From positions 2,085 to 66,084 of the forward strand of contig NW_015173676.1 of assembly GCF_001447785.1 (NCBI RefSeq): DNA of 64,000 nt, written 5' to 3'. The DNA comes from Gekko japonicus (Eukaryota). Shown here piece after piece: positions 1 through 64,000 of this stretch (position 1 is its first letter; every line of letters starts with the position of its first letter). The notes under the pieces are model-generated. The model saw only the letters and a list, made by a program, of their open reading frames with translations, searched no databases and was not told the DNA's origin. Position numbers and translations under genes: made by a program.

Positions 1-109
1 CCACCACACAACCAGGATCAAGACTCCTAAGTGGACCAACAGACAGGCATACACTCATTTGAGAAACTGAGTATTACATTACAACACCTCTGGAACATTA
101 CAGATCAGT

Positions 110-300
110 AGAGGCAGTACTGCACAGTGGTCAGAGTTTCAGATTGATGTGGGGAGACCCAGGTTTGTATTCTCACTCTGCTGGCTGAGTGACCCCGGGC
201 CAAATCTCCCCTTCTCTACCTAACCTACCCCACAGGGTTGTTGTGAGGATGAAATGGAGACTCATGGGTAGGGTCCCCAGCTTCCCTGGCAGGAAGACTA
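110..300 (+). mobile_element. degenerate tRNA-derived SINE
   Basis: tRNA-like head (gcagtactgcacagtggtcagagt...ccaggtttgtattctcactctgc) followed by the body 'gagtgacc..ggccaa..tctctacctaacctaccccacagggttgttgtgaggatgaaatgga', which is shared with the SINE copies at 29212 and 36160. Confidence 0.6.
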
Positions 301-1005
301 TGTTAAGAAATCTCTCACAATTATGCAGCCATAGCAGGCAGGAGGGAAGGAGGCAAATACCTCCAGTGCTAGAGACTTGTAGAGGAAGAGTCAAACTTTG
401 GGGACTTACCCGTGCACCAGAGGGCCAAGGCAGCAGGAGGCAAGAAGCCTGGACGAGCTGGGCTCCTCCATGCCTGGCAGAAGATGAGGTGCAGAGGTGA
501 GAGGTGGGCAAGCAGAAGAGGCACTCAGTCAGCTGCACAAGCTGCATGCAAAGAAACTCCCGCCGCCCGAAGCTTCAGGGCTGCCTCGTTAAAGGAGTGC
601 GGAGGCCAGACTCGCAAATGAGAAAAAGCAAGCTCAGAGTTCGTGGGTCGCATTTTGGGCTGTGGAAGAGGAACCGGCTCCATTCCTGGAGTTCTCTCGA
701 GTTCCTGCGCTTTTGGTTTTGCTTTTTGCCAATCTGCCTCCCAAGACTGCTCCAGGTGCTCCGGCCTGAGGGCTGCTGGGGCTTCCCGCAGTTCGGCCCC
801 ATTATAACCTATGGGCCATTGAAGTCAATGGCAAAAACATAGGGTATATTCTGGGGGCTGGAGGAGAGGGGGTTTGAGGGAGAGGGAGAGGCTCCAGAAT
901 CGCAGGGGAGCTGCTGGAGCCTCTCCCCAGGATACCCACCATGTTTCAGGAACATTGAACCAGGGGGTCCAATTCTACAGGCCCCCAAACAGGTTGCCCC
1001 ATCCC

Positions 1006-1066
1006 CTCCATTGTTCTCTATGGTGGGGGAAAAGGTACTTTTTCCCCACCATAGAGAACAATGGAG
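1006..1066. repeat. near-perfect palindrome/hairpin, probably internal to a MITE-like element
   Basis: ctccattgttctctatggtgggg is the exact reverse complement of ccccaccatagagaacaatggag (23 bp); the stem extends through gaaaag/cttttt to a 3-nt loop. Confidence 0.9.
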
Positions 1067-1560
1067 AGAATAGGCCATCAGCGCCTACAGCGGAAGAGCC
1101 ACACTCAAGGGGCTCTAGAGCTGCATTTTGCCTACCACCGGACTAGAGGAAACTCTTCATTGATTCCCCTTGGTGGACTTTTGTCAGGTCATTTTGACAG
1201 ATGGCCAGGTATAACATCTGTATACTGACACACACCCCTCCCAATGAGGATGTTTATGTGCTTTTGTTATCTCAGCATAATGGAGTTTGTGGCTCGGCTG
1301 AAATCCCACACAGAACTAGACCTATTTCCCCAATAAACATAGGAATATACTATAACAGTGACCTCTAATGGAAATTGTGACTTTAGAAATTATATGCCTG
1401 GATGTGATTCTTGCTTCCAGAAGTTCAGCAAGCCTTTGAAAGAGCTACTGGTTGTGAATTCTGTATACCTTAGGCATGTTTATGTATTATGGCAATTTTA
1501 TGCTGTTGTAAGCTGCCCTGAGCCAGCCTAGGCCAGAATGGGTGGGATAGAAATCAGCAA

Positions 1561-1629
<69 letters not shown>
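1561..1629 (+). repeat. (GAT)23 microsatellite
   Basis: Perfect GAT run directly after an L2-like 3' end (gtaagctgccctgagcc...gggtgggatagaaat). Confidence 0.97.
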
Positions 1630-2412
1630 AACATGTTTATGGTTCCAGGATCAGCCAAATGAAGAACTGCAAGTTCTGTATTCCTCTTTTTAATGTACAT
1701 GATTGAAATAAGTAGCACTTTCCTCAGACACTGTTTTTCTTGTTTATGACTGAAGTACTTCAACAGGGCAGCATACTGACCTCTCCTAAAGCTATTGTCA
1801 ATTCCATGGTGTCACCTCCTGATTGAGAAACAATTACCATTTTGAACCATAGACAAGGATTCTTCTATAGCCGCCTTGCAGAATATTTCATCACTTCATG
1901 AGCTGTCCTCTTACCTCAGTTCTTTTCTGAGCTGCAGTATGTGTTGTAACCTCTATGCTAAGTACATCTTCATAACTCATACCCAGAGTATTAAATCATT
2001 TATGTTTCACTTAACCTCTTCTTTCCCTTCAACTCTCCCTAAGAAATGCCAAATGGAAGAGAAATAATGCTTAGAAATAGATGATGGTCTCATTATACCC
2101 CCTGTCTGGTTACAGGCAAATATGTTGAACTCCCAATGGATTTGTTGAATATTTTAATGCTTATGATGTCCCTCTAGCTTTCCACTCCTTCCTTCCTGAG
2201 GTCCAGGCAGTTGACGGCTAACCCAAATAAGCCATATTCCGGTGGTGACCATGGTATTAGAAATGTCATTTATTCTATAAATAACCACAAGCTTAGTGTG
2301 TTGATTAGAGCTCTCTTCTCTGCCCATTTGGCAAATGTGATGACTGGCCTCCTTATAATATTGGACTTTTAAAAAATCAAAGGAAGTTCTAGGGCTCACA
2401 GTATATACTTAC

Positions 2413-2533
2413 GTTGCACATAGCACATTCCACAAACTATGCCCTAGGACTGTGCTGGTTATAGGACTGATAAAGGCTGAACTACTGTAGGTGGGGTTTT
2501 TTATGTTATCTTCTGCAGGACTTTTTTTCTGTC
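2413..2533 (-). other. candidate exon of an unidentified minus-strand transcript (121 nt)
   Basis: Minus-strand acceptor gtttctctgcag|G and donor AC|gtaagt; one open frame, QKKSPAEDNIKNPTYSSSAFISPITSTVLGHSLWNVLCA; not TE-like; peptide not recognised. Confidence 0.35.
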
Positions 2534-2649
2534 CTGCAGAGAAACCAGTGATTGATTTTCTCAACTGGACTGATCTACAGAAGAAACGTTTGGCTCAATA
2601 TAATATTTACAAATAAGGAACAACTAGATGTGAACTGTAGGAATACTTT

Positions 2650-2867
2650 TAAGGGTTGCCAGCCTCCTAGTGGGGCCTGGAGACCTCCCAGAATTACAAC
2701 TAATCTCCAGACTACAGAGGTCAGTACCCATGGAGGAAACGGCAGCTTTGGAGCATAGAGGCTATGACAGTATACCATGCTGATGTCCCCCCATTCCCCA
2801 AACCCCACCCTTCTCAAGCTCCACCCCCAATCCCCAGGAATTTTCCAACTCAAAGTTGGCTACGCTG
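2650..2867 (+). mobile_element. hAT-type MITE (TAGGGTTGCC TIR family), degenerate
   Basis: Starts taagggttgccagcc and ends gttggctacgctg; internal sequence resembles the copies at 45.8-47.9 kb. Confidence 0.65.
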
Positions 2868-3394
2868 ATACTTTCAAGTGCATATAAAATAGGATTGTAT
2901 GCCTTCAGTATTTTAAGAGACAACAGTTTCATTTAAAAGCTAATGTAGACAGTACAATTAGAAAAGATGCTGCAAGATCCGCGAATGAGCCTCCTGAGTG
3001 GGATTTTTTAAAATAGCAAAGGGTCCTGACTCAGATTGGGGCTATAATATGGGGAAAATGCGATTTGACCTTTCCTCTTGCACTGTTTTCCTGACCACTG
3101 GAGCTGCCATTTGCCAAACTGTAAGAAATAACCTGTAAGAAGTCCTGTTTGCCAAGTATTTGCCAGTGGGTCAAGTATCAGCTTGAGGGGGCTGTGTTAG
3201 GTCAGCAAAATGGCACAGTGGGAAAGGGTTAAGCAGCATGACCATGTGACCACTGGTAACAAAAAAGAACTTCTCAAGAGATCATTCATAGATTTCCCAG
3301 CATCCTGTCTAATTTGGCCTTCAGCAAGACTGCTGCTCTAGTGGTTGAATTTTACAAAGCCAATCTAAAATAAAATATTGCAGAATAAATGTAG

Positions 3395-3597
3395 AACACA
3401 TAAACTCAGTGAAGCTGCCTTGGACTGAGTCAGATCATTCGATCATTCGGGTCAGTATTGTCAGCTCTGCCTTGCAGTGAATCTCCATGGTCTTGGGCAG
3501 AGGTCTTCATGTCACCTGCATCCTAAGTGGAGATGGGAAGGACTGAATCTGGGGCCTTCAGTGTTCAAAGAAGATGCTCAGCCACTGAGCCACAGCA
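3395..3597 (-). mobile_element. old tRNA-derived SINE with CR1-like tail
   Basis: Reverse complement starts with a tRNA-like head (gctgtggctcagtggctgagcatct...aaggccccagattcagtcc) and ends in a CR1-like tail (ctgactcagtccaaggcagcttca...tatgtgttcta). Confidence 0.6.
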
Positions 3598-3943
3598 CCT
3601 TGCCTTGAAAAAGATCTCTTCTTCATCCCTGAGTTTCAGTGGATGCCAGATCAGCCCACTGTTCAGATTGCAATTTTGTCACAAATTATGAGCAGCACCA
3701 TTGAACACACAGAGACTCAAACGCAAAAGTTATTGTTTTCAAACATTTGAAATTGGATCGCAAGTACTCTGCACATGTATATTCTCATGCTGCTTTCCCC
3801 ATCCTTCATTTCTCATCTTTGTTAATGTTGAAAAATAAAAAGAGGTGTTTCAGTTCTGCTGAAATGTGGTATGTGTGTATATGTGTACAATGATGGTGCT
3901 TGTAATTTATGTCCAGGTTGCAAACAATGGAGTGATCAGGTAT

Positions 3944-6390
3944 CAGGGCCATAGCCAGTGGTGGTGCACATGGGGAGGCACCCCATTTTGGATCTGTGGT
4001 GCTTCCACCCCAGCAGCACCCTCACCCCAGTCTTCAAGTTGGAATCCAGGTACTGCTTAAGCCATGCCACACCACCGATGGCCCAGTGATTTCTCTAACC
4101 CTCCTTCCTTCCGCTCACCCCTTACCCAGGCAGTAAGAGGAAGCAGCATGTGAGCTGGAAGAAGAAAGGAAGAAAGGAAGTGTTAGAGAAATTGCTTTGG
4201 GCTGGCAGCAGCCCCAGGGTGGTGGTGCACCCTGCTGGGGTCAGGGGGGGCAGCCCACACTGCAGCCCAGTGCCTTGGCAAGCTTGCAAGTGCCTGGGAA
4301 GCCACGGCAGGTTTCAGAGCCACTGCCATCTGGTTTCCCCCTCCTGGGCTGGGCTGTTCCTGGGTTGGGTCTTTATGAGGGTGGTGGCCACCAAACTTGT
4401 CAGCTGGGCACAGACTGGGAAGCAGCTCAGCTCGGCGCTGGTCTCAGGTTGGAAAAGCCTTGGGGTGGAGCCAAGCTACTTTGCTTGGGGTTGGAGTCCC
4501 AGCATAGCAGAGCCCCTCTGCTTCATTGGCATGCAGAAGGCAGCCCCTTAAGAACATAAGAGAAGCCAATGTTGGATCAGGCCAATGGCCCATCCAGTCC
4601 AATACTCTGTCACAAAGTGGCCAAAAATACCAGGTGCCATCAGGAGATCCAGCAGTGGGGCCAGAACACTAGAAGCCCTCCCACTGTTCCCCCCCCAAGC
4701 ACCAAGAATACAGTGCATCACTTGCCCCAGCCCGAGAGTTCCTATCTATACCTTGTGGCTAATAGCCACTGATGGACCTCTGCTCCATATTTTTATCTAA
4801 TTCCCTCTTGAAACCATCCATGCTTGTAGCCACCATCACCTCCTGTGGCAGTGAATTCCATGTGTTAATCACTCTTTGGGTGAAGAAGTACTTCCTTTTA
4901 TCTGTTCTAACCCGACTGCTCAGCAATTTCATTGAGTGCCCACGAGTTCTTGTATTGTGAGAAAGGGAGAAAAGTACTTCTTTCTCTACCTGCTTTATCC
5001 CATGCATAATCTTCTAAACCTCAATCATGTCACCCCTCAGCTGTCGTTTCTCCAAGCTAAAGTGCCCCAAGTGCTTCAACCTTTCTTCATAGGGAAAGTG
5101 TTCCAACCATTTTATCATTCTAGTTGCCCTTTTCTACACTTTTTCCAGTGCTATAATATCCTTTTTGAGGTGTGATGACCAGAACTGTACACCATATTCC
5201 AAATAAGGTTGCACCATTGATTTATACAGGGGCATTATGATACTGATTGATTTGTTTTCAGTTCCCTTCCTAATAATCCCGAGCATAGCATTGGCCTTTT
5301 TTATTGCAGTCACACACTGTCGCGACATTTTCAGTGAATTATCTACTACAGCTCCAAGATCTCTCATAGTTCAGACCTCATCAATGTGTATTTATAATTA
5401 GGATTTTTGGCTCCAATGTGCATCACTTTGCACTTGGTCTCAACAGATTTTGTTCATCAATGTGCCTACTAATTCTTTCCTTAATAACAGTTTCCACTAG
5501 CTTACTCAATATCAACATCAGACTGACTGGCCTGTAATTTCTTGGATCTCCTCTGGAACCCTTTTTAAAGATGGGAGTGACATTAGCTTCCTTCCAGTCC
5601 TCAGGAATGGAGGCAGATTTTAAGGAAAGATTACATTTTTTTGTCAGGAGATCCACAAGTTCACATTTGAGTTCTTTCAGAACTCTCCGAGGTATGCCAT
5701 CTGGGCCTGGTGATTTATCAGTTTTAAAGTGGGCTATCAGTTTTAGGACCTCCTCTCTTGTCACCTCAATCTGACTTAGGTCTTTCAACACCCCTCCTGA
5801 AATCAGCAGTTCTGGAGTGGGCAAGCACTTCTCATCTTCCACAGTGAAGACAGAGGCAAAAAATGCATTCAGCTTCTCAGCCATTTCCCTATCATCCTTC
5901 AGGGCTCCTTTTACCCCTTGGTCATCCAAGGGCCCCACTGCCTCCCTGATTGGTTTCCTGCTTCTAATGTATTTGAAGAAAGTTTTATTGTTGGTCTTTA
6001 TGTTTTTTGCTATATTCTCCTCATATTCCCTTTTTGCCTGTCCTTCTTGGAGAGAGTTGTGGTCAACTTGTGTTGGTTTGAGAAACTCTCTTCTCATGAG
6101 GTTGGAGAACTTAGTTGAGTTTGTCTGCAGGCTCTCCAAGACTCCCGTTATCGATTGCACACCAAACTTTCCCCAACTAGAGCACTCCTGGTCAGATGCA
6201 TGCTGGCAACTTCCTGCCAGGATAAGAAGGTACTTTTCCTCCAATACAACAAACAGGTTTCTGTTCATGTGCACAATATACAGGAGCCTTACAAAGAAAC
6301 TAGAAGGGGTAGGGGACATGGATTTAATTTAATGAGTGTTCCCCCAGTGCCCTGGCACCCCCTCTGAAAAAATTTCTGGCTACAGGGTTG
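3944..6390. mobile_element. non-autonomous hAT-like element hosting a CR1 insertion
   Basis: Imperfect TIRs cagggccatagccag / ctggctacagggttg; 8-bp flanks tcaggtat (3936-3943) and tcaggcat (6391-6398), consistent with a hAT TSD with one mismatch. Confidence 0.6.
4549..6041 (-). mobile_element. CR1 LINE, 5'-truncated and internally deleted
   Basis: ORF2 peptides [68 protein letters not shown] and TRGHSMKL..KYFFTQRVINTWNSLP; 3' end ttcttatgttctt; the RT core is deleted at the junction near 5437. Confidence 0.95.
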
Positions 6391-9199
6391 TCAGGCATTT
6401 TACTGTCAGATACAAAGCATAATTGCATGACTTCCTACAAATACACCATATAAACTATGAAAATCCAGTATCCTTGATTGTCAAATACAGAAAGCAAATA
6501 TACAGAGTATATTCAAGCATACATGTAACACCTGGACAATATCCAACATAAACATTTGCAAGTCTAATTCTGAGGAGAATTTTAATAACAAAATAGAGCA
6601 TTATTAACGCGCTATCTGATGAATCACTGCACTAGGAAAACAGCTTTTAGCTTGTGCTAGTTAATTAAAGTTAATAGATTTTTGCCTTATTTTTTTTAAA
6701 AAAACTAAATCAACACTTACTTAAAGAGCCTTGAACATGCATGAGGAATCAGTTGTTGTCTATCAATGAGAAAATCTGCAGGACTAAAAAAATTCTCTGT
6801 GTCGACTACATGCTACATCATCACCATGATCTAAATAGAATAATGGACACACATCTAATAGATTTGTTATGTCATCTAGCTGTAACTTTAGGCTGCAGAT
6901 CTAGAACTATCTATTCATGAGCACTTCCAGCAGTTTTCTGTTTGGTATTCCTAATGGGTTTCAGCATTTCAGAGTTACTTTTGGTCTGTATTTTTTGTTG
7001 GTGAATATGATCGACTATAAGATAGAAGGCAAGCTGCGTTCAGGACTCTCTTTTTTAACTCAGGAAATGCATCTGTGCTCTATGGATCCACACTTTCTTT
7101 TTTTAAACAGCTAAATAAGCATATGCATTCTAAAGTCAGCATGTGGTCTAAAAATATTACCTGTACAGATTCTGCCAAATACCAGAATTAATGGGATTTG
7201 TGAGCCTGGTGCCAGTAAGCCTTTTGGAATTGATAGCTATGCAAGCCAGAGTCCACAAACCATCCAGTCTCATTTCCAGATTACTGTTACGCAGCATGAA
7301 GTGTATGTGTTTGATGTTGTTACTAGGCTAGTTTTAGGGAGTGTGAAAGTGCATTTTGTAATTGTGGAGCAGAAACTTCCGGTAGAGCTACATTTGTGTT
7401 AAATCAGAATGAAGTATTAATGCAATACAAGCAGACCACCTGCAAGGACTGTTGGGGGAGGCATCTGAATTTCTCCTCTCCTTGTATTTCCTTTTTCTTT
7501 CCCCTAAAAAGCCCCCATAGGCTGTCCCTGTTCCCTGCTTCCTTCTCTCCTTCCCACCCACCAGGCAGCCTACCTTTTTCTGCCCCCCAGTCTCCAGCTT
7601 TTCCCTATTCCCTCCCCTGTCAACCTTACCCATGAAAAGTCTGGTTGAGTTGTGCAGCACCAGCCCCAAGGCCAGGCCCAGTGTTGTGAGTATTGAGTTT
7701 CTAGTGGTCCCTGCTGAGCCTGTTCCTGGGGAGTCCTCCATCAAGGGAGAAGGACAGGACCTTTGCAGGGCTGCTTTAGCCTCCAAAGGCTCCTGTCCAA
7801 GTTTTTCTTTACAGAAACCAAAGCTTAGCAGGCTCAGCGATGTGATTGCCTAGCAATTGATTCTTTTAAGGAGTTTTAATCCCACAATGTATTACCATTT
7901 TTTTTAGATTTCAGATTTTTCTTGAAAGCTAGGACTTCCTTCAGGTTTGTAGAGATATCTCCCCCCCCCCATTGGTCCCTAGCTCTGTTTTGTGGATTTA
8001 TTAAGGCACACTCTTGTGGCCCAGTTTAGAATTAAATATGTGATGCATAGGCATAAAACTGTAAGAATATAATACATAAATACAGACATTTTGGATCAAA
8101 ATTATATCCTAGGATAATTTAAAAAATCTATTGACAGACTGCATGGAAGCATGGGAGGTAAGGACTGGAGGGGGCACCATCTTGCCTATGGCTGGTCTGG
8201 CTCTGCAGAAAAAGGGGACAGTGTTCATGAAGGTGGTGGGCAGCCATAGCCAGAGTCATCCGTGTGTCTGGCATCCTTCCCCCCAATGCAACCTACTCGC
8301 TTTGTGAGCTGCTCATTGCCTTGTGCCCACAGCCACCTCCTGGCAGGTGATGGCCATTACAGGAACATGGGGGGTGGGGCAGGGTAGGGGATTGGCATCT
8401 TCCCATGGTGAGATGGCCCACCTTCACATTCCCCTGTGTGTGGGTGGCATGGCTGCTGCACTATCTGGTGGTGGGGACAGCCAATGCCAGCCAAGCTGGA
8501 CTGAGGCCAAGAAGGTATTACTGTACAAGTTGGTGGTAGAGCATCCAAGCATTGCCCATGCCACCATCAGGAGCAGCTCTACCACCTCCTGCCTCCGTGC
8601 CTTCTGGCGCATGGCTGCAAAATGAGTCTCTGCTCTGGGACATGCCATCTGGATGGAGATGTCCCACTCTGAAGCACTAGAACAATTCCTTTGGTCCCAC
8701 TCAGAAGTGTGTTTGAGCCCTCATGGCCAAAGGTGTTCCTTAAGAGTGGGCAGTGGAGGAGGGTCTGCTGGGATCAGAGGCTGTCATGCAGGTGGTGATA
8801 CCCCCATGGCGGTGGTTGGCACTGGCATTTAGGTCCTGTGTGGTGAGTGTCATGGTTGCTACGATCACCTGGCCCCAGCTGCGGGGGCCAGGTCCTGCCA
8901 CCCACTGCCTTCAACCGCCCCCATTGTCCTGACCAATGTCCCTCCCCCCACAGATGACTTGCAGGGTGAGGATGCTGGCACGGGCCCATCCTCCGAGGTT
9001 GGCAGGGAGGGCCAAGGATGCAGTAGCAACCAGAGCAACTGGGTACTGGCCTCCACCCCCACTTTGCGGAGAGTGACCAGGAGAGTGTGACTGAATTGAT
9101 TCTTCTGGTTTTCTTGGTGTATTTTAGTGACATCAGCCATGAACAGTTGGTTGAGATGGTCATCGGGAGTGCCACTCTCTGGTTGTTCTGTTCTTATCT

Positions 9200-10040
9200 A
9201 GCCAGCCAGAATGTGGTGTCAGGATATATCTGCTTGGCCTTTATACTATTTATGCTATGGCATCCTGCAGGGTTCTATTCTGTTAATTGTATAGCATATA
9301 CAGAATGTGTCATCAGTGGTCTGATGATACCCAACTCTGTTTCTTCCTTTCAAATGAGTCGGGTGAGACAGTAGATGTTCTGAACTGATATCTGGGTGCA
9401 GTAATTGGATGGAAGAGGGCCAATACATTGAAACTGAATTGTGGATTTAATTTGTTCTGAAAGTGATCCCATACCTCCTTAAGGAGCAGATTTATAGTCT
9501 GAGGCTTTATCCAGCTTTGGATGCATGTCAGATGCTCCCTTTCCTTGGCAGACATGATCTAACCACAATTGTTCACCTTCAATGGAAAACAGCACATGGA
9601 TAGTAGCCGTCTGACTCAGAGTTTTGTGGCAAGATTGCTTATTTTCTGTTGTGCCAAGACTTTGGCACTTCCTCACCATATTAATTCACTATAAAAATCT
9701 GCTGTTCTGTTGGACGTCAGGCCAAAACATTTTATTTTGTTTGAGACTTTTAAAAATATTTCTCTACCTGCATCATTCCTATACACATTAATGTTGCAGT
9801 ATGCTTTTATCTCTACTGGGTCTTATTTGTTTGTTTGATTTTTAAAATATTGATTGTTGCTTGCTTTTACATTTTGATTTGCCTTTCTGTTGCTACTTTT
9901 AATGATTTTTCTGTCACTCTTGTATATTTTTATGCTCCTGGTTTCCCCCAAAAAATAATTTGTTGTTATAACAGCTGTTGAAAGTCACTTCAGAAATGTC
10001 TTTATTGACAGAATGGAATATAAATATTTAAAACAAATAA
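9200..10040 (+). mobile_element. highly degenerate L2 LINE fragment
   Basis: Remnants of the GVPQGSIL (ggcatcctgcagggttctattctg), DDTQL (tgatgatacccaactc) and ANKLKLN motifs; AT-rich 3' tail ending taaaacaaataaa. Confidence 0.55.
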
Positions 10041-13000
10041 ATGGGCTTTTGCACTGGAAGCACATTATGCTCATGACTGCCTTTAAGAATTTCCTGTCCG
10101 CCAAACGCAGGCTTGTTTTTTCCAAACCTCCCTTGGAATCCAGATAATTGTCTGGAGAGGGGGGGGGGGAATCAATTTGCTGTGAATAAGAACATGATCT
10201 TGATTGTTACCTGTTGAGATTGTTGCAGCAAAGAAACAGTAAGAAATTATTTCTCAGTCTTTCTATTGCCTAGGCAAAACAATTCCTCACAATTCCTCAC
10301 TGAAAAGCAGAGCTCACTGTCCTGATATATAAATTGCTGTGCCTCAGAGCACAATAGAAAATTCATTCTCTGTTATCTTGTAGGCAACTCAGACAACGCT
10401 GTTAAAATTTACCTTCCACAGGTTAAGGAGACACAATTGGAGGGTTTTTCCCCCAAGAGAGGAAACATAAACAAAGATGCATTCTGGTGTACAAATCTTA
10501 TTAAATCCTGAGAAAAAGTAAATACAGGTGTTTGTCTTTTTTTCATGAAGGGCTATTTTCTTTCATCTGCAGTTGCATTTTGCTGATGCTCTTTGTTTGC
10601 TATTGATATGTGGCAGAATTATTTGGCTGTGTACTGGAACAAAGTGCCAAATGTGGTGATTACTGTACTTCTGCTATAAGCACAAGCAGTGATGAGTGCA
10701 ATATAACACAAATTAAATGAGTATCACTATTTCTGTACCCTGGGGGAAAGCTGAGCAAAGCTATCCAGTGATTACACTACCATCAGCTTGTCATTAACAA
10801 CTCCAGATGGCAGTGCTTTAACCACAAAGGGTGCCAGGTGGAATGAGGGGGCAAGAATAACTAAATAGCAAAGTGTGACCTTATGACAATCTGAGTTGCA
10901 AAATGAGTTGCTTAGTATAGAAGGCAGCAATAGGATCTTTTTTGGAGACACACTAGAAAATCACTGGGCTGGATCAAACTTTCCCTTCTCTGTTCATCAC
11001 AGGGGAGAGTCTGCAGTTTCCCTAGATTCACCTCTCTAGGTCTGTCTGTGTGACATCCCATACTGTAGCAGGTCATTTACACAGCCCTTAGGAATGGGTG
11101 AAGGGAGAGTGGGGAGGAGAAACATATATTCTGGGAATGGAACTCAAACAATATTTGAGTTATGTGCAAGTGCATATGATGTAATTGGATTTCAAAAAAG
11201 AAAGAACATAACATTGCTTGCATTTTGTTGTGGTCATTGTTGTTTTGTTGTTTTCTTCCTCCAAATGTTGTTTTCTATTTTTCTTTTTGTCTTTTACAAG
11301 AAACAGTGCTTAGGAAGCAGATAATGTACTTGCTTTAGAAATAGCCATAATGTTTATTGATATCCTCGGTAAGTAAATAGATACAATATTGTTCCATATT
11401 TCCTGTCCATTTTCATATTTTTTTAAAAATATATTGTGGCTATTTTAGTTTATTTTATTACATACTTTATAAAAGGAACAGAACATCATTCATTAACAAT
11501 AGGACAAAGAAAAAAGAGATTAACAAACAAACAAAACATTTCATCATGGTATAGGTATCCTTGATTTTGCCAACCAATTCATGAACCTTAGGGATTGAAT
11601 TTGATTGTTAGAATCTCATGTAAAGAAGTATAGCCACTGTGATTAAATTTAAAAGAATAAGCTGAAACTGTTTTAGAAATGTAGCTGCATAATTAAACAA
11701 AAGTACCTCTGGAATAATAATAATTTCTCTAAAAATGCTGATACTGATCAATTCAGTAATCTTCATCCAATATTTTTTTTGCTCCAGAACACTACCACCA
11801 GATATGCATAAAGTCAGCTGCTGGAGCCTTACAAAATCAACTGGCACCTGAACATTAGTTGTAAATCATTATTATGATCATAGTGAAGATCTTTGGGGTA
11901 AGATAGAGTTGATGGGTCATCTTAACAAGGTTCTTGTTTAAAGCAAGGCATAAGATGAAAGAGGAACCAAAAGAAAAGCCAAAGCTCAAAACCCTATCAT
12001 CAAGTTCTTTGTCAAGATCTTTATTCCTCTACATACACTAATACTACATACTATTCTACATCCATCTAGGATGTAAATTTACATTCAATAACATATTATA
12101 CAGCATCGATAGAATATGTTTTGGTGTTTCTGTAAGAAGGCTCTCAAATTCAGATAAATTCCTTAGTCTAAAGAGTTTTGTTTGGTAAAAGCTGCTCATC
12201 TGAAAATATACAAAAATGTTAATATGACTATTATTACTTCTAAAAATGAGATCATATGAGATTATCATATTTTAACCACCAAAGAAGTATATCTATCCAA
12301 GTCTAATTTCCCTCATTTATAAAGTCTAAATTTTTGCATTTAATGAAGTGAAAATAAGCTGATACCTATGTAAGTCTCTGGCTATCAAGGACAATGAAGA
12401 GATCCCAGAAGATAACTGCTTATGGTATTTATCCCAAACATACAACAAATTATTAATTACTAGATCATCAAAGTTGTAAACTCTTTTCTATCTGTCTTGA
12501 ACAGCCACCAAAAAGGCATCTTAACAAAATATTTCTCAATTGCAACCTCAGAAGATTTTCCATCCAGATCACCTATTAATCAGGAAAGTTTGGCTGCATC
12601 ATGGTAGACTTGCAGGCTTGGAATACCCTTCCCCTCATAGTCCATTTCAATTGAGCTAGAGTCCAATTCATCTTTGGTTTTTTAGATGCCCAGATAAATG
12701 TGCTAATAACATTTTACCAATTCTTTATAACAGCTTCTGGGATGGCAATCAGAAAAGTAGCCAACAAATAAGCTACTTTGGGAACCACACTCATTTTAAC
12801 AGCATTAATATGGCCTAAGAGATAGATGTTCAAGGTCTTCTACAGAAATAGCTTGTATTTAGTGTCATTAATCACAGAGCTGAAATTGTTGTTAATCAAA
12901 ACAGAATTGTCCAGACCAATTTTAATACCCAAATATGTTATGGATATTCATGTTTGTTGACTAGTTTTGAGGGGGGTGCAGCTCAGCTGAGGATAGATTA

Positions 13001-13277
13001 ATAAGAAGTGCTTCTGTTTTGGCTACATTAAGTTTATAGCTGGCTACATCAGTGAAAGAGGCAAGTATCCACTTTGGTTCAAGAGAGGATCCATCTACAT
13101 TTTTAAAAAACAGGACAATATCACCTGCATAAAAACCCTATATTGTGATTCTATAAACCAATCTTAAAATCTGTGATGTTCCAGATAAACCAGTCTTAAA
13201 CCCTTGATGTTCCAGATTCTCTTATTGCTATTACTAAAGGTTCTAGTGATAAATTAAAGAGAAGTGCCTAAAGAGGG

Positions 13278-14184
13278 TGTGACAGACAGGTTGGATTCTG
13301 CTTCTCCCTACGAGTGACCAATGAGAGCTGACAGAATGTTCATGAGTTAACAGTTGAAAAATGGCAGTTAGGAGAGCAGCTGGGAGTTGGCAGTGAGGGA
13401 CCTGAGAGATAAAAGAGTATGTCTGATTGAGTGAAACTGTGGAGAAGAGCTGTTTAAATAGTCAATTTGTAACAAAGAATCCCAATTGTGGGAATAGAAC
13501 CACAGTTCAAAAGTTCAATGGAAGTGAAATGTTATAACTCCTATTTTATTTTCTTCCGTGTTGTGTTCAAACAAAAAAACCCCGTAAACTCTTTGTTTTT
13601 TTACATCTGTGGGCTGTGTTCCTCAGAGAAAGAAATAGGATATGAACAAATGGTGGCAGCATGTGAATGGAACAGTGTATGAGCCCTGGACCCAGTTCTG
13701 GCTTGAATAATACAAGATGCTCAAAGACTGTCCTCCATCTCCGGGGGCTATATTTCTTTCTTTTCTTTGTTGCTCTTTCATTTATCTTATCTTTTTCTTT
13801 CTTAAGAGCTTTCTCTCTTGGTAGCTTAGTTTTACTTTTTTAAATCTATGTGATGGGTGGGGAGCATATTTTTGTTTAGATTACTCCTTCCTCTTTTCCC
13901 CATTCTTCCCCCTCTAATTAGAGGAAACAGATTGTTTACTTTATGGCTAACTCTTTGTGAGTGAGGGCCTGTTATTAAATGAGGCTGGGCTACCCTGTCT
14001 GATAATGTCTCCGTGAGTGTGAGAGAGGATCTGAGGGGAGAAATAGTCAAGGATTTCTCTATATTTTAAAGGAGACAAGAAAGGTGGCAAATGTGATATC
14101 CTGACTTACTTGTAACCCTGAGCCTGAGAGAGAGAGGATGTACAGCATGGTAGGTGCTCTGTTTGAGTGGAAAGGGGTGTCACA
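13278..14184 (+). mobile_element. LTR-derived insertion (solo LTR or composite LTR) inside the L1 RT
   Basis: Termini TGTGACA...TGTCACA form a perfect 7-bp inverted repeat; the insert splits the L1 QGC|PL motif; internal PBS-like tggtggcagc at 13651-13660; motifs similar to the Gypsy LTR at 39753. Confidence 0.75.
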
Positions 14185-14402
14185 AAAGGCAACCCTGTTT
14201 TACATCTCTATTAACAGGTCCTGGAGTTGACAACAACTTTTGAAGAAATAGGCAAATGGTGGAGCTTGAAAAAATGATTTCAGCCCATTGAATGAAGTAT
14301 TCTCCAGGTCCAAAACCTGATAAGCATATGAGTAAAAAATGAATATTCAACATGATCAAAAGCCTTCTCAGCATCCAAAAACAAGAAGGCAGCCTTAAGA
14401 TT

Positions 14403-15344
14403 CCTTTTCCTATTAGCCAAGCATTAAGAGAAAACTGGTACAAGATGTTTTACCAATGGTCACTCCAAAAGATATTGTATTTGGAAAAGAATTACAAAGG
14501 GGCCTGCTGGAAATGTAAAAAAGAAGATGGCACCTTTTATCATATGTGGTGGACCTGCATGAAGACAAAAAGATACTGGAAAAATATACATGAAGAAATT
14601 AAAAATATTCTAAAAACCAAATTCCCAATGAAACCAGAGATTATGTTACTGGGAATCTTACCAGACAACATAGATAGAAGCTCACAAGATACTTGCAATG
14701 AAATGGAAGACAGAAGACTGTCCTACAATAGAGATCTGGAAAGAAAAACTAGCTGAGTAAGCAACATTGGAAAAACTAACCAATTATATAAACAAACGAC
14801 CACTGAAAGAATTTATACAGAAGTGGCAAGCTTATTACTCATACTATGGGATTAATTAATTTTTTTAAGTTCTGGAATAACCTGAATATCATATTAATGG
14901 TGATGAAGGTATTGATTACAGTTACAATACTTGATTCTGTATTCCACTCTTAATTAAATAATTAGTAAGAATAAAATTTAGATTTAGATAAGCAATTAAG
15001 ACAATATTAAGGATTTTACAGTGATTCCGTTTTAGCATGGAAGTTCATTTAATTGTTAAGGATGTTATTTCTTTTATTGTTAATAGATTATCCGTAACCT
15101 TAGGAAAGTTCTTGTTTACCCTTTAAAGAGAGAATCTATCCCAAAATTCTATAATATTGATGTTTTAATGTCTGCTTCTATATTTTAAATATGTAATATA
15201 TTTGGTAATATACCGTATTTGATCTTACTTATTGTACGTAACAATTCATATTATTTGGCAAACCTGATGAATTTATATTTTCCCTCGCCCCCCTTTCCCT
15301 TCTTTATCTCACCTTTTTTTCTGAGAAAATAATAATTTTTTTAA
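14403..15344 (+). mobile_element. second L1, 5'-truncated 3' end, inserted antisense into the first L1
   Basis: ORF2 C-terminal zinc-knuckle CWKCKKEDGTFYHMWWTC; TSD aagatt at 14397-14402 and 15345-15350; target TT|AAGA matches the L1 endonuclease preference. Confidence 0.88.
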
Positions 15345-16206
15345 AAGATTATTTGTTTTAGCATATTGTAATAAATTGACCACTCTCCTGTTATTAGAAG
15401 TTAAAAGTCATCCAGGAATAAAACTGGTTTGATCAGGATTAATATATCTACATAAACCTTTTTTATTCTATTTGATAAACATATGGTTATGATTTTATTA
15501 CCATAATTTATGAGACTAATTAAATGGTATGAGCTAATATTCACAAGACCTTTGCCTGGCTTAGGAATTACAACCATTTTTGTTTCAAGAGAAGAAGCTG
15601 CAAGGGACTTCTTCCTGAAAATTTCATTAATTGCAGCAAGTAGGGGAGAAGCCATCACTGTCTTAAAGATCAGACAGCCCTTAGGAATGAGTTCATTCAG
15701 AAATGAAACCATCAAGCCCTGGGTAGTTGTTTCTTTTCAAATTATTTATAACTTCTAAAACTTCCTGTAAAGAAATTGGTTGATCAATCAATATCCTATC
15801 ATTATTCATCAGTTGCTGTATGGATATTTTTGTCAGAAAATCAAAAATGAAACCTTGGTCTAGATTTTGGGAGGAATATAAAGTAGTGTAAAAATTCTCA
15901 AACTCCTGAATAATCTGTTGAGAGTGTGTATATATGGTACTATTTCTGTTTTTAATACCAGTAACTGAGCTATTCACCCTTTTTAATTTCAATCTGTAAG
16001 CCACCAACGTACTTATCTTATTAGCAGACTCAAATAATTGTTGCCTAGTGTAAAGCAGTTTCTTATTAATTATCTCAGTATCCAGTTCTTCTAAATGTCT
16101 ACTGATGCTTAATATGTCTTTACAAGTAGAAGGGTTATTATCCTTTTTGTGTTTAGATTCGTGTATTTTTAATGCATCTAATCAGTGTTGTCTGATTAGA
16201 CGATGA

Positions 16207-16465
16207 GAACGGAGGGCAGGAAGAGTTATATCAGTGCTTAGTTATTGTGGCCCTTTCTTACATACCCAGGGAAATGCTCCTTGCCACTTTAGGGTCAGGA
16301 AGCAATTGTTCTCCAGGCCAGTTTGGCCAGGGTTCCCGGAGGGGGGGGTTGCCCTCTTCTGGGCATAGAGCAGGGGTCACTGGGGGGTAGTTGTGAATTT
16401 CCTGCATTGTGCAGAGGCTTGGACTAGATGACCCTGGAGGACCCTTCCAACTCTATGATTCTATC
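16207..16465 (+). mobile_element. CR1 3'-UTR fragment or CR1-tailed SINE
   Basis: Ends in the canonical CR1 terminus ttggactagatgaccctggaggacccttccaactctatgattctat. Confidence 0.8.
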
Positions 16466-16496
16466 GACTCTCCCCTTCTAGTCTCTGCAGAACAAA

Positions 16497-17410
16497 GCAA
16501 GGAGGTCTGGGTATGTAGCCATAGCATCATGCACTGGGCAGGGACCTACATGTTGTCAACCAATTGGAGTGTCTCTTGGGGACTGGATGGGCATCTGCAG
16601 ATTTCCTGGACAGGGCAAAGAGGGATGCTCTGGGACTCTCTTCTTCCAACCCTCTTGTGTGGCATTGCCCATTGGGGCCCTTCAGTGGTTATTCTCATTC
16701 AGCTAGGGGAGAATGATCTGGTGAGCCAAAAAGGGATTGAACTTGCCATCACCATGAAAGCAGTTCTGTGGACACTTTTCTCTCCCCTCCCAGACATGTT
16801 GTTCTTTGGTCAGAATTTCTGGAGAGGTGCAACTGGCAGGGGTTGATGTTGCCAGGAAGAAAGTGAGCAGAGCAGTGGGGCAGTTTGTAGAATCAGCTGG
16901 GGGTGCTGTTATCTATCACCTGCTCTTTTCAGGGCAGGTGGTATCCACCTTGTAGGATGGGGACAGGACATTTGGCTCCATGGGATTTGTGATGCTCTCC
17001 TTTCTTGGCTGAGGCTATAAGAGCTTTGTCAGGAGACAGGCTCTTGTGGCTCTTGTGGTGATTTAGGTCACTGGGCTGAATCCTTTTTGTGGGAAGGCTA
17101 TGTCCGTGAGCCCACCTCCCCCATTTTGGGGACCCCCTTAAAGGGTAAAGTCATGGAGCAGCATTCCCATCACAGGGGCTGTTGCCCTGTCCCACTCCCA
17201 GCATGGGAAGGGAGCCACATAGAGGCTTGTGCTCAGGTGGGACCACTGGACTTGCCACTCCAAGTTTTCTCCCAGCAAGCAGGCTGGGGAGGGGTTCCTT
17301 TGGCTAACAGGTTGGATCTGGAGCTGTAACCTATGCTGTGCCAGTGCTCCTGTGTCATAGTCAATAAGGCTGTAGCATTTTTTACTCTATCCTGTCTCTG
17401 GATTATAGGT
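16497..17410 (+). mobile_element. 3' relic of a DIRS/Ngaro-like YR retroelement: SGNH-hydrolase ORF remnant (16497-17020) and terminal repeat
   Basis: VWVCSHSIMHWA..ISWTGQRGMLWDSLLP..ILIQLGENDL, then after frameshifts VDVARKKVSRAVGQFVESAGGAVIYH..LFRAGGIHL..DIWL..SWLRL*; homologous to the ORF at 54638-55077; terminal caataaggctgtagc motif. Confidence 0.8.
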
Positions 17411-17804
17411 TATTCTTCACTTTCCTCCTGGCCTCCTCCTCCCTGCCCTTAGGACAGCATTTTTCTTACATCAGTATGAACTTCCTCATAAAATGCAATC
17501 CAGACACCATGTGAAAGTTTGGTTCTTTCTTTGTACACACGATTAACTTTGGTTTGGTTTTGATGACAGAACAGCCCGAATTAATGCTGGACCACATTTC
17601 ATACTCCAGAAGAAGAAAAAGGATACATTTGTAAAGTATTCATGAGATCTGTATTCAGCTTTCACATTCCGTGTTAATAGAGGCGAGTGACCCTTATTAC
17701 AAGCACAGGAATACAGGTTCTTTGACCCCTGAAAAACCACCTTTTATTGTGTCTCATATATATATATATATGGTATTAGGGTATATATCATAAGATGCTG
17801 CAAG

Positions 17805-18010
17805 CAGTGTTCCCTCTAAGCTGAATTAGTGTGAACTAGCTCACAGTTTTTTAGCCTCCAGCTCACACACTTTTGTCTTAGCTCAGGAAGGATGGCTCCA
17901 GCGCAAACTAATTTATGCAGTAGCCAAATCGCTCGCTCACAACTTTAATGCCAGTAGCTCACTAAGTAGAATTTTTGCTCACAAGACTCCACAGCTTAGA
18001 GGGAGCATTG
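17805..18010 (+). mobile_element. hAT MITE (206 bp)
   Basis: TIRs cagtgttccctctaagctg / cagcttagagggagcattg; perfect 8-bp TSD gctgcaag (17797-17804, 18011-18018). Confidence 0.93.
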
Positions 18011-19186
18011 GCTGCAAGATACCTGACATAGGGTTTGTATTTTACTGAATTTACTGCATTATTTAATGCAAAACGAACATATTTCTTGTTGTTACCTCTT
18101 AGTTACACCATGAACTGTAATTAATAATACTATTATTCAATGTTTTCATGATGATTTGTTTTTGCTGGATAAGAACAAACAGAATTTGTAAACTGATGGA
18201 TCAATATTAGAAAAAAGTTGGATTATAAAAAAAATGGAGGATTCCAAGATTGGGAACGGTAATTAAATGCTCCATGATCTAGCCCATTCAAGTCTCAGCA
18301 TCTCAGGAAAACTGCCTTCATTTACAACGATCTTATTGCTAGTTGTTTCAGTATGTTCCCATTAAAAATAATTCAACAATAGCTAAAAACATTTTTAAAT
18401 AAATATTTGCAAAAAGCTTCTGCAGTGCAGAAACAATATGTCACTGAGAAAAAAGTTTGATGACTTTCAGATCAGGTCTGCTCACAGAGAGAATGCAAAT
18501 ACAAATGGAGAGTATGCATAATTCAGAAATTCAGTAATGCATGACGAATAATACATTCGGAATGAGTGGGTCCAAGGCAGCTTTTAAGCTAGGGTAATTG
18601 GCCTTGGCCTCAGTTTGGTAAAACGGAATAACTAAAGGAAATAAGAGGCACAATGTATGGGATGTCCTTCACCACAATCCCCACTAAAATAAATGGGCTA
18701 GAGTAGTGTCAGGGCATAGTAGTAGTCTTAGCTTCCATTTGTCTCAGTTGGGATTGCACAGTAGCAGAAGAAAATCTTAAATGGAGCAGAGTAGGCTGGA
18801 TTGAAGCTTCCATGAGTTCATAGGAGATTATTCTACTAAGTCCCCTTGTGCCTGAAAATGCCACTGTTGAAGGCTGGAGCGCCCTCCAGAATTCTATGCC
18901 ATGTGATATGGGAGGCTGCAACAAACAGAAGAAATCAGACAAAACATTATTGTAAGAGAAAGTTTACTCGAGTGGCACATGCTAATGAGAGGATGATTTT
19001 ATCTGAGACCCCCTTTCTGCTGTAAACACCTCTGTTCTACTGTGTAGCAGATTGTTTCAAGGAGTCCTACTGTCTTCAGCAGTGACAGTTTGGGAGATGC
19101 AGGCAGCCACTAGGAAGGGGAATATCATAGAATCCACTTAAGTACATTTGCAGGAATCTAGATTTAGTATTCTTCCTCTATCAGCA

Positions 19187-19480
19187 GCTGCCCAGATATT
19201 TCTGGATAGCCCTGGAAGGCCAGATACTGAAGCTGAAGCTCAAATACTTTGGCCACCAAATGAGAAGGGAGCACTCACTGGAGAAGACCCTAATGCTGAG
19301 AAAGATTGAAGGTAACAGAAGAAGGAGAAGGCAAAGAATGAGATGGTTAGACAGTGTTATTGATGCAATGAACATAAAACTAAGCAACCTCTGGAGGATG
19401 GCAGAAGACAGGAGGGCCTGGCGCGATGTGGTCCATGGGGTCGCGAAGAGTCGGACTTGACTGTGTGACTGAACAACAAC
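19187..19480 (+). mobile_element. RTE-BovB LINE 3' end
   Basis: LKLKYFGHQMRREHSLEKTLML.KIEGNRRRRRQRMRWLDSVIDAM..WRDVVHGVAKSRT; (CAA)n tail; TSD atcagca (19180-19186, 19481-19487). Confidence 0.93.
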
Positions 19481-20372
19481 ATCAGCAAAACAAGATGATG
19501 GAAAACATGGTATGTTGCTTGCCTTTAATACCTGATATTCAGAGGAATGCTACATGTGAATGTGGAGGTTTCATTTAGTTGTCATGGTTAAAGGCTATTA
19601 CTGCACCTATCCTACATGAATGTGTCTGATTTTCCCCTCCCAATATCGTCTAAACAAGAGGCCTTTACCCTCTCATTGAGCTTTCTGGTATGTTGGATAC
19701 AGACATGGGAGAATCAGGGATGCTTCATCATTTGAACTCTCCCTTTTTTATGAGTCAAGCTTTTATTTTATTACCTCCAATATCAGTATTGTGAACAGTT
19801 CTTCATTGGTGCAGTGGCAGCATTCAGTATAGTGGCTGGCCAGGTAAACTGCTGCTTGTGCTGATTTCTGTGCCCTGGTCATCATGAGATGTGGTTCTTA
19901 CAAGCAGCTAAATTAGGTTATGTGTGCTGCTTTTGTTCCTGTACAGTTGGCAGCATTCATAAGTCAGTGGCCTTCCTCCAACTGCCCTCTTACCTCACTA
20001 TCCACAGCTAGGAATTTTTTCACCAGATTTACTGAAGGCGTGCACATCTGCGTAGGAAGTAACAAATGTTTCTCTTTGGAAGGGTGTTGTTTCAAAGACT
20101 TTGAAAGAGGTGGTTGTGAAACCTCCTGAAGAAAGTATCCCTGGACCCCCATGACTAAAATAACTACTGCCCAGTGGCCAATATTCCATTTTTGGGTAAA
20201 ATGCTGGAGAAAGTGATACAAGGAGATGGATTATCTGGACACATTTCAATCTAGATTTAGGACTGTGTTTGGAATGGGAACTTTCTTAGTCCCTGTGATG
20301 ACCTTTGCCAAGAGACTGGTGAAGCAGTAAATCCCTGTTAATTTCTCCTGAACTTGTCAGTAGCTTTTGATA

Positions 20373-21830
20373 CCCCTTCCAGTCTGACTTCCGCTCCGCC
20401 CATGGGACTGAGACGGTGCTGGTCACCCTGGTAGATGATCTCCAGAGACATCTGGATCGAGGTGGTTCGGTGCTGCTGATTCTCCTTGATCTATTGGTAG
20501 TGTTCAATATGGTTGACCATGAGGTGTTAACCCACCGCCTCGCTGATGCTGGGATACAGGGGCTTGCCTTACAATGGCTGGCCTCCTTTCTTCAGGGTTG
20601 GGCACAGAGGGTGGCACTTGGGGGGAGAGTTATCCCAGTGGCACCCACTAGAATGTGGTGTTTCACACGGTGTGATCCTCTCCCCCATCCTGTTTAATAT
20701 CTATATGTGCCCTCTCACCCAGATTATCTGGAGATATGGGCTCGGTTGTCACCAATATGTGGATGACATCCAGCTCTATCTGCTGATGGACGGCTGCCTG
20801 GACATGGCCCCAGGACATCTTGACGAGGTGTTACAGGCCATGGCTGGATGGTTACGACAGAGCCAACTTAAGATAAATCCATCTGAGGTCCTGAACTTGA
20901 GTCAAGAGGGACTGAGTCAGGGGCTCAGGCTCCCAACTTTCGATGGGGCTCCATAGGTGCCTGTGCCAAGTGTGAAGAGTCTGGGGGTGCTCCTGGATAC
21001 CTCCCTTTCAATGGAGGCCCAGGTCACCACCACTGCCAGGTCTGCCTTTTTCTATCTGAGGCAGATCAGACAGTTAGCCCATACCTTGCCCTGTGAGATT
21101 TAGCTACGGTGATCCATGCAATGGTCACTTCCAGGCTAGATTATTGTAACTCTCTCTATGTGGGGCTGCCCTTGACTCTGCTCCAGAAGTTGCAGCTAGT
21201 GCAGAATGCAGCAGAATGCGATGCCTGTGTGGGCTCGTATCCACCCGGTCCTGCGTGAACTGCACTGGCTGCCTATTGAATTCCAAATCTGCTTCAAGGT
21301 GCTGGTGCTTACCTTTAAAGCCCTATACGGCCAGGGGCTAGCATACCTATGAGACTGGCTCTCCCCATATGAGCCCCGGTGGGCACTGAGGTCCTCAAAT
21401 GAACATATTCTACACCCTGGGCCCCAGGGACATCTGACTAGCCTTGACCAGGGCCAGGGCCTTTTCAGCCCTGGCCCCTGCCTGGTGGAATGAGCTCCCG
21501 TGTGAGATCAGGGCCCTGCGGGACTTATCATGGTTCCTCAGGGCCTGCAAGATGGAGCTCTTCCACCAGGCATTTGGCTTAGGCAGCGGACATCCCCCCC
21601 CCCCCAGCTTCTATGGCCTTAGTTCTTCCGGCCCAGCTTTTCGGGCCAATTTTCATCACTGGCCTGATTTTGATTGGTCATTCTGATTGTTTTATGGTTA
21701 CATGGTATTTTATGATAATTATATGTAAATTGTTATCACATTATTTTAAGTGTATTAACTAGTTGTTGTTCACTGCCCTGAGCCCACTTGGGAAGGGCGG
21801 AATATAAATCTAATAAAATAAAATAAAGTT
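20373..21830 (+). mobile_element. younger L2 LINE, 5'-truncated (RT domain to 3' end)
   Basis: HGTETVLVTLVDDL..LLILLDLLVVFNMVDH, GVSHGVILSPILFNIYM..HQYVDDIQLY, RARAFSALAPAWWNELP..LFHQAF; (TAAAA)n tail at 21811-21828. Confidence 0.93.
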
Positions 21831-22329
21831 AATTAACCATAGTATCCTTCTGGAGAAACTAGGTAGGATGGGAATAGGGGGTACTGCACTCTGTGGGGTC
21901 CACTCTTATTTGATTGACCAGTTCCAGAAGGTGGTGCTGAGGGACTTCTGCTTGGCCTGTGGGATTTATGTTATGGGGTCCTACAGGTTTTCCCCTGTGC
22001 TATTTGACATGTATGTAAAACCAGAGATTGTGTGAGTTTTTAGAGTGAGATCTTACCAACATTTGGATGATACCTAGCTCTATTTCTCCTTAATACCCAA
22101 GTCAGATGGTTCTGTGGAAGTCCTGATCAGATGCCTGGAGAGAAGGTAATGAGACTGAGGAGGGTCAATAAACTGAAACTCAATGCAGGGCCGTAGCCAG
22201 CCGTGGGGTGCATGGGGCAAGGCCCCCTTTCGTATTTGCAGCACCTCACCCAATACCCCACCCCAATCTTCCCTGATCTTCCCTTCCCCCATGTGGGTGG
22301 GGGCCCCTCAGTTTCATCCGTCTCCTTAG

Positions 22330-22445
22330 GATAAGAACATAAGAGATGCCAATGTTGGATCAGGCCAAAGGCCCATCCAGTCCAACACTCTGTATCACAC
22401 AGTGGCCAGAAATACCAGTGCCAGGAGGTCCCACCAGTGGGGATC
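22330..22445 (-). mobile_element. CR1 3' terminal fragment
   Basis: taagaacataagagatgccaatgttggatcaggcc..., same as the CR1 3' end at 4549. Confidence 0.8.
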
Positions 22446-22532
22446 ATCCTGCCAGTCTCACAGCCCTGGAAATGGCTGCTTTAAAATGCACACAATAGCA
22501 AGTTTCAGCTCTCTGGCAGCAGCAGCTCAGGC

Positions 22533-22739
22533 TAGGGATCCCAAGTCCCCCCGGGGGGCAGGGAAACCCCCACCCCAGAGGCCCGTTCCCCGGCACCGCC
22601 GGATTGGGCACCGGGGGGAACTCCACCCCGACGTGCGCGTCACCTGGAAGTGACGCGGGCACGTGCGTGCAGCGCGCACATGCACAAGACGCCAGCCAGG
22701 AGCCCCCCGCTCCCGGCGAAGATAGACTTGGCAACCCTA
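22533..22739. mobile_element. young CpG-rich hAT MITE (207 bp)
   Basis: TIRs tagggatcccaagtc / gacttggcaacccta; perfect 8-bp TSD gctcaggc (22525-22532, 22740-22747). Confidence 0.92.
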
Positions 22740-25700
22740 GCTCAGGCTGATGCCTCTGCGGCTGGTGCATGAGTGGTAATGGCTGCTTTGCAACCAAAAA
22801 AAGCCCAGCCAATTACCTCAGTCCCCCCTTGCTCCAGTCTGCTAGGGCTTCTCTTCTAGGCAATGGCAGCAGCCGCTGTGGCTGCTGCGTCCTCAGCTGC
22901 TTCTTTTGCATTTGCAAATCCTTTTCTCCCCCCTCTCTTCCCCCATCCCTATCCCAACTCTCTGGTGGCATCGGCGGCTGCAGGGACTGAGAGAGGAGGA
23001 GGGGCAAGGCAAAAGCGGTGTGTGGAGGGTGTTCTTCACAGCTGCTTCCAACAGCGTGAGGAGCCTGATTGAGAACTGCAGAGGTTTTCTCTCCCTCACC
23101 CCCTTTCTCTGAACTTCCCAGAGAAAGCAGCAGCAAGGTAAAGCTACAATGGGAGTTCTCTACAGGGACCCTTGGTTTTGAGTGGAGAGGGAAAGGCGTT
23201 TGAGACCCGAGGGGTTAGAAGAGAGGGAGGGTGTCCAAGGCCGTCCCTGCCTGGCTGCCTGCCTCCTCCGCCATGAGGTCTGCTAATGAAATCAAAGTTA
23301 ATTCAATTAATTTTAATTTTATTAGCTGTTGCCCCCTACAGGAATCCTAGCTATGGGGCTGACTCAATGACAAAGCTGCTTGAGGACTGAGGAGTCAGCC
23401 TGTTCTGGAAAACACGGCACTCCCCCTGATGGAGTAGATTCATAGCTTACAAAGGTGCATTAGAGGCTCAGGTCTCCTACATGGGGCAAATCCGATTCCC
23501 TTCACAACAGTCTAGGGGTCGCCTCAGAGCACAACCCCATGTGTAACTGAGCAGGAATTCTTCTTCTTCTCCTCCTCAGAAGATATAACCCTTTTCTTTT
23601 AGCCTGAATGGGAGTTTTAGTATACTACCCAGGCCCTCAGCCAGGATTTTTTGTTTTGTGGGGCATTTTTTTTTCTTGTAGGGCAACCATTATGAGGGAG
23701 AGTAGAGCTCTGTAAAAATCTATGGATACATGCACCAGTGCCAATGCTGCATGTGATCGATATGCTGGAAGTAGCTAGGTTGTACATAAATAACATGCAA
23801 ATATGCTGAAGCATGCAAGGCTGTATATTAGTGGTGCGGCATTCTGAATTTAAATTTCTATTTCATGACCCCCTCATATTCACCCTGTTCCCCTTCCAGC
23901 CCTTCCCAAGGTTGATTCACTAGTCTATTGCTTAAGAATTAAAACCCTATGAATCCTCCTTACCCTCCAAGCAACCAAACCACCTTTTCCCTTCCCCATA
24001 CCAATCCCCACCCATACCTCTTGTGGGGCAGGGCTATAGATTAAGGGTGGGGCCCCACTGTAGCTACAAGCCTGCTACTACCCAGTCATCCTCACAAAAT
24101 CTCAATCCCAGTTTAAGTGTCTCTGTAAAATGGACTTCAGCTTTGGCTGACCCTTAGATGTTCAGTTCTGATACTGAATTCTTCCTCAAAACTGATAGAA
24201 ATCAGTTAAGGCAAGGAGTCGTTTCCCTTCACTCCAAAGGTGAACTTTTCTGACTGACTCTGTCAGACCCACTGACTCCAACCAACTCTGTCAGAAGCCA
24301 GCTGTAAAAAACCAGCTGACCAAAAGACTAAAAAAAAGACCATGTCTTCAGCACTCAGCTAATAATAAAGCTCAGCTGGTGCTAGCCAATCAAGAGGGTA
24401 TGGGGGTGGGGGGGGGAAAGGGAGCAGCCTGTCACTCAAGCTGTCCATTTCAGTGAAGAGTTAATTCTTCACCTCCCAGCTCTCTGAAATTGCTGAACTA
24501 GGAAACCTGCTGTTAAGGGCAGTCAGTCACATCTACATTGATTTCCCATCTGTTTCCAGGCACAATTCAAAGCGCTGTAGTTTGAGGGTAGGGTACAAAG
24601 GATTGCCTTCTTCCATATTGTACAATCCACCAGCTGAGGTCTCTTTGTGTCCTTACTTGCAAAGGTAAAGCAGGTAATAACCAGCAACAGGGCTTTTTTG
24701 TAGGTGGCACCTTTGCTTTGGAATGTCCTCCTTGTTAAGGCACACTTAGCTCCCACTTTACTTTATTTAGACACCAGGCCAAACTACTGCTCCTAAACCA
24801 GACTGTTTTATCAATAGCATTTTGAACTGCTCTTTTATGCACTTTTATTGGCTGTTTTTATTTGTTTTTTGTTGGGATGATTTGCTTTTACTGCTGCTGC
24901 TCAGGAGGCACAAAATGCTTCTAAGTAAAATAAATACTTATATACTCTAATTCCAGGCACTTTATCATTGAAAAATCATTTTTCTCTCTGTGTTTGATGG
25001 TGCTGACCACAAATTGCATGCTAATTGCAATCCAAACAGAGAGGAGATTGAGCATCCTTGGGGAATATCCACTCTAGCCAGGAAATGACTTTTTTTCTGT
25101 TTGACAGTTCATTCCACCATAACCTTCCCACTTATAAAATGGGGGAAAAGGGACATACCTAACAGGATTGTTAAGAAAAACTGATAAGGTGTAAGAGCCA
25201 ATAGGTAATGGTATTCAATAAACTTCCAAAAAAGAAAATCAGCATGACATTGGATGCATTCATTTCATCCTCATTTGTAATTTAAAATGTTCTGTTGTGT
25301 CATGCAGAAGAAAATATTAGGTGAAACGTTTTTCTGGCAGATATTGATCAAATGATAATAAATATGTCTGCACTTTTTATTTATGTGTTTTATCATTAAT
25401 GGAAAAGTGTGTTTCTGTATCTAACAGTGGTAACGTTCATATTTGGAAAAGATAATTAATTGCATAACTGTGTTTGATACAGATATCAATCTGCAGTGAC
25501 ATTTGTTGCAAAAACGCTCGGGCTATTTAACATTTTTACATTCATTGTGACAGATTCAAACTTTAGCTAGTAAATTTAAACTTTTGACACAACTTGGTAG
25601 TAAGACCCAATCTAGATTTAATGATATGGTTACCTTCCTTTATTTAAATCAGTATTAGGAAATCATCTTTGAATACTTTATTCAGAATATAGTTATTGGC

Positions 25701-25887
25701 CACTAGATACTGCACAGCTGAAGAACATTTTCATGAAATGGTGTAATTTACATAAGTAAGTTTAGTATGTGAAACTTTCAGCCTGTCCTTCTCCAGGACA
25801 TAAAACCACCACTTAACATCTGGAGTATGACATTTCCAGTTCTTCCAGAATGAAAAAGCAGGAGACTATTTAAAACAGTATGAATAG

Positions 25888-26776
25888 GCATTTTTTAAAA
25901 GGCCTGCATGGTTAACAAACAAAGTAATGGAAGCAATAAAAGGTAAGAAGGGCCCCTGCCACACGGCAGGGGAAAAGCCCTTTAAAGCGCGGCTTTTAAA
26001 AGCCGCGCCAACGTTGATACGGCTCGGCGGGATCCCATGGATCCCCCAGCCAAGCCGCCTTTTCTCCCCGGCGCGATCAAACGCCGGAGAGAAAAGACGG
26101 CTCTAACCGGGAGCCTGCCGATCTGCGCATGTCGGAGCATGCGCAGTTCGGCTCCGGCCCGGGCTTGAGCCAGCGCAAGGGAGCGCCGGCGATCAGACGC
26201 CCGGGAAGAGGTGCCTCATCCGTTTGAACCACCGAGGTAGGTGGTTCAGTTTGAGGCGGTTCTTCCCGGGTTTGGGCCAGTTTGGAGGCGGAAGCAGAAC
26301 GCTTCCCAGATGTTGTGGTGTGATCGCGCTGCTTTGATCCGCCTCCAAACTGTCCCGTTCCCGGGCCAAATCGCCTCGTGTGAACGGGGCCAAGGATTCC
26401 TTTAAATGTAGGCCAAGTGAGGTAAATGAATGGGAGCACAGGCTTTTGCAAATAAAATGCAGGTCTGTGATCAGACAGGCAAAAAAGAAGTATGAGAAAC
26501 ATATTGCCAAAAACATAAGGACCTACAATAAAAATTTCTTCAAATAGATTAGAAGCAGAAAACCAGGTCCCTTGGATGACCAAGGGGTGAAAGGATGACT
26601 AAACAATGATAAGGAAATGGCAGAGAAGCTAATGGCAGAGAGCCAGTTTGGTATAGTGGTTAAGTGCATGAACTCAGATGTGAACTGGTGGATCTCCTGA
26701 CAAAAATATGCAATCCATCACTAAAATCTGCCTCCATTCCCAAGGACTGGAAGGCAGCTAATGTAACCTCCATCCT
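25888..26776 (+). mobile_element. CR1 ORF2 internal fragment with a MITE insertion and a SINE-patched deletion
   Basis: Collinear with the reverse complement of about 62425-63045 ([45 protein letters not shown]). Confidence 0.88.
25951..26391. mobile_element. CpG-rich PIF/Harbinger-like MITE (441 bp)
   Basis: TIRs ggcccctgccacacg / cgtgtgaacggggcc; 3-bp TSD AAG; its removal restores the CR1 sequence ggtaagaaggattcc. Confidence 0.85.
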
Positions 26777-26934
26777 ATGACTGATGGGCAGGGGTCGGTT
26801 GGCCCTGGAGCGCACCAGAGCGGCGTTCTGGGAGTGAAGGGCCTAGAGGGTGGGGTGGGCACATGATCAAGCCCCACCCCTTGCTCCAACAACCCTCAGT
26901 CAGCCATGAGGGAGGCAGAAGGACGGTAATTTGC

Positions 26935-27585
26935 TGCCTGCAGAAAGACCTGCAATGGCCGGGCGCCCCCTTCCCCCCCCCGCCACCTCTCTTGGGCCCT
27001 GCACCAGAGAACTGGGCTTGAGAAAGGCCTGCAAAGGCCAAGCACCCTCCCCTTCCTGCTGCTGCCCTTACTGCCTCTCTCAGGCCCTGCTCCAGAGCAC
27101 CGGGCCTGAGAAAGGCCTGCAAAGGCCGGGCACCCCCCTTCCACCGCCGCCACTGCTGCTGCTTCTCTTGGGTCCTGCGCCAGTGTGTGTGGGGGGGGCT
27201 GGCAGGGACTGTTCGGATGGGTGGGTGGCCAGGAGCGGACTGGCGGGGATTGTTTCTTGGGGGGTGGGGGGTGGTCTCCAGAAGGCTGGGAAGGAGAGAG
27301 AGGCGAGCTCACTGCCTCTGCCTGCTCTATGCCCAGCTCGCCCGCCACTTGCTAGCTGCCGCGTGGCCCCTGGCGCTGCTGCTGCTCCGCTGCTCCTCAA
27401 TGGCGCTCCTGGTGATGTGGTGGGGCAACGCTTCAACTAACCCCAGTGCCAGCCCCGCTGCAGGATGAGGCAGACAACCAGGAGAACATCCTCTCCCAGG
27501 TATGGGAGTAGCAAGCCTCCAGAAGACCAGGAAGGAGAGAGGGAAGCTCACTGCCTCTGTCTGCCCTATGCCCGGCTCACCCGCC
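26935..27585. repeat. GC-rich internal repeats (three copies of an ~85-bp unit, two copies of an ~70-bp unit), probably the body of a non-autonomous DNA element
   Basis: aaaggcctgcaaaggccgggcacccccttcc recurs near 26943, 27022 and 27110; ctccagaag..ggaaggagagag..agctcactgcctctg..tatgccc.gctc.cccgcc occurs at about 27277 and 27517. Confidence 0.7.
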
Positions 27586-27867
27586 GCGGCTCGGTGGCGC
27601 TCCTATTTCTGGATGCCCACGTGGTTGTTCAAGTTGCCCCTGGCTGGATGTGCACCTCTGAGGCTCTCTTGGTTCCGGCTGGAGCGCCGAAGGCTCCTGC
27701 TTGGTAGCGTCAGTTTCCCTGCCTGTCCAGCCCTTTCGTGGCTCTCCTGGCTTTCCCTCCTCCCCACCCCCCTCAATCTGCCTCTTGGATCTCTGCCTCC
27801 GTTTTGATGCAGGTTGTGTTGTCTCTTTCTCCGCCCTCCCTCCAGAGCCCATTCATTCTCTTCTTCC

Positions 27868-28024
27868 NNNNNNNNNNNNNNNNNNNNNNNNNNNNNNNNN
27901 NNNNNNNNNNNNNNNNNNNNNNNNNNNNNNNNNNNNNNNNNNNNNNNNNNNNNNNNNNNNNNNNNNNNNNNNNNNNNNNNNNNNNNNNNNNNNNNNNNNN
28001 NNNNNNNNNNNNNNNNNNNNNNNN
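27868..28024. other. assembly gap (157 N)
   Basis: Run of n characters. Confidence 1.
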
Positions 28025-28070
28025 ATGTCAGCCCTGCCAATGTCTCACTAACGGCAGTAGAAGAACTCAC

Positions 28071-28165
28071 TTGTGTTTGTAGCTGGCTTTGGGCAGATCT
28101 GGAGTGGGAAGACTGAAGCAAAGAGCTCTTCCTTTGAAAGCGGCGGAAAACACTTTCAGAACCAG
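28071..28165 (-). other. candidate exon (95 nt)
   Basis: Acceptor tttacattatcccag|, donor CAA|gtgagt; open frames GSESVFRRFQRKSSLLQSSHSRSAQSQLQTQ and LVLKVFSAAFKGRALCFSLPTPDLPKASYKH; not recognised. Confidence 0.3.
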
Positions 28166-29004
28166 CTGGGATAATGTAAACATTGAAATGTAAATGTTAC
28201 TGTAGAATATGCAAGACTTAGGTTCATATCACCACTTTGCCATGGAGCTCCGTAGGTGGCCTTAGGGCAGTCAGCCTCACCTTACTTCATGAAGTTGTGA
28301 AAATAACATAGGGGCAGGAGAGCCATGCATGCTGCCCTCATCATTTTTGTAGGAAGTATATAGTTTTCCCCACCAGATTAAATCCATTATAAATCTTTTC
28401 TCTTTGTGGTTTCCCCAAAGCTACAAAACCAGGGTAGACCTAGCAGGATGCAGTACATGGTCTGGTATTCCTTATATAACCCAACTGGAGATACACTGCT
28501 GATTTAAACATCTAGGCAGTTGCTAGCCTACCTCTTACCTTATATTTTCACCTTATATTTTCAGATGCATTTTGACACTAATGGTTTCCTAGCCCTTGGC
28601 TTTTGACATGGGTATAGCATAGCAATTTTGCCTGGTTGATATGTCAAAATCATGTTATTGGTATACAGAGAAGTGGCCTTGGGTTGGGGGGGGCACATGC
28701 CCTGAGCACTGGAATTTGGGCGCTTCCAGAGTCAAAGTACCAGTTTTTTCTCTTTGTAATGCTGTGAGGACTGGCTTTTAGCAGCTGATGTGAAATATGT
28801 GGGAGATCCTTATTTCCCCCCACTTCTGTCACTTGTTCCTTTGCTTTGGCTTCCCTACCTTCCCTTCTTCAGGCTCTGTCCCTTGCTTCCCCGCCATTCA
28901 CCATCACTTACTTCCTCTTCCTTGTTAGCTCTACAAAACACACTGTTAAGGCATGGGGGCCTTAATTATGTATAGTGTTTCCTGGACACTCCCAGAACAC
29001 AAAA

Positions 29005-29211
29005 CCCTAGCTTGGTTACCCAAAGGAGTCTCAGAGTCTTTTACAATCTCCTTTCCCTTCTCCTCCAAACAACAGACACCCTGCGAGGTAGGTGGGGCTG
29101 AGGGAGCTCTTTCAAGGACTGCTCTGACAGAACTATGGCTTGTCCACAGTCATCCAGCAGCTGTAAATGGAGGAGTGGGGAGTCAAAGTCAGTTCTCCCA
29201 GATTAGAGTCT
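29005..29211 (-). mobile_element. tRNA-derived SINE (gecko-type), minus copy
   Basis: Reverse complement matches the copy at 29212 (gactctaatctgggagaac..cccacctacctc.cagggtgtctgttg..ggagattgtaa..tgagactcctttggg). Confidence 0.85.
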
Positions 29212-29495
29212 ACACCAGTTTGGTGTAGTGGTTAAGTGCACGGACTCTAATCTGGGAGAACCAGGTTTGATTCCCCACTCCTCCACTTGTACCTGGCTGG
29301 ATGACCTTGGGCAAGCCATAGTTCTGATAAGAGCTGCTCTTGAAAAAAAAGCAGTTTCTGTCAGAGCTCTCTCAGCCCCACCTACCTCACAGGGTGTCTG
29401 TTGTGGGGAGGGGAAGGGAAAGGAGTTTGTAAGCTGCTCTGAGACACCTTTGGGTAGTGAAGGCCAGGGCATAAATCCAATCTCTTCTTCTTCAT
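29212..29495 (+). mobile_element. tRNA-derived SINE (gecko-type), near full length
   Basis: Pol III box A tggtgtagtggtt, box B ggtttgattcc, and (TCT)n tail. Confidence 0.9.
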
Positions 29496-29873
29496 TTCTT
29501 ACCGGAGTTATCTCTACCGTTGTGTTGAAATGGTTGCTTAGAGCATTAAAAGCCTGGTATGCCCCCAAAAAACCCTTTGCCCCCCCCCCCAAACGTGGGA
29601 GATAATCTGGGCTTCCAGGGTGGTGTATCAAGAGTTACAAAATGGTCATTATTGGTGGACAGACTGGGTAAAAGAAACTCCTGCCATAGCTGTTCCTAGG
29701 GCAGAGCTACAGAGGACCCTTTGGGTTCTGTAGGGTGACAGCTTCAATAGGCTTGGCTTACTGACAGTGCATCCTACTAAGTAATTGTTCAGTCCTCAGT
29801 AGAGTTGTGCCATCCTCAACCACTGTCTTCAGTGGGTTTAGAAAGATATAACTCTGTACAGGATTGCACTGTT

Positions 29874-30063
29874 TTGAAGCAGTTTTTCTCCAGGTAGGCT
29901 TGCCAGCTCTGAGTTGGGAAATACCTGAAGATTTTTGGGGTGGAGCCTGAGCAGTGGGTGCTGCCTTCGGATAAACTTCTGGTGATGTCAGGGGGTGTGG
30001 CATATGCAAAAAAAGTTATGCTAATGAGCTCCTGCACCTCTTTTTCTACAAAATGACCCCTGC
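29874..30063. mobile_element. hAT MITE fragments
   Basis: taggcttgccagc start (TAGGGTTGCC family) fused to a second MITE end, ..tttttctacaaaatgacccctgc. Confidence 0.5.
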
Positions 30064-30073
30064 TGATGGGCAA

Positions 30074-30350
30074 ATTAAAAACTGACAAAATCACCAGGCC
30101 CAGATGGCATACATCCAAGAGTTCTGAAAGAACTCAAATGTGAACTTGTGAATCTCCTGACAAAAATATGCAATCTATCACTAAAATCTGCCTCCATTCC
30201 TGTTGGAGGGCAACAGTGCGAGTGCTTCTGGAGTTCTGGCCCCACTAGTTGACCTCCTGATGGCATCTGGGTTTTGGCCACTGTATGACACAGACTGGAT
30301 GGGACATTGGCCTAATCCAGCATGGCTTCTCTTATGCCCTTATGTTCTAT
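30074..30350 (+). mobile_element. bipartite CR1 fragment (short ORF2 piece joined directly to the 3' UTR)
   Basis: [38 protein letters not shown], then directly the 3' UTR ending cttatgttctat. Confidence 0.85.
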
Positions 30351-31149
30351 GGTGTTTTTCACATGTACATTTAATGTACATATGCTCCAGGAATCCTTGT
30401 TTAGTGGGAAAGTCCTAATGGCGTATCTTAACATCTGGAACACGCAACACAAATTCTGCTTTGTAACAGCAGGAACACTCCAGCAGAGAGCAAACCAAGC
30501 CACACAGGTAACAAAATGGATATGTACCATCTTTAGATTAAGGAAGGGGATTTGCAGTGTCAACTGGAAATTTAAGTCTGTGACCATGCCACATGTGACA
30601 GAAGGGAGGTGTGTGGGAAGTCCCAACAGCCTGATTCAGAGCTCTGACCCCTGAAAACTACAGATTCCTGGTAATGTTGCTAGTCCACAAAATAGCCAGA
30701 TAATGATGGTAGCTCTTAACTATAGCAAAAGGAAGTACTACTTCTTTGAGGTACTACCCAGTGTGTCTCCTGGTTCACAAGGGAGTGAGCTTGTGAGTGG
30801 AGGAAGGCAGATCCTCAAGTTTCTCAATGTAAACATAATTCAGATGGAGACTAGTAGACACGTTATGTTTTTTCCAAACAGGAGAATCCAAATGTCAGTA
30901 TCAGCATAACAAATTCTGCAGCAGTCTCTCCAGCCTCTTAACTTTGCATATCGAACATGTAGAGGGATTCAGATAATATAACAGAATGGAATCTATTTTG
31001 CCTGGTGACAGTATAGCTGATTATTATACACAATCCCAGTTTTCTATTAATGCTGTTACTTAAGAAGAACCTTACTTCAGAGCAGCATGTTTTGTATGCC
31101 CACGCTGGGATCTAAAAATATCACCTGAAATTTTCAGCATTAATAAACA

Positions 31150-31222
31150 AGTGACACTTTAAAGACCAACAACATTTTATATAAGGATAAGTTTTTGTGA
31201 CTAGAGCCACTTCTTCAGATGC
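31150..31222 (-). mobile_element. Penelope-like terminal remnant with a degenerate hammerhead motif
   Basis: Reverse complement gcatCTGAAGAagtggctctagtcacAAAAacttatcc; homologous to 34640-34750, with the GAAA box mutated. Confidence 0.6.
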
Positions 31223-32762
31223 AATTTACAATCTATCATTATTAGTAATTTTAACATAATACATTTTGTTCGACTTTAGGGGCTGATGATTGTTTCACAC
31301 TGTGACATATGTAATTCAGGTCATCAGCTTGGATTCCATCTAGAATTCCTATGGGCACAAGGAGGGAGGGCAATCTTGCTGATTCCCTCCTCCCTTAGAA
31401 GCCCCAAATACTCCCTGAAATGTTGTTCCTGGGGTACAGTAAACCTCCAGGAATAGCTGGGGATTCAGAGGTCTCATGAAGGGGAGGGAACCAGTGAAAC
31501 TCATGTCACTCTTCACATCCATAGAAATTTTAGGTGGGATGCAGGCCTGTCTCTGCAGCCCATGTAGTATGCTGTAGTGAATGAGATCATATAATCACTG
31601 CACTTGGACTGCATCTGAATCTCTTGTTTCATGGTCTTACACTATAGTAGTTTCCTGCTTCAGTGGGAACAATTCAATACCAAGCATGCAACTCAGTATT
31701 AGGCTGATTTGAGACAGAGGTGAGGCAAGACACTGCTTTTGCTTTGTGATTCAGAAAAGCACATGGATTAAGCATGGCCATAGTAAATAGTTGCACAGAA
31801 CTGTATTTCCATTGTAACCACCATTGTTCTGCAGAGGTTTGACTGGATCTTGATTGGTTCTTGGTGGCTTTTACCAGCTTTTACTTCACTATTGTTCTTC
31901 CTTCTTTTGACCGAGAGCTCTTTGCCACCTAGTCAACAGGTGTCCAGCTCCTTCTCTCCACTGCCCTGTCTAGATGCATGTAAGGGAAGTGTGGCCTGAA
32001 CAGATTTCTACCATTGTTGTCATATGGGCATGGTCCTGTGAACTAAGACTCTGATTTATTTAGTGTAGATGAACTCTAGTTGCCCTTGTGGTATCCTTAT
32101 CATGTCAGTGGAACATAATAATGATTAACTATGCTGTGTTCTGTGTCTGCCATAAAGAATTTTAGTAAAGTTACTGACTGTATATTTGGTTGTGTTTTCT
32201 ACATGCACCCATATATTTTACTACAGATTGAGATGAAATTTTAATAACCCTGAAATATAAATGATAAGAATGTAAGTCATTTGGGTGGCCAGTTCCTATT
32301 AAATAATAAACCACATATTCACATTAACTAGACTAGTACAGATGATGAACTGCTGAATTACAGTAAAGAATGAAAGTTTTATACAGTGTATTGACTTAAT
32401 TACTATGAATATGAAAAGACCATTATTCTTGTTGTACAACAGCAGTACAACAGCAAGACTTTCTGTAAGGGTAATAACATTAATGTTAACTGAGTCTAAA
32501 TTAAAGGTGATAGTTCAGATATAAGTCTATTTTAGAGTGAGAGGAGTATTAATTGTTAGACCTGCTTCATCCTGCTTTGACATCAACATTGTGAGAGAAT
32601 GCATAGAAAACTGAATATTAGTTCTAATTTAACATTTTTCTTTACAAGACAACCTGAGAGCCAGTGTGATGTACTGGTTTGTGTGTCAGGTGAAGGCTGG
32701 GAAGACCTGGGTTCAGCTCCCCAATTTGCCATGAAATTCACAGGCTGATGTTGAGTTAGACA

Positions 32763-33262
32763 GGCTGCGGTCACACGGAGCATTAGCCATGCTACAGAAA
32801 CGGAAGATAGGCGGATTTTCCGGGCGCGATCAAACCGCAACATCTGAGAAGCATAGAGCTCTCATGGCAAACCCAAGGCTTCCCGCCGAAGATGCGTGAT
32901 AAAAAACTAGTACCTCTGAGGTACTAATTTCCGGAAGCCGTGGGGCAAGGGCGGGCGTCTGATCACGTTTCTGGTGGTAGCTCGTGGCATCCGGCGCCCG
33001 CCCATGTCCTGTTGCGAAAAGGATTTTTTTCCAAGTCTCCACGGGATGCGCAGAAGCACCCAACGGCGCATGCGCACATTTTGGTTAAACCCCCCCCACA
33101 ACCTCTGCCACGCTGCTTTTTTGCTGCACCGCAGGATTGACGTATGATTGGCACCTCCCCCTGAACCATGGGACGTTGGCTGGACGTTTGATCTGGCGGT
33201 CGCACGGTAGTTCGCTCCGGGGCAACCAGCCATGCCCCCCCCCCGCGATATCCGGGGCCTGT
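32763..33262. mobile_element. CpG-rich MITE-like insertion in a SINE
   Basis: Abrupt CpG-rich block starting ggctgcggtcacac (Harbinger-like TIR); it splits a degenerate tRNA-SINE (32658-32762 and 33263-33370); no clear right TIR. Confidence 0.55.
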
Positions 33263-33569
33263 ACACACTGTCTCATTCTAATCTACCACACAGAGTTGTG
33301 AGGAAAAAATACAGGAGAAGAACTACAGATGCCACCTAAGTTCCTTGGAGAAAAGACAAGATAAAAATGTATTAGATAGATATTTTGGTTACTGAGCACA
33401 TGTAAATATTTATGATAGAGTTTGCTGATCACGCTTAAACAGTTTAAACATGTACATTGGCAGGAAAAATCGTGTTGTTTTCCTCCCTAGAACATCAGCA
33501 TTCAGGTTCCTTTTCCTTATTTCAACAGGGATCTAAAAAGGATTGCTTGAGGAAAGCATGAAACTAGGC

Positions 33570-34230
33570 TGCTTGTCAGAGGTCTAAACATGAAGCTGAA
33601 GCACAATCCACATAAGACGGAGGTCCTGTTAGTGGGTAGTTTAACTGACCAGGGAGGTAGTATTTAACCAGTTCTGATTGGGTCTGCACTTACACATTTC
33701 ATTGCTTGTGGTTTCTTTTAGATCTGGTTTTATATTGGAGACCCAAGTAACCTTCATTGCACCAAGAGCTTTTTACCAGTACTACGAGCTCTTCATTAGT
33801 TTTCAGTCTGTTGCAGGCAGAATTCAAAATGCTATTCTTGTGCTACAGGACTCTAAACAGATTGAGACCAAGGTATCTGAAAGACTGCCTTTTCCTGAAG
33901 GACTGCCTTTTCCAGCTCATCCTTTGAGATCACTTTCAGAGGTCCTACTCTAACTGTGAGGTTGTATTCCAGACTAGAGCCTTTTCTGGTGTGGCATTCT
34001 AGCTATGATTTTTTAATACTATGAAATGATTCTTGAATGCTACAAAATTCACTGTCGTATAGGCACTGTTAAGTTGTTAATTCTCCAAAGCATTTCACAA
34101 CTTTTTCTGCTGCTTAGAAATTTTAATTTTAGCTGTTTTAATGTTTTTTAACATGCTGTTTTAGTTGTTCTCACTGTTATAACTTGGTCCAAGTTAAAAG
34201 TGGGGGTAGAAAATTTCAAAGTAATGAACT
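33570..34230 (+). mobile_element. degenerate L2 fragment
   Basis: aatccacataagacggaggtcctg (NP.KTEVL), ggagacccaagta, agagccttttctggtgtggca; AT-rich tail. Confidence 0.55.
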
Positions 34231-34639
34231 ACATTAAGGTATCGATGAATTTTCTAATTCTTACTTTTTTGCTACAAAAAATGGCCAAAGTGTAGGGAAA
34301 CCATATAAATCTTTAAAAGTTTCCCAAACAGGCAGTCTTAAGGAAGCCATGTTTTTTACAGTAGGCAGCACACAAATTTCAGACTTTTTCTTTTCTTTTA
34401 ATGGCAGATCTCCCTCTATTTTGTGAGTACACCTAGACTGTTTAAAACACTTCGGGAAATGTATCAGCCATAGTACTAATACATCTAATACTAATTAGTA
34501 CTAATACTACTTAGAACTAAGAGTACTAATATTTCTAATCACCAGAGGTAACATAGAAAATGGAAAGAATGATTGTATGGGAACACTTTGAACACTGAAA
34601 TTGTTATATGAATTCTAAATATAATAGAATTCTGTTTGT

Positions 34640-34750
34640 AGTCCGTTTGTAGCAGTAGAAAAGAGCAAGAATCCAGTAGCACCCTAAAGACTAACAAAAA
34701 TTTTGGCAGGGTATGAGCTTTCATGAGTCACTGCTCACTTCTTCAGATAC
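34640..34750 (-). mobile_element. Penelope-like element terminal repeat fragment
   Basis: Reverse complement ...gaaagctcataccctgccaaaatttttgttagtctttagggtgctactggattcttgctcttttctactgc, a Penelope pseudo-LTR type end carrying a hammerhead core. Confidence 0.75.
34711..34750 (-). ncRNA. minimal type I hammerhead ribozyme motif
   Basis: GUAU-CUGAAGA-aGUGAG-cagUga-CUCAU-GAAA-gc-UC-AUAC: stem I GUAU/AUAC, CUGANGA core, stem II, GAAA box, palindromic AGCU stem III and UC cleavage site. Confidence 0.75.
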
Positions 34751-36159
34751 GTGTTTTACGAATTCCCCTTTCAATATTTGGGACCTTTTGAAATAGACTT
34801 GGACAAGGTGTTAATTGCAGTTAGTGTCACCAAACCAATATATTCAATGCAGAGGACATTTCTGCTCCCCGTGCCTCTTAAGCCCTTATCTTTCCTGTTT
34901 CCACTACCATTTTTTTGTCACTTAGATTTTATGTACTCAGCACACAATAAGTCCACAATAAATTTTAAATGCTAGTGGTCAAAGGTTAAACACTAGTGCT
35001 TCTAGGTTTCAACTTATTGCCATGTAACCATTCCTGCCATTTAAAAATACTGCTCATACCTATGTAAATAGCTACTGTACAAAACTGCAGGAAAGAAATG
35101 TTACTGTATAGTTCACATGACTGCTCCTTGTCAAACACGAGTCATGCTGGCTCTGGTTTCAGTAGTGGTAGTGGTAAAATTCAATAAGTGTTTGCAGGGC
35201 AGCAAAAGCCAGTCAATAGAGAAAGGAGGGGTCAGTTTTCAACCTGAGAGTATATACAGGCTGAGACAGGTCTTATTCAATGACACTTTGTTTACAGCAT
35301 ATGAATTGGAACCAATTTCTATTTCAAAAGGGGTCATTGGATAGTTATAAGGAAACTGTCAAACCAAAGTGATGTGAGTTGTAAACAGATACAATATTCT
35401 TAGTGGATAAACTTTCTTTGCTGCATACTTACATAACAGTCCAAATCGTTCGTTGAATAGAAGCAATTAGCTTTTTTTAAAAAAGTAGCTGAAAAGAGTG
35501 GGTGTGTAAGTTACTGTCAGGCAACAAACTTTTCAGTAGCATCTTAAAAATACTACTAATTAAAGGCAAATAAGAATCATTAATGATGCTTGATAAATTT
35601 TAGAATACTTGATAAACCACAATTATTTGTTTTGAGCAAGCTGACATTCATTTCTGCTTCAAGAGGACCAAAATAACTTATATTTTCCACTGTGAGGTTG
35701 CCTAAATCCCTGTCTTCATTCTGATCAGATAGCTTGGTACATGGCAAAGCAGGCTTTCTGCATTATACAAGGGCAAAATTCTTGTCCCAAGAAAATGCTG
35801 AGGTCACACATTTCAGTCTGAGGGCAGGTAAAGTTTATCTGGAAAGAATGAAGCATCTGCTCTTCGCCAGGAAAATTTTCCCTTTCATTTTACAATGCTC
35901 AAAAGTAAATAACAGAGTGAGCCTATCCTCAAGTGATACTACCTCAGTAGAGATAGGAATGGTCCCAATTTTATCTGTTCCAGCACAGCAGAGTGCTACC
36001 CTGATAGAAAAATTCACACCACATGTATTTTATAAATTAAAATATTTGTAAAAATTAAAAATGTGTCATGCACTTTGGCACATGAGGGGTTAGTTTTGGT
36101 GGTGGTCACTTTTCTCCCTGAAATAAAATCCCACAAGAGTACCAGAATCCAACATCATG

Positions 36160-36395
36160 AGAGCCACTGTGGTGTAGCAGTTAAGAGTGGTAGACTCTAA
36201 TCTGGAGAACTGACTTTGATTCCCCACTCCTCTACATGAAGTCTGCTGGGTGACCTTGGGCCAGTCACAGTTCTGTCAGAACTCTCTCAGCCCTACCTAT
36301 CTCACAAGGTGACTGTTGTGGGGAGAGGAAAGGAAGGAGATTGCAAGCCACTTTGAGACTCCTTAAGGTAGGGGAAACTGGGATATAAAAACCTA
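36160..36395 (+). mobile_element. tRNA-derived SINE
   Basis: gagagccactgtggtgtagcagttaagagtggtagactctaatctggagaac...; same family as 29212. Confidence 0.85.
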
Positions 36396-37699
36396 CTTTA
36401 TGAAATTTCGCCATCCCTCCATTCTGTCAAGAACAGTAATTTTAATGCAGAACACTTTAAAAAACAAGCCAAACCCCACATTTCTGTAAATAATAGTCCC
36501 TTCTGCCTCTCTTCCTTAGCATATACCTTCTGTTGCTGGTTCCTGTGTTACCTCTAATTGTTTCCACTCTTCCTTGAGTTTATGATTAGGAATGGGCGAT
36601 AACCAGGAAAGCGTGGTTTGGTTTGTGCCATGCAGTTTGCAAACCATGGACTGTCACAAACTTTTTTGCACTAGATGAACTGGTTCAATAAGTGAAATTC
36701 ATGATACAGTACTATACCCTCCGTATGCTAGAGGTACGAAACTTACAGGGGATCTCCATCTGACTCTCCTCTACCTGCCCTCCAAGTTTGGTGATGATTG
36801 GATTTACAAGGTTCGAGTTACACCCCCTCCCAAAAGAAAGTGCCTCCAGGAAAGTGCTTTCTGGGGAAATAACAGACACAGGTTCAGGAGGTTAAGGACT
36901 ATTTAGAATGGATTCTTTACAAGTTAGAAATACAAAACTCACAGTGAATTTCCAGATTACTCTCCTCTACCTGCCCTCCAAGTTTGGTGAGGATTGGATT
37001 TAAAGGGTCTGAGTTATGGCCCCTCTAAGAAGGTGCCCCATCCTCTATTGTTTCCAGTGGACTATAGTCAAACCAGAGAATCACTCAGTAGAAATTGAAG
37101 GGGGGGGGGGGCATTTTTATAAGCCCAGCAGAACCAGTGCCACTGTGACATTGCAAACTCAACAGAACTAAGGTCAATCCAAGAAAATGCATTTTGGGGA
37201 AATGTCAGGTCCAGGAATGGACCCCCTGCAAGTTACACACCAAATGCAAACTTCCTCACCATGCCACCTGCACCTCTACAATCTCTCCAAGTTGGGGGCA
37301 GATTAAATTTCTGGGGTTACAGATCTCCAAACGATATCCCCAGTGCTCTCTCTGGAAAAGACAGCTGCAGTTACAGGGGTCTATGGAATGGCTCAGGAAC
37401 AAGCCAGTGACACCAATCTTCCAGGGAAACTTCACCTGGGCAAACTCCCCCCATCCAGACACTGGTAGGAAGGCAAACATTCCCCATATATTTCCATCCC
37501 TCCCCAAGTCTCCAAAGGAAGGTTCTGAAGGACAGAAAAGCAGACATTCCCAGAGTTTTGACAGGTGCTCCCCAAAGTTATGCCACAACAGCTTGGCAGG
37601 CACCCCAGCCCCACCAGACCAGTAGAAATCAAAGTATTAAAGGATAGTGGATGGCAGCAGGTAAATAAAGAAGCTGCTGAGTCCCAATTCCCAAGAAAT

Positions 37700-39469
37700 T
37701 AGCATAAATGAGGTTTATTTTGCCCCTTCTCTTACCAGAGAGCAAAGGGGGCAGATACAAGCCATTCTGTCCAGGTACCAAAAGATTTTCTCCAACTTGC
37801 TGGGTAAAACAAACTTAGCATACCATAAGACTAATACTGGGGATTTGAGGCCTGTGGCACTTCCACCATATAGAGTGACTGGCCCGAATGTCACATATGT
37901 ACAGAGGGAGGTCAAGAAAATGTTAAGCTTAGGACTTATTGTACCCTCTGTAAGTCCTTGGGCCTCACCTGTAGTACTGGTACTGAAGCCTGATAAAACC
38001 ATGACGTTTTGTGTTGATTGTAGGAGATGAAACAAAGTTACTGTACCTGATGTGTACCCCATGCCACGTATAGATGAGTTGGTGGAAACAATTGGGGCTG
38101 CCAATTATATTTCAACTCTAGATCTAACCAAAGGGTATTGGCAGGTGGCAATGGACCCCAAAGATCAGCAAAAGACTGTGTTTGTAACCAAAGAGGGACT
38201 CTTTGAATTTATGGTACTTGCTTTTGGTTTAAGGAACGCACCTGCCACGTTCCAAAGGTTGATAGATAAAATGCTAGTGGGAAAGAAAGAGTTTGCTCTG
38301 GCATATATTGACAACATTGCTATTTACAGTAACACCTGGAATGAACATTTACAACACCTAGCAATTGTCTTTCAAAGAATCAAAGATGCTGGTCTCACCA
38401 TGAAAGCATCCAAGTGTCAACTAGCCATGCAGGAGGTAAAGTATTTGGGACATGTGCTAGGCGGAGGTAAGTGTTGGCATATGAATAGGAATGCCAGCCA
38501 GATGACAGCTGGTCAGGTTCTCAGATTAAAGTGATCCAGTTTGACAGATATATGGTCACTTGATATATCACATGATGGGTGCATTGCATCAGCTTTGTAT
38601 GGAGTCACTCTGACTCAACAATTGTATTGTGATTGGCTGACTGCTGTATATATCCTGCTGTGCATTGACCAACCTACATGGTTACTGATGCCTGGCGTAG
38701 CACTCTGTTGGACTAACAGCCTGTTTGGAAGTGACTACATGGACTGTGTAAATATTTGTACAATAAAACTGTAAATAGCATTATACCAGCACAGTGTCTT
38801 CTGCTTTGTGGTGACGTTCAAACACCGTCAGTAAGATCAAAGCAGATTGGGGAAAGGTTCAAGTTATCCAAGAGTGGCCCAGACTCCAAACAAAAACAAA
38901 TAAGGGCATTTTTAGGAGTTGTGGGATATTGCAGGAGATTTATTCCTGAGTTTAGCACAATTGCTGCACCCTTATGTGAGTGCACCAAGAAGAAATACCC
39001 CGATTTAGTGATGTGGAATGAAGCATGCCAAAAGGCATTTGAACATCTAAAAGCTGTGCTGACAACAGAACCAGTGTTATGCACTCCTGACTTTACTAAA
39101 GAGTTCACCCTATTTACAGATGCATCTAATGTCAGAATAGGTGCAATGTTAAGTCAGAGAAGAGGAGGGACAACATCATCCCATCCTGTATTTAAGTAGA
39201 AAACTTTTAGAAAGAGAACAACACCTCTCAGTGATCGAGAGAGAGTGTTTAACAATTGTATGGTCCATAGATAAGCTGAAACTGTACCTATGGGGGAGAA
39301 AGTTTACTTTGTGTACAGACCACTCCCCACTGAAATGGTTAAGCCAAGTAAAGAGCACAAACAGCAAACCGATTAGATAGAGTTTACAGCTCCAGGATTA
39401 CAATTTAACATCCAGAACATACCAGGGAAGCAAAATGTGATTGCTGATGCATTATCTAGAACAATGTAA
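37700..39469 (+). pseudogene. pol remnant: reverse transcriptase and RNase H (stops, frameshifts, YIDD mutated to YIDN)
   Basis: SVSPWASPVVLVLKPD..FCVD, YPMPRIDEL..STLDLTKGYWQV..FGLRNAPATFQR..YIDNIAIYS..KYLGH, RAFLGVVGY.RRFIP, FTDAS, TDHSPLKWL, NVIADALSRTM*. Confidence 0.92.
38472..38830 (+). mobile_element. solo LTR (359 bp) inserted in the Gypsy pol
   Basis: TG...CA termini; 5-bp TSD gtaag (38467-38471, 38831-38835); TATA-like tatatat near 38646 and aataaa at 38762; removal restores GGGK|IKADWGKV. Confidence 0.92.
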
Positions 39470-39752
39470 AAGTGGAAAAAATGGTTTTGTAAAATGGTAA
39501 TGCACATATGAACAAAAGGAAACTGAGTAAAGCATGATTTTGAAACATGTGTATTTTGATATTGCTAAATTTATTTGTTAATGTTTGTTCACATGAAGAA
39601 ATCTGAAGGAAATATGTGTTTAATTCATGAAATGATGATATGATATGATGTTATAATGGTACGAAACAAAGTAAGTGTACCTCACATGTAACCACTGCTC
39701 AGAAAAAGGCTGAAACCTTTCGCCTTGCACAGTTATTCAGGAGGGAGGGACA

Positions 39753-40569
39753 TGTGATGGAATTAAAGGATACTGGACAGCAGCAGGTAAATAAAGATGC
39801 TGCTGAGTCACATGACTGAGAAGGGAGGGGGCCTTTTGGCTCGGAATTCTCAATGAGTGACAAATAACTGTGGATAACTGACAGTTGGGAGCTGACAGTT
39901 GGGAGAAAGAGTTGGAAGAGAAGTTAGCAGAGAGCGGTCAGCTAACTGGATAGCTCTGAGGTGGAACAAAACCTGTGTGGCTTTGTGAAAACAGCTTGAT
40001 ATCAGTTTAAGTAGAAAACTGTGGCTGAATAAAACTCTGCACTGGTACCCTCTAAAGGAAAGAGAAGAGTGAACAGAGTGTGAACAGTATAAGACCTCAG
40101 TGGTCACAAACACCAGATACATTGCTCCAAAGGAACTTGTAGAGGTGGCTAAAGAAAGGGCTAAGGGTCTGGAGGAGTCTGGAAAGCTGGAAAGGTGCCC
40201 AGTTAGACTGAAAGGGTCCAGACAGATAAAGTCGAAAGGGCAGCCACAAAACAGTTACTGGAGAGTGGGATCATAAGTGTGTTTAGTGAACTGAAGAACA
40301 TCTGTGTAAAACTGAGAGAGAAGCCTACAGACTATGTGGAGGCAAAGTAAAAAGTTATATTCTACAAGGAAACAAAATATCCTATGTAAATATATCCCAT
40401 CCTCCTGTTGGGCTTTCAGAGAACTAAAGAAGCTTACTGTTTGACTTTTACAAATACTGGTGCCTGACGTACTGGTGAAAGAATTATACTGGGCAGTTGT
40501 CCTCCATACATCCATAAGTAATATACCAAAACCTCCAAAGAGACTAACGTTTATAGTGACCTGGTCAGA
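39753..40569 (+). repeat. 3' LTR of the Gypsy element
   Basis: Follows the polypurine tract and begins TGTGA; the right end is inferred at ggtcaga. Confidence 0.75.
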
Positions 40570-40579
40570 TACAGTATAC

Positions 40580-40900
40580 TGAGAACCCCATGACAGTTTG
40601 ATGGGCAGGACACCCTAACCCCACCAGACCAGTGACATGAAAGGCAGACATCTGATAGGATGAGGACTCCCCTGAGTAACCCTATGACAGCTTAGCGGGA
40701 AGGGAACCCTAGCCCCACCAGATGACTGGAAATCAGAGCTTTCCACTTAATGTGATTAGTGATGCCAGCCACAATGGAAAGGCAGACATCTGACAGGACA
40801 GCGGATCCCTGAAGTAACCCCATGATAGTTTGGAGGACAGGGCTACTCAGCCCCACCAGACCAGTGGAAATCAGATTTTTCCATTTAAAGTGATAATCAG
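40580..40900. repeat. degenerate tandem repeat (about 3 units of 100-140 bp) of the hAT body; a further unit lies at 37585-37631
   Basis: Recurrent catgacagttt..ccct(a)gccccaccagaccagtggaaatcag and aaaggcagacatctga. Confidence 0.75.
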
Positions 40901-41109
40901 GTAGGTGTCGTGTTATGAGGTAGATATTGTTTCATGAGGTAGGTGTTGGGTGAGGGAGCCCATCCCCACCTGGCAGAGGTGGCCATCCTCCTCAAGTGCC
41001 AAGGGCACAACCCACAAGCCAGATCACCCAGAGAGGAGGAGGAATGGGGGAACACACAGGAGGACAACAGAAGGCTTGGACAACAGGAGACCCTCTGAGG
41101 TCCCAAGAG

Positions 41110-41320
41110 GGGTAGCCCACCAGGGGGAGGTTCATTCTGCCAAGTCCTGGCAGAAGTGGTGGGGGCTGATAATGTCTCCCAAATGGGAGAAAACCCGCTC
41201 ACTCTCCGAACACTAGTGGCAGGGCAGGAGACTCATGGACATACAAGAGAAGTCAGGCCAGATGGCAGAGGCGGGCTCAGGGGACGCAGCAAGGTACTCC
41301 ATCACCATCATCTCTGCCAA
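41110..41320 (-). pseudogene. hAT transposase C-terminal dimerisation domain remnant
   Basis: EYLAASPEPASAIWPDFSCMSMSLLPCH*CSESERVFSHLGDIISPH...MNLPLVGYP matches the hAT WP.L...S..SERxFS motif. Confidence 0.8.
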
Positions 41321-41754
41321 ATTCTTTGTCATAGCTCCCCCCAAAAGGAAAACAAAAACAACAAACTGGACATACACAGTAAGGAATGGCAATAAGAACA
41401 AAACTGTGTACAAAATAATTAATCAAAAATCTTCAGAAAGGTAGCATGTATTTTATACTCTCAGAATATCTAATCCAAAATCGCAGCACAAATATCCATA
41501 CAAAATAATCCTGAATGAATAAACAGCTGTAACATCAATCTCCAGTGTTCACCCAGGAAACACTTAAGGAACAAGAGAAAAATTATTCCTGTCAAAGATT
41601 TCCGTAGTTCCCTCTCATGCAACAGCTAGCTGTGGATTATCGTGTTCCTCCCACAAGCTTCTTCAAAAAGTGGAACCTTATGATCACTTGCTTCCAGATC
41701 CAGGCTTAAACAATATTCAGAAATCGGCATACAGCTCACAAATTCAAATCAATT

Positions 41755-43110
41755 CAGCAGGTGCTTGGGGATGACAGAGGAGGACAAGTCAATCAATCTA
41801 ATTTATTGCGGCAGGAACTAGTAAAACAGTACAATTCTGATATAAAAGGGATTAAAACAGTAATAACATGGGAATAATATAAAAACATTAACAGGAAAGA
41901 GTTAATAACATTAGTAAAGTAAAATAGTGTTAATAAGAGAATCATACATTTTTTTCAGCTAAAATAAGTTTGCGTTTCCTAATAGCTAAGCAACAAAATT
42001 TTGCCACAGCGTAAGTCACTGAGCTCTGAATGTCTTCTAAGAGGAATTTATGAAGGACTTCTGGCCTAAAGTCAAGATAAGACTGGAAAGGGCTAAATCG
42101 AGACAGAAGGGGTAGTATAAGATGGTCTCGTTCCTCCTGATAGAATCTGCAGAACAGGAGGACATGAGTAATTGATTCCACCATATTAGCCACGCATGGG
42201 CATATACGTTCATGCATTGGGACTCAAGTGAATTTACCTTGCATTACAGCGGAAGGAAGTGCCTCAAAACGGGCTCTGAAAAAGGCCCATTTATAGGGTT
42301 CATAGGTTATGTTAACTAAATAAGGGGCAACAGTAAAATTTGGCCAAGATTTTATGTTTCTGTAGTTCTCGGTAGCAAAGCTTCTTCATTTTGTGATTCA
42401 ATATCATGAAGCCTCTGCAGGACAGCTGTTCTTGCCTTGTATAGGCTTCCATAGAAGAGATCTTCTTGGAGTAGGCCAATCTGATTTAATTTATTAAGAA
42501 TTTGTGTGGACCAGGCAGGGTAAGGATCCGAGGCTAAAAAGTAAGGTATTAAACCCTTTGGGTTGTAATGAATTTTTAGCCAGAGCATTATAGCCTGCTC
42601 CCAGACCTTTAGCCCAGCCTCTTGCCTGTGTTACATTAGAGGTACTTCTAGGAACGCCAAATAGAGAGCTAAGAAATTTAGACTGAACCTTTTGAAGGGT
42701 CTTTAGATTGGCAGAAAGTCCGATTTGTGAGCCATACAGGAGTTGAGCCAATGATTTTGCCTGGAACGTTTTTAAGGCCATGGGGAGAAAGGTTGCACCT
42801 TTCCTTCTAAATAATCTAAGAATGGCATTTGCATTTCTCTCTGCCAGGTTAGCTGATGAGGACAGATGTGCTGAGAATTTAGAATTATAAGAAAAGTTAA
42901 TGCCTAAGTATTTAAAGTTCTTAACTTGATCTATGGCATTTCCTTTAATATTCCAGTTGAACTTCCTGAATGAGTTACCAAAATGGACAATTTTAATTTT
43001 AGGAGGACAAGTGTGGATGTGGACATGACACATCTGGCACCCTGCCACACTGGGGTCACTGGCAAGAAACAATGCCCCAGGACTGAAGAAGGAGGGTCAA
43101 CTTCTTTCTG
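41755..43110 (-). pseudogene. BED zinc finger of the hAT transposase, split by the LINE (43110-43013 and 41789-41755)
   Basis: After removing the LINE and one TSD, and allowing frameshifts: RKK..SSVWGH..LASDPSVAGCQMCHVHI..HLSSSVIPKHL. Confidence 0.7.
41790..43000 (-). mobile_element. RTE-X-like LINE, 5'-truncated
   Basis: IDQVKNFKYLGINF..AQLLYGSQI..VQSKFL..GVPR; C-terminal ERICPC..ESITHVLLFC; (ATTG)n-like tail; perfect 12-bp TSD aggaggacaagt (41778-41789, 43001-43012). Confidence 0.88.
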
Positions 43111-43881
43111 GTACTGGACTGGGAGGGGCCACAGAGGGGTGTATTGAAGGCAGGAGCAGCAACAGGCAGTTGTGTGGAAGGGGAGGCTGCATCCCCCCCC
43201 CCCAAATCACTGCTGTCAGAGAATTCTCCAAAGAGTGTTAGCATCTACTGGTCTTTGGGCAGTGCTAACAACTCTTTGTCCTCTGTAGAGAGCACCAGGA
43301 ACAGATCAGGGAAAGGAGGCTCCAAGACCTCCAGTGATTCCCTCCTAGGGGCAGGCTCCTGTGGGCTGGAAGGGTGGGTTTGGTGCCCAGTGACAGAGGC
43401 CTGTGGTACACAATGGGTGGGGGATGTCCTCCTCCCATGACAAGCACCCTTTGCACCCACTATCACCTTCATGGCATAGAGTGGATGGTTCACAATCAGG
43501 AGGGTTGGAAGGGTATAAAATGTGGGTCCTCAGCCAAGGAACTCAGTAGCTAAACCCCTCTGCTCAGTGAGTCTACCTAAGACCCCCAAACCACAGCAGG
43601 GGAGAGAAACCACACACACACAGAAAGAGGGCCGGAACAGCCTGACTATTAGCACACAACTCTTTCAGGAGGAAGGGAGGGGGCAAGTGGAGCAAGCTCT
43701 CTCATGCACAGATTCTCTTCTGGTTCTCAGGCAAAGACAATGGGAAGTATAGCTCCTACACTTAAATCCACAATTCCCCCTGTGGGGTTCCCCCTATGCA
43801 TTGGACCTATAAAAATATTCTTTCAGTATTTAGCCATCTTTCTTTTATCTGAATCCTATACATAGCATTCAATGGGACTTA

Positions 43882-44215
43882 AAGGTAAAGGTTCCCTTGC
43901 TCAAAAGCCAGTTGAATCCGACTCTAGGGTTGCGGTGCTCATCTCCGTTTCAAAGCCGAAGAGCCAGAGCTGTCCAAAGACGTTTCCGTGGTCATGTGGC
44001 CGGCATGACTAAACACCAAGGCACACAAAACGCTGTTACCTTCCCACCGAAGTGGTACCTATTTATCTACTTGCAATTTCTTGCTTTCAAACTGCTAGGT
44101 TGGCAGGAGCTGGAACTAGAGACGGGAGCTCACTCCGTCTTGCGGCACCTGGGTCTCGAACTGCTGAACTACTGACCTTCCACAGCCTGCAGTTCAGTGT
44201 CTTAACCACTTGAGC
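43882..44215 (-). mobile_element. Sauria SINE
   Basis: (ACCTTT)n tail (aaggtaaaggt on plus); body ..gtcatgtggccggcatgactaaa..gtacctatttatctacttgc..; 12-bp TSD caatgggactta. Confidence 0.93.
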
Positions 44216-44924
44216 CAATGGGACTTACTTTCTGTTAAATTACAGTTTGTCTCAATAGAACTTTTTCTTGTATTTAGAATAGAAATAAAAATGTTTGCCG
44301 ACAAAGGATGGTGATTTACTAGCAATATTTTTGGTTTGGTTTTTAAATAGATATGCCCAAGGATTGTTTTGTGTTATGTTTTCTAGTTCAAGAGCATCAC
44401 TTTTTTGTCTAGCAGAAATACTTGATTTGCTGTCAGCCAAAGATAATCTTTGAGTTGTTGTATTATGATAGGATGAAAATAAACCAGTGACAGGTAGATG
44501 CTTGGAAATAAGAGTTTGGAGGCTGTAGCTTTGATAAAAAAGGTAAAAAAGTGTCAATAAAAATTCAGAGAACTCTCAGATGAATTGCCACACCTGCTAT
44601 ATGAAGGAGGATTAAACCTTCATGTCTCTTCAGTGCAATGACCTAGATAAAGTTATTTGGGATGCAGATGTAATCTGCATTATACTGAGAAACTTAATGT
44701 CTGAAGAAAAAAAGATCCTTGTATTAAATGGCGTAATGTTCAGAAAAAAATTTTCTTCCTTCAAAGAGCCATTTAAGGAGTTAAGTTCTTTACTGCTAAC
44801 TTCCCTTTCCCATTCTCTTTGCCTCATCACCTTTCTTGCAATTCCCTCTTTAGCATCAGTCCAATAGTCTTCCTAACCTCACAGTTCAGCTAATTTTCAT
44901 ATCCAGTTATATTCCTACCCTTAG

Positions 44925-45070
44925 TCATAGTTCTGTCAGAGCTGTTCTTGAAAGAGCAGTTTCTGTCGGAGCTCTCTCAGCCCCACCTACCTCACAGGGT
45001 GTCTGTTGTGGGGAAGGGAAGGGAAAGGAGACTCCAAGTGGTGGGGTATAAATCCAATCTCTTCTCTTCC
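44925..45070 (+). mobile_element. tRNA-SINE 3' half
   Basis: Matches 29315-29495. Confidence 0.8.
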
Positions 45071-45827
45071 TCTTAGCTTTGTTCTCAAACCCCTCAACCA
45101 CTCATTTGCATTCTCTGTCCTTGGACCTTTCTGTACTCTCCTTTTAATCCATGTTCTCCACAGTGTCCTCCAAGCAATTCTGCACTGAAATCAAATCCAA
45201 TCTTCTTTTTATTCCAGGGTTTTCCCCATGCTGCATTACATTACCTCCCTTCAGTTTAGACACCTGCCATGACATTTTATAGGAGAAAAATAATGGGGGT
45301 TTTAATGGGATTCAGCTAAAGTGTTATATTTTGTGAAGAAGTGATGTTGAGACCAAAAGAGAAAAAGAAAAGAAAATTTGCAGTCTAGCACAGCAAATGC
45401 CCCCGTTTTTGTTGCAAACCAGTAACAGAGCCATGTCAAGAGGCTATCTGAGCGTCACATATTTTTGAAAGGAACATATGAGACTGTGGCTATACATTAA
45501 TTTTGACACAAAGGCAGGTAAAACCTCACAGCTTTTACTGATTCTGTTTAAAGACACTTGATCTGAGGAAAACTGATGCCTGAAATGGAACTCAGCTAGA
45601 TTTTGAATCAGACCTGTTGAATACTGTTCAGCAAGTTTTAGATGCATTTGAATGAGCCATGATAACAACCAAGCCAAGAATTCGTTAGAATCCACGTTGA
45701 CATTTGTTTTGATATTTCCAATATTTCTTCCTGCTTCTAAGCAAAAAGGTCATGTGGTTGTCAAGGCAATTCCAATATCAGAGGAGGAATTAAAACCTCA
45801 CTATACCTCATAGCCACATAGACTTTT

Positions 45828-47890
45828 TGGGGAGGGGGCTTGTCTTTTCAAAAACACTACTGTAAAGTAGGGTTGCCAGGCCCCACTGGGGGTGTGGCAT
45901 TCCCCACCCCTCAGCAGGTGCTTGTTGAAAGTGCTCAGCTCACCAGCAAGGGGGGGGGGGAATAATGCCAAAAGGGGGGGGGATGTCAGCAGCATCCTGA
46001 CAGCATATATGTAGAGAACTAACTGCTTGGCATGGAGGTTAGAATGAAACAAGTGGGAACTCACAAGAAACTTGTGGGAGTGGCTATCCTGTTCCCCCAA
46101 CTCTGCTTCTTCTCCTCTCCCCCTACTTCTCTCACACTCTTTCTCCTTCCTGCTACCACTTTTCTTTCTCTCTCTCTCCTTTCCATGCCTGTCACTTCCT
46201 TTCTGCCCCCACCCCATCTCTCTTTCTGTCCCTGTCCCTCTTCCAGCCTCCCATAGCAGCAGCGGTGGCAGCAGCTCTCCAGGAATCACAATGGATTGCC
46301 AACAGATTGCCCAAATACAGAGGTCAGTTCCTCTTAGGCTTACCAACTCCATGTTGGAAAATTCCTGGAGATTTGGGGGTGGAACCTTGGGAGAATGAGG
46401 TTTGAGTTTGAAAGTGACCTCAGCAGGGTATAATACCATAAACTCCATCCTTCAAGGCAGCCATTTTCTCAAGGGAAACTGATCTCTGTCATCTGGAGAT
46501 CAGTTGTAATTCCAGGAGATTTCCAGCCCTCACCTGGAGGTTGACAACATTAGTTCCCCTGGAGGAAATGACTGCTTTGGAGGATGGAGCCTACAGCATT
46601 ATATCTTTCTGAAATCCCTCCCCACCTCAATGGTGGCCTCCCCAACATCCCCAAGCTCCACACTTCAAATAGCCAAGAATTTCCCCACCTGGAGTTGGTA
46701 TCCCTATCTCCTTCCCAGCCAACAGCCAACCGACCTTTATCTGCCTTTCTGTCTTCAGCTTTCCATCTCCTTTCCCCTTGCAGCTTCTACTGTGGGAAAC
46801 TATGGTCTTTCCCCACAGTGGGTACTAAGGCAGGTTACATTATTCTCTCCCCCTTTTTATCCACACAATAAACCTATTAGGTAGGTTAGGCTGAAAGTAT
46901 GTGACTGGGCCAAAATCACCCTGTAACCTTCCACAGCAAGATGGGGATCTAAACCTGGGTTTCACAAACCCTACTCTGAAGCTCTGGCCATTATACTACA
47001 TTGGCTTTCATAGGGTAGCTGCTGTAGCAAGCAGCCAGGCCTAGTTGAATCATGCAAGTCAGGTGGTATCAAGTCACTCAGAGGGTGCTGCCAGGCCTAG
47101 GTTTGCCAGCCTCCATGTGGGACCTGGAGATCCCCCAGAATTACAACTGAACTCCAGATAACAGAGATCTGTCCCTCTGGAGAAAATGAATGGGCTCTGT
47201 GGCATTATATCCAGCTGAGGCCTCTCCCCTCCCCAAACTCTACACTCCTCAGACTTCACCACAGAATCTCCAGGAATTTCCCAACCTAGAGTGGGCAATC
47301 CTAGTCCCAGGCCTGGCTCCAAACTCCCTGCAATTTAGCCATTCATACTGCAGGAGGAATCCTCCCCAATTGCAGATCCAGTCCTGGTTTTGCTTCTTCT
47401 CCTTTCTCTCTCTCTCCCTATGTGGCTATCAGCCAGTCTATGTCTCACTTTCCATGCAATGGGGCCTGGAGTGGTGGCCCTGTGGTGGCCAATTCAAAAA
47501 GTATGGGGGGGGATTCAACTCTTTGGATTTTTCTGCAGTCCTACAGAGTCCCCTAAGTCTGTAGAAAAACCTGTTGGGGGAGAGTGTGCCCTCTATCTGT
47601 GGAAATAAGTATCCACATGCAGAGGGGACTGTTGAGGATTAGATATATAGATTTAGATCCAGGGATTTAAATAAGATTTTCTGCTTGGGGCTGAGAAATT
47701 CCTGGAGTTTTGGGGGCAGACCCTGGGGAAGGCAGGGTCTGAGAAGGGGAGGAAACTCAGTGAAGTATAGATGCCATAAACTCCAGTCTTCAAATGAACC
47801 ATGTTCTCAAGGTGAGCTGACCTGTGTAGTCTGGAGATCACTTGTAATTCTGCAAGGTTGCAAGGCCCCACCTGGAGGCTGTGAACCCTA
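45828..47890. mobile_element. cluster of TAGGGTTGCC-family hAT MITEs (about 45828-46705, 47098-47303, 47659-47890) and a minus-strand SINE (46850-47005)
   Basis: Repeated tagggttgcc / ggcaacccta-like termini and shared body (actgatctct..tctggagatcagttgtaattcc..ggag). Confidence 0.7.
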
Positions 47891-47936
47891 GATTTGTATG
47901 GCAACAATTCCTGATCAGATATGTTGAATGGAAGTA

Positions 47937-48289
47937 AAAAAGTAAAGGTAAAGGTTTCCCTTGCTCGAAAGCTAGTCAAATCTGATTCTAGGGGGGTGGT
48001 GCTCATCTCTATTTCCAAGCCGAAGAGACAGTGCTGTCTGGAGATGTTTCCATGGTCATGTGGCCGGCATGACTAAATGCCGAGGTGCGCAGAACACTGT
48101 TACCTTCTCACTGAACCAGTACCTATTTATCTACTTGCAGTTTCTTGCTTTTGAACTGCTAGGTTGGCAGGAGCTGGGGCCAGAGACAGGAGCTCACTCC
48201 GTCACACAGCACTAGGGTCTCAAACTGCTGAGCTACAGACCTTTCAGTCTGCAGCTCAGTGTCTTAACCTCTAAGCCACCTCAGCCCTA
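47937..48289 (-). mobile_element. Sauria SINE
   Basis: Homologous to 43882-44215; 11-bp TSD gaatggaagta (47926-47936, 48290-48300). Confidence 0.93.
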
Positions 48290-49065
48290 GAATGGAAGTA
48301 GTTGTATCTCAATTGACATCCTGCCCCTGGATAAATAGAAAACATAATTGTATAATACAAAGCTCTGGACTTTGCTCATAGGCAAGACATTAATTTTGTT
48401 CACAGCAGAGGATATTTATACAATCTTCACTTCCCCAATGTGTGAGATGTTCCAGAGTTTGACTCTCTGGGTTTCAGCAGGCATTACCTGGGTTTTGTTC
48501 CCTTTGGATGAAAAAGCACTAGAGACGTATGCTGTCTTTGTAGTGTTTACAAAATGAAAGTAGAGCACAGATGGAGGAAAAGAAGCATTCTTGCAAACCA
48601 GCAGATATCCAGCACCTCAAGCTGCTTCCATTTTAGCCAACTCCAGCTCTCTGCCTCTTTCTCTTGCAAATTTCCAAGAAATGATTTTTATTATTTATTT
48701 TAATTATTTACAAAATTTGCATCCCACCTTTCTGCCCTTACAAGTGCCACCAAGGCAGCTAACAATTTAAATTATACATGATAAAACCATATTTTAAAGC
48801 TATTAAAATAAATGCCCCTGTAATGGACAGTGAATGGTTAACGCTTTAACCTGGTCTGAGAACCTTGAGTGACAGGGGATTCAAATGGAATTCTACAATT
48901 GAGAGTGGCAGTTAACAGTGACAGGTGAGAGTGGCCATTAGAATTGTTGAGTTCACCCTCCCATTACCCTCCCATTACTAGGAGCTGTTTCAGTCAGTTA
49001 AGCACAGTGAGAGGATCAAGTAGGATCCTGAATAGGGAAGTGGGAGAAGTAATCCTTCCCAAAGG

Positions 49066-49773
49066 GAAATAGCTCCTAGTAAAGTGGGAAGGGGGTTATC
49101 ATTGCTCACCTCCACATTTTGGGACAACATTCAGATGAATACATTCCCCATCATTTAGCAAACAACCTGCTACCTATTAAGCCATTAACTGACAATTCTG
49201 AAATAGCTCCTAGTAAAGTAAGGAGGTGTTGATCCCTGCTCGCCTCCACATTTTGGGACAAGCATTTAGATGCACACATTCCCCATCATTTAGCAAACAA
49301 CCTACTACCTATTGTCAAACTCGATGTCTTGTTTGCCATGCTGTTTGGGGAAATTCCAGAGGAGGGTGTGTGTGAATGTGTGTGAGTGAGAATGGCTTTA
49401 TTGTAGGGCAATGCATCTCATATAACATTTCTGAAGATACCTCCCTTTCCCAGGGATGATGGCCAGATGACCTTGGTCTGTGTCTGTGCTTACCACCTTA
49501 GCTTAGATAATGAAAGTGTGATCTACAGGTGGGAGGTTGGAAGCGTACTTGTTAGGCGGGAATGAATAGGCAGTGTGATTGGAGGGGACTACATTTGAGC
49601 CATGCATAATTGGGGGGGGGGGTTTCACACCAGAACCTCAGTTGTGACTCAACAACATTCTTAGCTTGGAACATCTTTATTCTTCAATAAACAAATCACC
49701 TCCACTGAGTGATGTTGATAGTAACTTTGTCCAAGAGTCTGACACCTATTAAGCCATTAACTGACAATTCTGA
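49066..49773. repeat. tandem duplication of ~134 bp; the second copy is interrupted by a solo LTR
   Basis: gaaatagctcctagtaaagt...acctattaagccattaactgacaattctgaaa occurs at 49066-49203 and again at 49200-49312 plus 49750-49774. Confidence 0.9.
49313..49744 (+). mobile_element. solo LTR (432 bp)
   Basis: TGTCA...TGACA termini; 5-bp TSD cctat (49308-49312, 49745-49749); aataaa at about 49686. Confidence 0.9.
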
Positions 49774-50006
49774 AACATTAACCCAGCAAAGGAATGGTTA
49801 GCCAGCAACAAGAACAGTACTATCAGTATATCTAATTCTCAATGTGGTCCCTTCAGTGGATACTTCGATCTAGTGACTGGGGCCATGGACACATAAGTAG
49901 AAATGTAAAATTGTCAGATATTTTGAAACCATTGGGAGGGGATTTCCCCCCAGAAAAAAATAGAAAGGGGGGGGGATTGAAATATATTGCTAACCTGTGT
50001 TATTTC

Positions 50007-50703
50007 TGGGGGTGTGCATTTGGCTTTGCCAAATGGAGTAAATATCAGAAAATATCTTATTGGTATATATTCAGCTGAATCAGATTCTCTAATCTGATCT
50101 GGCTACCAATAAGGTGCTCCCAATTAAAATCTGATATAATTTGGCTTTTATTTGGATGCCTATCCCCGAATCAGGGGGGAAGGAAAAACAGATTGGGGAG
50201 GTATCTTTAAATGCCTCCCTGATCTGTCTTCACTTCCCCTAGTCAGTCTGCCACAGTGGGCTGGCTGGGGAAGTGAAGGGGTGGAAGAACAGGTCAATTT
50301 CACTTCCCTCCACTTGGAAGCAGGGGGAAGTGAAACTGACCCACTCTACCCCCCATTCCCTTTCCCAGCTGGCCTGCCAGCTGGAGAAGCAAAGGGGGAG
50401 CATCTTTAAAAGCCTCTGCAATCTGTCTTCACATCCCCAGTCAGCATGCTGGGGCAGCCAGCTGGGGAAGCTCAGAAGAGGGAGAGCAGATCAGTTTCAC
50501 TCCCCCTCTGCCTGTAAGTATAGGGAAAGTGAAACTGACGTGTTCCAATGGCCAGCTGAAATTTTTCGGCAGTGCTGAGTATTTCCTGAATCCCAGTATA
50601 ATACCAATTCTGGGATTCAGGAATATCAGTATTTATCAATATTTTTCAGGTTTGGTTTACCTGAACCCAAAAAATACCAATTTTTTCCCCACGTACACCC
50701 CAA
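50007..50703. mobile_element. non-autonomous hAT element (697 bp)
   Basis: TIRs tgggggtgtgca / cgtacaccccaa; perfect 8-bp TSD gttatttc (49999-50006, 50704-50711). Confidence 0.85.
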
Positions 50704-52521
50704 GTTATTTCCAGGCTAAACCTGTGTTGCAAGATGGATTTGAATCTCACTCTGGGAATAACACTTCCAGGAAAAGAAAGAACTGGGACACTGTTGTGCA
50801 GTTTCGTGGGGTTTTATTAGTACATAAGTTCTGACAAGGATTTTCTCTTTTAATCATATTAAAAATTTCCAGAATATACTCCAACATAGGAAAATACTGA
50901 GGCCATATGGCTTAGCTCAACCTAAATTAACCCTACCTAGAATGAAGCAGTAGCTTTTCTTTAAGCAGCATAAAGCATAAAGCAGCATAGAACAATGCCA
51001 GCAAACAGAGAAAAAGAAAAACCCAGGTGACAATTTCACCAATCCTCCAGGAAAGGGTAGTGAAGCATGTTCAAAGGTGGCCAAATATGACTTGGTAGGA
51101 AAAGGCCTTACCTCCAAGGGGTCTTTCTTCAGGTGGGTACCCGAAAGACAGGAAATGAGGGAGAGAGGCTTCTGCCCTTGCTCTCTGACTTCCTATTGGA
51201 CACTCCTCTATTGTTATATCTTATTAATCTTATCTGCCCACTCTTCTAGCCCAATCAAGTTTTTACAACTATTCTTAGATCTTCACCAACTCAATTACAG
51301 ACTACTTTTGCAAAAATTATCAAATGGTCATGAAAAAAATATACATTACGTGTCTGGGTTTCCCCTAGCCAAAAACACCTGCTGGGTCAGGTCGTCCTAT
51401 CCTGGCACTGTTCCTAAAGCCACTTCTACTTTGGTCCAACACTAAAGACATGGCCTATCTCCTGACAGTGTTCATCTTAGAACTAAACCTTCTGTGACAG
51501 TCACCCTTCTTCACATCCATTGTTTCTCCCAAACCATCCCTTCAGGAGTTTCTGGTTACTGGCAATAATGAATACAGATATGCATAGCATAAACATGTAG
51601 TGTATAAATGTATAACATTTATAAATGTAGAGCATTTATAGCATAAATATATAACATGTATAAATATATGACATTGATCTGCATGGGATTGCAAAACTTT
51701 GTGATTACATAGCTTCATGGTTACATGTAAGTGTAGCATTACAAGAAAGTTTCAGACAAATAGAGGAGGAGGGACAGAGAGAGGCCTGCATATGGTTGTT
51801 CATTCTGCTTTGGCCAATGTTCAAATCTATCCCAGACCTTGCCTCCCTTTTGCTACTCAGTCAATGTCAGCTGTCTGGTCGGGAAGGCTTTTATATGAAT
51901 TGAAACCATCATTTTCTTATGAAAATGAATTTTTGTTCTATTTATTTCCATTTTTGAGAGAAAGGGGTTTTCCTATGGAACTTAGCATGCAGAAGGTTCT
52001 CGGTTCAATCCCCAGTCTGCCACTAAGCCACAGCCCTCCCTTCCATGGAAGCTTGCTAGGTGATGCTGGGCCAGTCAAACCCTCTCAGCCCAGCCTACTT
52101 CACAGGGTTTTTGTGAGGATAAAATGGAGGAGGGGAGAACCATATGAGCTGCTTTGGGTCTTCCTCGTAGAGGAAGGCAATAAATGAAGTAAATAAATAA
52201 TTAATAAAGTTGTAGACTTTGTGAGCAGATAACATAAAGGTTGGTTTGTGAATGGGAAAGAAAGATAGGTGGATATGGGAGCTGCCAGGAGGAGAAAAAG
52301 AGGAAATACTGTGTGGAAGGGGATACAGGGAGAAATGAAATCCTTATTTGTCACTGACGTGTGACTAATCACAAATATGCATATGGTTTGTGTAAACTGT
52401 ATTGTCTGCTCATTAATAGTCACGTACTGTGATACAGTCCTTACACGATAAAGCTGCTTTCTAACGCAAGTTTAGATTATCATACACCCTCATTAAGGGA
52501 CGCAGCAGTGGTGGGACTTAC

Positions 52522-52752
52522 GGAGTTACAAAACACACTGCCTTTGGGCATGACTGACATCTTGCAATTGACATTAAGGTTTCTGGGAAGTAGCACTGAA
52601 GGCGACTCATCTTTGTCCCTACAGCCTGACTGTCAGCTAAGCAGAAGGTGCTGCCAAGCTACCCAGAGGGCATGCTGGAAGGTGCTGTTTATCTTAAGAA
52701 AAATCTTTCATTGGCCTTTTGAGACGGGAAAGAAGGTCTTAAACTGAAGGTC
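52522..52752 (-). other. candidate exon (possibly UTR or first coding exon)
   Basis: Acceptor ctctcccctacag|, donor CC|gtaagt; ATGs in aagATG context give MSRLQCYFPETLMSIARCQSCPKAVCFVT or MSVMPKGSVFCNS; all frames across the full exon contain stops. Confidence 0.3.
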
Positions 52753-53779
52753 TGTAGGGGAGAGCTCCACTGAGTCTTCTTCCTCTTGTTTGCAGTTATC
52801 TCCGGTAATGAAGAGAATTTTTTTTAATCGGGTGTATGGATACATCCATACAAAAATGTCTGCACATTCTGCACCATGGTGGAATGCTTCCTCCCCATAC
52901 CAATTATTCTTTAAATTAAAATATTATTGGATAACATATTCCAGATTCTACTGTACATGGAAAATACTGTCTTGATAGTGAGCATTTTGCAAGCCAACAA
53001 CACCAAACCCCACCTGAAGCTTTTCTGTTGCATCTGTTGTTTCTGGTCTTAAAAAAAAAATCATTACAGCCCTCAATAATCCTGCTCCTGTTAGTATAGC
53101 CCAAAATTTTCATCTGTGTGCCTGGGGCTCTTTTTCTTGGTTACAGTGGAGCATGAAACTGAAATGACAGAAACTCAGAACACAGGAAAGTAGTGCATGC
53201 ATGTCTTTTAAGCACGTACATTTCAGAACTGTGATGAAAGTTTATAGTTTCATTCCAGCTACATTCATCTTCCATATCTTTCCAGCATAAATCAAAATCA
53301 TGTGACATGTGCCGCATGTTGTCACTGAACAGTGATAAAACCCTAATGCATAAAAAAACTAGTTTTTCTCCCTGCATTAAAAAAATAAAAACTATGCCTG
53401 GATTTTGAATTAATACTGGAAATCATGCACAATGCTTCTTCCCATGTTACAGTTAAAAAGAAGGGCAGACACTGGACAATTTCTTGCCCTGACTATTCAA
53501 TTGCAATCATTTGCACAGCAGTAAGATCAGCCATTTGCCCCCGCAGCCGGAATAACGAGACGGACAACAGATTTGGATCAAACAAGGGCCACTTTATTAA
53601 CTATATACAATTTATTCTCAGTAACCGGCAAGGGAGCACTTCCAGATAGCGGAGCAGACAGAGCAGGTGTCAAGCTGACCACCCCCCTGTCTGAGATATG
53701 GGCGATGCACCAACCCCGGTCTTGGGCCATTGATCTGGCTTGCGACCAGCAGCCCAGCCACGGGTCGCCTCCCGGGAGC

Positions 53780-54637
53780 GCCTACCCCTGAAACCTTACA
53801 GTTTGCAGAGAGGAGCTTACCCAAGAGGCTCCCGGAGGGGAATCCTCATTCACCACCCAAGACCTTAAAAGCCCGCAGGCCGATCCTGAAGACCCCCCAA
53901 GTTCCCAGAACTCGGGACGGCTTAAGGTGCTCACCATTTCCGCTTCCTTATCTCTGCCATACCCTAATAAAGTGACCAACCTATTTAATACAGCCACGCC
54001 CGTAACCCTTTGTTCCACTGCTCCAGTGCAAGGTTGGCGAAAACACTACCCCCCATTTTGCCAATCTTAGGTGATAGCGAAAAATTCCTACCTGGCCCCT
54101 TTCGGCGACCAGCCTCAGCCTACACTGGATTAAACAGGGCGGGCGGGCGAGCAAACTGCGGCGGACTGAGGTAGGGGGCGGGTGCGGAGCCGAGCCTAGC
54201 CAGGCCGGCTCCACCCCCCCAACGTCCCAGTGCCTACCCCTGAAACCTTACAGTTTGCAGAGAGGAGCTTACCCAAGAGGCTCCCGGAGGGGAATCCTCA
54301 TTCACCACCCGAGGCCTTAAAAGCACGCAGGCCGATCCTGAAGACCCCCCAAGTTCCCAGAACTCGGGACGGCTTAAGGTGCCCACCATTTCAGCTTCCT
54401 TATCTCTGCCATACCCTAATAAAGTGACCAACCTATTTAATACAGCCACGCCCGTAACCCTTTGTTCCACTGCTCCAGTGCAAGGTTGGCGAAAACACTA
54501 CCCCCCATTTTGCCAATCTTAGGTGATAGCGAAAAATTCCTACCTGGCCCCTTTCGGCGACCAGCCTCAGCCTACACTGGATTAAACAGGGCGGGCGGGC
54601 GAGCAAACTGCGGCGGACTGAGGTAGGGGGCGGGTGC
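53780..54637. repeat. 406-bp direct repeat (53780-54185, 54232-54637) with a 46-bp spacer
   Basis: 5 mismatches by eye (53859, 53862, 53873, 53931, 53941); offset 452. Confidence 0.97.
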
Positions 54638-55077
54638 TTACGCCGAGCTCTGTCAATGCATCTGGGATCCCCCAGATTGCACCACACCCGCCGTGGCAGC
54701 ATTGCGGACCAAATGACCTGCACTCTGGGCCATCTCACCCGAATCCGCTTCAGGTCTTCCGTGGCTTGGATAACCAGGGCCTTGCCCTTCATCAAGCCGA
54801 GGTCATTGCCCCCAAGGTGCACCAATAAAACATCAAGCGGCGGCCCATGCCACTCCTCGAACAACAGGGGAAGTAACCTGGGCCAGTGCATGCCCCTCCG
54901 TCCCCACCATTCAATCACTGCCGTCTCACTCAGCCCCAACTGAGAACCAAACGCCGTTCTCTTTGCCCAGTGAGCGGCCCAAAAAATCATACTGTGGCCG
55001 CAGATAACGACTCTCCTCCGCTCCTGCCGGCCCACAGCACCTGCAAAACAAACTGTTTTAGTACGTGCCAGACTCAA
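54638..55077 (-). pseudogene. SGNH/GDSL hydrolase-like ORF, C-terminally truncated
   Basis: Block I VVICGHSMIFWA, block II GRRGM, block III VHLGGNDLG; breaks at DRARRK into the repeat, so the DxxH block V is missing. Confidence 0.85.
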
Positions 55078-55999
55078 AACTTGCTTTGACGCACATACCC
55101 CTTAAAACTGCGAGATCTCCATCGGCCAATGCCCTGTATCTCTTCCCCCGAGTACCCCATGGCGGCCGCCGTGGAAGCAGCTCCAATCCTAAAGGAATGG
55201 GTCCCGAAGCGAAACCCGCCCAGCCCCAATTGGCCCAGCGCCCTTCGCGTCAGCGACCAAAATTGAAATTTTGTGAGTGGGGCCCCGTCCCTGTGTCGAA
55301 ATAATGTGCCAGCCCCCTCCCCTCTGAGACTCAGGTAATGGCGTAAAGCCCTAACTCTTCGGAGCACCGGCCCAGCTTCACCGCCCAGCCTTTTCCCCTT
55401 TGGTCGGTCTTTGACCTGCGGATATTAAGGGCCAAACTATTTTCCATTACCCTAACATCCCCAAACCGTAGTGCTCTGTCAGATGTGTCATTCCGTGAAG
55501 CGGGTACGAGTTCGCTAATACGCAATGCTCCAAAAAAGGCTGTCAATGCGGCCGCATGAAATAAGGCAACCTCATATGTATCTGAACAAATACTGGGCCA
55601 TAACGCCCGCATCCCCTTCAGGACCCCTGGCGACAGTGGCTCTCCGTCGTCCCGTATTTGACCTGCTTCATGGGACCACCCGACCAACATCTTCCTAACC
55701 CGGAAATCTGTCGTCCTGTCCTCCTGCCCAGCTTTCACCGCGAAGGCAAGGGCAGCCATCTTACCCCTTATAGATCGGACCGATAGGCCCTTCCGCCTCA
55801 AATAGACGCAATACTGCATGACCTGGCAAACCGGGATGGGCCACACTTGTTGCAGCCCCACGCTTTTCCTAAAGGTGACAAATTGCTGCCCCGCCATCAA
55901 GTATGTTTTCCGCGTCGAAGGGGCGAGGGCCATGCCTATTGCCCTTTCGGCTTCAAGCCGCCAGTGCGCCAAAAACTGGGAGGCATCCGTACCGGGCAC
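55074..55999 (-). pseudogene. tyrosine recombinase (phage-integrase family), one frameshift near 55345
   Basis: ALAPSTRKTY N-terminal helix; AFFGALRISEL (R), IRRSKTDQ (K), THSFRIGAAS (HxxR), GRWRS (W), KGYVR (Y); all catalytic residues present. Confidence 0.93.
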
Positions 56000-56092
56000 T
56001 CACCTCAAGCAGCTTATAGCAAGGGATGGATAGAAACGGAGTAGTAGCAACCCATCCCATACAGTAGGAGGGAAGGGAGCAAGTGGACATAC

Positions 56093-56265
56093 CCTCCACT
56101 TCTTGTGTTCTCTTGGGCAAGGATAGCGAATGGGGGTGAAGGTGGATCATCACATATGATGTAATGTGGAAACTGGTCAGACCTGATGCTTTTTGAGGAG
56201 CGGTAATGCCTTGGGGAAATGTGACAATTGTAGCACTTCTTTTTAATCATTGTATTGAAAATCTC
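56093..56265 (-). other. candidate exon (173 nt)
   Basis: Acceptor gttcctttacag|G, donor GG|gtatgt; open frame EIFNTMIKKKCYNCHISPRHYRSSKSIRSDQFPHYIICDDPPSPPFAILAQENTRSG; not recognised. Confidence 0.35.
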
Positions 56266-57459
56266 CTGTAAAGGAACATGCATTATCTATGGGAAACAAT
56301 GATGGCCAATGTGATAGAGTATGAAGACAAGCTGTATGCAAACAATGTCAGACTTTTTAACTTTATAGCTGATTAGTATAAATGTAACTAGCCTTGAAAT
56401 GGGAGGGGAAGAAGTTCAAAAATGTTTTTATTATTCCCATTCTAATGCTGTGGCTGTCTTCAATCATGTATTAGTGCCTAATCAAAAGGTATTGTATTTC
56501 ATTTAGTCTAATTTCAACTGCTGTTTGTTGTGCTGCCTACCTTGTTCCAGCTCATCATAGGATTAGATGACTCATTGGGCACACAGACAATCATCTTGGT
56601 ATTCAGAACAATGCCTTTTCCTTGAGACATTTCTCACCCACGTACAAAAGCAGAGTGCTACTCACAATTAGCATTTAACATAATTAAAACCATGCTGTTG
56701 CAAATAGCAATCGGTGGCATTTTTTAAGCTGCAAAATACTATACTGTGTGCCTTAATTGTTTTTATTGTAAATATTGTGCTCCTTAATTCACAAGGATCT
56801 ATAACATGTTGGCAGCAAGAAACCAGTCAGTGGTAATTACCTATATTTTAAAATATCTTGTGGGTCACATAACCTGCTGGGTTTATATCCATACTGTTTT
56901 ACTCATTAAATAAATGAAACAAGATTCCAAAAATATTCGTTTGAAGACAGCAGTGATATTAGCTATTTTTCCAAAGGATCAAGGACACATGCTACATATA
57001 AGGGAATGTATTTTAAACTTTCTGTTATTTGCCAACAGTGCTCATTGCATCTTATTGGAAATCTACAACATCACCATTACTACACATAGTGGGTCCATAT
57101 TCTCATGGGGAAAACATGCATCAGATATGTCAAAGAAATGGATAAGCAAGGATATTTTCTTATCAGGATTGCTTCCTGGTCTTTGTGGGCCACTCTTCCC
57201 AAACCTCATCACCATCATACATCGTAGGAATGAATTTGCATTGGAACTGCTCTTCTTGTTGGAATTTTATTTCTTCTTTGATATATCATAATTCACTTAG
57301 TATGTGTATGTCTGATAATCTTCTTTTCATTTCATATACCCTATCTCTCCTTTATTTTAAGTTTTCATTTTTACTGTATTGTTCTCACTTACATTGGGTT
57401 TCTTATGCTGTTATGCATAGCAGGAGGCTTCTGCTGTATCAGGTTGTGAAGTTGGGATG

Positions 57460-57682
57460 TAGGGATAGGCATGAACTGGGACAACTGGTGTGCCCAGTTC
57501 ATGAACTACAGACCATCATGAACTTTTAGCAGCCAAATGAACTGGTTTGGTTCATGAGGTTCATGATCTGGTAGAACAGATCCTGTGCAAAGTAGAGACA
57601 CCAAACTCACAGGGGTCTCCAGCTGACTTTCCTTTTTCTGCCCTCCAAGTGTCATTCGTGAGCCAGTTTGTGCCCATCCTTA
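57460..57682. mobile_element. hAT MITE (223 bp), deletion derivative of the family at 36587
   Basis: TIRs tagggataggcatgaac / gtttgtgcccatcctta; TSD ttgggatg / ttggtatg; internal aaactcacaggggtctccagctgact..ctgccctccaagt shared with 36740 and 36935. Confidence 0.8.
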
Positions 57683-59147
57683 TTGGTATGTTAGAGTGGC
57701 TCAGGGCTGCGTGGACCCAGTTCACTGAGTAACCACTACAAGGCTGATTCAGTAATGCACTAGAGTTGGCAAACCTGTTTTCTGTGAGATCCAGTGTAGT
57801 GTTGTGATTAGAACATTAAACTAGATTATGAGAAATCTCAGGTTCAGGTCTGCTATCACAACATGACCTTGGACTACTCACACTCTCAGCCTCACCTATA
57901 TTGCAAGGTTGTTGTAAACATAACATAACATGGAGAAGAAAACCATGTATGCCATCCTGGGACAGGATACAGATGCTCTAGACAGAGAGTGTAGCAGGTT
58001 CTCTGCATGCCTGCTATTGATGATATGCTTTGATATGAATTGGCCCTGAGACTTTTGAAAAGAACAATTGCCTAATGTGAGGCTAAAAGGGCTAAAATAT
58101 GCAATATCTTCCCAGAGCTCTGAAGCTGCATTCATTTCTGGCATTAATTGCCCAAAATATTTCAACAGATGACTGTACTGTCATTCAAAGTACCGTCACT
58201 GTTACACTAATTCCAATAGAAAGGCACATTAGTCTCTTCATAATCTTCATACCGTGTGTGTGAGCATGTAGGTGAATAGAAAAATGCTTACATTTTCTGA
58301 TTGCTTATATCTCAAAGAGAAATTAAAATATGATATTTCATTTATCTTGAAGTTGGTGTCAATCCAGGTCCTCACTTCTGTCATTTTTAACCTGCATTTT
58401 ATCTAAAAAGCAACTTTTTCATTTCTATTGAATTTATTCATATATTTCTTATTTGACCATTGAAAGGAGTGCAGGAAATGCTGAGGGGTTATGTGTGTTT
58501 AAAGAGGGCTTTACGCATGCCTCCTGCACCCTTGGACCCTCTACTTCTTAGTAGAACTGCCACTTGCATGTTCATGTTCTTCCCAAAGGAAGTATGTATT
58601 TTATTCCAAAGAGAGTACCTTCTCTACTCTAAGGAAGGAGACTTCAGGTACATTTCTTGTCTCCAGCAAGGGAACAGCTTCTCCCCGCTCAAATTTGCCT
58701 TTGGGTAAAGTTGCCTGACTTGAATGGCTGGCCATAGGGGAAGAAGTCCAGGAACACTCAAACCCAATTTTAATAGCTTTATTCTAAGCCCACAGATAGG
58801 CAAAGGAGACAATTAAGGAAGGGAAACAGAAACAAAAGTACCGTTGCTAGCTAATTCAAAACTTGCAATGATTCTCTAGTCATCACAGGGTTCCATGGGA
58901 AGGAGAGGGTTATCATTGCCTAATCAAAAAGTGAAAGGGAGATTATACAAATAAGTAGTTTGGGCAGGCTGATAGCATTTAGGCAATTTCCTGTTTGTTA
59001 GGATAGGCAGGGTTCTGACAGTGATTGAACTGTGATTTGTCATATTTCACACAAACAAAAAACCCACCAAAATAAGACTGCAAGAGTTTCCCCCCCCCCC
59101 AAAGTGCTGATATTTAGGTTTAGTGCAGGGCAACAGTCCAAGGTCAT

Positions 59148-59256
59148 GTCCACCAATATAGTGGACTGGAGTGGATAGACCTGTTCTCTGGAGACCAGGT
59201 CTACCAATATAGTGGAAAGGGGCAGGTAGACCTGTTCTCCAGAGGCCTGGTCTACC
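59148..59256. repeat. two ~51-bp tandem units built from short hairpins
   Basis: gtc(c/t)accaatatagtgga..tagacctgttctc..ga..(c)c(a/t)ggtctacc occurs twice. Confidence 0.8.
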
Positions 59257-59374
59257 CCCCCCCCCAAGGACAACACTTTCTGTAATGAAATTTGATCTAA
59301 TTCGGTTTTAAATTATCATTAAAATATCGTTTAAAAGAATTTATTCTGAGATTTTTACAAAGTTATGGAAATAA

Positions 59375-59507
59375 TCTAAAAACTAATTTATGCAATAGTC
59401 AAATGTAGAATCACTCTCAACTTTAACGCTACTAGCTTTTTTCGTTCATGAGGTAGAATTTTTTCTCACATTTTTCTCTCTCACTGTGGAGCTTAGAGGG
59501 AACATTG
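59375..59507 (+). mobile_element. 3' half of the 17805-family MITE, degenerate
   Basis: aactaatttatgcaatag..caactttaa..gcttagagggaacattg. Confidence 0.7.
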
Positions 59508-61577
59508 ACAGTAGGTAATGTGAAAGACCTCTGCTTCAAGACCCTGGACAGCAGCTGCCAATCTGAGTGGACAATACTGAACTTGATGGAATGATGGTCT
59601 GATTCAGTGTGAGACAGTTTAATTTGTGTTCATTGGTGAGGTGCATCCAAGATGCTGGTGTAATACTTTCAATATACACTGCAGATCTTCTCTTGGCACA
59701 CACTATCTACTACACATTTTGGAAGTCACTATCTTACTGTAATGTGTGTAGAAACATCTTCATGGTTCATTAGCTAACAACTCGAAAGCTTTTGGTAACT
59801 GCTGACTCCAGAAAATCTCACAGTAGATGGCCTTCCACGCCCCCGCCCCCCCCCAAGTCTTTTGTCTTGTATTTTCTAAATGGATTCACAGGAGCTGGAA
59901 GTGATTTTTTGTGTTAATTGATTTGAGACTTTCCATTAGACAGACAAACAAAACACTTCCATTTGGGGCTGTGGAAGAATCATGGATTTTGCTAAAGTTC
60001 ATCTTTACCAGCTGTCATCTTTCAGTATGAAGTCACTTAACCTCTGCCAGCATTCCTTGCTGCTTTTAGAGTGAATGATCCTAGACAGATGCCCTGGCAA
60101 TGAATGCGCAAACCGGAACAAGAATATTTATCTTAGCTACTACAGCTCTGTGTAATCCATCTTTTGCAGGTGCAGTTCTTCGGATGTTTGGGGGAATATT
60201 AATCTGTGTTCTCCATGCAATGTGATATGTGATTCTTTTTCTGTGCAGTGTTGTAGGAGCTGAGAAAATGCAAACTATTATTCTATTGGAAACAGCAGCA
60301 ACCCAGATAACTCCGGTGACATTGCAATTACATAGCTGTATAATCTTATGATTGACAGGAAAATAATGGTTACTAAAGGGCTGTTTGGTTTTAAAAGAGA
60401 ATTGTGTTTACTTAGATAAAGACTGTTTTCAGAAGCAAGAGCAATCAGAAGCCTTTCAGTCAGAAAATTTATTGAAAGATATTGTTTATTGCTACTATTC
60501 TGTTGAACATTTTGCTAAATGGCTGGTGCCCTTAACAAATGCCATTCTGTCCGTTATCTCGTTTTCATGCCTGGATATTTAATGTAAAAAAAAGTCACAG
60601 ATGATCTTTTAGAAGAAAAAGTCTTGAAGAGAAGACTGCAAAGAGTGGAGGATTTTACTTGAGATTATGTGTTTCAGCACATCAAATGAGTATGTAGCTT
60701 CTCCAGTATTCCACATGAATAGGATAAATGGGTTAAACTATTCCATAGGGCAACAAAGGCTGGCAAAGGCATCCTTTGACAGTGGCTGTGAATGTGGCTG
60801 TGAACAGATCCCTGCTGATCTTTCATCCTGATCCCCAGCTGCCACACAGCAACAACTCTGCAATGGCCACCACAGAGCGGTATCCATAGGCTCACACCAT
60901 TAAAACTTTGTAAAAATTTGGAGGTCAGGACCTAGCTGGAAACACCCTCAACTCATGTAACCACAGTCCCTACCACAATGGGCCTTTCTTGAACTAGCCC
61001 AGCAATAGAAATGCTTCTGACGTTCTTCTTGGAATCCCCCCACCCCCATATTTTAAATTCCAAATTACCTGGTACTATTTTGAAGAAGAACCCCAACCCT
61101 GGAAACTGTTTGTTTCATTGTTTTTTTTTTTAAATCCGGATATAGAGCTGAGTGCTGTGCAAGAAGTTTTAGAGTTTTCACTTCCTTCAGCTTATGTTCA
61201 TCTGCATCTCTCTCCCGAGGAGGAGGTAAGTTTCCCCCATCCCACCAGTTTCCCCCATCTCCCCCCCTCCCCCCCCCCCCCCCCTAAATAAAAGGAAGGG
61301 GCACATTGATAAAACAATGCCGAGAACAAGCCTCCATAAGAACAATGGGTAGTTGCCACCCCTGTAACATAATCAGAGGGAAAGTGCTCTGTGGGAAAGT
61401 GCCTGCAGTCTAAACAGAATTGGTTAATTAATGCAGGTGAGCAAAGCCATGGGCTGCAGTTGCGGGTATATGATAAGCTGTCCCCCAACACAATCCTGGT
61501 GAACCAGTTGCCAGTCACCAGCCTGGATGACCAGTCTGCTACACTTCTTACGGCTGGCTATCTCTGCCAGTTCAGAC

Positions 61578-61782
61578 CAATGCTTCCTCTAAGCTGTGGA
61601 GTCTTGCGAGCAAAAATTCTACTTTGTGATCTGCTGGCATTAAAGTTATGAGCGAGCAATTTAGCTGCTGCCTAAATTAGTTTGCTCTGGAGCCGTCCTT
61701 CATGAGCTAAGACAAAATGTGTGAGCCGGAGGCTAAAAAACTGTGAGCTAGCTCACAGTAACTCAGCTTAGATGGAACACTG
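61578..61782 (-). mobile_element. hAT MITE (205 bp), same family as 17805
   Basis: TIRs caatgcttcctctaagctg / cagcttagatggaacactg; perfect 8-bp TSD gttcagac (61570-61577, 61783-61790). Confidence 0.93.
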
Positions 61783-64000
61783 GTTCAGACCCCATCAATG
61801 TGTATTTACATTTAGGATTTTTGGCTCCAATGTGCATCACCTTGCACTTGGCCGCATTGAACCCCATTTGCCATGTTGATGCCCACTTGCCCATCCTTGA
61901 CAGATTCCTTTGGTAAACAGTATCTATTGGATCCCCCTTGTCCACATGTTTGTTCACCCCCTGAACAAGTTAAAAAGCAGTGGACCAAGTACTGATCCCT
62001 GCGGTACCCCACTGCTTACCACCCTCCACTGAGAAAATTGCCCATTTATACTCACTTTCTGTTTTCTATTAATTAGCCCGTTTTTGATCCATAAAGGATT
62101 TGTCCTTTTATCCCATGATTTTTGAGCTTACTTAGGAGCCTTTGATGGGGAACTTTATCAAAAGCTTTCTGGAAGTCAAGGTAAACAATATCTATTGGAT
62201 CCCCCTTGTCCACATGTTTGTTCACCCCCTCAAAGAACATTAACAGGTTAGTGAGACAAGATCTTCCCTTACAGAAACCGTGCTGAGTCTGCCTCAATAG
62301 GTTTTGTTCATCTATGTGCCTACTAATTCTTTCCTTAATAATGGTTTCCACCAATTTACCCAGTATCGACGTCAGACTGACTGGCCTGTAATTTCCCAGA
62401 TCTCCTCTGGAACCCTTTTTAAAGATGGGAGTGACATTAGCTACCTTCCAATCCTCAGGAATGGAGGCAGATTTTAAGGAAAGATTACATATCTTTGTCA
62501 GGAGATCCACAAGTTCACATTTGAGTTCTTTCAGAACTCTCGGATGTATGCCATCTGGGCCTGGTGATTTATCAGTTTTTAAGTTGTCTATCAGTTTTAG
62601 GACCTCCTCTCTCGTCACCTCAATCTGACTCAGGTCTTCCAACACCCCTCCTGAAATCAGTGGTTCTGGAGTGGGCAAGCACTTCTCATCTTCCACAGTG
62701 AAGACGGAGGCAAAAAATGCATTTAGCTTCTCAGCCATTTCCCTATCATCCTTCAATACTCCTTTTACCCCTTGGTCGTCCAAGGGCCCCACTGCCTCCC
62801 TGGCTGGTTTCCTGCTTCTAATGTATTTGAAGAAAGTTTTATTGTTGGTTTTTACGTTTTTTGCTATATGCTCCTCATATTCCCTTTTTGCCTGCCTGAC
62901 CACAGACTTGCATTTTATTTGCCATAGCCTGTGTTCCGTTTTATCAGCCTCACTGTGACTAGCTTTCCACCGCTTAAAGGAATCCTTTTTACCTTTTACA
63001 GCTTCCATTACTTTGTTTGTTAACCATGTAGGCTTTTTCTTATACCTGTTTGTGCCTTTCCTAACCTGCGGAATATATATTTTTTGAGCTTCTAGGATCG
63101 TAGTTTTAAATAGATCCCAAGCTTCCCCAATTGTTTTGACCCTTTCTACTTTTCCTTTCAGTTTCCTCCCCACGTGTCCCCTCATATCAGAGAAATTACC
63201 CCTTTTAAAGTTAAAAATGGTTGTGTGAGTCTTTTTGGCCAATTCTCTATTTGTACAAATGATGAACTCAACAACATTATGATCACTGTTTCCAAGCGGT
63301 GCAATCACTTTTACATCTCTCACCAGGTCTTGAGTGTTACTTAGGACCAAATCAAGGATCGCCTCTCCCCTGGTAGGTTCCATGACCATCTGCTCCATAG
63401 CACAGTCATTTAGAGTGTCTAGAAACTCAATCTCTTTTTCCCGGCTAGAACACATATTGACCCAATCAATGTGTGGGTAGTTAAAATCACCTATTATTAC
63501 ACAGTGTTTTTGTCTAGTTGCTATCTTTAAGGCATTCATCATTTTATAATCCTCCTCTATCTTTTGATCTGGTGGGCGATAACAAACTCCCAGTGTTAAG
63601 TTTCCTTTTGGCCCCCCTATTTCAACCCATAGAACTTCCAGAAGCGAATCCAATTCACTTAGCCTCTCAATCTTTCTAGACTTTATACCCTCTCTGACAT
63701 ACAGAGCTACCCCACCTCCAACCCTTCCCCCCCTATCCTTCCGATATAATATATAACCGGGAATCACTGTGTCCCACTGATTTTCCTCATCCCACCAAGT
63801 TTCAGAAATACCCACAATGTCTATTTTTCCCTCCGACACCAAGCACTCCAACTCCCCGATTTTACCTCGGACACTTCTAGCATTTGTATAGAAACAGCTG
63901 TAATTTCCCTTACAAGTTAAGCCTGCATCCTTCCTCTTGCTATCTCGAGTCGTTGTCCGGCAGTCCATGTCACCAGCCATGGCCTCTGTGGACAATTTCA
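61783..64000 (-). mobile_element. CR1 LINE continuing beyond the window end; 3' part rearranged and truncated
   Basis: Long ORF2 (next feature) followed by [17 protein letters not shown] and WQMGFNAAKCKVMHIG fragments. Confidence 0.97.
62073..63995 (-). CDS. CR1 ORF2: APE endonuclease and N-terminal half of the reverse transcriptase (640 aa open; frameshift near 62095)
   Basis: [39 protein letters not shown] (endonuclease); [50 protein letters not shown] (RT). Confidence 0.95.

What the first reader, a model, noticed from the sequence alone, without database searches (positions are those of the whole stretch)
53533..56000. Tyrosine-recombinase retroelement carrying an SGNH-hydrolase cargo gene
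Seen: tightly overlapping ORFs in the order pol tail, YR (complete R-K-HxxR-W-Y set, one frameshift), SGNH hydrolase, followed by direct repeats and a polyA-signal-bearing terminus; no TSD; abundant CpGs suggest recent activity. Established: Ngaro-type YR retrotransposons have split direct repeats and integrate without TSDs; some vertebrate members carry a hydrolase ORF; SGNH esterases also occur in ORF1 of some LINEs, where lipid or membrane binding has been proposed. To my knowledge its role in YR elements is uncharacterised. Inference: this is the best candidate in the window for a poorly described system, a recombinase-integrating retroelement whose accessory esterase may act in particle or membrane trafficking or in host evasion.
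Basis: partly seen in the sequence, partly recalled or inferred. Interest (0 to 1): 0.75.

Follow-up and report, generated by a model that had tools for sequence, protein, structure and literature searches.

The report
Broken lizard Ngaro retrotransposon, spliced esterase
This is a dead fragment of a known kind of jumping gene in a lizard genome, but its relatives suggest that the element makes its recombinase and its puzzling esterase by splicing both onto the front end of its capsid-like protein, which gives a way to test what the esterase is for.

Summary
The element is real (minus strand, about 56005 to 53534): pol tail, tyrosine recombinase (YR), SGNH hydrolase, 3' tail. It is a dead, 5'-truncated Ngaro-like retrotransposon. 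An SGNH ORF after YR is already described for amphibian Ngaro elements, with function unproven. The 406-bp direct repeats are not an intact B1-A2-B2 set. The TSD question cannot be tested here. The copy is young but there is no sign of a current burst. What is new comes from relatives: annotated lizard proteins carry one basic, two-helix ORF1 (gag) leader joined at the same residue to YR, to SGNH, or (unspliced) to the rest of gag. 5 of 12 YR models have such an SGNH partner. A phase-1 acceptor sits at 55041/55040, where SGNH homology starts. The leader-esterase would mirror the ORF1p of the ZfL2-1 LINE (basic motif, coiled coil, esterase), which binds lipid. This rests on gene models and DNA signals; I saw no junction reads. 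I found no account of this splicing in the papers I could search, but the key reviews were not held.

The parts
53534..56005 (-). Whole remaining copy of a Ngaro-like YR retrotransposon (5' end lost; 5' junction inferred at about 56000-56010)
   Evidence: CpG o/e 0.70 vs 0.19; read-depth step and loose ends; homology limits
55936..56004 (-). Last ~22 codons of pol (end of the RNase H region), overlapping the YR start; no MT domain follows
   Evidence: Conserved Trp 44 nt before the YR LAP motif, the same as in L004, whose pol has RVT_1 E 1.4e-12
55355..55999 (-). YR 5' part: SAM-like domain, catalytic R (55522) and K (55411); its own inferred acceptor (~56037) is lost
   Evidence: Pfam SAM domains E 0.01-0.02, under cut-off; 41-55% identity to 15 squamate proteins, 31% to one more
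55074..55364 (-). YR 3' part in another frame: H-x-x-R (55199, 55190), W (55121), Y (55097), stop 55074-55076; frame break at 55355-55364
   Evidence: Pfam Phage_integrase E 4.3e-5, under cut-off
55041..55073 (-). 33-nt gap between the YR stop and the SGNH exon, ending in a phase-1 CAG acceptor (intron ends 55041, exon starts 55040)
   Evidence: Relatives' matches begin at 55041-55044; no in-frame Met in the 36 open codons before the Ser; tract only 53% pyrimidine, fails my strict test
54637..55040 (-). SGNH hydrolase exon, truncated: Ser 54993, Gly 54894, Asn 54807 present; Asp-x-x-His block absent
   Evidence: Up to 70% identity to relatives; alignment
54229..54637 (-). Extra copy of 3' non-coding sequence standing where the SGNH C-terminus should be; a 7-nt word shared with the native context lies just before the junction
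54186..54228 (-). Spacer between the repeats with a strong hairpin; may be the last SGNH codons (not shown)
   Evidence: 54160-54235 folds at z -2.87, 1 of 200 shuffles as good; tail-profile test ranked it 6th of 1092 positions, inconclusive
53777..54185 (-). Native copy of the 3' non-coding repeat, joined to the terminal tail
   Evidence: 4 WGS reads of other copies join tail to repeat sequence (joint 53758-54229)
53534..53776 (-). Terminal tail with two AATAAA and the family 3' end; part of a block (53527-53848) with roughly 160-230 like copies in the genome
   Evidence: Depth 117-141 vs flank 0.55

Best explanation
The window holds a dead, 5'-truncated and internally rearranged copy of a squamate Ngaro-like retrotransposon (shown). 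The intact family has gag, RT/RNase H, YR and SGNH (shown in a distant relative, inferred for this family). It makes YR and SGNH from spliced subgenomic mRNAs (inferred from gene models and DNA signals). One phase-1 donor about 120-230 codons into gag is joined either to an acceptor at the end of pol (leader-YR) or to an acceptor just after the YR stop (leader-SGNH); unspliced RNA gives gag and is the genome. The shared leader has a Lys-rich start, an acidic patch and two amphipathic helices. It would act as a common tag that brings recombinase and esterase into the gag particle and perhaps the nucleus (inferred). The esterase is an active Ser-His-Asp SGNH enzyme in intact copies (motifs shown, activity not). 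Its most likely role is that proposed for the ZfL2-1 ORF1p esterase: binding and slowly hydrolysing membrane lipid during RNP assembly, transport or release (analogy only, about 0.45). This copy can make neither protein.
For: The same leader runs to the same residue in three annotated Eublepharis proteins: LOC129341561 X1 (YR), X2 (gag-like, going on with G-K-S, which fits G|GTAAGT) and LOC129340933 (SGNH, 99% identical over residues 1-135). The gag-like isoform matches ORF1 of RT-bearing L004 at E 2.75e-13. 5 of 12 YR models (Eublepharis, two Anolis, two Hemicordylus) share a leader with an SGNH protein up to the same point, and the junction residue is G or D in every case, as a split G|NN codon requires. 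A profile built from YR leaders alone hits 18 of 110 SGNH N-terminal extensions at E<1e-3, against 0 in each of 20 shuffles. A phase-1 YAG lies 20-59 nt before the catalytic Ser in 6 of 6 DNA copies examined (chance 0.32-0.44 each); 4 of 6 pass a strict tract test (chance about 0.11). The L004 YR acceptor is also phase 1. Catalytic conservation among 161 relatives: S 138 of 142 covered, G 146 of 157, N 147 of 158, D 133 of 143, H 123 of 140; median column 0.43. Model of a natural leader-SGNH protein: SGNH fold, Z 19.9 to PAF acetylhydrolase (rmsd 2.9, 174 aligned), two leader helices with conserved hydrophobic spacing. Closest solved sequence 4C1B. ZfL2-1 ORF1p has an Arg-rich motif, a coiled coil and an esterase starting at residue 136, and binds liposomes (PMC3905857).
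Against: No spliced read was seen: the leader is not in the window and the loose-end table was cut. The isoforms are database gene models whose RNA support I could not see. The window's own acceptor and that of L002 fail the strict tract test. 3 of 6 DNA copies (L003-L005) have an in-frame Met 16-31 codons before the Ser, so they could start without splicing. 7 of 12 YR models have no partner that breaks at the same residue, and 92 of 110 SGNH extensions do not match the leader profile. Only one gag isoform shows the donor, and only at protein level; L002 gag has no strong phase-1 donor in its first 100 codons. The leader helices are modelled at only moderate confidence (pLDDT 62-82 by block). 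The fold is as close to the non-catalytic OSK domain of Oskar (Z 17.0) and to carbohydrate esterases as to lipid enzymes, so the substrate is open.
Confidence: 0.72

Rival explanations
1. Same element, but YR and SGNH are translated from the unspliced RNA by re-initiation, internal starts or frameshifting; the leader fusions are artefacts of gene prediction.
For: In-frame Met before the Ser in 3 of 6 DNA copies. Gene predictors do chain Ngaro exons to unrelated genes, for example V2R-YR models and proteins with up to 6 SGNH domains. Papers describe the ORFs only as overlapping.
Against: Matching break points with G/D junction residues in 5 pairs from three lizard families. No Met in the window copy. 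Phase-1 acceptors in distant relatives from metagenome contigs.
Confidence: 0.15
2. Splicing is right, but the SGNH domain works on RNA or on acetylated proteins or glycans rather than lipid, for example as an Oskar-OSK-like RNA-binding module or a deacetylase that counters host silencing.
For: Fold match to the OSK domain (Z 17.0) and to sialate and carbohydrate acetylesterases (Z 17-19) is close to that for PAF-AH (Z 19.9). Related SGNH domains are fused to cold-shock domains in 8 of 20 long proteins scanned.
Against: The catalytic triad is conserved, whereas Oskar's domain is non-catalytic. The ZfL2-1 esterase bound lipids, did not bind oligo-A RNA, and showed no activity in a deacetylation kit (PMC3905857).
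Confidence: 0.25
3. The two 406-bp repeats are remnants of the Ngaro B1 and B2 repeats after two deletions, rather than a local forward-and-back template switch.
For: 98.8% identity, and position 3' of the last ORF; Ngaro repeats are near-identical at insertion (PMC6681497). Both readings need two junctions.
Against: B would be about 690 bp, against 152 bp in Xenopus DIRS-53_XT. The first copy starts inside the SGNH coding frame at a short shared word. Short tandem duplications are common in this region of relatives (L003-L005).
Confidence: 0.3
4. A Crypton-like DNA transposon with YR and SGNH but no RT.
For: No RT, RNase H or gag match near the element.
Against: The pol tail is in exact register with RT-bearing L004; polyA signals; architecture equals Xenopus Ngaro.
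Confidence: 0.03

Closest known systems
Ngaro-like retrotransposons of Xenopus, DIRS-53_XT and DIRS-54_XT (PMC9210276; parts 2-3 of 5 and passages read)
   Same: Order gag, RT/RH, YR, SGNH; no MT domain; hydrolase of unproven function.
   Different: This copy lacks gag, RT/RH and A1, has a broken YR and a truncated SGNH, and shows no A/B repeat set. The paper has no occurrence of 'splic' or 'intron'.
ZfL2-1 LINE ORF1p esterase (PMC3905857, passages read; PDB 4C1B, link recalled)
   Same: Basic N-terminus, helical segment, linker, then SGNH esterase from about residue 136-146; closest solved sequence, E 1.5e-10.
   Different: There it is the unspliced ORF1 and stands in for gag. Here it would be a spliced side product sharing the gag leader with the recombinase; different class of element.
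Cafeteria burkhardae Ngaro types 1-4 (PMC8547959, section 11 read)
   Same: YR retrotransposons with many solo terminal repeats, as the 160-230 vs 5-7 copy contrast here suggests. There ORF1 appears to set integration site specificity, which a gag-leader-YR fusion would explain (my inference).
   Different: Protist elements with full A1/B1A2B2 repeats; no hydrolase and no splicing mentioned.
GDSL/SGNH ORF3 of bdelloid Vesta LTR retrotransposons and Athena elements (PMC5408684, passages read)
   Same: Accessory SGNH ORF downstream of pol with catalytic residues intact; membrane role proposed, untested.
   Different: DDE-integrase or Penelope-like elements; relationship to the Ngaro SGNH not tested here.

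Membership tests
Ngaro-like YR retrotransposons | Tyrosine recombinase with R-K-HxxR-H/W-Y | tested here: met
   All six residues present but split by a frame break
Ngaro-like YR retrotransposons | RT/RNase H ORF upstream of and overlapping YR | tested here: inconclusive
   Only a ~22-codon tail remains, in exact register with L004, which has RVT_1 E 1.4e-12; no full copy of this family was reachable
Ngaro-like YR retrotransposons | No methyltransferase domain after RNase H | tested here: met
   The pol frame stops 11 codons after the conserved Trp; L004 pol has no MT hit
Ngaro-like YR retrotransposons | SGNH hydrolase ORF after YR (described for amphibian members) | tested here: met
   Present though truncated; whole in L004
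Ngaro-like YR retrotransposons | Split direct repeats A1...B1-A2-B2 | tested here: inconclusive
   No such set in this copy: the terminal 243 bp has no partner. But the copy is broken where A1 and B1 would lie, and no clear set could be read from L004 either
Ngaro-like YR retrotransposons | Integration without target-site duplication | tested here: inconclusive
   Longest word shared by the two junction regions is 5 nt and does not abut them; 5' end is a secondary break; no empty site listed
Ngaro-like YR retrotransposons | RT groups with Ngaro in a tree against DIRS and PAT references | not testable with these tools
   No RT in the copy and no labelled reference elements at hand; the YR and SGNH trees hold only unlabelled or species-named relatives
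DIRS-like elements | MT domain; inverted terminal repeats with an internal complementary region | tested here: not met
   No MT (above); reverse complement of the tail finds no partner, 34 of 300 shuffles as good
Crypton DNA transposons | YR without any RT/RNase H | tested here: not met
   pol tail in register with an RT-bearing relative
Catalytic SGNH hydrolases (this copy) | Ser, Gly, Asn and Asp-x-x-His blocks | tested here: not met
   S, G, N present; block V lost at 54637
Catalytic SGNH hydrolases (intact relatives) | Four blocks and flavodoxin-like SGNH fold | tested here: met
   Residue counts; model matches PAF-AH 1bwp at Z 19.9, rmsd 2.9, 174 aligned; activity not testable

The most novel reading that the evidence does not exclude
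Animal Ngaro elements are spliced retrotransposons with a retrovirus-like expression plan. One gag 5' exon is fused by alternative splicing to the tyrosine recombinase and to an SGNH esterase. The esterase product converges on the basic-motif/coiled-coil/esterase ORF1p of LINEs, the recombinase carries a gag-derived targeting leader, and the ready-made phase-1 SGNH exon has been taken into host-like cold-shock-domain proteins.
Probability: 0.55. Interest if true: 0.65.

Novelty: new member of a known kind. Interest (0 to 1): 0.45.

Why it matters
The copy itself is ordinary dead repeat DNA, and the gene order is published. Two questions stand open in the papers I read: what the Ngaro hydrolase does ('no proven function', PMC9210276), and how ORF1 could set integration site specificity (PMC8547959). 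A third, how the downstream overlapping ORFs get translated, is my own. A shared, spliced gag leader would address all three with one mechanism. It names the real protein products to study (leader-YR, leader-SGNH), and it can be checked at once with existing lizard or frog RNA-seq. It also warns that such elements are being annotated as multi-isoform host genes.

Tried and rejected
No whole genome is held, so no full-length copy of this family could be recovered. IMG/VR scans gave no SGNH relative (0 of 54 pattern matches) and one distant YR (1 of 3). The long SGNH proteins were scanned as possible gag-pol-YR read-throughs: 0 of 20 had an RT or YR hit. Accessions and cluster members of the isoform models could not be looked up. 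Profile test of the spacer as the SGNH tail: inconclusive, rank 6 of 1092 (the script failed before its background count). A diverged B1 or an inverted partner for the tail: none. Rfam: nothing inside the element; the single weak hit (E 0.26) lies in the flank. Complex prediction of two leader copies: no answer, score 0.06 against a mark of 0.32. ESM Atlas: the gag isoform's nearest clusters are unnamed, mostly mollusc; leader alone, no usable hit. No RNA holder was listed. RNA runs laid: X5 gave 363 reads, 288 of them only 90-95% alike, on both strands, none on the flanks; X7 gave 10 reads. These show family transcripts, not this locus. Horizontal transfer: rejected for lack of any near-identical cross-species match; the YR's place in the tree is unresolved. 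L001 and L006-L008 were left out of the acceptor count (YR only, or SGNH start not located). A dN/dS test was not possible without close DNA copies. A literature search for cold-shock-SGNH fusions found 0 papers.
Full report
1. What is there. On the minus strand from about 56005 to 53534 lies a GC- and CpG-rich insert (132 CpG, o/e 0.70, against 0.19 in the rest of the window). It holds the last ~22 codons of pol (56004-55936), a tyrosine recombinase in two frames, an SGNH hydrolase frame and a 3' non-coding region. Pfam sees the YR and SGNH only under their cut-offs. Relatives are clear: 21 of 60 candidates for the SGNH (best 70%) and 16 of 2016 for the YR (best 55%). All named ones are from lizards and snakes, so the host is a squamate, probably a gecko (inference). 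All YR catalytic residues are present, but a break at 55355-55364 separates R and K from HxxR, W and Y. The pol tail is short, yet its conserved Trp lies 44 nt before the YR LAP motif, exactly as in L004. L004 is a near-complete relative from a metagenome with gag, RT/RNase H (RVT_1 E 1.4e-12), YR and a whole SGNH.

2. The SGNH frame matches relatives only to about 54637 and then runs into repeat sequence. The catalytic Asp-x-x-His block, present in 13 of 20 aligned relatives, is gone. The direct repeats (406 bp, 5 differences) are 43-46 bp apart and end 243 bp before the family terminus. That terminus is fixed at 53534/53535 by 58 and 50 WGS reads running into unlike flanks. The terminal 243 bp has no second copy, direct or inverted. 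So the A1/B1-A2-B2 plan that defines Ngaro is not visible here. I read the repeats as a local rearrangement: a jump forward out of SGNH at a shared 7-nt word, then a jump back. Remnants of B1 and B2 remain possible (0.3). The absence of a TSD says nothing, because the 5' end is a break in coding sequence.

3. Age and abundance. WGS depth over flank (0.55) gives roughly 160-230 like copies of the last 320 bp, 19-27 of SGNH and 5-7 of YR at 90% identity or better (the lower figures assume a genome of about 2.4 Gb, recalled). That fits many solo or truncated ends, as reported for Cafeteria Ngaro. Of 905 reads, 699 are 90-95% alike and 42 are 99% or more, with 18-26 expected from this locus. Contigs of another run cross both junctions. 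The copy is therefore young enough to keep its CpGs, is shared between samples, and is dead. RNA reads show family transcripts, not this locus.

4. The lead from relatives. The annotated YR proteins begin with 120-230 residues that are not YR, and some SGNH proteins begin with the same kind of sequence. A search with that leader returned four Eublepharis proteins. LOC129341561 X1 is leader plus YR, X2 is leader plus a gag-like protein ending in Cys/His knuckles, and LOC129340933 is leader plus SGNH. All three diverge after the same residue; the gag form goes on with G-K-S, which fits a G|GTAAGT donor (codon reading inferred). The gag form matches ORF1 of L004 at E 2.75e-13. More widely, 5 of 12 YR models share a leader with an SGNH protein up to the same point, in three lizard families, always with G or D at the junction. 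A profile of YR leaders hits 18 of 110 SGNH extensions and none in 20 shuffles. In DNA, 6 of 6 SGNH starts examined have a phase-1 YAG 20-59 nt before the catalytic Ser (chance 0.32-0.44 each); 4 of 6 pass a strict tract test (chance about 0.11). The window's site, at 55041/55040, is where homology starts and has no in-frame Met upstream, but it fails the strict test. Three of the six copies do have a Met that could serve instead. The L004 YR acceptor is phase 1 too; the matching site here (~56037) is just outside the surviving piece. I saw no junction read, and the models' RNA support could not be looked up.

5. What the esterase may do. Among 161 relatives the catalytic residues are far better kept than the median column (S 138 of 142, N 147 of 158, D 133 of 143, H 123 of 140; median 0.43). 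This argues against neutral decay. A model of a natural leader-SGNH protein has a confident SGNH fold and two less certain leader helices with conserved hydrophobic spacing after a Lys-rich start. Fold matches are PAF acetylhydrolase (Z 19.9), many acetylesterases and the OSK domain (Z 17.0); they do not name a substrate. The closest solved sequence is 4C1B (E 1.5e-10), from recall the ZfL2-1 esterase. That protein has an Arg-rich motif, a dimeric coiled coil and an esterase from residue 136, turns over slowly and binds acidic phospholipids (PMC3905857). The spliced Ngaro product would have the same layout. My reading: the leader loads YR and SGNH onto gag particles, and the esterase acts at membranes during assembly, transport or release. 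Shown: anatomy, breaks, motif conservation, fold. Inferred: splicing (about 0.8), shared-tag function (about 0.5), lipid role (about 0.45).

6. What is known. An SGNH ORF after YR in amphibian Ngaro elements is published, with 'no proven function' (PMC9210276; also mentioned in PMC6681497 and PMC7192593). Its presence in squamates and in invertebrate-like metagenome contigs widens the range given there. For splicing I ran five searches and term look-ups in PMC9210276, PMC8547959, PMC3783388, PMC3266345, PMC6681497, PMC4157794, PMC12477816, PMC9341512, PMC7192593 and PMC4495291. None describes it for Ngaro. What I saw of each paper: parts 2-3 of 5 and passages of PMC9210276; section 11 and passages of PMC8547959; passages only of the others, and of PMC5408684, PMC3905857 and PMC4021074; no supplements, and Table S2 of PMC9210276 may bear on ORF starts. 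[quoted passage not shown] Two earlier AI notes of this scan report spliced Ngaro elements in other genomes. I had formed the idea before seeing them, and they are not independent support.

7. Verdict. A broken member of a known kind by coding anatomy; the repeat anatomy and RT tree could not be settled. As an object it is ordinary and less intact than first read. Its value is the pointer to a spliced gag-leader/esterase and gag-leader/recombinase plan that existing RNA-seq can test. Interest 0.45; novel case 0.55 likely, worth 0.65 if true.

Noticed in passing
window 16481-17017 (+): A second, much older Ngaro-type SGNH fragment of another lineage (24-48% identity to the first 21 relatives, CpG o/e 0.02, stops and frameshift). 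It also has phase-1 YAG sites before block I.
   Followed up: partly
proteins P0081, P0095, P0100, P0106, P0108, P0109, P0123, P0125, P0134: Long proteins with cold-shock domains and a C-terminal Ngaro-type SGNH. The five put in the tree, with P0021, form a starred clade with short branches, as a domesticated host gene would. One literature search found nothing.
   Followed up: partly
proteins P0041, P0049, P0061, P0064, P0168: Proteins with 3-6 SGNH domains in a row: either real multi-domain genes or gene models chaining acceptor-bearing SGNH exons of neighbouring copies.
   Followed up: no
proteins P0030, P0035, P0036: Gecko vomeronasal receptor (V2R) gene models with a Ngaro YR piece fused in, probably misannotated insertions.
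   Followed up: no
window 55355-55356: Contigs of run X1 at single-copy depth break here with about 10 extra letters, so the YR frame break may be absent from that allele or from a close copy.
   Followed up: no
window 55972-57200: The X1 contig crossing the 5' junction has 14 gap positions relative to the window; their place was not shown.
   Followed up: no
window 53534: In RNA run X5, 34 reads run past the 3' end into a mostly shared sequence (agreement 0.70): either one expressed locus or a B1-A2 junction.
   Followed up: no
L002 1-3045; L003 925-1150; L004 4289-4515; L005 2663-2847: L002 runs SGNH, 3' region, then gag and the start of pol (tandem copy, circle junction or collapsed assembly). 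L003-L005 carry short tandem repeats in the 3' non-coding region.
   Followed up: no
window 38031-39196 and 20531-20953 (+): RT with RNase H (LTR-type by its Pfam families) and a separate RT fragment; neither matched L004 pol significantly.
   Followed up: no
window 27868-28024: Assembly gap (run of N).
   Followed up: no
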